DNA of 64,000 nt from an uncultured Hormoscilla sp. (GTDB taxonomy: Bacteria > Cyanobacteriota > Cyanobacteriia > Cyanobacteriales > Desertifilaceae): the NCBI GenBank assembly GCA_963921275.4, contig OZ001293.3, forward strand, positions 5,344,001-5,408,000. The letters run 5' to 3'. Below are positions 1-64,000 of the stretch, in pieces; the stretch's first letter is position 1; every line of letters starts with the position of its first letter. Made by a program: the position numbers and the translations under genes. The notes beneath the pieces are model-generated. The model saw only the letters and a list, made by a program, of their open reading frames with translations. It did no database searches and was not told the DNA's origin.

Positions 1-1093
1 TTGCCTGCTTCTGTTGCATTTCCTTGTGCTCTGAGAGCAACCCCCTTATATACCGGTTAAAGGGAATGGTCAGAAGTTGATTAACTTTGATCAGGTCCCC
101 ATCTGTCAGTTGATTAGCCTGCATCAATTCAGGTATAGAAACATCATACTGACGAGAGATTTCTTCTAGCGTCTCTCCAGCCCGAACCCGATGTCGTTTC
201 CGGGTCAAGCTGGGGTGGACCTCACGTATCTGTTCTGAACCCAGACCTATCGGAACTACCCTTGGGGTCTCAAGATCGGGCAGGTCCCTGGACCGATCTT
301 GGGCGTGATATTTTTCCCTTAATCCCTGGACTTCAGCCCTCAAGCCATCCACATATACGGGGTGAACTGAGATCATTTCTGGAATTAACCCAGGTACATT
401 GGACCCTACTGGCTGGGCAACCATAAATGGCACCATATCGGTGCCATCGGATAGTACAACAGTCGAGGTCAACAACTGGGGCCATTGGCTAGTTGTTGAC
501 TGGAATTGACCGCTAGTGATGGTTTGATTGACATTGAACCTTTCGTACCCGCTCAGCCGCTCAACTAAACTCGATTCACCAGCCTCTGCTATTTGCGTCA
601 CCTCAACAGATATTTCCTGGAACTGCGGTTGTGCCCCACCTAGAGACCAGTATTTTTCCGGTGACCACTCAAACTCATGCCCACCCGCATCTAATGAGAA
701 CCTCCTTGTCACGGCCCCGATCATCGCCTCACTAGCTGGAGTATATGGCCAAGTTGGCGTTTCTGTTGCAGCAGAACCCAAACCTGTCCCGATTTTTCCG
801 GCACGGTGCGCTGGATCCTTTACCACCGGTTCTGCTGCCATTGCTCTGTCACTCTTTTGGTGCAGAAACAGGCTAGATATGGCGACTAACCCTATTGCAG
901 CCGCCCCCGAGCCAACCCGACGATTTGTTTCTGGTTGGGTCTGTTTTGATGTACCCTCGCCCGATGTGCGATGCGCAGTGCGTTCCCAGGCTCTGCCTAG
1001 GAACGAGGCGCGCGCATCGCACCTCGGAGCTGCTGGAGCATCCTTAGGGCCATCAACCGACTGACAAACCTTCTGGGGTAATGTTCCTTTCAA
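1..1093 (-). CDS. LysM peptidoglycan-binding protein (NlpD/M23-like), runs off the window start
   Basis: AGGAGG RBS then TTG at 1093; frame open to the window edge, so absent from the ORF track; LysM motif HRVRAGETLEEISRQYDVSIPELMQANQLTDGDLIKVNQLLTIP. Confidence 0.8.
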   Translation of the reverse strand, partial: MKGTLPQKVCQSVDGPKDAPAAPRCDARASFLGRAWERTAHRTSGEGTSKQTQPETNRRVGSGAAAIGLVAISSLFLHQKSDRAMAAEPVVKDPAHRAGKIGTGLGSAATETPTWPYTPASEAMIGAVTRRFSLDAGGHEFEWSPEKYWSLGGAQPQFQEISVEVTQIAEAGESSLVERLSGYERFNVNQTITSGQFQSTTSQWPQLLTSTVVLSDGTDMVPFMVAQPVGSNVPGLIPEMISVHPVYVDGLRAEVQGLREKYHAQDRSRDLPDLETPRVVPIGLGSEQIREVHPSLTRKRHRVRAGETLEEISRQYDVSIPELMQANQLTDGDLIKVNQLLTIPFNRYIRGLLSEHKEMQQKQA

Positions 1094-1459
1094 AGAACGA
1101 CCTCCTAATGGCGAACACTTAACTGTCCTTTCCGAACCTAAGTCCCATGAGATTGCCCTAACTCACCTATAAGTACGATGGCGAGCACATACATGTCTTT
1201 AGGTAACGGTTACAATATCATTTTTATGTGAGTGAAGCAAGGATGATCGCCCGATCGAGTTTTGACTAGCGCCATCACAGCCACTCAACTACCATCTTCG
1301 GGATTTTTATCCTCTGACGGTAAAAGATGATGGTCATATTTTATAGTCGGGATCGCCCAAGCAGAATGTTACCAGAAATACTTTTTGCCCAATGTTCTGC
1401 CATCGTCGGACCCTGACTCTCTGCCATAGATTCTCATCCATCCTCAAGAGAATTAAAAT

Positions 1460-1924
1460 CTATCTTTCGAGATCACCTAATTGACGCCTGGCTTCAAACA
1501 AACCCACGGCGGCGCTGACGGAAAGATTGAGGCTGCGAACCCCTGGCTGGTTCATGGGAATATAGACAGTAGCCGCACAGGCGGCTAATACAGATGGTGC
1601 TAGACCAGTGGTTTCGCTGCCAAACAACAGCCAGTCACCAGGCTGGAATGGGAATTTGACATAGTTATAGCTGCCCGTAGTGCTAAAACCAATCCATCGT
1701 CCCCCTAGCTGCTGCCCGAAGGCGGTAAAGGCTTCGAGAGAACTGTGTTGGTGCAAGTTGACGTAGGGCCAGTAATCTAGACCGGCTCGCTTCAAATGGC
1801 GATCGCTAATCTCAAAACCCAGTGGCCCCACTAAATGCAGTTCCGTGCCAGTTGCAGCACAGGTGCGGGCTATGTTGCCGGTATTGGGTGGAATTTGCGG
1901 TTTAATCAAGACAACCCTCAGCAT
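1460..1924 (-). CDS. trmL: tRNA (cytidine/uridine-34 2'-O)-methyltransferase, SpoU family
   Basis: PQIPPNTGNIARTCA, LKRAGLDYW, FGSET and RSLNLS motifs. Confidence 0.93.
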   Translation of the reverse strand: MLRVVLIKPQIPPNTGNIARTCAATGTELHLVGPLGFEISDRHLKRAGLDYWPYVNLHQHSSLEAFTAFGQQLGGRWIGFSTTGSYNYVKFPFQPGDWLLFGSETTGLAPSVLAACAATVYIPMNQPGVRSLNLSVSAAVGLFEARRQLGDLER

Positions 1925-2230
1925 CAAACGCTTATTTAACTTTGTTTAGGCAACCTCTGATTGTATCCGGAGAAAACGGCTACATATTTATTTTTTTTTA
2001 ATATCTGGTAGCCAGAGAAAATTGATTAGATATTCCGATCGTGGTTAGTGGTCACTGGTCATCAGCATTTGTATTATGAGTAAATTTTGTATTATCCGGT
2101 AAAAAAGGGAGATGGGTGAAAATTTTCCTCTCTCCCTTAAGTAGCAGGACATAATTATTTTCAGATTTTCCTAGGGAGTAAAAAAGGCTATAGCCCTTAC
2201 TGGGTGGGCATTTTACGCTCTCTGGTATCA

Positions 2231-2263
2231 ACTACGAACTACGAACTACGAACTACGAACTAC
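2231..2263. repeat. Heptamer tandem repeat (ACTACGA)n, STRR-like
   Basis: About 4.5 tandem copies read directly. Confidence 0.85.
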
Positions 2264-2316
2264 TTATCCCCTCGGAACCAGGTGGGTGAGTAAGTAATGC
2301 TGATTTTTAAGTTATG

Positions 2317-3467
2317 TTAAGCAACCAGGGCATGGCACAAATTATCAGAGAGTTCTTGTTCTCGCAACTGAGTGGCAACAATCGCTTGCTTGATGATACT
2401 GCGGGTTGTCAACCCCCTAGGTCGCAGTTTTAACCATCGCTGGGCTTCGTTGCCTTCCCGGAGAATCTTTTGCAGGGGCGAGAGGAAACAGCTAAACCCG
2501 CGTTGCTTGGCATGGGGCCAAACTTCTCGATCGAGTTCCCAGATCCATTCCCGCGCCTGGATGGTGCGACCATCTTGCCAATGTAACAGTTGAGCGTCCA
2601 GACTGTGGCGTGCTGCTGCTGCTTCATTAGCATCGGTGAGGTCGATCAAGTCGGAGGCACGGGTCGAAGCTGGTAAGGTACTGGCCTCTAGGGGGTCTAA
2701 ACCGGGGTCATTAATCAGTTGCCACAGGCGGGCTTCTAAGAGGGCGGTGATGGCTAGTAAGGCGATCGGGTCTGTGACCAAGTCGCAAATTCTCACTCCA
2801 GACGGTTGAGGTCGTAAGGGCGATGGGCACCGTTGGGTCGCACTGAGGTCCACAGGTGACGGACATTTTGCATTGTACCTGCTTTCAGTTGCGCTTCCAT
2901 CCACTGGATATGGTGGGCATGGCTGGTAAACAGGGGCACATGTTCTGGTGTTTTGGGGAAAACTTGCCAGCGAGTCGAGTGAGAACCGGTCGCCAGACCG
3001 TCAATAAACGGCGATGAGGCACTCAGGGCCAGATATAGGGGCGCTTCTACCCGTACCAGGCGACAGGCCCGCATGAGTAATTCTCGGTCGCTGATGCCTA
3101 TGTTGATATGAATGCTGGCGGTGACTACTTTCGTGCCGTAGGTTTGTTCGATGTAGCTGTGGTAGGGGTTGTTCGGGTCGGAACGACTGAAGTGATCGCT
3201 GCCCCCCAAGCACAAGGTACTCCCAGGAATTAGGGTGTAATCACCCAGACTCTTGATATAGTTTCGCAGCCGCCTCCGGGGTTGCAGCAACTCACACAAC
3301 AATGCATCATAGCGGCACAAGGGGGCTGTCGTGTATTCTACATTACGGCTGTCTGGTTCCCGTACAAACCCATCTAGTGCGGCCACAATCTTGTCAGAGA
3401 GTCCGACTATATCACCTTCTGGCGTGCCTGTGTACATTTCTACCTCGAAGCCTTTTGATAGCAGCAT
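2317..3467 (-). pseudogene. gshA: Glutamate-cysteine ligase, frameshifted near 2795
   Basis: MLLSKGFEVEMYTG...RPYDLNRLE* continues as RICDLVTDP in the adjacent frame; one base is missing from the expected LELRICDL. Confidence 0.88.
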
Positions 3468-3900
3468 GGCAATTATTTTCAACCCTCTTGAGTTCTCTTC
3501 TGCTCTTTCTATTATCTGCGATCCTGACCCGACTGTGTCTATTCTTTTTTTGCTTGTTGGCCAAAGCCCTGATTGTTTGATAACACATTTTTAATAATTT
3601 GTCAAGCTATATTGTACTCTTGTTGTATCTGGACAAAGGTGCATTGGCAGCAGCAAGCTCATCAAGTATGAAAGACTGATGATATTGCTGTGTACGTTGA
3701 CAGGCATGAGACGATAGTATATTATTTATAAAGGGACACGGGATCCTCCCATCAAAAGCAATTGTTTTTGAGAATAAAAAATGTCAAATTTAACTGTTGA
3801 TATGCCAAGGTATTTATTATTGTGCAGCGCGACAATATGAAGATGCTTTATAATTAGAAGCAGCATTAAAAGAAACAAATTGTATAGTTATTTGGCGATT

Positions 3901-4278
3901 ATGGCAGATTTAAGCGGTAGTTGGCTGGGAACATACTGGCAAAGAGAAAAGCCTACCAGATTTGAAGCCACTCTCCTTCAAAGTGGAAACGCCTTGAGTG
4001 GCAATATCTTGGATGACGGTCCCTTAGGGGAAGCTTTGTTAAGCGGTGAAGCGATCGGACGCCGCGTCAGCTTTGCTAAGCGCTAGCTGGGTGCTGGTAG
4101 TGAGTCGATCAGTTATACTGGTGTTGTCAATGAAGATGAAAATTATATGCCGGGACAGTGGCAAGTTGGAGATTATGATTCTGGACCCTGGGAAGCTCAT
4201 CGCAGTGGATCTAACCTGACTGTGGAATTTGCACAAAGTAAAAGCAAGCGAGAACTTGTCGGGGTTGGCAGGGTTTAA
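3901..4278 (+). pseudogene. Conserved cyanobacterial hypothetical protein with an internal TAG at 4084
   Basis: MADLSGSWLGTYWQ...FAKR*LGAG...GPWEAHR in a single frame ending at TAA 4278. Confidence 0.7.
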
Positions 4279-4454
4279 ACGGGATAAGAAACCCTGTTTT
4301 TCGGAAAAACCAGGGTTTTTGGCCTACAATCTGATTTTTCCGGCACGGTGGGCAATGCTACTTTACAGAGTTATTGCAACAGGTGTAATATGTGAGTTGT
4401 AACCGACTATAAACAGATAATAATATTATCAAAGAGAGGGGTGCAAGATATGAG

Positions 4455-5108
4455 TTATTTTTGGGGAACGGTAAAAAATAACTTCTCCAAAAATTGGCTA
4501 AGACCTACTTGTTTTACTTCCCCTGCTCTCTGCTCCCTAGATTCTCCGGGATTGGTAATTTTTTGATTTGGAAGTACCTTGGGCTCGGGACACCCTAGGC
4601 TTGCTCGCGTCGATACTCCGGTGACTGGATTGACTCCCGAGGCCCGATCGCACATTAACTTGACCTGATAGCGGTCAATAAATGCATTAGAAAAATCAGC
4701 GCCCGTGATAGTTGCCTTCACAAAAATGCTGCTGCTGAGCATGGCATCGGTGAAAATGGCGTTGGTCAAATTAGCACCATAAAATGAAACCCGATCGGCA
4801 AAGGTATCTGTCAGGTTGGCTCCGGTTAAGTCAGCCTGGATAAAAGAGCCTTTGGTAAGAATCGTTCTCTGGAGATTGGCGCCGCGAAAGTTGGCTCTGT
4901 ACATATCAGCTCCAGCCAATGAGGTTCCTGACAAGTTACTTTGGGAAAAATCCCGATACTGGAGGTCGGCAAGGGTGTAGTTAACAGTATTTTCCTGTGC
5001 TAGAGTCGGGCGGGCATCTACAATTATTCCAGTTACGACCAGCAACAGGATAGTCAAGATGGCGATCGGATTAGGTAGCGAAGTTTTCTGGTTTGGCTTT
5101 CTGACCAT
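4455..5108 (-). CDS. Pentapeptide repeat protein (exported/lumenal type)
   Basis: Hydrophobic signal region, A(D/N)LXX repeats, C-terminal GVNPVTGVSTRASLGC; start codon uncertain. Confidence 0.88.
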   Translation of the reverse strand: MVRKPNQKTSLPNPIAILTILLLVVTGIIVDARPTLAQENTVNYTLADLQYRDFSQSNLSGTSLAGADMYRANFRGANLQRTILTKGSFIQADLTGANLTDTFADRVSFYGANLTNAIFTDAMLSSSIFVKATITGADFSNAFIDRYQVKLMCDRASGVNPVTGVSTRASLGCPEPKVLPNQKITNPGESREQRAGEVKQVGLSQFLEKLFFTVPQK

Positions 5109-5185
5109 ATCAATCCTTGTCTTCAACGGGAGCCTATTCATGATATCATAGTCCGGCGAGCATGACAACATAGAGCAGAACAGCG

Positions 5186-6148
5186 ATGAGTGGACTAGCA
5201 GCTTTTATTTTTGATGTTGATGGCACTTTGGCGGACACCGAACGGGATGGCCATAGAATAGCGTTTAATCGCGCTTTTGCTGAGGCGGCTCTAGATTGGC
5301 ATTGGTCGGTAGAACTGTATGGCAAATTGCTGGCAATCTCTGGTGGCAAAGAACGTATTCGCTTTTACTTGCAACAGCTTAACCCCCACCCCCACCCCCA
5401 CCTTGCGTTCCCAGGTAGAGCCAGGGAACGAGGGTGGGGCTACGAGAACATTGCCCGCCTGCGCGGGCTTAACCCTCACCCTCACCCCCACCTGGCGTTC
5501 CCAGGCAGAGCCAGGGAACGAGGGTGGGGCTACGAGAACATTGCCTGCCTGCGCGGGCTGAGTGGGGGCGATAATTTGGGAAAAGGGGATTCTCCAGACG
5601 ACCTGGATGAGTTTATTGCTGACTTACATGCAGCTAAAATTAAGCATTACCAACAATTGCTGGCTTTTGGAGCTATTCCTTTGCGCCCTGGGGTCCGGCG
5701 ATTGTTAGATGAGGCCAGAACACAAGCAGTTAGGTTGGCGATCGCCACTACCAGTGCTTTACCTAATGCCACGGCCTTATTAGAACAGACTCTCGATCCA
5801 TCTTGGTTTGAGGTAATTGCCGCAGGTGATATAGTCCCTGCTAAAAAGCCAGCCCCCGATATCTATGAATATGTGTTGGCAAAGATGGGTTTGACCGCAG
5901 GGGAATGTTTGGTGTTTGAAGACTCCCAACCTGGTCTGCAAGCGGCCCATCAAGCTGGCTTAAAAACAGTGGTTACTGTCAATGATTATATTCAGGGTCA
6001 AGATTTTACCGATGCTATACTACTATTGAATCATCTGGGAGAACCCGAACAACCTTTTACTGTTCTTGCTGGAGAGGTGCCAGATGATTCCAGCTATCTG
6101 GATATGGCATTGGTGCGTCATCTGCATAGTGCTTTCTATGTTTTATAG
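5186..6148 (+). CDS. cbbY: HAD-superfamily hydrolase, CbbY-like, carrying a repeat-derived in-frame insertion
   Basis: FDVDGTLADTERDGHR, KKPAPDIY and FEDS motifs; 2 x 30-aa insertion at 5381-5560. Confidence 0.85.
   Translation: MSGLAAFIFDVDGTLADTERDGHRIAFNRAFAEAALDWHWSVELYGKLLAISGGKERIRFYLQQLNPHPHPHLAFPGRARERGWGYENIARLRGLNPHPHPHLAFPGRARERGWGYENIACLRGLSGGDNLGKGDSPDDLDEFIADLHAAKIKHYQQLLAFGAIPLRPGVRRLLDEARTQAVRLAIATTSALPNATALLEQTLDPSWFEVIAAGDIVPAKKPAPDIYEYVLAKMGLTAGECLVFEDSQPGLQAAHQAGLKTVVTVNDYIQGQDFTDAILLLNHLGEPEQPFTVLAGEVPDDSSYLDMALVRHLHSAFYVL
5381..5560 (+). repeat. Two tandem 90-nt composite palindromic repeats inside cbbY
   Basis: 5381-5470 and 5471-5560 are nearly identical; each contains CGTTCCCAGG..CCAGGGAACG and GCCCGCCTGCGCGGGCT hairpins. 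Confidence 0.9.
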
Positions 6149-6341
6149 GGCGATCTGGCTTGCTGCTGTTGTACCGTTCCGGAAAAATCGGAACTCATCA
6201 AGTTCAGATCGGCAAGCAGAAGTTTCTAGATCGATGGATTAATCATCAGCGTACCTCGCTGTTCACAGTCGCCTCTCCTATTTTAGCATCTGGACAGAAT
6301 AAGCGATTGCGATGACAGTTGCTTGCCTATCCAGATATGAG

Positions 6342-7958
6342 CTACCGTGGTCCCGATCGAACCATGTTCAGTCCATACAGATACAGTTCAGCTACATTAT
6401 AAACACGAGGGGGAGGATCTTTAGGACGCGAACGTTCCTTGAAAATACCAGCGTCAATCATAGACCTGATTTGAAGAGTTAGATTGCTATCCTCCATGTT
6501 CCATATTCTTTCCAGTTGAGTTTCGTCAATAGGAGAGCGTTGTTCCTGGAGTTTATCTAGCAATTCAACAAGTTCAGGATATTCGTTACGCACCTCTGCC
6601 ACACGCTGCTTGGAAACCTCTGGAAAAGCATCTATCAATGCCCGAGGACGCAAAATTCGCTCATAATATTCTGTTGAATAATCTTTCTCGATTTTGATCG
6701 CCTCCTCTAGTAGCAAGATTAGGCTTCGCGGGAAACGATTCTCTTGACTGTCAGCAGTTCGTTTGCGAACCCAGTTGTATGTATAAGCAGCCTTCCCACG
6801 ACCCATTCGCTCGCCCCATAAATAATACAGGCTTTTCCGCAATTGCTCTAAGCCAATTTTATCGAGTAGCTCTACCTTCATTCCTAACTCCTGGTTTAAA
6901 GCTTGGCTCAGACTATCAGAACTATTTAAAGCTTGGCGTAGCACCAGTCTCCAGAGGTCGGCTTCCTCCCAGCGCAGTTGGATCGACCTGCCGCTATAAT
7001 GTCCTTTATTTGTAAAGTTGAGCTGGTTCCAGATATCCTCTCGTAAAAATATCTTAGGCACAATATACTTTAGACTCGTCCCGCTTTCTAACCACCATTC
7101 AAGCAAAGCTTCTAGTGCTTTCTTTCGTCTCTCATAGTCTATTTTAGTGGAACCAAAGCCAGCATCTAGTTCATCGTAAAGAAGCCACACATGCCGATCG
7201 CGCTCTCGCAACCAGCGGTCAATATCTCGTAATTCATCACCAGCTTTTGAAAGAGCTTGTGGAGATTGAGTCCGCTGAACCAACCACGAGACTATTGGAG
7301 TATGTGAGGGACTATCTGGAATGCTCAATTTCACCAACTCCTTATCCAAAACAGGGAGCGAACGTAACTCTGGCTGAGCATGGCACAGTTGCAAGAGAGC
7401 ATAATTTAACCAGAAATATTTCCAGCTATTGTCACCTACCTGTTGTTCGTAACTAGCGAGATCGCTACCTCCTATAACTGGACCTGAAAGTCTCGGTTGG
7501 CCGTGTCCTGCAATAAAATCAACATTTGTTAAATATACATGATATCTAGCCAATTCTCTGGCTTCTTTTGCCTGTTCAACAAACAGTCTAAATAACAAAC
7601 TTTTCCCAGTTTCCTTGGCTCCTCTTATGAGCCAATTATTATTACTTAAAAACTCTGGAAAATCATCCGTGCGTTGGAATATTTTAGGTATTTTTTCAGC
7701 TGCTAGTTGCTGTGCTGTTGCCGCCTCAAACCGCAATTCCTGCAAAAAAATTTGACGGGTTTTCAGACTTGTAGTTGGTGCGCTAGTTTTAATGTCAGGC
7801 AAACTAGGATCAATGGCATCGGCAATTGGCAGATAATCATTGAGCAAATTTTTGGGTACATCCTTGACCAGACTGGACAAAGTTGTAATGTTGGGGTTGT
7901 AAGGCACCTCGTAGTGAAGTTCACCAACTGTTGTTCCACTAGGCACGCCCCAGTTTTC
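6342..7958 (-). pseudogene. P-loop ATPase (Sll1717-like), probably the 5'-truncated C-terminal part of a larger ATPase fusion
   Basis: Walker A GAKETGKS, Walker B LLYDELD, IFLREDIW; its apparent start lies inside chlH-derived sequence. Confidence 0.6.
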
Positions 7959-9968
7959 CTCGCCCATTCGCTTCTAACATCCGACCCACGATATTCCGAA
8001 ATGCCTCCGGGTTCGCTTCTCGCAGTTTCTCCGCCATCTTCGCATCTAATGCATAGGTCTCTGCTGCTTGGTCGTACACCCAAGTATCCGTGAAATTCGC
8101 TGTCCCCCCCCAACCAATTAATGCTGTCATTCGCTGGGATATCTCATAGGTACCTCCCGAACCTTGATCTGCCATTGCTTCTGCCCATTTCGGATTTAGC
8201 AATTTGGTTCGATATTCCATCCTCAGCACATCTCCTAAGTTCCGGGGTGTCGTATCTTTGGAGAAACTTTCCACAAAGCTGGCATTCACTTTTTGGCCCC
8301 GCTGTTTCTCTGCTGCTTGTTTTAATCCTCCCGTGTTCGCGTAATATTCCTGTATGTCTGTCAGGCCATATTCCACTGAGTCGATTTCTTGGATGATGCG
8401 ATCGGTCGTCTGCAATAGCTGGGTAAAAATTTCCTGTCTCGCTTCCCCTTTGTCTTTTCTGCCATAACTGAAGCGGTTCCGCCCCGCCCATGTATCCCCT
8501 AACTCCTCCCCTGTTTCCCAGTTCCCGTCTACTACCCGATCGTTCACTAGGGAACCAAAATCTCCTGCTAGATTAGAAAACAGTCTCGCTGCTGCATTTT
8601 CTACACCTTGCTTTTGCAAAGCTAACGCATGTTTGCGGATAAAGTTCATCTCTTCTGGTTCCTCGGCATCCGCCGCCCTTTGGAACAAGTCGTCCAGCAA
8701 TTCAATGATATTCGCAAAGCTGTCTCGGAAGATCCCTGAAAGGTTGCCTAAAACATCAATCCGGGGATGAGTTAACTCGGTAATGGGTTTTAATTCATAG
8801 CGGACTATCCGCCCGGTTCCTTCTTTCACTGGAGAGGCCCCTACTAATTCTAGCAGAATCCCGATCGACTCTCTCTTGGTCTTGATCGCATCTAACCCCC
8901 ACAGCATCACTGCTACGGTTTCGGGATATTTTCCCTCTTCCTGAAGATGCTGGGCGAGGATCTTTTGGCCAATCTCTCGCCCCCGATCGCACGCAGCAGG
9001 TGAGGGCATGCAATCGGGGTCTAAGGCATGAATATTGCGACCTGTGGGCAATACTCCCGGACCATCCCGCAATAGATCTCCACCTGGGGCTGCGGGGATA
9101 TACTCGCCGTTCAATCCTCGCAGCAGGTTGGTTAATTCATCTGGGGTTTGCATTAATAATTCGCGAATTGCTGATGATGATGTCTCGGGTTCATCGCCCA
9201 AATAAGCCTCCAGATAGGATGTCATTTCCTCTTCATCAGGTGCTTTTCCCAATATATGCAACCCCGAGGAAAACAGCCGTTTTTCCATTATTTGTAGGTA
9301 TTCGTATATTTTGACAAAATAGCGGTTTAATGCTTCAGCACTAAACATTCGAGCATTCTCAGATGTAAAGGCAATGCCTAATTTTTTGGCGTCCTCGAAG
9401 GGACAGTCGGCATCTAGTCCCGCGTCTACAATTTTCTGACAAATAGCTTCCTTGAGGACGTAATTATTTGCGGGTGCTTCCCGATATTCGGAGATTAAAT
9501 CTCGCAAGGCCAGCAATTCTTTGTATAACCCCGCCCGACCGTAGGGCGGGACATTGTGGGAAATTAGGACCCCATAGCCCCGCCGCTTTGCTAGCATAGA
9601 TTCGGAGGGGTTGTTGGCAGCATAGATATAAAGATGGGGTAAGTCTCCCAGGAGAATGTCCGACCAGGAATAGCCGGTATTTCCTAAAGGCGACCCTGGC
9701 AACCATTCTACCGTGCCGTGCATCCCAAAGTGGACGATCGCATCTGCTTGGTATTCATTTTGCAGCCATTTGTAGAAGGCAGCATATTGGGGATGGGGGG
9801 TCAAGTCCTTTTCAAACATGAGTCGCATGGGGTCCCCGGCAATTCCTAAGGGGGGCTGCACTCCGATCCAAATATTTCCCAACTGCACGCCGCCCAGGTG
9901 AAAGTCATCTCCCAAAGTCTTAATTCCCGTACCCGTAAGGGAATGCCATTGCTTCTCGATGCGGGTGG
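7939..9968 (-). pseudogene. Magnesium chelatase H subunit (ChlH/BchH/CobN family) paralogue, truncated at both ends
   Basis: HFGMHGTVEWLPG, LPTGRNIHALDP and RTKLLNPKW motifs; begins mid-protein (TTRIEKQWHSLTG) directly after the antitoxin stop; native tail replaced after EANGRG. Confidence 0.82.
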
Positions 9969-10226
9969 TTATACTTCATACTTTGCTCTGATCTCCTCTA
10001 TGCTAACACCCTTACCCTCTCTGAGATCCTTTCGGGCCTGCGCCACCCGAGAGAGGAATTTGGGATTATGTAACAGTAGTTCTTCCCACCAGTCTTCAGG
10101 ATCTTCTAAACCCATTAGAATTCCTACTGCTACTCCTTCGCGAGTGATAATTACATAATCCTTCTGGGCCTGCTGCAAATAACTTGATAAATCTGTTTCA
10201 ACTTCTTCTATTGACACTTGCTTCAC
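9969..10226 (-). CDS. Phd/YefM-family antitoxin
   Basis: VIITREGVAVGILMG; GTG start overlaps the toxin TGA (GTGA). Confidence 0.8.
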   Translation of the reverse strand: MKQVSIEEVETDLSSYLQQAQKDYVIITREGVAVGILMGLEDPEDWWEELLLHNPKFLSRVAQARKDLREGKGVSIEEIRAKYEV

Positions 10227-10531
10227 TGTTCTTCCCTCCCGTACTCCGATAACCACGTGATTGCTTGAGGCTTTTCTTTAATTGCTATAATTTCTACTGC
10301 TCCCGTGTCTACATTATAGATCACATCGTAGAACACGCGCAAATTATCAATTCGTAACCGGTATTGTGGCCGCTGCATTCGGATCAGACGCTTTATGCGA
10401 CTTTTGCTCACTTTCTCAGGCTCATATCTGAGATGTGTCTCAATTCCATCAAGAACTTTTGCCAGATCGCTTGCTCTGAGTGCTGCTATATCCTTTTCTG
10501 CTGCTGGCGAAAAAATAATCTCGAATCTCAC
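10223..10531 (-). CDS. RelE/ParE-family toxin
   Basis: YRLRIDNLRVFYDV; translationally coupled to the antitoxin. Confidence 0.82.
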   Translation of the reverse strand: MRFEIIFSPAAEKDIAALRASDLAKVLDGIETHLRYEPEKVSKSRIKRLIRMQRPQYRLRIDNLRVFYDVIYNVDTGAVEIIAIKEKPQAITWLSEYGREEQ

Positions 10532-10579
10532 AATCGTTACAGTATATCTAACTACCGTTGATGTTTACCTAATTTTAAC

Positions 10580-10849
10580 CAACAAAAGATTGGATCTACG
10601 GTTAGCGTCATTCATAAATGCTGTCTCGGCTAAAAGCTCGATCGGATAGACTCGGACTATTTTTAGGAAGTTGCGAGATCCAGGCGCGAAAATCCCTAGC
10701 CCGTTCCTCTGGTGTGGCGCTCAGCCCAAGGGGAGCAACTCTCACTCGACTCCAGTCTGAAATTCTCGCGATGCAATCAAATCAGCAATTATTTTCAGTT
10801 ACTCATCGCTGAGTTTGTCTATTTCTTTCTTCAGTTTTTCTTTGAGCAT
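10580..10849 (-). pseudogene. Decayed antitoxin-like gene followed by the stub of a PIN toxin
   Basis: MLKEKLKKEIDKLSDE*...PSLSDRAFSRDSIYE, then an ATGA-coupled VD(T)NLLL-like remnant. Confidence 0.45.
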
Positions 10850-11278
10850 AATTACGGTTCGTCTAACCTCCTCAACCCAACAGTTCCATGATATTCCAAT
10901 CTACTGCCTTTGACAACCCCATATGCCTTCCACATGTTATCCGATACTCAAGAATCGCTCAAACCTATGTATACCAATCGTTTCTACGATCGTTAAGAAT
11001 TATTAAACCTGCCACTCTCGTCCCCGATCGCCGGTTGTAATCCGGGCCTCTCGAACTACCCGATCGCCCTTCCACCCCCATAGTACAGTTCTCTACAGCA
11101 TGACCTTGAAAAATCAGCAAGTTTATGATATATTTCATGATTTTCAGCAGGCGATCGCCCCGATGAGTTTGATAACTGCCATCCTCAACATGATAGCGAT
11201 CGTATACTATTATAGTCTAAGCAAGTGTCATATAAAATACTTGCAATTTGAGTAGAATAGAGAAGGAAGTATATCTAT

Positions 11279-11385
11279 ATGAAAGCCGAGGAACTGAATA
11301 AAAAGTTTGACAACTCTGAAGACGTGCTGGAGTTTTTCGATCTGTCTACTTTCAGACAACCAGGATTAGAAACTAAGCCAGTGAA
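11279..11385 (+). pseudogene. BrnA/CopG-like antitoxin N-terminal fragment
   Basis: MKAEELNKKFDNSEDVLEFFDLSTFRQPGLE, then truncated. Confidence 0.55.
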
Positions 11386-11451
11386 TGGGGTCTTGCATAT
11401 ACGTGCTAGCAGGCGATCGACCCCAAAGCCACCCATGAGGTGAACTGTCCC

Positions 11452-11664
11452 TTAGCTTCCCAGAACAAACTTAAGAATGATGCCGATCGTGGTAGCCACA
11501 ATCAGGCTAAAGGCTAGATTCACAACCCATTGAGTCCCCTGCCGATAAGCTTCCGCAAGAGCTACTGAACGATCCAGGTGCTCTACTGATTTATCTAAAC
11601 GATCTAGGCGAGTGTTGATCTCATTCAGCTTTTCCAGAATTTGCTCTATGTCTGACTGAGTCAT
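11452..11664 (-). CDS. Small coiled-coil protein with a C-terminal transmembrane helix
   Basis: GGAGG RBS, heptad pattern, hydrophobic C-terminus. Confidence 0.65.
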   Translation of the reverse strand: MTQSDIEQILEKLNEINTRLDRLDKSVEHLDRSVALAEAYRQGTQWVVNLAFSLIVATTIGIILKFVLGS

Positions 11665-12315
11665 TGTCAATTACCTCCAACACAAATATAACATAACACT
11701 GCAGCACCATCTCTATTCGGAATATATCCCATATCGCACCTGACGCTCTCTTATTTCATTATTATAGCGCGAATTGTTCTTACCTGAATTACTTGCACTA
11801 TTTTTTACCTACTTTGATCCAACCAAATACTTGCTCTGCCGTTAGCATCATATCAATAATTATGGGTCGATCTGGGTCTTGCTTATCGGTGCCACGCGCG
11901 CGACCCCAAAGCCACCCATGAGGTAGCGCTGCATAGGTTTTCCAGAAATCAGGATTTGTCAAGGACTTCATCTAGATGCTTCACAGGGTTAGCTGCAATA
12001 TCTGCTTCAGCTTTAGCGATTAGGTTATCCAATTGGAGATTCTCAACTGATATAATAACTTGTCAATCAGCTCTCTTTGATTGGAACAAATTCGGTGCGA
12101 ATTCCCGAAATAATTCGTAATTGTCAATTGAGCAAATTAATTACTAATTGCCTCATTTTGATTGGGACTGACGAAGGCACAAACAGCAAAAAAATTTTCA
12201 ACTGTTTGGCCATTGTTTTCCCTCACTTTGACAGGGCTAGCAATGCCCACCCTACAGAAACTACAGAAACAATTATTGGTGGGCGATGCCCACCCTACTA
12301 ATTGAAGCCTATACT

Positions 12316-13554
<1,239 letters not shown>

Positions 13555-14066
13555 CTACCACCTGCCCTGAGTGGAGCCACATCACCCCAAGTCTTGGGGC
13601 CAATATGTGGATGCTTTTCCTTTCTCCGGGCAAGGCGCGATCGCGATCGCGCCATTCAGGCACAATTTTTCCATTGTACATGGCGGGGGACATAGTAGGT
13701 CGCAGATCGCCATCTCGGTGGAGATTTGGGGTAGTTTTGATCTCGTAGGCACCAGCAGCTGAGGTTCAGTCTAGGGGGTCTACCACGGTCAGACTGTTGC
13801 CGCCATCGTCAATTTTATCTTTTCTTCAAAACCAATTCGCCCTATTCTTGGTATAGATGTCGATCGCGTAGCGTGCGCGCAGCGCATTCGACTTGCCCGA
13901 CCGGATCTCCTTGTGCGGGGGATCGAGTTCTGGTAGAATTAACCTAAGCTCCTAGGACTAAATACTTAGTTCGAGCTTGGCCCGAGTCGGACTGTCCCCT
14001 GAGACGGACACAGATGAGATCATCCCCTGTCGGCCTCACGCTGGTGCGGGGCCGATTTTTCTGAGG

Positions 14067-14100
14067 TTTGTAGTGAGGACTTCCGTCCTCACTACAAACC
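14067..14100. repeat. GTAG-type REP-like palindrome
   Basis: GGTTTGTAGTGAGGAC-TTCC-GTCCTCACTACAAACC; related copy near 41843. Confidence 0.7.
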
Positions 14101-14162
14101 TCAGTAGAGCCCAATCCGCTCAAACATAAGTAAGCAAATCATCAGATCGAAAGAGGGAATCT

Positions 14163-15173
14163 ATGACAAAGCCCGATCGCGTGGTATTAATAGGTGTAGC
14201 CGGAGACTCCGGATGCGGTAAATCCACGTTCTTGCGTCGCATCACTGACTTGTTCGGAAAAGAATTAGTAACAGTCGTCTGCCTGGATGACTACCATTCT
14301 CTGGACCGGAAACAGCGTAAAGAGACTGGGATTACGGCCCTTGACCCCCGGGCCAACAACTTTGACCTGATGTATGAGCAAGCAAAAGCGCTCAAAAATG
14401 GTCAGACGATCAATAAGCCGATCTACAATCACGAAACGGGCATGATCGACCCGCCAGAGCGAATCACCCCGACCCCGATCGTGGTCCTAGAGGGGCTGCA
14501 CCCCTTGTATGACGAACGAGTTCGCGATCTTTTGGACTTCAGCGTTTACCTGGATATCGGCGACGAGGTAAAAATTGCCTGGAAAATCAAAAGAGATATG
14601 GCAGAACGGGGTCATAGTTATGAAGATGTGCTGTTTGCCATCAATGCCCGTCGCCCAGATTTTATGGCCTACATCGACCCGCAGAAAGCTCACGCCGATG
14701 TGGTCATTCAAATTCTGCCCACGGAGTTGATTAAAGAGGACAAAAAACATAAAATCCTGCGGGTACGCATGATTCAGCGCTACGGAGTAGAAGGTCGCGA
14801 TCCAGTATACCTGTTTGATGAAGGGTCAACGATCCACTGGATTCCCTGCGGTCGCAAGCTCACCTGTTCGTACCCTGGTATTAAAATGTACTACGGACCC
14901 GATAGCTATTACGGTCACGAAGTCTCCATCTTGGAAGTGGACGGTCAGTTCGACAATTTAGAGGAGATGATTTACATCGAAGGTCATCTGAGCAACACCT
15001 CCACTAAATACTACGGCGAATTGACCCATCTGGTGCGGGAGCATCAAGAGTATCCGGGTTCTAACAATGGTAGTGGACTGTTCCAAGTGCTCACGGGTCT
15101 GAAAATGCGGGCCAGCTTTGAATATCAGATGGCGCAGGAAGAAAAGGAAGAAAAGGTGCCTGTTAGCGTGTAA
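14163..15173 (+). CDS. prk: Phosphoribulokinase
   Basis: GDSGCGKST, LDDYHSLDR, RDMAERGH, KLTCSYPG. Confidence 0.97.
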   Translation: MTKPDRVVLIGVAGDSGCGKSTFLRRITDLFGKELVTVVCLDDYHSLDRKQRKETGITALDPRANNFDLMYEQAKALKNGQTINKPIYNHETGMIDPPERITPTPIVVLEGLHPLYDERVRDLLDFSVYLDIGDEVKIAWKIKRDMAERGHSYEDVLFAINARRPDFMAYIDPQKAHADVVIQILPTELIKEDKKHKILRVRMIQRYGVEGRDPVYLFDEGSTIHWIPCGRKLTCSYPGIKMYYGPDSYYGHEVSILEVDGQFDNLEEMIYIEGHLSNTSTKYYGELTHLVREHQEYPGSNNGSGLFQVLTGLKMRASFEYQMAQEEKEEKVPVSV

Positions 15174-15209
15174 AGCACTATCAGCTTTTGCCTGACAATC
15201 TTCACCAAG

Positions 15210-15242
15210 GGCGAGGGGCGGTACGCCTCTCGCGCTTTTTTT
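15210..15242 (+). terminator. Intrinsic terminator after prk
   Basis: GCGAGGGGCG/CGCCTCTCGC stem followed by a T-run. Confidence 0.75.
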
Positions 15243-15522
15243 ATCTTTCTTGATCTCCCGAGGGTTGAGCAGGAGATTGCGCTTTGGCTATTTCATTCTC
15301 AAAATACGCTCTTAGGTATCTAGACCAAACTTACAGCAGCGTAATGAAATAGCCCTGGGGTCTCATAGTCCAAAGAACTGTTAGTTAGCAGTTGGTCCCC
15401 TACTATGGTGAAGGCGTTGTTGCCGGAGACTAACTGGTAAGTAAAGGGATCTCCCAGGTTGGGGTCGGCCCAAGCCTGCCAGAAAGTCCCCACGAATACG
15501 ACAATGCTGCTGTTACTGAGCT

Positions 15523-17078
15523 CTAGGTCGGTAGGAGAGGAGTGCTCTGAAAATCGCTCACGTAAATCGTTTTAATCCCTTGCAGGGTGGCCAGGGTTTC
15601 CCCTTCAAAGTTAATCAAGGTATTTCGGCCCTGAGAGACGATCTGCAAATCGTCTCTACTCAAATCTCCTGCTAGCCCGATCAAGTCCGTACCCTGTTCA
15701 AAGTCTATGATAGTATCCCAGCCCATGCCCGACTCCAGGACAAAAAGATCGGCGCCCCCTCCTCCGTGGAGGGTATCGTTTCCATCTCCGCCGATGAGAG
15801 TGTCTTTCCCGTTGCCTCCGTAGAGGCGATCGCTTCCCTCTCCGCCGATGAGTCCGCCGATGAGGGTGTCCCCCTCTTTCCCAAAGAGTGATAAAGTTAG
15901 GGGTTGGGGGTTGAGGGTTAGGGGTTGACGAGTATTGCTGAAGTTACGGCTGGGAGGAGACTCGGGAACATCGTTGACGTTAACGGTAAAGGCCTCCGAG
16001 TAACTGGCCCCAGTAGCGTCAGTAGTCTGGACGCGGATGCTGTAACTCGATTTGGTCTCATAGTCCGGTGAACTGTTAATTAGCTGTTGGTCCCCTGCTA
16101 TGGGGAAGGCGGCGTTGTCTTCGGCGCTGGCGCTTGAGACAAACTGGTAGGTAATGCTATCTCCATTGTCGGAGTCGGTAATGGAGAAAGTCCCCGCGGC
16201 GCTATTGACTGCGGAGTTTTCATCAATGCTACTGTCAGAGAAGTTACGGCTGGGAAGAGACTCGGGAACATCGTTGACGTTAATCGTGAAAGCTTCCGAG
16301 TAACTGGCCCCAGTAGCGTCAGTAGTCTGGACGCGGATGCTGTAACTCGATTTGGTCTCATAGTCCGGTGAACTGTTAATTAGCAGTTGGTTCCCGGAAA
16401 TGGTGAAGGCGTCGTTATCATCGTCACCAACCCCTGAGACTAACTGGTAGGTAAAGGTATCTTCACTGTCAAGGTCGGTAGTGGAGAAGATCCCCACGAC
16501 GCTATTGACTGCGGAGTTTTCATCAATGCTGCTGCCAGAGAGTTCGAGGTCGGTAGGAGACTCGGGAACATCGTTGACGTTAACGGTAAAGGCCTCCGAG
16601 TAACTGGCCCCAATGCTAAGGGAGTTTCCATCCCGGGTGTCCGCCACTCCAACTTCCAATTTCCGCCCCGGGCTGCTGCCCCCGTCCGGGTAGTAGAGGC
16701 CGCGATGTCAGCCCTTAAAAGAGTCTGTAGCTTAGCCATCAACTCCTCTCCCGTATCTCCGGCGGCTACGTTACAGCCGTAGAGTAGGAGTTGTTTTACC
16801 TTCCACTTCTGCAGGGTAGAGGCGTAATTTCTTAGGGTATCTAAACTCAGTTGGGAGTTCCCCAGATACAGACAGCCAGGGCTGCCGTGGGAGAGTAGGT
16901 GCAGAACCTCTGTTTCTCGATGCTGTCGGAGAAGTTCGCCGATCTGTTCGATGCCATCGGACTGAGGGTCTAAGAGGAAGGGTTTGGCCCCAGGCCGGAT
17001 GCTGTCTATTAGCTGCCGGTAGTTTTCTAAGGAGGCATCTACTATTACTATGGTGTTGGTAAAGGATTTATGCTTCAT
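15523..17078 (-). pseudogene. DUF4347 + cadherin repeats + RTX Ca-binding surface protein, frame broken near 16610
   Basis: LHLLSHGSPG..LYGCNVAAG (DUF4347) joined out of frame to DYETKSSYSIRV cadherin repeats and GGxGxD nonapeptides. Confidence 0.8.
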
Positions 17079-17234
17079 TTTTTGGTTCCTCTCGCATTTT
17101 TGGGCCGAGGTGCTAATACCAGGCCTACTATTAGTATACATCATACTTCTGCTAATAACGAGTGCGGTCCGGAATTTTTTGAGCAATTTTCGACTCTGGT
17201 CGGTGGGTGTGGTTAAAACTCGTTGGTAGGAGGC

Positions 17235-18280
17235 CTCCCCAGCCCGAACTTTAAAGGGTCCGGCTACATGTATATAGCCCGCCTGCGCCGGCTATATACA
17301 TGTATCATCGATGCACCCCCAGCCCGAACCTTAAAGGGTCCGTGCGATTCGTTCTAGCCTAACGTGATCAAACACGGAACGCTAGCCCGGTTTCATTAGC
17401 CGGGAACTCTGACCGCATGGGGGTTAAATTCCCCTCCCCCCAGGTACGGGGGTGACACCGGTCCTCGGTGCTACGAAGCGACATCATCGTGGTGCTAAGC
17501 GAGGACTCAAATGTAGGATAACTGGCAGCCTAAGCCGGTGACGCCGCTAGGAAAGATATCCAAGGTTAGAGCAGGCAAACATGTGCAAGCCTCGTTATAA
17601 GGAACCAGCGAAATAAGGCTATATGCGCTGGCCTAAAAAGGAAATGGTAGCTAGTATTAGTTTTAGACTCTGGCTAATATAGTACTCAAATAGCTCCCGG
17701 GGTATAGTGTGGACCTAAAGGTATCGCGAAATGTTGTTAGGGAACGAAGTAACCTCTCGTGTGCTGTCCATCAGGACAAGTTAGATGTTAAGCGCAAGCC
17801 ACGGGGGGAGGGATGGCCCAAGAAGCGAATGCCCGGGGTAATTCCTGGGATAACATCTACAGTAATGTAGATGATGCTGGGTAGCCAGCGCTGACGTGGG
17901 TCGGTGATACTAGGAAGCTGCTGGAATGAGTAATCCTAAAAAGCCACGGAACTAATCCGAAACGCAAGTGGAGGATAAGGTATGGATAACTGGTAAAACT
18001 GACTTGAAAATGGTGATACTAACGGTTATCAGAACAACCACTCGCTAAACCAGGAAAGGGAAGAAAAGACAGGCGGCAAGGGCTAACGGAAGTAATTCCT
18101 ATTAAGTCTACCTATGAAAAGGGCCTAGTACCCAGTAGCCGGATGCGGTGAAAATCGCAAGTCCGGTTTCTCAAGGGAGGGTCGGGAAGCGATTCCCGGC
18201 TCGACCCCATCCGGCTACATGAACAAAGCCCGCCTGCGCCGGCTATATACATGTATCATTGAGCCCTCCCCAGCCCGAAC
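17235..18280. repeat. Tandem ~80-nt palindromic repeat; the second unit is interrupted by intron copy 1
   Basis: CCCAGCCCGAAC..TAAAGGGTCCGGCTACATG..AGCCCGCCTGCGCCGGCT units on both sides of the intron; related copy at 51103-51153. Confidence 0.8.
17342..18212 (+). mobile_element. ORF-less group II intron, copy 1 (871 nt)
   Basis: 5' GTGCG; domain V AGCCGGATGCGGTGAAAATCGCAAGTCCGGTT (18137-18168); domain VI with GCGA tetraloop and bulged A at 18204; no RT ORF. Confidence 0.93.
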
Positions 18281-18336
18281 CCCCGGGGGGCTGGAGGGGC
18301 TCTTCTTGCCAACGGGCGTCAGACCACACTTCTGAT

Positions 18337-18417
18337 CTTACTCTGGCCTTGGAGGTGCTTACTCTGGCCTTGGAGGTGCTTACTCTGGCCTTGGAGGTGC
18401 TTACTCTGGCCTTGGAG
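18337..18417. repeat. 21-nt tandem repeat (CTTACTCTGGCCTTGGAGGTG) x ~4
   Basis: Read directly. Confidence 0.9.
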
Positions 18418-19010
18418 TTACTCAACTGCCCTGAGGTGATCTTGGATCACGTCAAAGCAAAAGGTTGTGACGCCATGGAATGGCTTTCGTACTTGGTGGA
18501 ATGATTTAGTTATTCCTGGAAATGAACAGTTACTCCTAGAAATGAATGATTTTTCCCGGGAATGACTGAGTCACTCCCGGGAGTTCCGAAGTTATTCCAG
18601 GATAAAATATTTCTATTGTTAAGGGGCGCGAGCGTAGGCTGCGACCTTGGAGGCCAAGGCCATTTAGGGAGAAAGCATGGAGTCGGCTGAGATGTCTAAG
18701 GGGGGGCATTACTAATTCCTCTACTCCTATGTCACTCATCGCGGGCCTCCTGTTAAAACAATTATCACCGGGTGCATTCATCCCCAGCCACTTTCTCATT
18801 ATACTGTATCCTTGACAATCTGGTAATCAAGATTACCATCACTTGTGGCGAGATTTATTGCGATCGCGAGACAGTTTTACCGCATCTGGTCTTCTCCGGG
18901 CAGGCGAGACTCATGCCCTGATCGGCGTTCTACGTGCGATCGGCGAGGTTTTCTCAACCCCGGTGAGTAATACAAGCTATAAGGGCGATCGCCCATGCCT
19001 ATAAATCATG

Positions 19011-19619
19011 TTAACTCAAATTCTGCGTACAAGCTTGGAAAAGAAAGCGAAGTAATCCTAAGACAGTTCCCATTTCCCCGACAGCATGGGGGAGAGTTTG
19101 ATAAACATTACCATCAACAGTCAGTTGATAAAACTTCCAGGTATCTCCGTTGGTAACAATACCCAAGACATCAATTTCTTTACCTATCTGTTTATTTTCC
19201 CAATGACAGGCTTGCATTTCCACTAAACATTGGGCTAAACCTTGCTCGAAATCATCCTTTTTTGCCTCGATAATACACAAATATGGGGCTTCTAAATAAG
19301 CTTTTCTTGCCGCCACAAGGTAATCAACATTGCCATTGGTTTCGTCAGTTTCCAGACTTGCACCTTTCCATATCTTTAAGGTATTAAATTCCTGAATAGC
19401 CTCTTCACAGATAGCGTCGATTACAAGTTTTCTCGACTCTTCATAACTCTGCAAGTCAAAGCATTGTAGTCGTTCTAGGCGTTGCCGAAAGAAATCACTG
19501 ATGGGAACCGGTTCGACCTCAAGATTCCAGAGCAATAATTCAGTTATATTAAGTTGCTTGAATGCTTCTTTATAATTAAAGTTGGAAAAGTTTTTTTTCT
19601 TCTTTTTTGCCGGTTTCAT
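19011..19619 (-). CDS. Restriction-endonuclease-like (PD-(D/E)XK) cyanobacterial protein
   Basis: GNVDY..IIEAKKDDFEQGLAQC..GIVTNG. Confidence 0.7.
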   Translation of the reverse strand: MKPAKKKKKNFSNFNYKEAFKQLNITELLLWNLEVEPVPISDFFRQRLERLQCFDLQSYEESRKLVIDAICEEAIQEFNTLKIWKGASLETDETNGNVDYLVAARKAYLEAPYLCIIEAKKDDFEQGLAQCLVEMQACHWENKQIGKEIDVLGIVTNGDTWKFYQLTVDGNVYQTLPHAVGEMGTVLGLLRFLFQACTQNLS

Positions 19620-19672
19620 GATTGATATTGAATTAGTTACAAAGGTTAACGTGGGCGATGCCCACCCTAGGG

Positions 19673-20069
19673 TTATGGGATGAAGATCCTAGTTACACCC
19701 TTATAGTTTTCGATGTAAAGAACGATCTCCATCAGGCGATCGACACAGCGATCTCTATAGCTTGCTTCATACAGCAGGCGATCTGCATTTCCAATTGTCA
19801 ACACGGGCAAAGAGGTAGGAGTATTTTCTTCGCGCAGCACTTGTTCTAATGAATCTTCTTCTTTACTGCTGCGATTTGCTGTCAGCAGAATCATCTAATT
19901 TGATTGGGCAAATCGCCACACTATGCGAGCGTTACTTTCAATTGGCAATTTTATCTGTGCGAAAGTGATAAAACTAATTTGTTCCCCAATTGAGCCAACC
20001 TTGCTTAACAATGATTCCATAGATCATCACAGCATGTCTCTCAATATTATGATCGACGAGAAAGTTCAT
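19673..20069 (-). pseudogene. DUF5615-like PIN protein (partner of DUF433), with frameshift and internal stop
   Basis: MNFLVDHNIE start overlaps the DUF433 stop (ATGA); MILLTANR..GVTRIFIP tail. Confidence 0.7.
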
Positions 20070-21716
20070 AGCTGTCCGTTAATTTTTGCTAAAGTTCGGG
20101 CTTTTTGCGCTTGTAGCTTTTCCCAAGCAGCCTCTTTACCAGGTGGTGGCGGCATCTTGGCAATTTTGGCTATGAGATCGCGATTGCGTTCTTCCCAATA
20201 CTGCCTGATTTCCTCAGCGTACTTCAAGACCATCTCATACTCAGCCTCCACTTCCTCGCGATTATTCTCAATGTATGACAAAGCTACGTTGATTTCGGAT
20301 GGGGTCGAGCCGGGAATCGCTTCCCGACCCTCCCTTGAGGAACCGGACTTGCGATTTTCACCGCATCCGGCTACTGGGTACTAGGCCCTTTTCATAGGTA
20401 GACTTAATAGGAATTACTTCCGTTAGCCCTTGCCGCCTGTCTTTTCTTCCCTTTCCTGGTTTAGCGAGTGGTTGTTCTGATAACCGTTAGTATCACCATT
20501 TTCAAGTCAGTTTTACCAGTTATCCATACCTTATCCTCCACTTGCGTTTCGGATTAGTTCCGTGGCTTTTTAGGATTACTCATTCCAGCAGCTTCCTAGT
20601 ATCACCGACCCACGTCAGCGCTGGCTACCCAGCATCATCTACATTACTGTAGATGTTATCCCAGGAATTACCCCGGGCATTCGCTTCTTGGGCCATCCCT
20701 CCCCCCGTGGCTTGCGCTTAACATCTAACTTGTCCTGATGGACAGCACACGAGAGGTTACTTCGTTCCCTAACAACATTTCGCGATACCTTTAGGTCCAC
20801 ACTATACCCCGGGAGCTATTTGAGTACTATATTAGCCAGAGTCTAAAACTAATACTAGCTACCATTTCCTTTTTAGGCCAGCGCATATAGCCTTATTTCG
20901 CTGGTTCCTTATAACGAGGCTTGCACATGTTTGCCTGCTCTAACCTTGGATATCTTTCCTAGCGGCGTCACCGGCTTAGGCTGCCAGTTATCCTACATTT
21001 GAGTCCTCGCTTAGCACCACGATGATGTCGCTTCGTAGCACCGAGGACCGGTGTCACCCCCGTACCTGGGGGGAGGGGAATTTAACCCCCATGCGGTCAG
21101 AGTTCCCGGCTAATGAAACCGGGCTAGCGTTCCGTGTTTGACCACGTTAGGCTAGAACGAATCGCACAGACTCTGTCAGGTTGAGAAGATTGCGAATAAA
21201 CTTGGGTGAATATTCTGCTTTCACGTAGTCCATCACGTCGTAGAGGGTTATGCGCTTGCCGTTGATCGAGAGTCCTCTTTCCGTGCGGACGATCGCCGCT
21301 GGTTTGGCATCATGCATGTTTATTTTATTGTGAGCCTTCAGCCCTTGCAGCCTTTTCCAAGCCGCCTCTTGACCAGGTGGTGGCGGCATCTTGGCAATTT
21401 TTACTAAGAAATTGCGATCGCGTTTTTCCCAATTCTGCCTAATTTCCTCAGCCTCCTTCCATAGCATCTCATACTCAGCCTCGACGGCCTCACGATTATC
21501 CTCAATGTATGACAAAGCCGCGTTCATTTCCGACTCTGTCAGCCAGAGAAGATCGATAATCATCTGGGGTGAATAATCATCTTTCAAGTAGTCCATCACG
21601 TCGTACAGGGTAATGCCCTTACCTGCGATCGTGAGTCCTATTTCCGTGCGGACGATCGCCGCCTGCTGGGAATCATTCATGTCTGTCATTTCCTGCAATT
21701 TTCTCTCTTTATCCAT
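20066..21716 (-). CDS. Tandem DUF433 antitoxin-like protein split by intron copy 2 (exons 21716-21168 and 20296-20066)
   Basis: Two IVRTE.GL.I.GK.ITLYDVMDY repeats; removing 20297-21167 gives LTES|EINVALSYIE, matching repeat 1 LTESEMNAALSYIE; start may be at 21680. Confidence 0.85.
20297..21167 (-). mobile_element. ORF-less group II intron, copy 2 (871 nt), sense orientation in the DUF433 gene
   Basis: Reverse complement of copy 1; GTGCG at 21167; its removal restores the host reading frame. Confidence 0.93.
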
Positions 21717-21942
21717 CTTATGAATGGCACTGACTTAAGTTAAAGAATACTCTGTTTGTCATTGCGAGGGGGGGCTCAGAGAGGTTAACTTTGTTGTATA
21801 TGAGTTGACCCCTCCCGCGCAGCCGCTTATGTCACTACCATTCATCCATCTTATAACAATTTGGGCTATTTGGCAAGGATGCGATGAAAATTACTCATCA
21901 ATGTTACAGATATTTTTTTTAGCCTTAACCGACAATGTTTTC

Positions 21943-21995
21943 AGTCGGTTTTAACCGACTCTAGCTATTAGCCGGGGGTTTGAACCCCCGGCGGG
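21943..21995. repeat. Dispersed double-hairpin repeat (AGTCGGTTTTAACCGACT..AGCCGGGGGTTTGAACCCCCGG)
   Basis: Further copies at about 27303-27350 and 49272-49320. Confidence 0.8.
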
Positions 21996-22039
21996 CTATC
22001 GGGAAAGCGGGTAAGTGAGATGTGCGTGAGATATGTTAT

Positions 22040-24010
22040 TTAAGCACCGCCGCGCAATTTATCAAGTACGCTGCGGTCTTCTAAAGTAGAAGTATCCCCA
22101 GCAATTTCTTGACCGCCAGCCAGCGATCGCAGCAACCTGCGCATAATTTTCCCAGAACGAGTTTTGGGCAAAGCGTCAGTAAAGCGAATTTCTCCCGGAC
22201 GGGCGATCACGCCAATTTCCTGGACCACATGCTGCTTCAGTTCGTCTTTGAGTTTTTCACTAGCATTTTGACTACCTTCCAAAGTGACAAAAGCTACAAC
22301 ATTTTCGCCTTTAACTTCGTCGGGCTTACTCACCACAGCTGCTTCTGCTACTGCTGGGTGAGAGACTAAAGCAGACTCAATTTCCATCGTACCCAAACGG
22401 TGTCCTGCCACATTAATGACATCATCAACGCGACCCATTACCCAGAAATAACCATCTTCATCCCGACGGGCACCGTCCCCGGCAAAATATAAATACTGGT
22501 CATCTTTGGGAGCAATATGTTCCCAATAGGTGCGACAGAAGCGATCTGGGTCTCCATAAACCGTGCGCATCATGCTGGGCCAGGGATGGCGAATCACTAA
22601 ATAACCCCCTTGATTATCTGCTACTGGGTTGCCTTCCAAATCCACTATATCTGCAATAATGCCAGGGAAAGGTAGAGTTGCAGAACCGGGTTTGGTCGGC
22701 GTTGCCCCCGGTAGGGGAGTTAGCATAAACCCGCCAGTTTCTGTTTGCCACCAAGTATCCACGATCGGACAGCGTTCTCCACCAATAATGCGGTGATACC
22801 AGATCCAAGCTTCCGGGTTAATGGGTTCCCCTACCGTTCCTAACAAGCGCAGAGAAGATAGATTTCGCGAGTTAGGATGATGTTCGCCCATCTTAATAAA
22901 TGCCCGAATTGCTGTGGGGGCGGTATAGAAAATATTCACGCCGTATTTTTCGACTACATCCCACAAGCAACCGGGGTTAGAAGCGCGGGGGGCACCTTCA
23001 TACATTAGAGAGGTAGCGCCATTGGAAAGGGGACCGTAGACAATATAACTATGCCCTGTAATCCAACCCACATCAGCAGTACACCAATAGACATCCGTAT
23101 CCTGAATGTCAAAAGTCCATTTCAGGGTCATGTGGGTGTAGAGGTTGTAGCCCCCAGTGGTGTGGACGACACCTTTGGGCTTGCCCGTAGTCCCGGATGT
23201 GTAGAGAATGAACAGCATATCTTCGCTGTCCATCGGTTCGGCGGGACAGTCAGCGGAAGCGGTAGCTTGCAAGTCATGCCACCAGTGGTCGCGTCCGGGT
23301 TCCATCTTAATTTCTTGGGCGGTGCGCTTGACTACCAAAACGTTTTCTACTGAGGGGGCACCGTCATTGGCCAAAGCTTTGTCTACTTGCACTTTTAAGG
23401 GCACGATCGCATCTTTGCGCCAACCGCCATCAGCAGTCACCACTAATTTGGCTTCTGCATCTACCAGCCGGTCCTTGAGGGCTTCGGCGCTAAAACCGCC
23501 AAACACTACCGTGTGGGGTGCGCCAATGCGAACACAGGCCAGCATGGCGATCGCCGCTTCGGGAATCATGGGCATGTATATCCCCACCCGATCGCCCTTT
23601 TGCACCCCCAACTGCTTGAAGACATTAGCCATTTGGCAGACTTCCCGATGTAGCTGGGCATAGGTAAGGGTGCGGGAGTCTCCCGGTTCCCCTTCCCAAA
23701 TCAGGGCCGCCTTATTCCTGCGCCAAGTGGTCAAGTGCCTGTCAAGGCAATTGTAAGAAATATTCATCTTGCCGCCCACGAACCACTTCACAAAGGGCGG
23801 TTGCCAATCTAGGACCTGAGTCCATTTCTCGAACCAATGCAACTCTTGTGCAGCCAAGTCCGCCCAAAACCCTTGAGGGTCAGCTTTCCCTTGCTCGTAC
23901 AGTTGCTTGTACTGCTCCAGGCTTTTGATGTGAGCATTTTCCGAGAACCCAGCAGGGGGCTGGAATAGGCGTTTTTCCTTCAGGATCGATTCTATTGTCG
24001 GCCTTTTCAT
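22040..24010 (-). CDS. acs: Acetyl-CoA synthetase
   Basis: [31 protein letters not shown]. Confidence 0.97.
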
Positions 24011-24163
24011 GCTCTGTATCTCAATAAGGGCATTAAACTATTGTGAACCTAGAGACGCCCAAAAGCATCAATATCAAGAACCCGGTTTTTTGGCAAAACC
24101 GGGTTCTGGCTCACCTAAAGGGGGATGCTGCTGCACTCGGACCGAGCGATCGCACCCCACATC

Positions 24164-24919
24164 CTAGAGTGAGTCCGGGTCAATATTCAGCTCGCGCAGT
24201 TTTGCTGCTAGCCGTTCAACTCGTTGTTGGGCTGCGGCTGCTTTCTCATCAGGAGTCAGAATCAATTCACCATCAGCCGTAAACCACCGTAACCACAGTC
24301 GGTCAATACCTTCATAACTCCCTCGCGACAAGCCTAAACTCAGTTCCAGTTGGGGAATGAGCAAACGCCCATTACTCAGCGGCGCTAGTTCGTATCGACC
24401 GCCCACCAGATGAAATGTCTGAAGTTCATTCGTATAGCGACTGAAAACAATGTAGTAAGGAACGCGCAGAATTTGGGAGTAAACTTCCCACTTGGTCGGT
24501 GGGTTTCCCGGTTGGCGCACAGTCCGTCCTAAATCTTCATTTGCCGTACTGGGGGACAATAGCTCAACTATGACAAGTGGACTGATCATTTCTTGCCACA
24601 TCACATAGCTATCCCGCATATCGTGACCGTCGTAGAGTCGTTCTACTCCCACTACCGCAAACCAATCAGGACGTTTGTACCAATTTAGGTTGTGGCGATC
24701 GTAGTAAATGTTGAGGTCAGTTCCCACAAACACTTGCTCCAAGGTAAAATTCCCAGATAGGAAAGTGCATCGCAACAGAAATGACTGTAGCCCGTGATAT
24801 TCATCTGGCATCCGAATCTCCTCTGGATCTTCGCTAGGCAGGTCATACATCGTCGGCAAAGTCTGCCGAGGTGAAAGAGGTGGATTGGATGGCGAAGGTA
24901 GCGTCGCTAGTTTATTCAT
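24164..24919 (-). CDS. Uma2-family endonuclease
   Basis: LPTMYDLPSE, RPDWFAV, VELLSPST. Confidence 0.9.
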   Translation of the reverse strand: MNKLATLPSPSNPPLSPRQTLPTMYDLPSEDPEEIRMPDEYHGLQSFLLRCTFLSGNFTLEQVFVGTDLNIYYDRHNLNWYKRPDWFAVVGVERLYDGHDMRDSYVMWQEMISPLVIVELLSPSTANEDLGRTVRQPGNPPTKWEVYSQILRVPYYIVFSRYTNELQTFHLVGGRYELAPLSNGRLLIPQLELSLGLSRGSYEGIDRLWLRWFTADGELILTPDEKAAAAQQRVERLAAKLRELNIDPDSL

Positions 24920-25062
24920 TGCCAATCTCTTACTAGTGGTTCTTCTCTATTATATCATTTGTATAACGGATGGAGCGCGATCGCTCTATTATTATATCAA
25001 CAATAACACAATTTGCAAATATATGATAAAATCCTAGTATAATCTGAAATAGAGGATTGTTC

Positions 25063-27237
25063 ATGATTTCTGACCCAGACAAGCTAGCAGAACAGATAGC
25101 AGAACAGGCAGCACGCTATAACAAAATCAGTGATATTTGGGAGGATGTTACAGAAAAATGGAAACGGATATTGCACCAACCAATTGACAAAGAAACTGCA
25201 AAATCAGTAGTCAAGCAGTTGTATCAGTTAGCGGAACGCACGCTGCTAACTTTCGAGTTCGTCCCTAGCCCGATGGCGGCAATAAATTTAGCCAATAAAC
25301 TAGATATGGGAGCTTCTCTCAGGGATTGTCTGGAGTTGAACTGGTTGGTATTAAAAGCATCTTTGCATGATAATTTAATAAAAGAAATGGGATATGTTAT
25401 GTCAGATTTTATGGATTATCTGCTCGAAGACGATCTGTGGAGTTTTCTCAGTCCAGACCTGGTTATTAATGTAGGTAGCGGTCATCTGCACGATTATCTG
25501 TGGGCTTCTTTAAGAGAAGTTTTGGGAGAGGATCTGGGAGATTATCAATATTGGGTGCCTGAAGAAATGCTAAACTTCGCTGCGTGTTTAGACGCAGTGG
25601 TTACTACTGATGTTATTCCCTACGATCGCGATAAATCTCAACTTTGGGTAGCTTTGTTCGAGAACTTGAGTTGGTGCTTGCTTTACGAAAAAGTTTGTAT
25701 TACAGTTTGTTCAGGAAACAAGTAGAACATTTTTGTGCTAAACTAGAGCTATACTCAATGCAGACCAAATTCAGCTATGGGACGTTACTCTCTGGACCTG
25801 AGACAAAAAGTAGTCACTGCTTATCAATTGGGCAAAGGCTCGATTCGGCAACTCGCCGAGCAGTTTATGCTCAGTCCTGCTACTGTTCATAGTTATATAA
25901 AACAAGATCGAGAAACGCAAGATATAACCCCTAAAAAACCCGGTCCCAAACGTCCGGGCAAGCTAGAAGCCGATCGAGACTTGATCGTGAAGATGGTAAA
26001 AGATTACCCAGATTGTCCGGTGAGGCAGTATCGGGAACATCTCCGGCGGGAGCAGGATGTTTATGTCAGTGTAGGGGGGATGTGTGAGTTCCTAAAAAAA
26101 GAAGGCTTAACCCTTAAAAAAAAACTTACCGGGCAGAAAAGGTAGCAACGGAAGCAGGTCAACAGCAGCGAGTTGATTACCGAGAGCGGGTTCGAGATGT
26201 CCCACAGGGAAAATTGATATTTATTGATGAGGCAGCTTTCTGGATAGGGATGAGTCGCGATCTGGCCAGGAGTGAAAAAGGTAAAAAGGCATTCTATTTA
26301 AGACCATTTTATCAGGGGAGTAAAATGACCTTAATCGGAGCAATAATTCTTGAAGGAGTTGTGGCTAAAAAAGCAATTAAAGGCTCTATGAAAGGTAAGG
26401 ATTTTAAGGATTTTATTGAAGATGACCTGGTTCCGAAGCTGAATCCAGGGGATGTGATAGTTATGGATAACCTTAATATCCATAAAATGGAAGGGATCGA
26501 AGAACTGATAGTCGCTACGGGAGCAAGAGTAGAATATTTACCACCCTACTCACCAGACTTCAACCCTATTGAGATGTTGTGGTCAACGGTTAAGTCACTG
26601 GTCAGAATGTTCTCAACACGAGCAATGGAGGCGCTAGAACAGTTAATTGAACTTGCTCTGATGCTGATTGGAACAAATACGTTTAAGAACTGGTTTACTA
26701 AATGCTGTTATTGTACTAATTAAATAGCGAACCTGCTGTATCTGCTTCGATGTCTCCGGAGAGCGCTCTTACGCACTACTCCGGAGACATCGATCGCCCC
26801 ATCCACTTCGAGTTTACCGAGAGACTTCACGCGGAACTAGTAAAACCCGCGATGGAGTATAACGACGGCTTTAAGGTGTACTCCCATGAAGGCTTTTGGT
26901 TACCAGCAATATACGCAACAGTTCCCCCTCAAACTTGACGTTCTGAATGGTTATTATCAGAGGAAAACGCCGAACTCCGACGAATGCTAATTCAGCAAAT
27001 TAGCTAGGAAAAAATTTGCCAAGAGTTGCAAGCAGTGTCAATTGATTATTGGCAGGACTACAAACTTATGAAAATTGACGCAGATGTCGATGAAGAACAG
27101 ATATATTTGTTAAAAATGAATTGTCCGAGTACCGGAAAAATTCATGCCTTGCGCGTTCCGCCTGACTTGCAAACTGCCAGAGAAGCGATCGGGTGGATAA
27201 ATTGGGGCATCCAGAAAAAATTGCCATGCAGATTTAA
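25063..27237 (+). pseudogene. DUF6745-type protein interrupted by IS630 and by a hairpin element
   Basis: Removing both inserts restores VCIICDRP; tail LKMNCPSTGKIHALRVPP..WINWGI; additional stops. Confidence 0.75.
25703..26738 (+). mobile_element. IS630-family element (ORFs 25777-26145 and 26214-26723; A-rich frameshift site near 26116)
   Basis: YSLDLRQKVV HTH; FIDE, VMDN and LPPYSPDFNPIE; TA duplication at 25701 and 26739. Confidence 0.92.
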
Positions 27238-27392
27238 ATTATTAAAGAAGTTCGTTGTTGCGCTAAAGCGCAAACCCCGCGCGCAACAACCGAACATGAT
27301 ATTAGTCGGTTAAAATCGACTTTAGCTATTAGCCGGGGGTTAAAACCCCCGATTTTTCCGGCACGGTACGTAGCGAACCAATTTGGGAACTA

Positions 27393-28583
27393 TTAACGAT
27401 ACTTGCGAATGGGAGTGTCGCAAGGATAGGTTGCTACGGGTTCTGGCAAAGTCTCGCCAACATTAATCAGGGTCTTTTCTGTTGATTTAATCTTAGCTAT
27501 TTGATAGTCTTGGCGCAGTTTTGCCCTCATGGCTGGAAGCCGATCGTACAGTCGCTTCAGGGGGCGGGGCGCAGATTTTTTCATCACATAGGCAGTCAAG
27601 ATCGGAAGGGCGATCGTGCTATCGGTGTAGCAAACAATGGTGCTGGGTAACTCATCTGGGTCAACTTTACCCCAGCTGACGGCTTCGCTGGGTGTGGCAC
27701 CAGATAAACCCCCTGTATCTGGACGGGCATCGGTAATTTGGATAAAATAATCGTGACCCCGTTCTTCCAGTCCCAAGACTTCGTGCAGTTGGGGTTGAGT
27801 TTGCAGCAGGAAGTTTTTGGGAGAACCGCCGCCGATAATCACTGCGGCACTCTTACCTTCGATGCCAGGAATGCCAGTAGCACGGGCCCCATAGGCGATC
27901 GCCGCTGTTTCATTCACATCGATGGACGGATCGATGAATAACTGAGAACCTTCCAGGGCCATTGCTGCCACATTCATGCCAATGGAACTATCCCCAGGAG
28001 AAGAAGTGTAGATCGGCAGACCGCATTCATAGGCTGTAGCCAACAGGCAAGAATTCTGAATTCCCAAGCGCTTTTCAATCTCCCAGACATACTTACCCAG
28101 CAGGTAGTGAAACTCCGCTGTACCTATCCGCTTCTGAAACACGGGTGCCCGTAAAATCTCCCGAATGAACGCATCCGTTTTTAGCAGCACGTCGTAGTCA
28201 AACACAATATCGTAAATGCGAATCCGTCCCTCTTGGCGCAGCTTCACATCATCCAAAAACGGACTACTCGCATACACACTCATTCCCAACCCGTAATGCA
28301 GGTCGTGATACAGATTTGCACCAGTGCTGATTATCCAGTCAATGAAACCGTGGCGCACTAGGGGTGCGAGAATACCCACGCCAAAACCCGCTGGTGTCAT
28401 GGCACCAGATAGACTCACGCCGACAGTCACGCCCTCTTGCATCACCTCTCGACTCAGCAAATGACAGATTTCCCGCAGACGCGCCGAATTGTAAGCCGTG
28501 AAATAGCCGTCGATTAAATCAACGACAGTAATTTCATTGGGCATGGGGGCGGGTGCGATTTTGTGGTCGAGCAATTTTGACAT
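27393..28583 (-). CDS. speY: Deoxyhypusine-synthase-like homospermidine biosynthesis protein
   Basis: STGANLYHD, GGGSPKNF, GGLSGATPSEAVSWGK. Confidence 0.88.
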   Translation of the reverse strand: MSKLLDHKIAPAPMPNEITVVDLIDGYFTAYNSARLREICHLLSREVMQEGVTVGVSLSGAMTPAGFGVGILAPLVRHGFIDWIISTGANLYHDLHYGLGMSVYASSPFLDDVKLRQEGRIRIYDIVFDYDVLLKTDAFIREILRAPVFQKRIGTAEFHYLLGKYVWEIEKRLGIQNSCLLATAYECGLPIYTSSPGDSSIGMNVAAMALEGSQLFIDPSIDVNETAAIAYGARATGIPGIEGKSAAVIIGGGSPKNFLLQTQPQLHEVLGLEERGHDYFIQITDARPDTGGLSGATPSEAVSWGKVDPDELPSTIVCYTDSTIALPILTAYVMKKSAPRPLKRLYDRLPAMRAKLRQDYQIAKIKSTEKTLINVGETLPEPVATYPCDTPIRKYR

Positions 28584-29307
28584 TTTGATACTCCCAGAAA
28601 CGCGAACAGCATAAAAGCACTGACATAAGGGAAAAAGACTTCGGCGAGCGCGAGAGCGCAGGGCCATACATGGCTTTTCGGGGATGTACCCCAAAAGCCA
28701 CATCATCGAACCGAGCTATTGCATATCTAGACGGACTAAAAGTACGTCTGCATCAACAGCCCATATTTCTTGCCAGTAAGCTATGAACTGGCTATGTTGA
28801 AAATTTCTACTCTTAGTAGATGCACTCTCAGAACTTGACCGACCCAGTTCGCGGATCCAGCGGGTAACGGGAAATAGCGAACCTTCACTTGCAGGTCGGT
28901 CAGCTCATACTAGGCGCTTCACAGCGATCGGTCCAAGACAGCCCCGGATCGCACTGGCGCTTGCGCTTCAATTTCATTTCCAGATACCAAAGACCTCTCC
29001 AAGGGTATCCAGTTAAAGCTGGGAAGTCCAATTCTGTTTTGTCCCACCTAATATCACTACGAGCATTTTCACTCTAACACGGGTGTGGTCAAAACCAGTT
29101 GGTAAAGAAAAGGTCATAGTATTACGTATAATACTAAACATGATTACGTGCGCTACGATGTAATATGTCAGCTTCGATCCTTTTGGCCAGGATATCAACT
29201 ACTTTTGACCACACTCCTCTAACACCTATATTACCCTTCATGACCATGAAATTACTCATAATTTCAGCCGGGGATGTCCGCGAAAATAGGGACCGCCTCT
29301 TTTATCC

Positions 29308-29840
29308 TCAAGCAGGCGGTGACCCGATCGTTATTTCCTTGACAGATTTATCGTAGCAATAGTATACATCAAGACCGAAGCAGACAAAAATTACCTGCCC
29401 GATCGCCTCCTTGCTTTCGGCGAACTGCTTTACTTCCCTGACTGCGATCGGGGCTGCCCGCTCCACTGGGAATCCATAAGCACCGGTGCTTATGGAAGGA
29501 AATGCTATTGTTTTAATATCATATGATTCTGCTATTGTCAAGCAACTGCGGTAACATCGTGCTAACAGTTCTTCTTCTCGGTTGTCGCCAGCCCGCCAGA
29601 TGGGACCGACTGTATGAATCACCCATTTTGCTGGCAGGTTATAACCGCTAGTAATCTTGGCTTCACTGGTGGCACAACCTTTTAACTGGCAACATTCTGC
29701 CAAAAGTTGGGGTCCAGCGGCACGGTGGATGGCACCATCCACACGCTTCGCTGTAGAGATATATTAGCAGCATTGACAATGGCATCCACCTGTTGTTTGG
29801 TAATATCCCCTTGCACAATCTTGATTCTTTCTAGTAGCAT
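29308..29840 (-). pseudogene. Macro-domain O-acetyl-ADP-ribose deacetylase (YmdB-like), frameshift at the GGG loop
   Basis: MLLERIKIVQGDIT..IVNAAN, then [10 protein letters not shown] in another frame; 533 nt total. Confidence 0.85.
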
Positions 29841-29972
29841 CTAAGAATTATCAGAGACATCAAGGGTTAGATTACAAGCATTGAGATGCTCCCAAGTACG
29901 CGCCCACAATAAGCCTGCCCAGGCCGGCTTCGTAAAGATAGCGCCAGCCTTCAGGCTGAGGTATTTTTGTGC

Positions 29973-30605
29973 ATGGAAACTAATACTCAGACAGAACAAC
30001 AGCTGACTGTCGATCGGTATCGGCGGAAGATGGAACGACGCAAGCAAGTGCAAGATGAACGAGTGGCGGCGGCGTCCCAGGAAAAGGGGTTGATCGTCGT
30101 TAACACGGGTAATGGTAAGGGTAAGACTACGGCGGCTTTGGGTATGGTAATGCGATCGCTCGGTCATGGCTATCGAGTGGCGATCGTCCAATTCATCAAA
30201 GGAGCCTGGGAGCCAGCAGAAAAGCAGGTCCTCAGTCATTGGGTTCCCCATCAGCTAGAATTCCATGCTCTGGGAGAAGGCTTCACCTGGGAAACCCAAG
30301 ATAGAGAGCGCGATATCCAAACAGCTCAGCAAGCTTGGCAAAAAGCCATCGACTTCATTTGTAACCCTGAGTTTAAGTTGGTGCTGCTCGATGAAATTAA
30401 CGTTGCTCTCAAACTCGGTTACCTGAGCATCGAGTCTGTTTTGGCTGGGTTAGAGCAAAAACCAGCTATGTCTCACGTTATCCTCACGGGTAGAGGGGCC
30501 CCAGCACCATTAATTGCCCGAGCTGACTTGGTAACCGAGATGACTCTGATTAAACATCCCTTCCGAGAACAAGGCGTCAAAGCTCAACCGGGAATTGAGT
30601 TTTGA
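29973..30605 (+). CDS. cobO: Cob(I)yrinic acid a,c-diamide adenosyltransferase
   Basis: GNGKGKTTAA, QFIKG, LLDEIN, TGR, KAQPGIEF. Confidence 0.95.
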   Translation: METNTQTEQQLTVDRYRRKMERRKQVQDERVAAASQEKGLIVVNTGNGKGKTTAALGMVMRSLGHGYRVAIVQFIKGAWEPAEKQVLSHWVPHQLEFHALGEGFTWETQDRERDIQTAQQAWQKAIDFICNPEFKLVLLDEINVALKLGYLSIESVLAGLEQKPAMSHVILTGRGAPAPLIARADLVTEMTLIKHPFREQGVKAQPGIEF

Positions 30606-30666
30606 ATGATTGAGAATGGCGAATTTAAAATTGAAAATGTAAAATTGCTCCATTTTACATTCACAA

Positions 30667-31522
30667 TTATAGACGACTGAACAAGTATCCTTGCATTTCA
30701 TCGCAATGCTGTTGACACAATAAATTTCGTTCCGCTTCCCTCTCCACTCCCTCAGCGATCACCTTGAGATGCAGCTGATGTGCCATTTTAATTATCCCTG
30801 TTGTCAGAGCTTGATTTTTCTCATTTACTGTGCTTTGATGGATAAATCCTCGATCAATTTTCAAAATGTCAAAGGTAAATTGTTGCAGATAGCTTAAAGA
30901 TAAATAACCCGTGCCAAAATCATCCAATGCTAGCTGCATCCACAGTGTTTTCAATTCCTGCTAGGTGGCGATCGCCACTTCCGGATTTTGGACAACGGTG
31001 CTTTCGGTCAACTCTAAGTCTAGATATTTGGGGTCAAGACTAGTTGACTGGAATACATCGACTAAATTACGACGCAGATCTGGTTGCTGAAATTGACGAG
31101 CCGATAAATTTACTACTATCCGTAAGTCAGAATAACCCATAGTTTGCCAGACTTGAACTTGTTGGCAAGCTGTCTGCAACACCCATTGGCCGATCGGTAC
31201 AATCAGACCAGTTTCCTCGGCTATGGGAATAAATTTAGCCGGTGAAACTAGCCATTGTTCTGGATGTTGCCAACGCAAGAGTGCTTCTGATCCTACTATC
31301 TTACCATCCTTCAGACTGACTTGGGGTTGATACCAAACCTCAAGTTTTTCACGTTCCCATAATGCAGGCTAGCTTCCGTCCCTAAAAGATCATCTGTGTT
31401 TAGAGAAGCTGTGTAAAATTGATATTGATTTCCTGCAGGGTTTTGTCAGATAATCATCTGCTCCTAGGGACATCCCCTGGCGCAGATCCTTCTTATCCCC
31501 TTTGGCAGTCAGAAAAATGAAG
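30667..31522 (-). pseudogene. REC-(GGDEF)-EAL protein remnant
   Basis: IFLTAKG..GADDYLTKP receiver end, EALLRWQHP, DDFGTGY; internal stop and deletions. Confidence 0.8.
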
Positions 31523-34007
31523 ACCAACTGCGGGCAGCTTTGACAGCAGGAACAGGCGGTACTGTTACCTTGCGCAACTACCGCAAAGATGGTAGCATGT
31601 TCTGGAACAACTTAAGTGTTTCGCCCATTTATGACGAGGAGGGAAATCTCACCCATTACATTGGCATTCAAACAGATATCACGGAACGCAAGGAAGCAGA
31701 AGAAAAGCTGCAGGCGACAACATCGCGTCTGACAGCATTGATGGAAAATCTCCAACTTGGCGTTCTGGTAAAGGATGAGTCAGGTAAAATTGTCCTCACC
31801 AATCAAGCCTTTTGCGACCTATTTCAAATTACCGCGACGCCACAGGCCATGAGGGGAGCGTATTTCTCATAATTTGCCCTAAATTATCAACATTTGTTTG
31901 CTAATGGAGCAAAATTTATGCAGCGCCATAATAAAATTATTCAGGTCAAACAAGTAGTGATGAGTGAAGAACTGCAAATGGCTTCAGGACGGACCCTGGA
32001 ACAGGATTATCCGCTGATTTTTGTGGATGTAAATTACTCCGGACACCTGTGGATGTATCGGGAAATCAGCGATCGCAAACAGACGGAGTCGGCATTGCGG
32101 GAAAGCCAGGCGCGATGGTACAAACTGATTAATAACACCGCTGACGGCATTCTGGTGGTGAACCGGGAGGGAATAATTCGCTTCGTCAACCCAGCGGCAG
32201 AAATTCTCTTCGGTTTCCTGGCGAAAGAACTTCTGGGAGAATCATTTGGCATTCCCTTAGAAACCATAGATCGATGGCGAGATTTCCATCATGCAATCAG
32301 ACTGCGGCTGGATCACTTTAGACATGCGGGTCGTGGCAATTAACTGGGAGAGCGAACCAGCTTATCTCGCTTCTTTGCGGGATATTAGCGATCGCAAGCA
32401 AGCGGAAAAGGAACTGGAACAGGCTAAGGACCAACTCCAGGCTGTCTTAGATGCCGTGCCCGGCCTCGTTTCCTGGATTAGTTGTCCAAACAAAGAAGAT
32501 TTAGAGCGCCTGGAATACCTTGGGGTTAACCAACATTTAGCCACTAGCTTCAACCTGGCACCAGAGGCATTTGTCGGTCAAAAGATTTGCTTTCTGAAGA
32601 ACCGCACTCAGTTTCCCAAATTGATTCGCCAGTTTTTTGAGTCTGGAGATGAGCATATCTCCCAAGAAGTTACTCTATTTGTAGATGGTAAGCTTCGCAA
32701 CTATTTAATTGTGGCTCAGAAGTATCATCAAGGTAAGGCAGCCGTATCCGTAGGGATTGATATTACTGGGCGCAAACAAATAGAATTAGAACTGACTCGG
32801 TCGAAACAGTGGCTGCAATATTTACTCGCTTGTAGCCCTGCCGCGATCTACAGTCGCCAGCCGACTGGCAATTACCGCACTAATTTCATCAGCGAGAATG
32901 TAGCATCTATGTTAGGGTATGAAGCAGCAGAATTCATGTTAGACAACAGCTTCAGGCTCGATCGCATTCACCATGACGATCTAGAACATATTTTAACCAA
33001 TTTATCAAGGGCATTGCCACGAGGTAATCATAGCCACGAATATCGTTTCCAGCATCAGAATGGCAGCTATCGGTGGCTGTACGAATAATTTAAGCTAGTC
33101 CGGGACACTGAGGGAAAGCAGAGAGAAATAATTGGTTACTGGGCAGACCGAAGAATTGCTCAAAGCTTCCCTAGAAGAGAAAGAAACCCTGCTCAAAGAG
33201 ATTCACTACCGTGTCAAAAATAACCTCCAGATTATCTCCAGCCTACTGCGGTTGAAATACCGAAAAATTCAGGACCAAGAAGCTCTAAAAGCCTTTACAG
33301 AGAGCCAGAACCGGATGCAAGTAATGGTCCTAGTTCACGAGTAGCTCTACCAATCTGATAATCTAGCAGACATTAACTTCCCAGAATATATCCAAATTTT
33401 GGTAGAGAAACTGTTCCGCTCCTACGGCGCGCGTGGTTTAACCTTTAAGGCAATACTCCGGACAGTTTTTAGACCCTATTTCGACTACAACACAAGGGTT
33501 GCAGCCAAAAGCGCCTTATTTTTTTCAATGTCTGCCCCAGGGCTAACTTGCCTAAAATTGCTCTATCGAGCAAAGGCTGACGCTGCGATGCGCGAGGGGT
33601 AGTGCGAGTAGCGCGCCCCGAGTGCATCGCAAGGCTTGCAGCTACGTACAGCCAAAACGGTCCGGACTATTGTTAAGGTAAACATAGAAAAAATATCACT
33701 GGCAATTGATACCGCCATTCCCTGTGGCTTGATCGTCAACGAGCTAGTTTCCAACTCCCTCAAGTACGCCTTCCCAGAGGGTCGCAGCGGGTGGATTTGC
33801 ATTAGCCTGACCAACAGTGACTCGAATGGGTATATCCTCAGCATCAACGATAACGGGGTGGGCATACCAGCAGAGTTCGATTGGACTCAGACCAAATCTC
33901 TGGGCTTGCAGCTGGTGCGCAAACTGACCAACCAGCTAGAAGGTGAGATTTCACTCGCTCGCAGCCAGGGGACTGAATTTAGACTGATATTTAGTAAACT
34001 AACATAG
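31523..34007 (+). pseudogene. Multi-PAS HisKA_2-type histidine kinase remnant
   Basis: [35 protein letters not shown]; several stops and a MITE insertion. Confidence 0.82.
33451..33672. mobile_element. 222-bp MITE with 19-bp imperfect TIRs and a 6-bp target duplication
   Basis: CAATACTCCGGACAGTTTT / AAAACGGTCCGGACTATTG; TTAAGG on both sides; removal restores GLTFKVNIEK. Confidence 0.85.
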
Positions 34008-34019
34008 AAGTAAGCATAG

Positions 34020-34352
34020 GTGAGAACCATGCCCGATATCAAAATCCTGGTGGTTGAAGATGAAGAAGTCGTCGCCTTCGATATCGACACTACCCTGACA
34101 GACCTAGGCTATGAAGTGCCAGCGGCAGTCGCCTATGACGAAGAGGCAATTGAACAAGCCAGTAAAATCCAGCCCGATTTAGTCTTGATAGATATCAGGC
34201 TGAAGGGAAAAATTGATGGTATAGAAGCGGCAGAGGAAATCAGCAAGCGTTTCCAGATACCGGTGGTGTATCTGACGACGCTCCCCAATCTTTCATCTTT
34301 CATTGGTATAATCGCTGCACCACTGATACATCAATTGCCCATCGGCTTGTAG
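34020..34352 (+). pseudogene. Response regulator receiver domain, C-terminally truncated
   Basis: ILVVEDE, PDLVLIDI, PVVYLT, then unrelated sequence. Confidence 0.7.
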
Positions 34353-34380
34353 AAAATTGTAGATTCAGGATTGACAAAAA

Positions 34381-34773
34381 ATGGAAAAAAAGCCAGCGAA
34401 AATACTAGTAGTAGATGACGAACAGCTGATAGTAAAGCTGTTTAAGATGTATTTTAACAAAAAGATCAAAGCCAAGCAATATGAGTTAATTTTTGCGAGC
34501 AATGGCAAGGAAGCCATAGCTAGACTCCAAGCTGACAGTGAGATAGATATGATGCTGACGGATGTTAATATGCCGGAAATGGATGGGCTCACGTTGCTAG
34601 CTAAGCTGAATGAAAAAAAGATGAACATTAAAACGGTAGTGATATCTGCATACGGAGATGTAAAAAATATGACAATATCGCAGAATCTTGGTGCTTTTGA
34701 TTTTTTAAATAAGCCAATCGATTTTAAGCAGTTAGAAGGTATTATCACAAGAGCATTAGAAGAGGAGAGGTGA
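34381..34773 (+). CDS. Single-domain response regulator
   Basis: LVVDDE, TDVNMPEMDG, ISAYG, KP. Confidence 0.85.
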   Translation: MEKKPAKILVVDDEQLIVKLFKMYFNKKIKAKQYELIFASNGKEAIARLQADSEIDMMLTDVNMPEMDGLTLLAKLNEKKMNIKTVVISAYGDVKNMTISQNLGAFDFLNKPIDFKQLEGIITRALEEER

Positions 34774-34856
34774 AGAATTAATGATCCAGAGCGTTCGGTA
34801 TTTACGCATATTCAGTGAGACAGATAGCATAATAAGGAATCAAAAAAGGAATTCTG

Positions 34857-35381
34857 ATGATGGCGATCACCAGATATGAAATTAGAGAAAAAATCTATGA
34901 AAGTGCCAACTCCCTGGTGTATAGGGGCTCCAGGCAGTTGGATAACCAACCAGTTATCCTCAAGATGCTCAAACAGGACTATCCGACAAGTGCGGAACTC
35001 ACCCGCTATCAGAAAGAATATGAAATAATTCGCTCCCTGAAGATGGCAGGGGCGATCGCGGCTTATGAGTTACAAAAATATCAGAATACTCTGGTTATAG
35101 TATTGGAGGATTTTGGCGGGTGCTCATTGAAACAATGGCTAGGCGATCGGCGGTTGATGGTAGCAGAGTTTCTCACTATTGCCATTAAGATTACGGCGGG
35201 CCTGCAGGGAATCCACGCTGCCAACGTTATCCATAAGGATGTGAACCCGGCTAATATCGTATTTAACTCAGAAACCCGGCAATTAAAATTCATCGACTTT
35301 GGTATTGCCACGGTATTGTCGCGGTTAAACTCGACCCTGGCCAATCCCAATGTATTAGAAGGTATTCTTACAGGTAAATGA
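34857..35381 (+). pseudogene. Ser/Thr kinase N-terminal fragment of a kinase/AAA/GAF sensor
   Basis: IHKDVNPANI and DFGIA; breaks after LEG into IS-like debris (35365-35680). Confidence 0.8.
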
Positions 35382-35677
35382 AGAACTAGATGCTGAAATA
35401 AAAAAAATCAAAAATGCCACTAATAAAATTAAAAATAAGCTTCAAGGCGATCAGGGTTAAAGAAAAGTAAAATTGCTAAAAAATGATAAATATTTGAACA
35501 ATTATCAAAAAAATTGAGAGAAATTAAATAAAAAATTGTTAGGGTAAATGCACGGCATCAAGGAACAGCTACGGAGTATTTACGAGAGATATGAAAAAGA
35601 GGCAAATCCTACCTTTCTTTTAATTTATTGGCTCGGCCAAAGAGTATTTTTGTGTGTGAGGACAATTATTCGATGGT

Positions 35678-36541
35678 TTGGAGTTACAACAGGCCCAACT
35701 GCAACTGGTGCAGAGTGAAAAAATGTCCAGTCTCGGTCAGTTAGTAGCTAGTGTTGCTCATGAAATCAACAACCCCGTTGGTTTTATTGCTGGCAATTTG
35801 AGCCACGCCCAAACATATATCCAAGACTTGATTGACCACTTGCAACTCTATCAGCAGCAGTTGGCAGATCCGGGAGAGAAAATTTTAGACCATGCAGACC
35901 AGATTGATTTAGATTACTTGCTCGCAGATTTACCGAAACTCATCTCGTCCATGCAAGAGGGGACTGACCGCATTCACGATATTAGCGCCTCTATGAGGAC
36001 TTTCTCCCGTGCGGATACCTCAAAAATGGTAAAATTCAATATTCATGATGGCATCGACAGCACCTTGCTGATTTTGAAACACTGGCTGAAAGCCAAAGCC
36101 AAGCGTCCTGCCATTGAGATTGTCAAAGAATATGGTGAATTGCCACAGTCGAGTGCTACCCCGGACAACTAAACCAGGTGTTTATGAATCTGATTGCTAA
36201 TGCCATTGACGCCTTGGATGAGTATAATCAAGGGCGAGATTTGGCAGAAATTAACGCCAAGGCCAATCAAATTACCATTCCGCACGGAATTTTCCGCGTC
36301 CAAAAACAGTGTTATAGTTAAGATTAAAGATAATGGTCCAGGCATGTCTGCAGAAGTGCTACAGCGGCTGTTTGACCACTTGTTCACCACCAAACCTCCC
36401 GGAAAAGGCACCGGGTTGGGGTTGTCTATCTCTCGTCAAATTGTCGAGGAAAAACATGGTGGCAAGTTGAGCTGTACTTCCGCACCCGGACAGGGGGCAG
36501 AGTTCGCGATCGTGCTACCAATGCATGAAGTTGATAGTTGA
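35678..36541 (+). pseudogene. Histidine kinase C-terminal part, frameshifted
   Basis: EKMSSLGQLVASVAHEINNP, KGTGLGLS; frameshifts near 36150-36270. Confidence 0.8.
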
Positions 36542-36571
36542 TAGTTGATAGTTGATAGTTGCTAGTTGATA
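36529..36571. repeat. Heptamer tandem repeat (AGTTGAT)n
   Basis: About 6 copies read directly. Confidence 0.85.
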
Positions 36572-36781
36572 CCTTGGTTCCCAGAGGGAGTACGCGGCAG
36601 TGCCTTCCGCGTGCCGCGTCCTTCAGGACAAGAGCACGCGGAAGGTGCTGAGCTTTCGCCACGGACAGCTCTTGTCGCCCTCCGGACGCCTCGGACAGGC
36701 GAAACATCCTATGCAACGGATTGACAAAGAGATACTTTGAGAGTAATACCTATGAGGTAATATAATTCTCAGAAGAGGAAA

Positions 36782-37941
36782 ATGACGCAGACGACTCAAT
36801 CGGGCTTAATTTTAATTGCTGGATCTGATAAGGATACCGAAGTCCTAACCCAGACTCTTTTGGAGGCGGGATTGGTAGTGAAGTCAACTGATGGCGAAAA
36901 GGTAATAGAACAGGGATCTCAGGAGCATCCAGATCTGATACTATTGGACAGGCCAGGAACAGAGGCAGGGTCAACTTGCCAGAAGCTGAAGAATAATCCA
37001 GCAACGGCAGATATACCGGTAATTTCCATCGCCGCCTTGGAGGACAAAGAGAATCAAGTCAAAGCACTGCAGTTGGGAGCAGCGGATTACATCACCAAGC
37101 CCTGGGAACCAGAGGAAGTATTAGCCCGTGTCAAATTGCACTTGCAACTGCGCAATTATACTAAGTTACTGATGGGGATGGACAGAATGTCTAGCTTGGG
37201 GAAAATGGTAGGAGGCGTGACTCACGAAATGAATAATGCTGTGGGCTTAGTCTACGGCAATGTGGACCACGCTAATGACTATGTTAAAGACATGCTCAGT
37301 CTGATTGAAGTCTATCAGGATGAATACCCGGAACCGACGGAGGCAGTGGAGGAGGCTGCTGAAGAAGTTGACCTGGAATTCCTGGTGGAAGACTTGGAAA
37401 AAATGCTCAAGTCGATGAAGAACGGGGCGGAACGGATGCGGGATATCGTTATGTCTCTACAGAACTTCTCCCCCATAGATGAAGAGTCCATGAAGCCAAC
37501 GGATATTCATGAGAGCATTGATGGTGTCTTGGTGATCTTGCACAATATCATTAAAAAAGGCATTGAGGTGGTTAAGGAGTATGGTAAACTGTCAAATGTT
37601 ACTTGTTACCCAGCTCTGTTGTCTCAGGTGTTTATGAATACTATTAATTATTGCTTAGAATCGTTGGTAGCGGCAACTGATGCTAAGTCAAAGCCGACTA
37701 TTACTATTCGCACGGAAATGACTGACTTGGAGGCGATCGTCCGCATCGCTGAGAATGGTCCGGGGATGAGCGCGGATGTAGTCGATCGGATATTTGACCC
37801 GTTCTATACATCTGCGGGCAGGTGGGGCTGTCCGTTGCCCGGAATATAATAGAAGCAAAACATGGGGGTAAGTTGAGTTGTACTTATACTCCGGGAGAGG
37901 GGACGGAGTTTGTGATTTATTTGCCCTTGGGTAATTCATAG
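36782..37941 (+). pseudogene. Hybrid receiver-histidine kinase, frameshift near 37820
   Basis: GAADYITKP and THEMNN; tail GLSVARNIIEAKHGG..FVIYLP lies in another frame. Confidence 0.75.
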
Positions 37942-38028
37942 CACAGAACGAGCATTACCGGGCGATCGCCTGGTAATGCTCGGGGGCGGGTATGGTATAT
38001 TATAGATAGCCATCTACAGTAGCTGAAA

Positions 38029-40758
38029 ATGGAAATCCTCTCGGTTAGTCTGAAGAACTTTAAGTCTCACCAGGATAGGTGTTTTAAATTCCAATCGGGC
38101 ACGAATGCTATTTGTGGCGAAAACGGTGTCGGGAAGACGAGTATCTTAGAGGCGATCGCCTGGAGTTTGTTCACCTACAGCGACTACAGCAAGGATGATT
38201 TGGTGCGCAAAGGGGCCAAGACGGCTCAAGTGACAGTACAGTTTATCTCTAGCTTGGACGGACGCACCTATCAAGTACAACGCTGCACCCGCCAGGGTTA
38301 CAAACTCTATGACCCTCAGCTGAATCAAAAGTTGGACTGCACTAAGCTGGATGACGTACAATACTGGCTGCGATCGCATATGCGCCTAGCTTCCGATACG
38401 GACCTGCCGAAGCTGTTTGCGGAGACGATCGGGATCCCCCAAGGCAGCTTTACGACGGACTTCTTAAAACGGGCAGCCGATCGCAAGAATGTTTTTGACC
38501 CAATTTTAAGAGTAGAGGAGTACAGGCAAGCATTCAGCCAGTCTTTGGATCTGGAACATTATGCCCAGTCTCAAGTGACACAGCTCGAACAGCAAATAGC
38601 ACAATATGACGTGCAGTTGCAAGACTGGGAAGAGTTACAAGAGCAACAGGATCGACTCCAGGGTAAAATTAAGGAAGAGTCAGCCGAGTTGGAGCTGCTG
38701 ACTGTAGAATTGGAGAAGATACGGGGACTCAAAGACCAACTGACTGCAACAGCAGAGCAAATTCAACAGCAAAGGGACCAGTTACAAAAGCTGGAAAATG
38801 AGATGAACGGGCAAGAACAGGCAAATATTTTTCTGCAAAAATCACTTGCCACTGCCCAGTCAGCGGCTAGTTTATGCGAGAGTAATCTGGAAAGCTATCG
38901 CGCCTATCAACAGGCGGAGTCTGTACGACTTGAACTTGACGCCCAAGGTGCTGCTAAACAGAAACTTTTGCAGCAACGGGAGGGTTATCAACAGAGGATA
39001 ACTCAAAGTCAAGCTAAACTGACTCAGTTGCAGTTGCAACTGAAAAGTTTGCAACAGGTTGAGGTAGAAATCGAGCGGCTGAAACCGGCGATCGCCCAGC
39101 AAGAAATCCTAGAGTCACAACAAAAAAAAATCGCAGCACAGTTACAGCAACTACAGGCCGCTCGACTGGAACAGCAAAGTTTGGGCAAGCAGGTGACGAA
39201 ACTTCAACAAGAGCTGCAACCCCTATCGGCAGAGATTAAGCATCTACAGAGTTTAACACCTGTAGTCGATCAGATTCCGGAACTGGAACGCCATCGCGAT
39301 CGCGCTCAGGAACAACTGAGTCGCATAGAAGCAGCTAAACAGTTTGAAGCCGATTTGCGGCAAATTGTCAAGTCCGGAGAGGAAAAGCGCGATCGCTACC
39401 TGGCCCAAGCTCAGAAATTGCTCTTGATGCTGCATAATGGAGAGCAGGTAAAGGCGATCCGCGAGATCCTCCAGATGGGTGCGAGTCTCCATGGGGAAAT
39501 GCTGGCGTCTTTAGGACAGATTTTGCAAGATATCTCAGGGCAAGTTTCAGTCCCACAGTTACAGCGGCAACTGCAAGCATTGCAAGGTCAACTGGATCGA
39601 GCTTATCAATCTAAGGCGTTCTTTGCTACCCTAGAAGCGAAAACGCGGAAGTCAACCCAGCTGCGCCAAGAAATTCAACAGCTGCGAGATCGCATCTTAG
39701 AACTAAATAAATCCCTGAAAGCTGAGCCAACCCTGACAAAAGATCGAGAGGAAATCGAACAGGATCTGCAAGCTTTGAACGACCCCCGTGGTCAGAGTAA
39801 ACTATTAGCAGCTCAATTGCAAACAGCAGCTGCCATCCGGGCCAAGTACGATCGACTTCAGGATGGTGACAGGGAAATTTGGGAAAAAATCGCTCGGATC
39901 GATGGGGAATTGGCCAATTTTGCTGACTTGGAAACAGGCATTGAGTCTCAAAAGCAACTCCAACAGTTGCACCGTTCTGGTTATTTGAGCTATATTAAGC
40001 ATGAGGATGAGGCGAAAAAGCTGCCGACTCTCAAGGGAGAAGTTCGGGAGGCGATCGCCCAACTAGAAACCCTATCAACGCAGCGAGTGGCTGCGCAAGC
40101 AAAACACGACCAATTAGTCCAAAGCTACAATCCCCAACGGTTACAGAAAATCAAACGGGATTATAATACCAAAAGCCATCGCCTGGCCCAACTGGAAGGC
40201 AGTTTGCCTCCCAAGCGCCAGCAGTTAACGGTACTCCTGGCACAGTTAGCTATTCGGCAGCAAGTAGCAGAAAAACGCGATCGGGCTAAAACAGAACTAG
40301 GGGAACGGCGAAAGGTCCAGAAATTCATCCGCGACTTCCGTAAGGTTTATAACCAGGCATCGCCGCGCATTACCAAGTACTATTTAGATGAGATTTCCCG
40401 AGAAGCCGATCGGCTATTTCGCGAACTGCTCAACCGCCAAAATGTGGCCTTGGAATGGACAGAAGATTATGAAATTATGGTGCAAGAGTCCGGATATCGG
40501 CGGGGCTTCAAAAGTCTCTCCGGCGGCGAACAGATGTGTGCCGCCTTAGCTGTCCGCTTAGCCTTGCTGAAGATTTTGGCTAATATTGATGTCGCCTTCT
40601 TTGATGAACCGACTACCAATATGGACCAGTCCCGTCGCCGACAACTAGCAGATGCGATCGCCAACATCAAAACCTTCCGACAGCTGTTCGTGATCAGCCA
40701 CGATGACACCTTTGAAAACATGTCTAACATTATACATGTCAAGCCGAATGGCCCATGA
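38029..40758 (+). CDS. sbcC: SbcC/Rad50-like SMC ATPase
   Basis: GENGVGKTS, long coiled coil, LSGGE, FFDEPT, ISHD. Confidence 0.92.
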   Translation: MEILSVSLKNFKSHQDRCFKFQSGTNAICGENGVGKTSILEAIAWSLFTYSDYSKDDLVRKGAKTAQVTVQFISSLDGRTYQVQRCTRQGYKLYDPQLNQKLDCTKLDDVQYWLRSHMRLASDTDLPKLFAETIGIPQGSFTTDFLKRAADRKNVFDPILRVEEYRQAFSQSLDLEHYAQSQVTQLEQQIAQYDVQLQDWEELQEQQDRLQGKIKEESAELELLTVELEKIRGLKDQLTATAEQIQQQRDQLQKLENEMNGQEQANIFLQKSLATAQSAASLCESNLESYRAYQQAESVRLELDAQGAAKQKLLQQREGYQQRITQSQAKLTQLQLQLKSLQQVEVEIERLKPAIAQQEILESQQKKIAAQLQQLQAARLEQQSLGKQVTKLQQELQPLSAEIKHLQSLTPVVDQIPELERHRDRAQEQLSRIEAAKQFEADLRQIVKSGEEKRDRYLAQAQKLLLMLHNGEQVKAIREILQMGASLHGEMLASLGQILQDISGQVSVPQLQRQLQALQGQLDRAYQSKAFFATLEAKTRKSTQLRQEIQQLRDRILELNKSLKAEPTLTKDREEIEQDLQALNDPRGQSKLLAAQLQTAAAIRAKYDRLQDGDREIWEKIARIDGELANFADLETGIESQKQLQQLHRSGYLSYIKHEDEAKKLPTLKGEVREAIAQLETLSTQRVAAQAKHDQLVQSYNPQRLQKIKRDYNTKSHRLAQLEGSLPPKRQQLTVLLAQLAIRQQVAEKRDRAKTELGERRKVQKFIRDFRKVYNQASPRITKYYLDEISREADRLFRELLNRQNVALEWTEDYEIMVQESGYRRGFKSLSGGEQMCAALAVRLALLKILANIDVAFFDEPTTNMDQSRRRQLADAIANIKTFRQLFVISHDDTFENMSNIIHVKPNGP

Positions 40759-41173
40759 TAGCGACGATCTCTCATGTAGTATTCAGCCATTTCCTCATAC
40801 CATTTTAATTTAATAATGATACAGTTAGTAGACAGCTCAAGGAGCTCATAACAGAGTTGCCGATTCCCCCCAACCCCCCCTTGCAAAACTATGCCTTACT
40901 CACATATTTTTTAACATTTCGAGGTGGAGCAGGGAGCACCCGAGCAGGGAGCAGGGAGAGGGGAGCACCCGAGCACGTAGCGTAGCGTTAGCCATGTAGG
41001 GATCATAGAGCGCGGTAAAAGTCAAGCCCCAAGCTAACGTTAAGCATCGAAACTCTTGCACCATAAGTCTTTCAAGATTGTAAAGAATTATGTGAGTAAT
41101 GGTAAGCCGTGGCAATTGAATTTCGGGGGGTTTGGGGGGATCTTAACTGTTTCATCACCAAAGAAAATTGGTA

Positions 41174-41725
41174 TCATCCTATTTCGCTAGCATTTTCAGA
41201 AATGGTTAACTGCCGATCCGGCGATGGACTAGCGGCGATCGCTCTCGGACAGGCCCAATTGGCGGGCAGCATCGCTGGCCATCCCCGGCGTAGGGCCTCG
41301 GGACAGATAGTATGAATTGTCAACTGGCAGTCAATCAGCTGCAATCCTGATTTTTCCGCCTGTTTGAGACCTTGTTTTAAGATCGTGTCATTTTTGAACT
41401 CCAGGGTCTGGTTGCACTGCACGCAGACGATGTGATGGTGGTGATGGGGGTAAGGATGGTTGAGTTCATAATGCTTATGCCCTTCTGCCAACTCCAGTTC
41501 TCGCAGGATGCCCATGCGGGTCATCAACTTCACCGTCCGGTAGATCGTGGACAGAGAGATCTGTTCTCCCCGCTGTTGTAAGAGTTCGTAAAGTTCTTCA
41601 GCACTCAGATGGTTGCCTCTCGGCAGATTTTGGAAGACATGCAGAATCGTTTCCCGTTGCGGCGTCAAACGCCAACCCTTTGAATTTAACTCTGCTTTCA
41701 GAGACGAAGCTGTGTACAGAGACAT
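41174..41725 (-). CDS. fur: Ferric uptake regulator
   Basis: RLTPQRE, HLSAEEL, STIYRT, HHHHIVCVQC. Confidence 0.93.
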   Translation of the reverse strand: MSLYTASSLKAELNSKGWRLTPQRETILHVFQNLPRGNHLSAEELYELLQQRGEQISLSTIYRTVKLMTRMGILRELELAEGHKHYELNHPYPHHHHHIVCVQCNQTLEFKNDTILKQGLKQAEKSGLQLIDCQLTIHTICPEALRRGWPAMLPANWACPRAIAASPSPDRQLTISENASEIG

Positions 41726-42057
41726 CTTAACATACCTTCTCAATAAATTATCTTTGTTGAAAATTATAAATCTTTTGCGAGCAAATTGGCAACAAATGGA
41801 TCTAATTGAGAATAACTATTATTAATCCCCCAATTCCAGGTTCGTAGTCAGGACTTTAGTCCTGCTGCTGCCGGTGGGTAGCAACTGTATAAACCCAACC
41901 GGCGATCGAGTATCAAGAGCGGTGTCCAAGGGATCGATCGCCAACATTGGTTCAATTCCCGACTGCTGCATTACGGTTTCCGACTGCTGTACTACGACTC
42001 TTGACTGTGTACTACAGTTCCCGACTATGTACTACGGTTTGTGCGATGATTGCACGA

Positions 42058-42120
42058 ACGTCTCCCAATATACAAGGTTGGGTTTCGTGCCTCAACCCAA
42101 CCTTGTATATTGGGAGACGT
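42058..42120. repeat. Long near-perfect palindrome around a REP-like core
   Basis: ACGTCTCCCAATATACAAGGTTGGGTT / AACCCAACCTTGTATATTGGGAGACGT. Confidence 0.85.
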
Positions 42121-42199
42121 GATAGACTGCCCCAACCTTGGTCGGAAAAGACCGCTTTGTAGCACGGGTCCCCACAAAAATCTCTCTGATAGAACTCGA

Positions 42200-45100
42200 A
42201 CAGTCGCCAGGGTCAAGGTAGCACGCACCTGCCACTCCTGCTGGTCAGACCACACTATTCCCTCCGAAGCGATTATTTTTAGCATGCGCTTGAATAGTCG
42301 TCTGTGGCTGGGAACTATGCCTAACCTTTGGCTAGCTGCCTCAGTGGTGAAGCGATCGCCTACCAAGTACGGCCACCCCAGCTCTAGCAATGCTTGCACT
42401 ATATACTCAATGCTTAATTCTTCTAAGCTAGCTGCGCTTTGGGAAGAGCTTTTCTGGTCTACCGTTGCTACCAACTCTGTCAGACTCTGGCTCAACTGCT
42501 GCTCTATTTCTACCGGTTCCAGCATGTCCGACGTTGGCAGCAGTCTACCCAAACACCCTTTTGCTCTCCATTCTACTTCGTACAACCAGTCATTAATAGA
42601 TTCCGCTTCCGTTCCCAGTAGCGTTTGAGGCGTTGCCTGTTTTACTCGCAACCCTTCTACTAGAGCAACTATCTCTCCCTCTGGACTCACCACGGTCACT
42701 TGCGTGCTTAGACTTTCTGCACTTTTTCCCTCTGACTCCGTTAGGGACGCGATCGCCCACAGTTCTACTCCCGGACGAGTATGTATTTCTAACTTGTCCA
42801 TCCCTACTGGCAAGTAGGTTTTCTCATTGTTTGTCTCAGGCAGTACGTGATATGTTATCTGGAACGCTGCATCTAACAATGCCGGATGGAACTGATACTC
42901 CCTTGCTTCTTCTACCAACCCTTGGGGTAACTTGATCTTCGCCACTGCCAAGTTGGCTCCCGCACGCAAACTTTTAACGCCTTGGAAACTGCTGCCGTAG
43001 TCAATCCCTATTTCCGGACATTTTTGATAATGTTGTTTTACCTCTATGTCCCGGTTACAATCAGCCCAGTACTTTTCTATCTCTACTTTCTTTTTACTTG
43101 TCTCGGTCTGGAGGGGTTTGATTTTCCCTGTCGCGTGGAGACGTCACTCTTCCCCTTCTTCGCTTTCCCTTGACTCCTGGCTAAATATTTGCCATTTGTA
43201 TGTTTCTTTCTCTAATAGTGTCAGGATTGTCTGAACTGAAAACTGTTCCCCTGGAGACCAACTAAAGCCACGTCCAATTACTAGGTCTTCTACCACTACC
43301 CTGAGAGTCTTAAATCGGTTCTGCGCTGCTGCCGCTGCTATTTCCAAATAGGCTGTTGCCGGAAATAGGGCTTTATTGAATACTTTGTGATCCCTGAGGT
43401 TGCTTAGCTCTTTTTACTCTAAATATAATTAAAATAGTTTTTGTTCCCCAGCAAAATTTACTTTTTCACCTAACAGAGGGTGGAGCTTTTTCGACAAATA
43501 CTGCTTTTTCTGGTATTTATTTATATTTTCTATCCAGTAACATTCTCTCTGGAATGGATAAGTGGGCAATGCTACTTTCCGACGTCCGTAATCTCTGTCA
43601 AACCCCGACCAATCTACTTGGGTTCCCCGCACGTATAACTGTCCCAAACTCTCCAGCATCTGCTGCCATTCTTCTTTTTCCGGGCGTAGCGAAGGCAACC
43701 ATACTCTTCTATCTTCCGACAAACACTGACGCCCAATACCCAACAGAATTGGTTTTGGTCCTATTTCTAGGAATATCTCATATTTTCCTTCCAGCAGCGT
43801 TTGCATACTCTGGGCAAACCGCACTGGTTGTCGCACATGTTCTACCTAATATGCCGCCTCCGCTATTTCATCTCCCACTTGCAGTCCGCTTACATTAGAT
43901 ATCAGTGCTTTCTGAGGCTTACTATAGGTTCCTTCTTTGGCTACTGCTTCAAAAGAAACCAACATTGGTTCCATTAATGGTGAATGAAAGGCGTGAGATA
44001 CCTGCAATTGTTTGGTTTTGATTCCTTCTGATTCTAAACTGCTGACGATCGCCCTTACTACTTCGGACTCGCCAGAAATTACTACGCCTTCTGGACCGTT
44101 GATGGCCGCGATCGCTACTCTATCTGCGTAGAGCGCGATCGCCTCTAGTGCCTCTGACTCAGAAGTCATGAGGGAAACCATCGCCCCACCAGCAGGCAAC
44201 TGCTGCATCAACCGCCCCCGCATGGCAATTAATTTCAGACCGTCTTCTAGACTAAAAACTCCTGCTATGCAAGCAGCCACGTATTCACCCACACTGTGAC
44301 CCATTACCACCTTGGGTTTAATACCCCAAGATTCCCATAATTTAGCCAGAGCATATTCCATAGCAAACAGCGCTGGTTGCGTATAAGCGGTTTGGTCTAT
44401 CAACTGGAGCGACTGCTGTCGTGAGAATGAACTTTCTTTATTCTCTAAAACTCCTTCTGTTGGACTATTATCTGGATACAGTACTCTAATAGAGGCACTT
44501 CTAGATATAAGGAGAGTATTTCATTGCATCGGTCGATCTTTTTTCTAAAGGTGGGTTGCGTCTCATATAACCGCCTTCCCATTTGTAGGTATTGAGACCC
44601 TTGACCCGTGAACATAAATGCGATCGGGCGACTTTCTGCTAATCCTTTCGCCACTCTGTTTGTCTCATTATCCTTGAGTAAATCTGCTAATCCTTTCTGT
44701 AACTCATCCCTAGACCCTGCGACTACTGCCAGTCTTTCTGCAAAATCTGTACGTCCTGTATTTGCACTGAAGCAAAGGTCTGGAAGCGCTGCTGGAGCAT
44801 CTGACTGCAAATAACTTTCATATTTTGTCGCCAGTTCCCTCAGAGCTTTCTTCGTCTGGGCTGAGAGTTTTAATATCTGTAGCGGACGCTGTAGCGAGCT
44901 CTTCTGAGTTTCCTGTTCTGGGGGATCTTCAAACACAATATGAGCATTAACTCCACCAATCCCAAAGGAACTCACTCCAGCCCGTAGTTGAATCACAACT
45001 CCTGCTTGTGTCTTCAATTGTTCCCATTCTTGCGTTTCCCTCACGATGTAAAATGGGCTTCCCTCTAGCTCTATGCGGGGATTTAAGTGCTGAAAGTTAA

Positions 45101-46150
45101 CAATTTTGGGCAATTTACGATGCTTCATTGCCAACATAATTTTGATCGTCCCTGCAATTCCTGCTGCTGCTTCGGTATGTCCAATATTACTTTTCACTGC
45201 CCCTAAACCACAATAGGATTTTTCATACCTTTCTAATCCATACTGTTGATATAGTTGTCTAAATCCTCGTTTCAGAGCATTAATTTCAATCGGGTCTCCC
45301 AAGGGTTTACCAGTCCCATGAGCTTCAATATAAGATACTGTATTAGGGGCAACATTTGCTTTTGTATAAGCTGTTCGCAGCACTTGCGCTTGCCCATAAA
45401 CATTCGGAGAAGTCAAGGTTCTGGCTTTCCCTCCGTGATTAACCGCACTCCCTTTTATCACACCGTAAATGCGATCCCTATCTTCTCTCGCTTTCCCCAG
45501 GAACTTTAATAAAATTACTCCAGCTCCTTCTCCCCTAACGTAGCCATCTGCCTCACTGTCAAAGGTTTTACATTGTCCTGTCGGGGATAACATCCCCAGT
45601 TGACTCATTTGGATGTATCTTGTTGGCGTACAACACACACTTACCCCACCCACAAGTGCCATTTCACATTCCGATTCTTTGATCGCCTTATTGGCATAAT
45701 GAATAGCTACTAATGAGCTTGAACAAGCTGTATCTATAGGGATGCTAGGACCATTAAAGTTGAACCAGGAAGAAATGCGATTCGGTAGCATACAAGTCCA
45801 AGTTCCTGTACCACTATGTTCGTTGACATTTTCTTCATATCTATTTTGCAATATCATAGTCGTAATTACAAACCCCGATAAATACACATACTTGACTTCC
45901 TGACAGTTCTAATAGTGAATAACCAGCATCTTCCAGACAAGACCAACTCAACTCCAACATTATTCTCTGTTGAGGGTCCATTCTTGTTGCTTCTCTGGGG
46001 GATATCCCGAATAACTGGGCATCAAACTGTTCTATCCCTTCAATCAGTCCTCCCCATTTACTAATCGTTTTATTTGGTACTTCTGGATTGGGCGAATAAT
46101 ACGACTTCCCACCTTCGGGCTGGAATTTCACTAATACTATTTACTCCTTT
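42200..46150 (-). pseudogene. cis-AT type I PKS module (KS-AT-DH-truncated putative C-methyltransferase region), fragmented
   Basis: DTACSSS, EAHGTG, KSNIGH; GHSVG and HAFH; DHKVFNKALFPA; multiple stops and frameshifts. Confidence 0.9.
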
Positions 46151-46151
46151 C

Positions 46152-47534
46152 GGTTCTTCTCAATCTAGTATGCTAAAATAGGTCTTGAAGTTGATGCGCC
46201 CGCTCAACGGGAGATCCTGAAAACCGGAAAACCTTTTCCAGCTTGACATTCAGCAACTAGCTAGTTGTGGTATAATATAGATGCGCGAAAAAACAGGGAG
46301 AATTTATAAGATGCCACGCTCGAATCTAAAAATACTAACAACATTGTTAAACATTCCAGAGGTGAAAGTTGTCGGGTATACTGAGACTCATTTAACAGAA
46401 GTGATGATGACAATTGAGGCAGAAAAAAAAGAAGCAATTTGCCCTAGATGTCATCAAAAAAGTCTTGCATCAGAACCATAATTATTTAATTAAGGATTTG
46501 CCCTGGGGAGAAAAAAAAGTTTTTCTCAAAATCAATCGCCGTGCGCTCGCTGTTTGAAACCGTGAGAAATTGTCATATGTAGAAGGTCGGCGTAAATGTA
46601 CGAAGAGACTGGGAGAACAAGTGGTTCGAGAAGTATTAAATGGGGATATTATTAATGTAGCGCTTCGGTATGACTTAAAAGAATCTGAGGTTCAACAAAT
46701 GCTATCTGGACAGGTGAAAATTGAACCGAACTAAAAAAGCTAGGGATCGATGAAATTGCATTGGTAAAAGGACAAGGTAATTATTTAGCTGTTTTAGCCG
46801 TGTCTCCTGGGAGCGCTATTCGCACTACCCAGGAGACGTGGATGTTGAGAATAGCAAACTTCTGGAAATAGTGAAGTCTCGGCGACAAGAAGATCTGCGA
46901 GAAGTCTTGCTATCATGGGGTCCCGAGGTGTTGAATGGTATTGAAGAAGTGAGTATGTGGAAACCGTATCAAAGTTTAGTGGAAGAATTGATGCCTAATG
47001 CTGAAGTTATAGCTGACCGTGTGACTAAGCAAGTAAATGAAGAGCTAGATAATTGTCGAAAACAAATCAAGAATGAAGCTAAAAAACTTAAGAGAAAGTC
47101 AGAAAAAGAAGAGATATCGTCGGTATTAAATAAAAGGAAAGCTCATAAAAAATCAAGAAAAATTTAAAGAAGAACAAGAAATTAAGCTGAAATAAATTCA
47201 AGAAAAAATTCCTAAATTGGGAAAAATGCACCGAGGAGCAGCTACATATATGAGAGGTCCGAAAAGTCGGAAAATCCTACCTTACAAATCCTCGATTGGA
47301 TCCTAGAGGCAAGAGAGGATTTTCCCGTGTGAAGACAATTATTCGATGGTTCGGAGAAATTGTAGGTGATTTTGAATCGGGGACAACTCAAGGGACTGTG
47401 TCAGGAATAAATAACCGTCTCAAGTTAATCAAACGTAAGGGATATGGATTCAGAAATCTGGAAAATTTTCGCTTGCGTAGTCTCCTTTCCTGGTGCTTTT
47501 AGCCTCAATCTAGCATACTAGATTGAGAAGAGCC
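46152..47534 (+). mobile_element. ISL3-family element, decayed
   Basis: 24-bp TIRs GG(T/C)TCTTCTCAATCTAGTATGCTA; GIDEIALVKG; GINNRLKLIKRKGYGFRN. Confidence 0.9.
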
Positions 47535-47930
47535 AAAATTTTCTGGGAGTAACTGTTTCAGTTCGGCGCTACCACGGGTTGGAGCCAAAAGCAGAACGTT
47601 GGTCACTGGTGGCTACCCATAACCAATACTTAATCCCATCAATGCCATAAGTTGTCTCCTCCACAGAGCCCACAGCAGGTTTTTGTACATAAGCTAGCCA
47701 CTTTTGATAACTTGGCTCTCAACTTTCGCGCTTTCCACCGGTGCATCGAAGCTAAACTACCTTGGGAAATTGCTACAGCCAATACATGTTCGACAAAATA
47801 CTCTTGCTTTCGCCAGGTCAGGTTGCCACCATTCAAGCGCCAACCAACAACACTGCCATCTCGTCAGCAGGGATGGTGGAGGTCATCTGTGAGGTCTGTA
47901 GTGCAGCAGTAAAGGTCATATAAGCTAGTA
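47535..47930 (-). mobile_element. IS66-family transposase remnant
   Basis: ETTYGIDGIKYWLWVATS..LLAPTRGSAELKQLL across shifted frames. Confidence 0.55.
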
Positions 47931-48084
47931 TACTCCAAGGGGAGCCTATCTCTGTCAGCCGAGGGGAAGTTGTACCCTAGTCCTGAGAGCTGAAATTCTT
48001 ATATGGCAATGGTAGGGAGCGATTTTACACCGTGGATGTTTATAGCAATGAGCAAGTTATCCATTCTCAATAAGCTTTATTTAT

Positions 48085-48366
48085 TGCTGTGAGCAGTTAC
48101 GAGAAATCGCTACCCTCAAACATTGGTTTTGGTCTGAAAACTCTGTCTTGTCTGTCGCGTTCAGCCCCGATGGCAAGACTTTAGCCAGTGGCAGTGGTGA
48201 CGATACTATCAAACTCTGGAATTTGGAGACATTCCGAAAAATCGCTACCCTCAAGGGGCATTCAGACTTGGTCTGGTCCGTCGCCTTCAGCCCCGATGGC
48301 AAGACTTTAGTCAGTGGCAGTTGGGACGGTACTATCAAGATTTGGCGGGCAGGAGTAAGCAACTGA
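48085..48366 (+). pseudogene. WD40-repeat protein C-terminal fragment
   Basis: SVAFSPDGKTL.SGS.D.TIK.W twice. Confidence 0.8.
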
Positions 48367-48499
48367 AAGGGAAAAGTGGGAAACGTGGTTTGCCACGGCA
48401 TAGAAGAGATAATCTAACCAACAGCGTAGTGAGTAAACTTACGCATAAACGGAGAATGAAACCCGATAACAATGTCCTGGTTGTCTACGCCTCTTGCTA

Positions 48500-48743
48500 T
48501 TAATTCAGCCGCCAAGTCTATCTCCGTTGCATTCTACTGAATCCAGATTTTTTCATCTTTGATATCCAAATGAATTATACAACTATGTATCCATGTTTGC
48601 CGGTCCCAACCCAGGTAAACAGTTTGGTAATGATTCCGTTCTACATCGAAAATCGTTTCAACTTCTATTTCGCCGTGTGCTAGTTGACTGTAATCTAATA
48701 ACAATTCTTGAATCCAATGACGATCTGCTTCTAGTTTTTCCAT
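48500..48743 (-). pseudogene. xisI: XisI-family protein with an internal TAG
   Basis: FDVERNHYQ..HLDIKDEKIWIQ*NATE. Confidence 0.8.
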
Positions 48744-49139
48744 TGGACGAGTACCTCCTCTTCCGGCTCGTATATAATTAGCTTAACTGAATTCTCTTCA
48801 ATCATTATTTTGGGAAACTATAGTTGAAAAAACGTGTTATATGCTATTATCGATACCGCAAGATAAAGATTTATTTCAGCTTCTTTTACGCTCAAGGCTA
48901 TTCTGTAATTTATGTATTGTCCTAATGCTGTATGAAATTCAGCGAGCGCCGATGCTTGCGGTAAAAAAACTTGATTTTAACAGCAATTTTTCCTGGCTGT
49001 TTTCCGCTGCGATTAAAGTTTCAGCCCCAGGTATATTAACGACCTTTCCATACACAATAGGAAATGGGTCGTGAGTTATTTGCCATCCCTCTTTGATTAA
49101 CGCATTTTTAACGGCTGCGTGAAATGGATCGTTTGACAT
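48731..49139 (-). pseudogene. xisH: XisH-family protein, frameshifted
   Basis: FHAAVKNALIKEGWQITHDP; ALGQYINYR; overlaps the xisI start. Confidence 0.8.
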
Positions 49140-49416
49140 ACTTGATGGTATAAATTTATTTTATATTATGTTCGCTTGCAAATCCAATGAATGTTATAAA
49201 TAGGCTATAACGGGTGCGATCTTAATACCATTTTGAAAAAAAATTGACAATTGTTTAAGCCTTATCATATTAGTCGGTTTTAACCGACTTTAGCTTTTAG
49301 CCGGGGGTTTGAACCCTCCGTGTCTCGTGGGTAGTGCGAGTACGATGTCCCCGGGGTAGTGCGACTAGCGCTCCCCGGGGACATCGAGCGACCACGAGAC
49401 ACGAAAGGCGGGCTAA

Positions 49417-50985
49417 CTACTCAGACAAAGGGAAATTTGATTCTACAGATAGAGAAGCAACTGATTCTGTCTGAACGATCGCGGCTTGGAGGATGGGAGT
49501 GCGAGAGATAGAATCATTAGCGAGGGTAAAGAGGGGGTTAGAAAGAATGCCCCCCAGAGACGTAGCAATCAAAGACAGCACTAAACCCACTTGTAAAGGT
49601 CGCATACCAGGAATATTCCAGCGAACTTCCGGGTAATTTTTCACCACGTCGGACATTTCCTGGGGTTCCTTGACCACCATCATCTTGATAACGCGGATGT
49701 AATAGTAGATGGAAACCACGCTAGTAATTAACCCCAGAATCACCAAGGCGTAAAGTCCAGCTTGCCAACCTGCCCAGAACAGGTAAATTTTCCCGAAGAA
49801 ACCAACCAAAGGCGGTATCCCTCCCAAGGAAAGCAGACAGATGCTTAATCCCAATGTCAGCAGAGGGTCTTTTTGATATAAACCGGAATAGGCGCTAATT
49901 TGGTCGCTACCCGTCCGCAGGGAGAAGAGGATCACGCAGGTGAAGCCCCCTAGGTTCATGAATAGGTAAGCTATCAGGTAAAAGACCATGCTGGAATATC
50001 CCGCTTGGGTGCCTGCCAGAAAACCAATCATCACGAAACCTGCTTGACCTATAGAAGAATAAGCCAATAGTCGCTTCATGCTAGTTTGGGCCAGGGCGAC
50101 CACGTTCCCCAAGACCATGCTGAGAACGGCCAGGGCGGTAAAGACCAAATGCCATTGTTCCGATACCAGGGGAAAGGCCGTCAGCAGCAGACGGATGGCC
50201 AGGGCGAAGCCTGCGGCCTTGGAACCTACCGAGAGGAAGGCCACTACCGGGGTGGGAGACCCTTCGTATACGTCCGGCGTCCATTGGTGGAAGGGGACTG
50301 CCGAGATCTTAAAGGCGATACCGGCGATAACAAACACCAGGGCGATGACTAAACCGATATTAGAACCGCCGCTGCCAGCGGCTATCTGGGAGGCGATCGC
50401 GCCCAGTTTGGTCTCGCCGCCGGACAAACCATATAATAAGGAGGTGCCGTAGAGGAAGACAGCGGAACTGGCCGCGCCGATCAGCAGGTATTTCAAAGCA
50501 GCTTCATTGGAACGGGGGTCGCGCTTCAGGTAACCTGTTAGCAGGTAGGAAGAGATACTGAGGGTTTCCAGGGAGACAAAGATCGTCACCAGCTCATCGG
50601 CACCGGAGAGAAACATGGCTCCGAGGGTAGCAGTGAGCAAAATGCTGATAAATTCTCCTAAGGCACTGCCCGTCTCTTCCACGTAGGTAACGGACATTAA
50701 AATAGTCACCAAAGCTGACAGGGCGATGATACCCCGAAATATCACGCTCAGGGCATCCCCGTTAAACTCTCCCAAAAAGGCGATCGGGTTTTCGGTATCC
50801 CATTGGAAAAGCAGGGCGAAGATCGCACCTGTCAGTCCAGCGATCGCCAGATAGGGAATCCAGCGAGAGGAGGATCTGCCAGCTATCAGGTCAGCCATCA
50901 ATACCGCCAGGAGAGTGATAATCACGATCATCTCTGGCAAAATCGTCCCAGCGTTGAGCTGGGCAGCAAGTGTAGCAAAATCCAT
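49417..50985 (-). CDS. ndhB: NAD(P)H-quinone oxidoreductase subunit 2 (NdhB)
   Basis: [34 protein letters not shown]. Confidence 0.97.
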
Positions 50986-51224
50986 AGGTTCTATGAGGTT
51001 TTGTTTACGATCCGTGGGTCAGTCAACTTAACATTCCTTATCATATAGGTGATCGGGACTTTTTTGATGAGTCCCGGCCAAGAAACCCGGCTAAGCTACC
51101 ACGCCCCCAGCCTAAAGATTGGGGCTACACGAACAAAGCCCGCCTGCGCGGGCTATATTAAATTAAAGGGATATTCCCCAAAGAAACCGAGTTTCTTTGG
51201 GGAGTTTTCGCCTATTATCCCTGG

Positions 51225-51635
51225 TTATACCCTTAACACTGGTTGATCCGGATGTTCTGGGTTTGGCAATAATCGCTGTCCCAGACAGTCTACATGCAGA
51301 TCCATCTTCTCCAGAATAGTTTGTCCAATAAGTACAATGTCGCCTAACACTAGCGCCTCTTCCAGAGTCTCTCGCCCCATGATTTCCACTTCTACTGCTT
51401 CGGTCACATCCACTTCTTCATGCCGCCCATCTGCATACCTGGCCACCTGTTTGCCGCGCCGTTCCAGACCCAATTTCCTGACTACATGGGATGGCAGCAC
51501 TAATGAAATACATCCTGTATCAACTAAAGCATCTGCTTCATAGGAATGAACTTCTCCTATGGGCATTGTCCGCCGCCGCACTAACCCCATATCCGCAGCA
51601 TTGGTTAGTTTCACCTTTACTTTTACTTCTCCCAT
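51225..51635 (-). CDS. Clan AA aspartic protease-like protein
   Basis: ALVDTG, LIGQTILE. Confidence 0.85.
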   Translation of the reverse strand: MGEVKVKVKLTNAADMGLVRRRTMPIGEVHSYEADALVDTGCISLVLPSHVVRKLGLERRGKQVARYADGRHEEVDVTEAVEVEIMGRETLEEALVLGDIVLIGQTILEKMDLHVDCLGQRLLPNPEHPDQPVLRV

Positions 51636-51741
51636 TTTCTCTCTCCTTCTCTTTACCAAATAAGAGGCGATCGCATTTTCTCTATCTTAACATTAAATCT
51701 GTGTCGCCAACCTTTTGGTGGGCGATGCTTACTAACTCCTA

Positions 51742-52790
51742 CTAACTCTGCACCGAAAACTCATCTGGGTCAATTCCCCAATTCACCCATTTTATCGCTT
51801 TCCTAGCCGATTCTACATCAGGGGTAACTCGCAGAGCATAAATATATCTCGTACTCGGGCAAGTCATCTTTAACAGATAAATTTGCTCCACATACACATC
51901 AGCATCTATTCTTAACAGCGTGTCTTCTCGCCAACTATCCAATTCTTTTGCTTGCAACGCCAATTCTGGCTTAACCTATTTCCTGAATTAGCAATCCTCT
52001 GACTTCTGCATTCCTCCAGAGACAAAATTTTTACTTCTAAACTTTCGCTCTCCTGCCGCTCTCCTGCTAATGTTCGGTTAAAATTGCCATTGCTTCATCT
52101 CGCTTCATCTTTTTCCTTTTGATTGATATTGCTAACTGTCTTTCTCTACTATTATATAGCATCCTCTGATGCCCAGAAACCAGGTTTATAGCGCGACAGC
52201 GTCGTCGCGCTATTCGTATAGAAGAAACCGAGTTTCTCAACTTTTCCATACTGACGATCGCCCGGTTTGTTAGTCCGGTTCATCCAATAATGATTGTAAT
52301 TCCGGCATCAGAGGTAGCAGTTCATTTTGGATAATATCCCAAACCTTTTCCAAGTCCACGTCGCGATATTCATGCTTGCGCAGCATTTGCCCCCAGGGAA
52401 TTTGGGGATAGCGAGTCTGAATTTCTGGCGGTATTTTCCGCGCCGCTTCATGATAATTCTGAAACAGTACAGCACTGCACTTACCGTCATTTTATCGGTT
52501 ATAAAAGTCTCAAAGTCCAAATCAACAGCGAAACTCTGGACATCAGTAATAGACCCGAGAATATTCTCAATGTAAATTTTCCAATCATGGCGCGGTATAT
52601 TATAAGTAACCTCCTTAGTAACAACCTTCTGACTGGTAACCGGCAGTACCGGTAAAGCTTCCCTGAGAATGCGATCGCGCAGTCTGGGTTTCAACTCTTT
52701 AGGAACAACGAGATACATTTTGCATGCCAAAATATTTTCCAGGTATTGCTGAATTTCTACAAAATCATACCAGAAATTCTCTAAGTTCTC
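51742..52790 (-). pseudogene. Debris of DUF6745, nucleotidyltransferase, HEPN/DUF86 and DUF29-like genes
   Basis: CPSTRYIYALRV; MKRDEAMAIL; DWKIYIENILGSI; RDRILRE fragments. Confidence 0.5.
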
Positions 52791-53309
52791 CTAATTGATG
52801 ATTCATATACTTTAAAAGGGATCGACTTGAGAAGAATGGAGAAGAACGTGTCATTGCGAGGGGGGCGCCTCATCTGTAACTGTGGTAAGCAAAACTATCA
52901 GACCCCCCCGAAGCAATCTCCTGCCCAGCGCTCGGGAGATTGCTTTGGGGGTGTTACTCTTAGACCTCTTCAAAATCGAATTTCTTGCTATGCTTAGGTT
53001 TCAAGGCTCATCTCACATACTCACATTTGTGACCTCCACGACAACATCAGAGTTTGATTTAGTTTCTGTCAATAAATAACTCCAAAGATGGTATTGATTA
53101 ACATTGAACTTCTGAGCACTATCATCGAAATCTACTACTTCTAAAATTAAGGCTCCAATTCTAAATCTTACTAATCCACAAATTTTGAAATTATTGAAGC
53201 ATATTTTTCCGGTTTTAAACGGAACCTTTCACTGGCTACTCGAAATATTTTTACTAATCTGATTACATGTTCTACAAAGACCCTTAAAGATGAAAATTAA
53301 TATCAGCCT

Positions 53310-53702
53310 TCAGCTTTCCGAACAGCTTAAATCCGGAATTAACTCTAGCACAGTTTTTTGAATGAAATCGCGCTGATAAAAATCTCGATCGACAATTTCT
53401 CGATTCCATACCACAATATCTAAATCTATACAGCGCGGTCCATTCTTATTTTCTGTTTTCACCCTCCCCATGTCAATTTCAATTTGTTTGAGCTTTTCGC
53501 GCAGAGTTTGGCGACTATCTTCCGTCTGGATAAGATATGCACCATTCATAAAATCTGGCTGTTCCGTAAACCCGATCGGTCTAGTTCGGTAAAACTGAGA
53601 TTGCTTGACAAACTTAGATTTTTCCGATATCTTCTTCCTAGCGATCTCAATGTTAATTTCTGGATCTATATTAGAGCCAACACTAATTATCACTTCATTC
53701 AT
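53310..53702 (-). CDS. folK: 2-amino-4-hydroxy-6-hydroxymethyldihydropteridine pyrophosphokinase
   Basis: SVGSNI, FMNGA, GPRCIDLDI. Confidence 0.88.
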   Translation of the reverse strand: MNEVIISVGSNIDPEINIEIARKKISEKSKFVKQSQFYRTRPIGFTEQPDFMNGAYLIQTEDSRQTLREKLKQIEIDMGRVKTENKNGPRCIDLDIVVWNREIVDRDFYQRDFIQKTVLELIPDLSCSES

Positions 53703-54118
53703 CTGGTCGCCTTCAATTTAATAGAAACCTAATCAGCAAATCGCAAAGCAAAAGGTTTATCCACTTTCACTTTTGCCCAAACGATGAGATGATTTTCCAT
53801 GACAATATCTAAAATCATTTGAGCGAGAGTTTCTAGCAAATTACAATCGCTTTTTTCCACCAGATTTATTACCTGCTTCGCAATCGTTTTATAGTTGACT
53901 GTATCTTCAACTATATCAGTTTGCGCCGCTTTGCCTACCTTAAACTTCGCTTTGATATTAACGATCACATCTTGCTTATTTTTCCTTTCCCAATCATTAA
54001 ATCCAATTACCGTTCTGAGCCTTAAATTTTCGATCTCGAACACGGCAAAATCCACATAATTATTGTCTTCTTTTTTACTTTTTACTTCTCTTTTTAAGGT
54101 TGACATGCTATTAGTCAT
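53699..54118 (-). CDS. FolB/FolX-family tunnel-fold protein with a premature TAG about 10 codons before the natural end
   Basis: LRLRTVIGFNDWER, LLETLA, KPFALRFAD*VS; natural TGA overlaps the folK ATG. Confidence 0.8.
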
Positions 54119-54182
54119 TGCTCTTCCTTTTTTACAGACAATTAAAGTTCACGACTTCATATTCATTACAACTGGTAACAGT

Positions 54183-54890
54183 TTATAAATGTTGACCTCC
54201 ATCGACAAATAACAGCTGCCCAGTCACAAAATCATTCTCCAACAAATATATCATAGCTTGACAAATTTGCTTTACATTTCCTTGCTGACACATTGGCAGT
54301 TTTTGTTTTAACTTGTCTAGATAATCCTGACTTGCCCCTTCTGGTGCTAAAATAAATCCCGGTGCGATGCCATTAACTCGAATATCGGGAGCTAACTCCA
54401 AAGCTGCCATTGAGGTTAAATCCGCCAGAGATTTCTTAGCTAAAGTATAAGCAGCATAGGTATAATCATTCTTGCTCATGCGAGTGTCTATAATGTTGAT
54501 AATATTTCCTGTGCCAACAAAGCGAGCAAAATCCCGGATTAAGAAGAAAGGCGCTTTCAGGTTAACCGCCAAGTGACGATCGAACAACTCCATCTCCGTA
54601 TTTTTTATAGTTGCTGGTTCAAATATTGAGGCATTATTGACCAATACTTCTAGATCCTGAAAGTCGGCTTTCACTCTTCCCAATAGGTTAATTATATCCC
54701 GATCTCGCTCTATATTTGCCTGATAAATTTTACAGGTTCTACCCTGAGACTCGATCTGGACACGTAACCTCTCTGCACTGGCGCTGGAACTATGATAATG
54801 AATTGCTAAATCATACCCCAATAAAGCCAACTCTTGGGCGATCGCTCTCCCAATGCGTCTGACGCCACCTGTAACCAAAGCGCAAGCCAT
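54183..54890 (-). CDS. Pteridine-reductase/FolM-like SDR
   Basis: TGGVRRIG, LVNNASIF, YTLAK, RVNGIAPG. Confidence 0.82.
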   Translation of the reverse strand: MACALVTGGVRRIGRAIAQELALLGYDLAIHYHSSSASAERLRVQIESQGRTCKIYQANIERDRDIINLLGRVKADFQDLEVLVNNASIFEPATIKNTEMELFDRHLAVNLKAPFFLIRDFARFVGTGNIINIIDTRMSKNDYTYAAYTLAKKSLADLTSMAALELAPDIRVNGIAPGFILAPEGASQDYLDKLKQKLPMCQQGNVKQICQAMIYLLENDFVTGQLLFVDGGQHL

Positions 54891-55041
54891 ATAGTTTCTA
54901 TTTTCGCCTCTTTGTTATTTAGCATAAATTCTAACATAACCGATCGCAGCCTGCTTTGGGATCTAATTGTCACAAAACTTAACAAAAGCGAGGGACATCG
55001 GTCAGGAACCCTTTCCCTTTTCCCCAGCCCCAAATTACCAG

Positions 55042-56052
55042 TCACCGGTCACAAGCAGCAGTTTCTAATTGATTCTGAATTTCCATCGCTTTGCTAAAAC
55101 AGGCGATCGCCTCCTGATACTGTTGCAAACCCGCCAGGGCCGTCCCGCGACTGCGCCAAGATTCATAATCCTGGGGGTTGGAGGCGATCGCCCGGTCGTA
55201 GGAAGCGATCGCCTCTTGATACTGTTGCATTTTTTCCAGAACGACACCGCGACTGCGCCAAATTTGCGGGTAGTCTGGTTTGAGAGCAACTACTCGGTCG
55301 TAACAGGCGATCGCCTTTTCATAGCGCTGACTTTTGGACAGCAACACCCCCCGATCGTACCACAATTGGCAGTCATCGGGTCGAATAGCAGTAGCTTTGC
55401 CATAGGAAACCAATGCTTCCGAATAGCGTTGCAATCTTTCCAAAGCCTTACCTCGTTCGTGCCAGAGTTCGTACTTGCCTGGTTCCAGAGAAATTGCCCG
55501 ATCGTAGGAAGCGATCGCCTCAGCATCCCGTTGCAAATTTTCCAATACCAACCCTCGGCTATACCAAACCTGATATTTTTCTGGTTCGATCGCAATAGCC
55601 TTATCGTAGTCTGTTAGAGCCGACTCGTAATCTTGTAATCTTGCCAATACATTCCCTCTATTATACCACGCATTATAGCAATCAGGTTTAATTTTTATTG
55701 CCCGGTCATAAATTGCGATCGCCTGCTCGTATTTTTCTTCAAAAGCCATACTTTTTGCTTGGGCGACCAAATTATCAGCCAAATTTTTATTTCTCGGCTC
55801 ATTTAATTTCATTGCTGGCATAAAAACATCGGGAGGCGCTAGATAATTTTCAGTTGATTCTAACTGATAGACTTGCTCCTGAATAATTTTGCCCACTTGC
55901 TCTTGAAAGCTAATGCCCAATTCTTCAATTTGCTGCCTAATTTGCTGTTTGAAATCATTGATATTGTCAGCATAATGATTGAATTCTTGCCACTTTGGTT
56001 TGATACCGCTCACATTTCTCTCTCTTTGAGCAGCATCTATTTGTTGGTGTGA
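55042..56052 (-). pseudogene. TPR-repeat protein, 5' end replaced by IS sequence
   Basis: Repeated W..RG..L..L.RY.EA..SYD.AI TPR motifs. Confidence 0.75.
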
Positions 56053-56529
56053 GCACTTCAATATCTTCCGAGGCATGCTCATACGAAGAGTTCCCACTCA
56101 GCAACAAGCAACATTTCTCCAGATAGGGGCTCCACTGGCTCTAGGGCTTCACATCGAAATAAGTCGCTTGCTGGATGTGATTTTGAGCTTGCCCAAAATG
56201 CTGTGCCCGGGTTCTGGAGCGCCCTGCGGTAGTGCCACTAATGCTTTGGATAAAAAAAGGGCAATTTCTGGACTGACGTATTGGAGCAACTGCTGGCGGG
56301 CGGTGGCTTCCAGCCCTTCAAGCGTTTCCAATTGTTCAGGAACAGTTGCACTTAGCCTCTTCATACAACAAGACGGCTAGAGCTTGGGCTATAGGCTTGA
56401 ATTTTGGCCAACTTCTCAGGATTCATAGTTTAAGAGCGTCCAAATGTTTAGGGATTATCTCAGTCTAACACCATCTTGTCAGTTCATAAACTCAGCAAAA
56501 ATACTCATTACCAAACTGGGATGCACCCA
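56053..56529 (-). mobile_element. ISKra4-family transposase N-terminal remnant
   Basis: MNPEKLAKIQAY..TLEGLEATARQQLLQYVSPEIALFL; WSPYLEKCCL; end sequence GGGTGCATCCCA. Confidence 0.65.
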
Positions 56530-56536
56530 GCTGCGG

Positions 56537-58130
56537 GGTGCATCTCACTTTTGCATCTGTGACCTATCATAGACTTTTATCTATGATAAAATTTATTGGC
56601 TTTTGCCAAGGATGCATCTTACTTTTGCAAAAACATCATGTAGAAAGGGCCCCATTTATATAAGCACAACGTCAAGAAAGTATTTGGGGAAGGTTGGATA
56701 TATTCCATTGAGCCCCTGAAATTTTTATCCGTGTTCCCATACGTTTAATCACTGATTCTATTGAACCAGAACCGATAAGACATCTCCAAAAATAAAACCC
56801 TTGTCAGCTCTGGGTTTTAAGCTCTACCTCCCATGCTCACATATGTTACTCAAACGGCAGAATCTGGGTTTGATATATTTCCTGTTAATAAAGAGCTCCA
56901 AAGGTGGTACTGGTTAATCTCAAGTTTTTCAGAGCTATCAACAGATTCTAATACTTCTAAAATTCGCGCAACCAACCCAACTTTTGTCGAAATTACCGAT
57001 TCATATTTATCAATATTTAACCGAAATCGCTCGCTGGCAACCCGGAAAAATTTTACCAATGACTTGTTCAACGAAAACGGGAAGAAAAATCTCTATTTTC
57101 TTCTTTTTGTTTAGCTGTTAATTCCTGTTTTTTCGGTTGTTTTTATTTGAGGTTCTCCAATATAGGCTTATCTCTGCAAAAATTTGATCTGGATCGAAAA
57201 CGACGCTCGCAAGATTTATATCGCTTGCCGAGCCTCTTTCTCCAGATACAACATCGACAATATCTGCACGCTACCAGGTAAAACAATTAATTGATTTTTC
57301 AAAGTATTTCTTCTTACCTGAGTAAAACTTTTTCTGCTCTTCATAGTCCTTAGGTCTTGGTATGGCTTGCGCTATCGACTATCAACTCATATTCTGTGTT
57401 TGGATAAATATTCTTCATCTTCTCCATTTTTTTTGTTCAAGTAAACGGCAAAAGATCTTGCCAATAATTAAAAATATCATTAGCTTTCACGCAAAAAGTA
57501 TACCCAATACTTGGAATGTTAATCCTTGACACATCAAAGTTTATTTGATCTTCTACTAATAATTTAGGTTTCGCCCCCACGAGGTATCAATCTAGTTTTG
57601 TGTTCTTCCACCTTTTCTTTATGATTTTTATCCAACAGCAATTGCAATAAGTTGTATTAAGTTTTCATAGCTGATACCGATGAGCCGTTTTGCTTCTTTA
57701 GGCTTGGCTTGCAAATATGTCCAGGTAATACTCGTCACAAAATTAAATTTTCAAATCTTATTATAGCATAAATTTCTATTTTGGAGATGTCTAGAAAACT
57801 CACCTAACTGATAATACTGATAATCAATTATTCGAGAACGATGTTTTTCCAAATAATTACATAAATTATGAGTTTCTTTTTGATCCGATTGAATAATAGT
57901 ATTGTTTCATCAACTTTTCCCGACCAGAGGAGATTTTTAGCTTTTTTTATCCTCGTAGCCTCCTACTTTATGAAGATTTTCCTTGAGATGATACCAATCT
58001 AATATTTCTCTTCTCTTGCCTGGTTCGCCTATCTGTTTAAATAATTTCCAAATTCCTGCATGTCCATCTCCTAGACAATAAAATGGAGCCAAAAGTTTTT
58101 GACAATTTACCCAGTTGGCTTGAAAAAATG
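56537..58130 (-). mobile_element. ISKra4-family transposase C-terminal remnant, interrupted by an IS5-like element
   Basis: EILDWYHLKENL; IGSGSIES..KISGAQWN; end sequence GGGTGCATCTCAC. Confidence 0.65.
56778..57792 (-). mobile_element. IS5-family (ISL2-like) element, decayed
   Basis: TIRs AGACATCTCCAAAA / TTTTGGAGATGTCT; VKFFRVASERFRL; YSGKKK. Confidence 0.75.
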
Positions 58131-58311
58131 CTCCGCAATATATCCCACTGACTGCTTTATAATCTTTCCATTCACAAGCTTGTCCTTTTTCTTCTGTTCT
58201 AATCCTTGCTTTTCCTCCAGGCGACTTCTTTCACTCCCAATTTCGAGAAACTGACGGTGACAATCTTTACAAATCAAATAAGGTTTACCTAGTCTATGAC
58301 CATTTTTATTA

Positions 58312-59135
58312 GGGCGTGTCATCAGTTAGAGAAAGAGATGAACCGAAGAGAGGGAAACAGAGAGAAAAATGCGCAGAGAAAGCACTTCTTCGATGACCAG
58401 TGGGAAAAAATCAAGGATTTCCTACCGGGGAGAGACGGCCATGTAGGAGGAACGGCCAAAAATAATCGACTGTTTGTTGAAGCAGTGTCGTATCGGTATA
58501 GAGCGGGAATCCCGCTCTCGAGACCTACCCGAAAGGTTTGGAGACTAAAGAAGTAGTACATACGAGATTTAGCCGATGGAACATTCATGTTCTGTGTAGG
58601 AAAGGATCTTCTTTGTGTTGGCGTAAGACGCCGATAAGGAGTATGGGATGATTGATTCGACAATATTTTGAATGAGAGAATTTTGAATGAGAGAATTTTG
58701 AATGAGAGAATTGCTTAAGGAAGTCGAGGAGGATTAAGTACTTTGATTCATGCCACTTGTGACCCTCTTATTAATCTCACAGGCTTCTTTTTGACGAGAG
58801 GACAAGCCCACGTTCTTGATGGCGCAGATGTCCTCCTTGAAAAGCTTGAAGCATAGGCAAGAAGAGCGGATAAAGCTTATGATGCTGATGAGCGGGTCCG
58901 CCAAAAACTCCAAGCTCAAGGTTGCACAGCGGTCATTCCCTCCAAGGTGAAGTGCCAAGTTCCTTATCAGAAGCGACAAGCACCTCTACAAGGCTCGCCA
59001 TCTGCGCCAAAAACTTTTTTGCCAAACTCGAGCAGTATCGCGCTATTGCTACCCGTTATGATCAAACCGCTCGTAACTTTTTAGGGGCGATTTATCTGGC
59101 TGCTTCTGTCGTCTGGCTTAACTGATGACACACCC
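58312..59135 (+). mobile_element. IS5-family (IS427-like) element, decayed, inserted in a zinc-ribbon transposase fragment
   Basis: TIRs GGG(C/T)GTGTCATCAGTTA with TA duplication; NNRLFVEAV, YRAIATRYD; removal restores MKCPRCGSEKINKNGH. Confidence 0.85.
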
Positions 59136-59559
59136 TAATTTTTTCAGAACCACATCGGGGACATTTCATTTTCAACTCCTTTAACTAAAGTATTCGCCTT
59201 ACACTCCATTATAGCACTAATTGTGACTAATGGGTAAAAGTCCCTCATCTTAACTATAAATTCTCCCTGAAAAATTGCAGATTATAATAATATGCATTAA
59301 CCTATCATCCCAAAAATGTGCAACGCCTCACAACGATACCACAAATAACTTTTTCTCACGTTCGGCTGCAAAAGCCAGACAAGCTTTGATATCTTCTGAG
59401 CTGGAGAGTACGAAGTTCTATGAAAATAGGACCTATCCTAAAAGCTGAACCCCTTGCTCCTAATTAGGAGCCCGCGAATTGCTGCATATAGGTCTCTCGG
59501 GCCCAAACCCGCTTCCATGCTTGAGCAGTTCCCCAAAGAACTTCGCACTGTCCAGTTCT

Positions 59560-59714
59560 GAGGTAAGTTCAGAAAAATCTTCCAGAATTTCCACTTCGGT
59601 CATGCCACCTGCCAGATATTCCAAAATGTCGTATACGGTGATTCGCATCCCCCGAATACAGAGCTTTCCACTGCGTTTTCCAGGCTCAATTGTGATAATG
59701 TCTTGGTATTCCAT
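59560..59714 (-). pseudogene. DUF433 protein truncated by an IS end
   Basis: ITIEPGKRSGKLCIRGMRITVYDIL, then CCTCAGAACTGGACA resembling the IS end at 61861. Confidence 0.7.
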
Positions 59715-59870
59715 TAGATATTACACTGCATTTTGCGCTCTAATACTATTTCCTCATCTGTCAAGGGTGTCAGGTCAAAATGGACGAGCCACCTCAATAT
59801 CTGTCGCCCAACCTCCAGTTGCTCTGGGGTGGGCAGCTTATCAAAAGAATTAAGAATTTCTTCAGCTAAA

Positions 59871-60230
59871 GCGGTGTCTCCCGAGAGATCGATGTCTCCC
59901 GAGAGATCGATCTCTCCTGGGGCGAGGTTTCTCCTGGTCGCTCGATGTCCTCCGAGGCGAGGTGTCTCCTGGGGCGAGGTATGTCTCTGGAGCTCGATGT
60001 CTCCACCAGAGCGCTAATCGCACTACTCCGGAGACATCGTAATCGCACAAAAGGGGACATACCTCGCGCCTTACGCACTACCCAGGAGAAACCTCGCGCC
60101 TTACGCTCAAAAGGGAGGACATCGTAACCGCACTACCCAGGAGAAACCTCGCGCCTTACGCACTACCCAGGAGACATCGTATTCGCACTATTTCGGAGAC
60201 ATCATATTCGCACAAAAGGGGAGACACCGC
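59871..60230. mobile_element. Eight nested ~45-nt hairpin elements
   Basis: Seven stacked left arms, one complete core, seven right arms in mirror order; each right arm is complementary to its own left arm. Confidence 0.85.
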
Positions 60231-60293
60231 GCAGTCATTTGTTTTACGGTTGGAACCATCCTTATGGGTATTCTATCACTAAAACTATGACAT

Positions 60294-61130
60294 TTACCTT
60301 TTGTAGGCAACCTGAAAAGCTGACAGATATGAGAGTTGGATACTATTGCCGCAGTTCTTCTCTAGGGTTTCCCTCAAACCGGCAAACAAGGAATCACGCT
60401 GCTGGGACTCTAGGTTGATGTAGGGGGAGTAGGTACTCAACAGCGCCAGATAATCATCGATGCTATAGGTCACTTCACAGGGTAAATCTTCGGACTGGAA
60501 GTCCTGGAAATAACCTGAGTCCTTTACCTTCTGGACAAACTGGTTCAGGTTGGCTAACTGAGTTTTTCTGTCTTCATATCGTCCCAGAGATGGAGCATGG
60601 AGCTGATAGACTTCATCCAACATTTGGTAAACTTCATAGGGGGGCTGGGCTGACGTGTTCCAGAGTAAAATTAGAGCACCTCTTGCTTTTAAGGCCGCAG
60701 TAACTTTGGGATACCCTCTGACAGGGGCAACCCAATGAAAAGCAGTTGCTGCTAGCACCCCATGGAATCTCTCTGGCTCTAGCTCCCACTCCTCAAAGGC
60801 GGTATTCTTAATCTCGACATTGGCATACTGGGCCGAGTTTTGTCGCGCTAGCTGACAAGCTGACTCACTTGGTTCTAGACAGACCATTTGAAAGCCTAAT
60901 TGCCCAAAGGCTTCCGTTGCATTCCCGGGACCGCATCCTATTTCCAAAATGTTGGCTTCCTCTGGGAGTTGCGCTAAGGACACTGCCCGTGAGATCATAG
61001 TTTTCGGATAGCGTGGTCTGGTCCTGTTGTAGGCAGAAGCTACGGCACTGTACCAGCTTTTTATTTGTTCTGAGGTCCAGGTATCCGCTACTTCCCTGTA
61101 CCAGTTTTCAGCTTGTGACGAATCTTTCAT
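60294..61130 (-). CDS. Class I SAM-dependent methyltransferase
   Basis: ILEIGCGPG, AATAFHW. Confidence 0.88.
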   Translation of the reverse strand: MKDSSQAENWYREVADTWTSEQIKSWYSAVASAYNRTRPRYPKTMISRAVSLAQLPEEANILEIGCGPGNATEAFGQLGFQMVCLEPSESACQLARQNSAQYANVEIKNTAFEEWELEPERFHGVLAATAFHWVAPVRGYPKVTAALKARGALILLWNTSAQPPYEVYQMLDEVYQLHAPSLGRYEDRKTQLANLNQFVQKVKDSGYFQDFQSEDLPCEVTYSIDDYLALLSTYSPYINLESQQRDSLFAGLRETLEKNCGNSIQLSYLSAFQVAYKR

Positions 61131-61418
61131 AAATGGTTGCTTGTGAATGGTAACTACTCGTTGGCAGTCTCGGGCTGGGAACGATGATTGAGAGGCAGAG
61201 CCTCCAGTTTATGATAGCTAGGAAATGATTATACCTTGATGTCTCTGGGGTAGTGCGAATAGCGCGTCCCCTCTGGGAGACATCGAAGTTGGCAGTCTCG
61301 GGCTGGGAACGATTATTTGACCAGTCGCGTTTGAAACCTTGGTGGTAAACTGCCAGATAGCTCTCCCAGCGCAGGATTGGCATAATTTTCTACCTCCATC
61401 AACTATTAAAACAGCCTC

Positions 61419-61861
61419 TTACGTTGGTAGCCCATACAACCAGTTAGTTCGATATAAAGTCAGCACCCATTTATGATGACTCAGACCTAGAAAATTTACT
61501 ATAACTTTAGCATGAGACGATTCGTCAATCTTGAATGATTTAAAAAACATTTGCAGACGTTTATAATTAGAATCAATTTGAGCTTTTCCAGAAAAAGCTG
61601 TCGCAATTTGAACCAAATTTACAGTTTTTACAGCAAATAAAGCTATCAAAAAATTAGACAAGAAGTTAATTCTTGCGGCATGCCATTGAAAAATTTATTT
61701 TAATTCTTTTGAGAGTAAATCAATATGACTCATAATTACAGGTTATGTATGAGGACTTATTCTATCCTAGCATAAGTCACGTAGTAATGTCAAGGTTTTA
61801 CTTGATGTCGCTTGAAATCATTTATTGGTATGGGTTGAGCGCGTTTTGTCCTGTACTGAGG
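61419..61861 (-). mobile_element. IS4-family transposase 5' remnant
   Basis: KTVNLVQIATAFSG..SNYKRLQ..WVLTLYRTNW; end sequence CCTCAGTACAGGAC. Confidence 0.7.
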
Positions 61862-61997
61862 TTACAGCTATACCGCAATAGGCTTCAATTTGCGTTTTTC
61901 TTTCTGCCAAGCTCTAACTTCCAAAACCTTACCCTGTCTTCGTTTAGGCGACAAAATTGCTGCAGCAAAAACCGCAAGTCTATCCCTTTGGGAGTAT

Positions 61998-62868
61998 GTG
62001 CGATTCGTTCTAGCCTAACGTGGTCAAACACGGAACGCTAGCCCGGTTTCATTAGCCGGGAACTCTGACCGCATGGGGGTTAAATTCCCCTCCCCCCAGG
62101 TACGGGGGTGACACCGGTCCTCGGTGCTACGAAGCGACATCATCGTGGTGCTAAGCGAGGACTCAAATGTAGGATAACTGGCAGCCTAAGCCGGTGACGC
62201 CGCTAGGAAAGATATCCAAGGTTAGAGCAGGCAAACATGTGCAAGCCTCGTTATAAGGAACCAGCGAAATAAGGCTATATGCGCTGGCCTAAAAAGGAAA
62301 TGGTAGCTAGTATTAGTTTTAGACTCTGGCTAATATAGTACTCAAATAGCTCCCGGGGTATAGTGTGGACCTAAAGGTATCGCGAAATGTTGTTAGGGAA
62401 CGAAGTAACCTCTCGTGTGCTGTCCATCAGGACAAGTTAGATGTTAAGCGCAAGCCACGGGGGGAGGGATGGCCCAAGAAGCGAATGCCCGGGGTAATTC
62501 CTGGGATAACATCTACAGTAATGTAGATGATGCTGGGTAGCCAGCGCTGACGTGGGTCGGTGATACTAGGAAGCTGCTGGAATGAGTAATCCTAAAAAGC
62601 CACGGAACTAATCCGAAACGCAAGTGGAGGATAAGGTATGGATAACTGGTAAAACTGACTTGAAAATGGTGATACTAACGGTTATCAGAACAACCACTCG
62701 CTAAACCAGGAAAGGGAAGAAAAGACAGGCGGCAAGGGCTAACGGAAGTAATTCCTATTAAGTCTACCTATGAAAAGGGCCTAGTACCCAGTAGCCGGAT
62801 GCGGTGAAAATCGCAAGTCCGGTTCCTCAAGGGAGGGTCGGGAAGCGATTCCCGGCTCGACCCCATCC
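61998..62868 (+). mobile_element. ORF-less group II intron, copy 3 (871 nt)
   Basis: Same sequence as copies 1 and 2, GTGCG...CCCCATCC. Confidence 0.93.
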
Positions 62869-62904
62869 ACCTTGTCCCAGAGTCCCCTGTGAAGTTCAAC
62901 TTGC

Positions 62905-62940
62905 GCTGCCGATCGGGAGGTGAAACTCCCGATCGGCAGC
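62905..62940. repeat. 15-bp perfect hairpin
   Basis: GCTGCCGATCGGGAG / CTCCCGATCGGCAGC. Confidence 0.7.
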
Positions 62941-62984
62941 CTGTAATATTTAGTATAAATGCAATGGCCGAATTTGACTAAACT

Positions 62985-63539
62985 ATGTTAAGCAAAATCT
63001 CTTTGGCAACGGTAGGCTTGATTGTAGGTGGGGTCTTAGTAAGCGGTGGATTAGTCGCCTATTTGCTAGACAATCCCACTCTGAATCTGGCGGGATTCTT
63101 CTATGGCATTCCGCTGCTGCTGGGGGGACTGGCTCTGAAAGCTGCTGAACTGAAGCCAGTCCCCTTTACTCAGCCAACGGATCCCGAGGTGCTGACCCTA
63201 CGTTCGCAGCAGGCTACAGCCACTCAAAATCAGCTGCGCCAGGATGTGACCCGATATCGCTATGGTCAACAAGCCCATTTAGATGATTCTCTCAAGCGCT
63301 TGGGTTTAAGCCTCACTGATTAAGAACGACCGGTACTCGGGGGGTTAACCGAAACTGCGGTTGCAGGTCATTATGCTCTGGTGCTGGAATTTGACTCTCC
63401 TCTGGTTCCCTTTGAAACCTGGCAATTGCAGCGCGAGAAAATCGAAAAATTCTTTGGACCTGGGGTGCGAGTGGATTTGACTAGACCTTCAGAACGTCTT
63501 GTTCACCTGGCTTTGATTGCTACGCCAGAGCCAGTGTAG
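62985..63539 (+). pseudogene. DUF2854 membrane protein with an internal TAA at 63321
   Basis: FFYGIPLLLGGLALK, DVTRYRYGQ; same frame continues ERPVL..FFGPG. Confidence 0.75.
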
Positions 63540-63594
63540 TCAAATAACAATTCAAAATTCTGGCATTGACAACTGACCACTGACAACTGACAAC

Positions 63595-63852
63595 TCACTT
63601 TTCCAGGCGCACAGCATACCACTGTAAAAACTCTCCAGGACCAAGGTCTAATTCGCAGTAAGTTTCCAGTAAATACTGGGCTTGGGATGCGATAGATGTA
63701 AATTTTTGTAGTGAACTGGGCAAATCTTGCTGCCGATGTGCTATAATCAGTTTTAACTTTTTTAGCAGCTCATCGGCGGTGAGGTATTGTTCGGGAAGGT
63801 CAGGCTCTAAAACCACAAAGGCATCCTGTTGGTACATTAAGGGGTCAGGCAT
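63595..63852 (-). CDS. Chlororespiratory reduction protein 7 (CRR7) homologue
   Basis: FVVLEPD..EQYLT; QWYAVRLEK. Confidence 0.85.
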   Translation of the reverse strand: MPDPLMYQQDAFVVLEPDLPEQYLTADELLKKLKLIIAHRQQDLPSSLQKFTSIASQAQYLLETYCELDLGPGEFLQWYAVRLEK

Positions 63853-64000
63853 TTGGTCTCCTTGTCTGGGTAAGTTTGGCAGCTGCCAGATGAGAAAAAT
63901 TACTCAACTACAGGAGGCGAACCACCACGGCTGCGATAACTAGCGGTCTCGGATGGGTAACTCAACTGGCGAACCGGCGTCGGTTTGATGAATATCTGCT

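Follow-up and report, generated by a model that had tools for sequence, protein, structure and literature searches.

SDR1–SDR8 of Nostoc punctiforme and its relatives were reportedly described by Elhai and co-workers in 2008, and two of these families, SDR1 and SDR4, are said to nest in their own copies. SDR elements are very small (21–27 nt), non-coding and structured, dispersed in the genome and limited to a lineage; they carry compensatory changes and insert site-specifically, also in genes. The Rickettsia palindromic elements are hairpin repeats of about 100–150 nt which enter essential genes in frame, and they are not known to nest in themselves. How repeats of less than 50 nt move in bacteria has been an open question since the Nostoc SDRs. 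In the available part of one source (PMC4390886), SDR5 inserts precisely between bases 3 and 4 of HIP1. A further small system is GC42 of yeast mitochondrial DNA, for which the available part of the source (PMC4478555) gives a palindromic mobile unit of about 42 nt with changed bases beside the insertion, read as co-conversion; the units merge and shuffle, and an intron-encoded reverse transcriptase (RT) or endonuclease is proposed there and is unproven.

Here, we report the analysis of a locus of an uncultured Hormoscilla sp. at 59871–60230 of the window (the whole stretch of DNA that was analysed, 64,000 nucleotides), in which eight copies of a 45-nt hairpin unit lie one inside the other (Table 1). 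The unit resembles the Nostoc SDRs in being very short, present in many copies, without coding capacity and restricted to a lineage, and in its compensatory structure, empty alleles and self-nesting. There are nevertheless several differences. The first is the length of 45 nt as opposed to 21–27 nt; the second is the depth of eight, together with the probable transfer of nests as blocks. The covariance model of the unit matched none of 150 other cyanobacterial genomes, and the comparison with SDR1–SDR8 was made by description rather than by sequence. The Nostoc SDRs would thus appear to be the closest known system, and since the unit lies outside their length range and was compared with them by description, we do not class it among them. 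The initial annotation of this DNA had recognised no described system with self-nesting of this depth; self-nesting in itself is reportedly described already for Nostoc SDR1 and SDR4, but neither this family nor its depth was found reported. With the Rickettsia palindromic elements the unit shares the hairpin repeat, and it differs from them in its 45 nt and its self-nesting. A third difference from the SDRs concerns the target, which is C|GAnGnnWCATY for the unit and HIP1 for SDR5 in the part of PMC4390886 referred to above. As judged from the available parts of PMC3116915 and PMC3733652, REP and REPIN sequences associated with RAYT proteins differ from the unit in that its GTAG is internal and not a terminal tag. 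In addition, the mobile unit is one 45-nt hairpin rather than an inverted REP doublet, no RAYT gene is flanked by it, it often lies inside open reading frames (ORFs), and in the genome that carries the nest (G000) it invades RAYT-associated REPs. The size of the unit, the changes of flanking bases and the proposed use of an RT are reminiscent of GC42, as presented in the same part of PMC4478555. No description of the Hormoscilla 45-nt family or of a depth of eight was found by a literature search of papers outside subscription, and the parts of PMC6520454 on repeats and transposition do not mention the family.

Table 1. Parts of the nest and its neighbours, in window coordinates.
Feature	Position	Strand	Remarks
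Layer 1 (outermost unit), left arm and truncated loop	59871–59889	+	Pairs 11/11 with 60205–60230
Layer 2, left arm and scar	59890–59907	+	Near-copy of that of layer 1
Layer 3, left arm	59908–59922	+	
Layer 4, left arm and TCGCT scar	59923–59942	+	Has an intact sibling at the centre of the nest C1:3,299,979–3,300,155
Layer 5, left arm	59943–59957	+	Intact sibling, likewise after TCGCT, near C1:3,722,670
Layer 6, left arm	59958–59974	+	
Layer 7, left arm and GAGCT scar	59975–59994	+	Intact sibling near C1:4,847,380
Complete core unit, loop intact	59995–60039	-	41.4 bits, E 2.9e-8
Layer 7, right loop and arm	60040–60066	+	
Layer 6, right loop and arm	60067–60096	+	
Layer 5, right loop and arm	60097–60124	+	
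Layer 4, right loop and arm	60125–60151	+	
Layer 3, right loop and arm	60152–60179	+	
Layer 2, right loop and arm	60180–60204	+	
Layer 1, right loop and arm	60205–60230	+	
Chromosomal flank with distal part of the target motif (TCATT, +6 to +10)	60231–60239	+	Retained in the empty site of the sisters
DUF433 gene, neighbour outside the element	59460–59714	-	PF04255, E 1.9e-17
Class I SAM methyltransferase gene, neighbour outside the element	60294–61130	-	PF13649, E 2.4e-12

The nest occupies the intergenic gap from the methyltransferase gene to the DUF433 gene and is the deepest clean nesting record in the genome. Its seven left halves, core and seven right halves were all recovered where the initial annotation had placed them, the layers measuring 45, 43, 43, 47, 43, 47 and 47 nt, which with the 45-nt core gives 360 nt. 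Over the terminal 11 nt, arms taken in mirror order are complementary at 11, 9, 10, 11, 11, 10, 11 and 10 positions, or 83 of 88 in total compared with 65 for the parallel order, and 4 of the 40,320 orderings score at least 83; layers 4 and 6, whose right-arm ends are identical, are interchangeable in this test. The whole region folds into one long hairpin (-104.2 kcal/mol, z = -13.1), which was equalled by none of 100 shuffles. The mirror-order pairing was thus as first described. On the minus strand, which folds better, the core unit consists of a stem, a TA/T bulge, a GTGC/GCGC stem and an NNNTA loop. In the sister genomes G001, G002 and G004 the whole site is empty and reads ...TCAGCTAAA|GCAGTCATTT, with TAAA|GCAGTC at the junction, so that the nest is a clean 360-nt insertion; the comparison comprises these three sisters, as the contig of G003 stops short of the site. 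G004 carries two copies of the empty-site flank at a distance of about 1.8 kb, a local duplication in that genome (L015, G004:C29:77,500–82,000). The 360-nt nest itself, in its intergenic gap, probably has no function. An Rfam scan of 58000–62000 gave no match up to E = 1, and a promoter and terminator scan gave results at chance level only. The mirror architecture and the lack of Rfam matches speak against a CRISPR array or known structured RNA. RNA run X10 contributed three short pieces, one of them ending at 59871. Near the nest, at 58296–58663 and 61419–61661, short frames resemble transposase remnants, which we take to be IS5-like and IS4-like.

The same unit is found throughout the genome. 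G000 (7.03 Mb, with 4,754 HIP1 sites) carries 458 units in 354 nests, and 104 of the units (23%) are inner layers; nests with unusual loops escape the parser, and its counts of depth are therefore minimum values. Tallies of empty sites and of equal or unequal depth between orthologues include mis-paired paralogues and were kept out of the counts. Exact matches to the loop pattern number 268, 32, 87, 82 and 131 in five Hormoscilla genomes (32 being the count for G001), with none in nine other members of the taxonomic family and two at most in 17 more distant genomes. In a species collection, 73 of the 75 matches listed belong to Hormoscilla, and the other two are without the stem. Likewise, none of 47 matches among those listed, comprising 45 from viruses and these two from non-Hormoscilla genomes, has the stem, and a metagenome search with a 36-nt pattern returned no match. 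Among the genomes searched, the family was found only in the genus Hormoscilla. The 14-bp arms of the unit are variable and change in concert: among 60 distinct units, with 90.2% of cells paired, 131 changes affect both sides, a number reached by none of 500 shuffles, and slid controls gave 29–50; the loop columns are fixed by the search pattern and so are uninformative in this test. Of 278 sequences, 269 fold better as the minus strand under RNA parameters and 243 under DNA parameters, owing to the formation of the inner GTGC/GCGC stem with a T-G pair and the NNNTA loop. A compensatory variant of this stem, GCAC/GTAC, is present in 19 of 256 units, and the outer-stem mismatches (52 A-C and 39 G-T on the plus strand) favour the minus strand weakly. 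The initial annotation had likened this strand, which reads GTAG and then a hairpin, to REP substrates; GTAG precedes the 4-bp inner stem there and is internal to the larger hairpin.

As many as 81 of the 354 nests lie within long open frames, not all of which are real genes, and 14 lie within the stems of RAYT-associated REPs. Since 45 nt preserves the reading frame, the insertion process adds peptide to genes. The proposal that a tiny non-coding element repeatedly inserts into its own loop agrees with the empty sites of the sisters, with hosts that are intact in one genome and filled in another, and with the share of inner units given above; the unit is almost certainly a mobile self-nesting element. 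Five further units lie in the window, at 26746–26794, 33584–33631, 46796–46843, 49341–49388 and 61235–61287. The unit at 33584 is situated in a multi-copy repeat, that at 49341 is a two-layer nest within a RAYT-associated REP, and that at 61235 has a mini-hairpin in its arm.

To derive the rules of insertion, the whole of G000 was compared to 2.38 Mb from G002 and G004, most of it selected around units. Clean orthologous empty flanks were found for 19 of 188 solo units of G000 and for 16 of 94 units of the relatives, giving 34 pairs without one duplicate. The net gain is +45 in 27 of these, 44 in two, 41 in two, and 46, 47 and 51 in one each. On the plus strand, a filled site has between its flanks a 43-nt core with a dinucleotide on either side, and the empty site has one dinucleotide instead. 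The left junction dinucleotide is mostly TT and the right one mostly G plus a further base; either of them, or neither, matches the empty allele. The donor is therefore 47 nt which overlap a 2-nt target core, no target duplication is made, and the bases of the junction dinucleotides can derive from donor or target. A miniature element (MITE) of a DDE transposon is rejected because of this lack of duplication in the net-45 pairs and of any partner among 37 ORFs flanked by units. One of these ORFs is IS5-like, with units at a distance rather than at its ends.

Position 0 is G in most empty sites. Among 24 net-45 pairs of the T-N type, the base at +1 differs from the empty allele in 11, and in 10 of these 11 it is complementary to the N of the element. 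After removal of four pairs hosted in paralogous REPs and of one duplicate site, 6 of 19 independent pairs show a change at +1, five of them complementary to N, compared with a flank mismatch of about 6% (p = 0.0014), and the mutual information of N and +1 has z = 14.6. Guide-type pairing of the element arm or loop with the target was also considered and is rejected, as only N/+1 is strong; all others (z <=5.9) are confounded by related copies. The target motif is one-sided and spaced, C|GAnGnnWCATY. In 105 solo T-N units, C occupies -1 in 70, G +3 in 60, A or T +6 in 77, A +8 in 78, T +9 in 71 and C or T +10 in 78, and 106 held-out units have A at +8 in 60 and T at +9 in 65, with 64% of them above the 90th background percentile. 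The empty site of the nest locus itself scores at the 97.5th percentile of the genome background.

Within its own loop, the unit has two entry points, GG|GA|GCGC and directly before TA. The former, which is used by the CGAGG-type layers of the nest, obeys the ordinary rule, as in the orthologous pair of L045 and G000, in which GA is replaced by a 47-nt unit. Entry before TA brings a net gain of 43; the host loses part of GAGCGC, and 5-nt scars recur (TCGCT, GAGCT and TCGGG). In the pair of L224 and G000, for example, GAGCGC has become TCGGG plus the unit, the host being intact in G000. Junctions inside the nest read CATCG or CATCA and then TA in 4 of 4 cases, and CCTCG and then CGCC in 3 of 3. 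Of 117 distinct nest junctions from G000 and its relatives, 67 have CATCG, which stands before TA in 64, and 14 have CCTCG, which stands before CGC in all 14 but before CGCC in only four. The junction rule of the initial annotation thus stands for insertion before TA, and its second half, insertion before CGCC, becomes insertion before CGC. Peeling of the layers had been expected to regenerate full-length units, and the peeled hosts of the nest are 1–2 nt short in the left loop; since orthologous pairs show the same scar, short hosts do not speak against insertion. The class of scar tracks the arm (p = 0.0005) and the loop (p = 0.004) of the host and not the inner arm (p = 0.53). Pre-existing 42-nt hosts are rejected as the source of the scars, as there are two matches and neither is of a scar type. 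The motif scores highest on the unit's own arms (99.3–99.9th percentile for two of the three common units), yet right-arm insertions were seen in 4 of 292 units as opposed to 81 scored as inner layers, and the loop sites score at about the 90–96th percentile. Since the arms score best and are rarely hit while the loop sites score moderately, structure or homology must add to the preference for the loop. Two of the 292 units are inner units opposite to their host in orientation (C1 at about 1,929,890 and 3,389,472, counted on the minus strand), and at L210 one nest has its inner loop inverted between G000 and a relative.

The Hormoscilla family is young enough to offer dozens of filled and empty pairs, from which testable rules follow: the donor has 47 nt and overlaps the target by 2 nt, the target motif is spaced and lies on one side, and the loop is entered at two points. 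Such junction rules frame the choice among an intron RT, an HUH nuclease and a serine recombinase. We tentatively favour copying of the unit by a borrowed group II intron RT into a 2-nt staggered break, which we consider plausible and stop short of calling probable. The travelling form would be the better-folding minus strand (5' GATG...CATCGAA 3'). A putative nuclease would cut C|NN|, with the motif G..WCATY 3–10 nt to one side; the left end of the break would prime copying from the AA end of the hairpin, and the GA end of the copy would anneal to the opposite overhang. Either junction dinucleotide could then be donor- or target-derived, with the net gain constant at 45. Priming from one 2-nt overhang and annealing to the other would account for the constant +45, the mixed junction bases, the preference for G and the N/+1 pairing. 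A whole nest, being one long hairpin with the ends of a single unit, would travel likewise.

RTs are in ample supply in G000, which has 93 RVT_1 matches and 348 domain V motif matches (about 350 group II introns), and RT-maturase-HNH proteins of about 595 aa with intact frames, predicted to be of the active type, are present in G000 and G001. More than 100 group II intron matches were found in each of G002, G003 and G004, and 0–5 in nine family relatives. According to the available part of 10.1101/2022.03.14.484287, group II RTs can anneal at 3' overhangs through short microhomologies, down to 1 bp, and they also switch templates. Against the RT route, G001 has its exact loop motifs yet two group II intron and three RT matches, and G028, of another family, has more than 100 introns and no loop motif. 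The scar class of before-TA insertions, which follows the host and not the inner unit, also argues against a tag carried by the donor. In the main intron families, the exon consensus differs from the target motif of the hairpin. An intron endonuclease is not supported as the cutter, as the 3' exons are without C at +9/+10; the peak in motif score found 8 nt past the ends of introns is a by-product of the fixed AY end and not evidence. Unit flanks were found at none of 17 Y1, 12 GIY-YIG and 10 resolvase loci, and an HNH search gave matches dominated by intron proteins. None of the 37 flanked ORFs, judged by eye from the N-terminal sequence, is an evident dedicated mobiliser, and they read as housekeeping genes or chance neighbours.

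A bolder version of the RT route is that the 45-nt hairpin RNA is a near-minimal retroelement which hijacks intron RTs at 2-nt staggered breaks in a defined motif and copies nests as compound units; we regard this as doubtful. If true, nests would grow, shuffle and carry other mini-elements. Such a self-assembling selfish DNA would rank one level below introns that lack ORFs, and the mechanism behind SDR-type repeats would be supplied. As a tool, an enzyme able to insert a short hairpin cargo at a loosely defined motif, and to do so without duplication, would be of interest.

An HUH nuclease of the RAYT or IS200 type could instead peel off the minus strand as a single-stranded dumbbell circle and paste it 3' of the target C. 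Such peel-and-paste of a single-stranded circle is the way of REPINs and IS608. The lack of target duplication fits this explanation. So does the better-folding strand, in which GTAG sits at the foot of the inner stem and almost all target information is found 5' of the insertion point. Joining of the ends would give C-GAA-G, which is a very stable DNA miniloop, and the base that would form its middle is the freer one (T 81, C 10, A 7 and G 7). The nests in stems of RAYT-associated REPs point in the same direction, and Y1 genes are present in every member of the genus searched. However, a RAYT, which the initial annotation had put forward as a candidate mobiliser, is not borne out: the 17 Y1 loci are from six genomes (15 of the 25 Y1 matches of one search were taken as loci), and the flanks read hold other repeats or none, the two Y1 genes of G000 each lying beside repeats other than the unit. 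In addition, donor bases at 0 and +1, as well as target dinucleotides kept on the left, are not known products of peel-and-paste, and the family member G005 has seven Y1 matches and no unit. We therefore consider mobilisation by an HUH nuclease unlikely.

Movement may also proceed without a dedicated enzyme, with the repair or replication polymerases of the host switching templates onto folded hairpins where breaks occur, and with ectopic conversion among the hundreds of similar units shifting loops, scars and blocks. The dependence of the scar class on the host would be explained in this way, adjacent arms of the nest look homogenised (59906 and 60107, compared with run X5 below), several unrelated mini-hairpins also occupy the loop of the unit, and the flanked ORFs include no autonomous partner. 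Nevertheless, a specific cutter is implied by the spaced motif and by a gain that stays at +45 across unrelated sites, and the family is limited to one genus; host repair alone is rather improbable. Integration of a 45-nt circle, made of the 43-nt core and a 2-nt coupling sequence, could also be the work of an IS607-like serine recombinase or of some other recombinase whose overlap is 2 nt. The net gain of 45 as 43 + 2, the G at position 0, and the left-kept and right-kept target dinucleotides expected from a 2-nt staggered exchange all agree with it, and five 221-aa open frames with a resolvase domain in G000 are candidates. However, duplex DNA of 45 bp is too stiff for a circle, junctions that have donor bases on both sides would need extra repair, and the target motif is one-sided; among the 10 resolvase loci only L170 lies near unit-like arms, and its sister copies L167 and L174 are without such a cluster. 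This explanation is likewise rather improbable.

For the nest itself, the question is whether the layers arrived one by one. Depth counts in G000 (278, 58, 13, 3 and 1) are geometric (p = 0.216), and the geometric model predicts 0.008 nests of depth 8. Layers 2–4 recur as a block, with the loop of layer 4 intact and within another outer unit, at C1:3,299,979–3,300,155, a site that is empty in G003, and the nest near C1:3,722,670 has at its centre an intact layer 5 together with the TCGCT tag. A four-layer nest near C1:5,203,500 agrees with the right halves of layers 7 and 6 to within 4 mismatches in 57 nt; the versions of that nest in G002 and G003 have an odd ACCAG core arm, as does the nest at 59871–60230. 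Being common to G002 and G003, the C1:5,203,500 nest predates the species split. As we read the sequences, this nest minus its middle layer on both sides would be almost exactly layer 7 plus the core, and layers 6–8 were probably available elsewhere as a block. The nest was likely built in about four events rather than eight, from single units and pre-nested blocks, a course reconstructed from siblings and undated, and we judge block assembly to be probable. The initial notion that the youngest insertion lies in the centre thus holds as an order of arrival, but not as a series of single insertions in time, as layers 2–4 existed as a block and layers 6–8 resemble an older nest. The value of the nest accordingly lies also in its evidence for nests moving as blocks. 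A second very deep nest is located at C1 about 3,722,470–3,722,780 (minus strand), with eight right-half matches and more right than left halves; this surplus suggests tandem duplication of right-half blocks. No orthologous flank of this nest (C1 at about 3,722,600) was found among four relatives.

Contigs from runs X2 and X3 tile 59700–60400 in overlapping pieces with zero letter differences and cross the nest at flank-like depth, and the pieces shown from runs X1 and X4 agree likewise with the assembly; all four runs belong to a single study, may have supplied the data for the assembly, and give no single contig piece that covers the whole nest. Run X5, from a separate study, has pieces across 59843–59899, 59964–60021, 60062–60147 and 60196–60600, and the site is filled in this second strain. 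It carries the usual allele at two positions of the nest, C at 59906 and A at 60107. These differences point to later local change in the nest, and the left arm of layer 2 was probably homogenised locally to that of layer 1. That the nest is an assembly artefact, a product of tandem slippage or a single inverted duplication can hardly be right, since the absence of one bridging contig, the possible identity of the four runs with the assembly source and the 18 nt that layers 1 and 2 have in common on the left are set against exact tiling at flank-like depth, a filled second strain, left and right halves that differ in period and carry different loop halves, a mirror order with p ~1e-4 and intact siblings of the layers elsewhere in the genome.

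Other small hairpins enter or replace the loop of the unit in orthologous pairs. One such invader is the GTTCCCAGG...GGGAAC REP, which is present upstream of the Y1 genes in L258 and L262, and another is a GCGCTGCGCGCACG-type repeat. Three copies of an 834-nt ORF-less group II intron are located in unit loops (C1 at about 949,413, 2,518,774 and 1,123,598), directly after GTAGTGCG on the better-folding strand of the unit. The group II intron load of G000 is extreme, with two ORF-less families of about 830–870 nt that have 153 and 92 identical 5' ends and a clear IBS-like exon consensus. In the window, 5' ends of the largest ORF-less family are situated at 17342, 21167 (minus strand) and 61998–62850, and domain V matches at 20373 (minus strand) and 62792. 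Contig C3 of G000, of 31.4 kb, has 17.6% G+C compared with 47% for the genome and is probably foreign to the bin.
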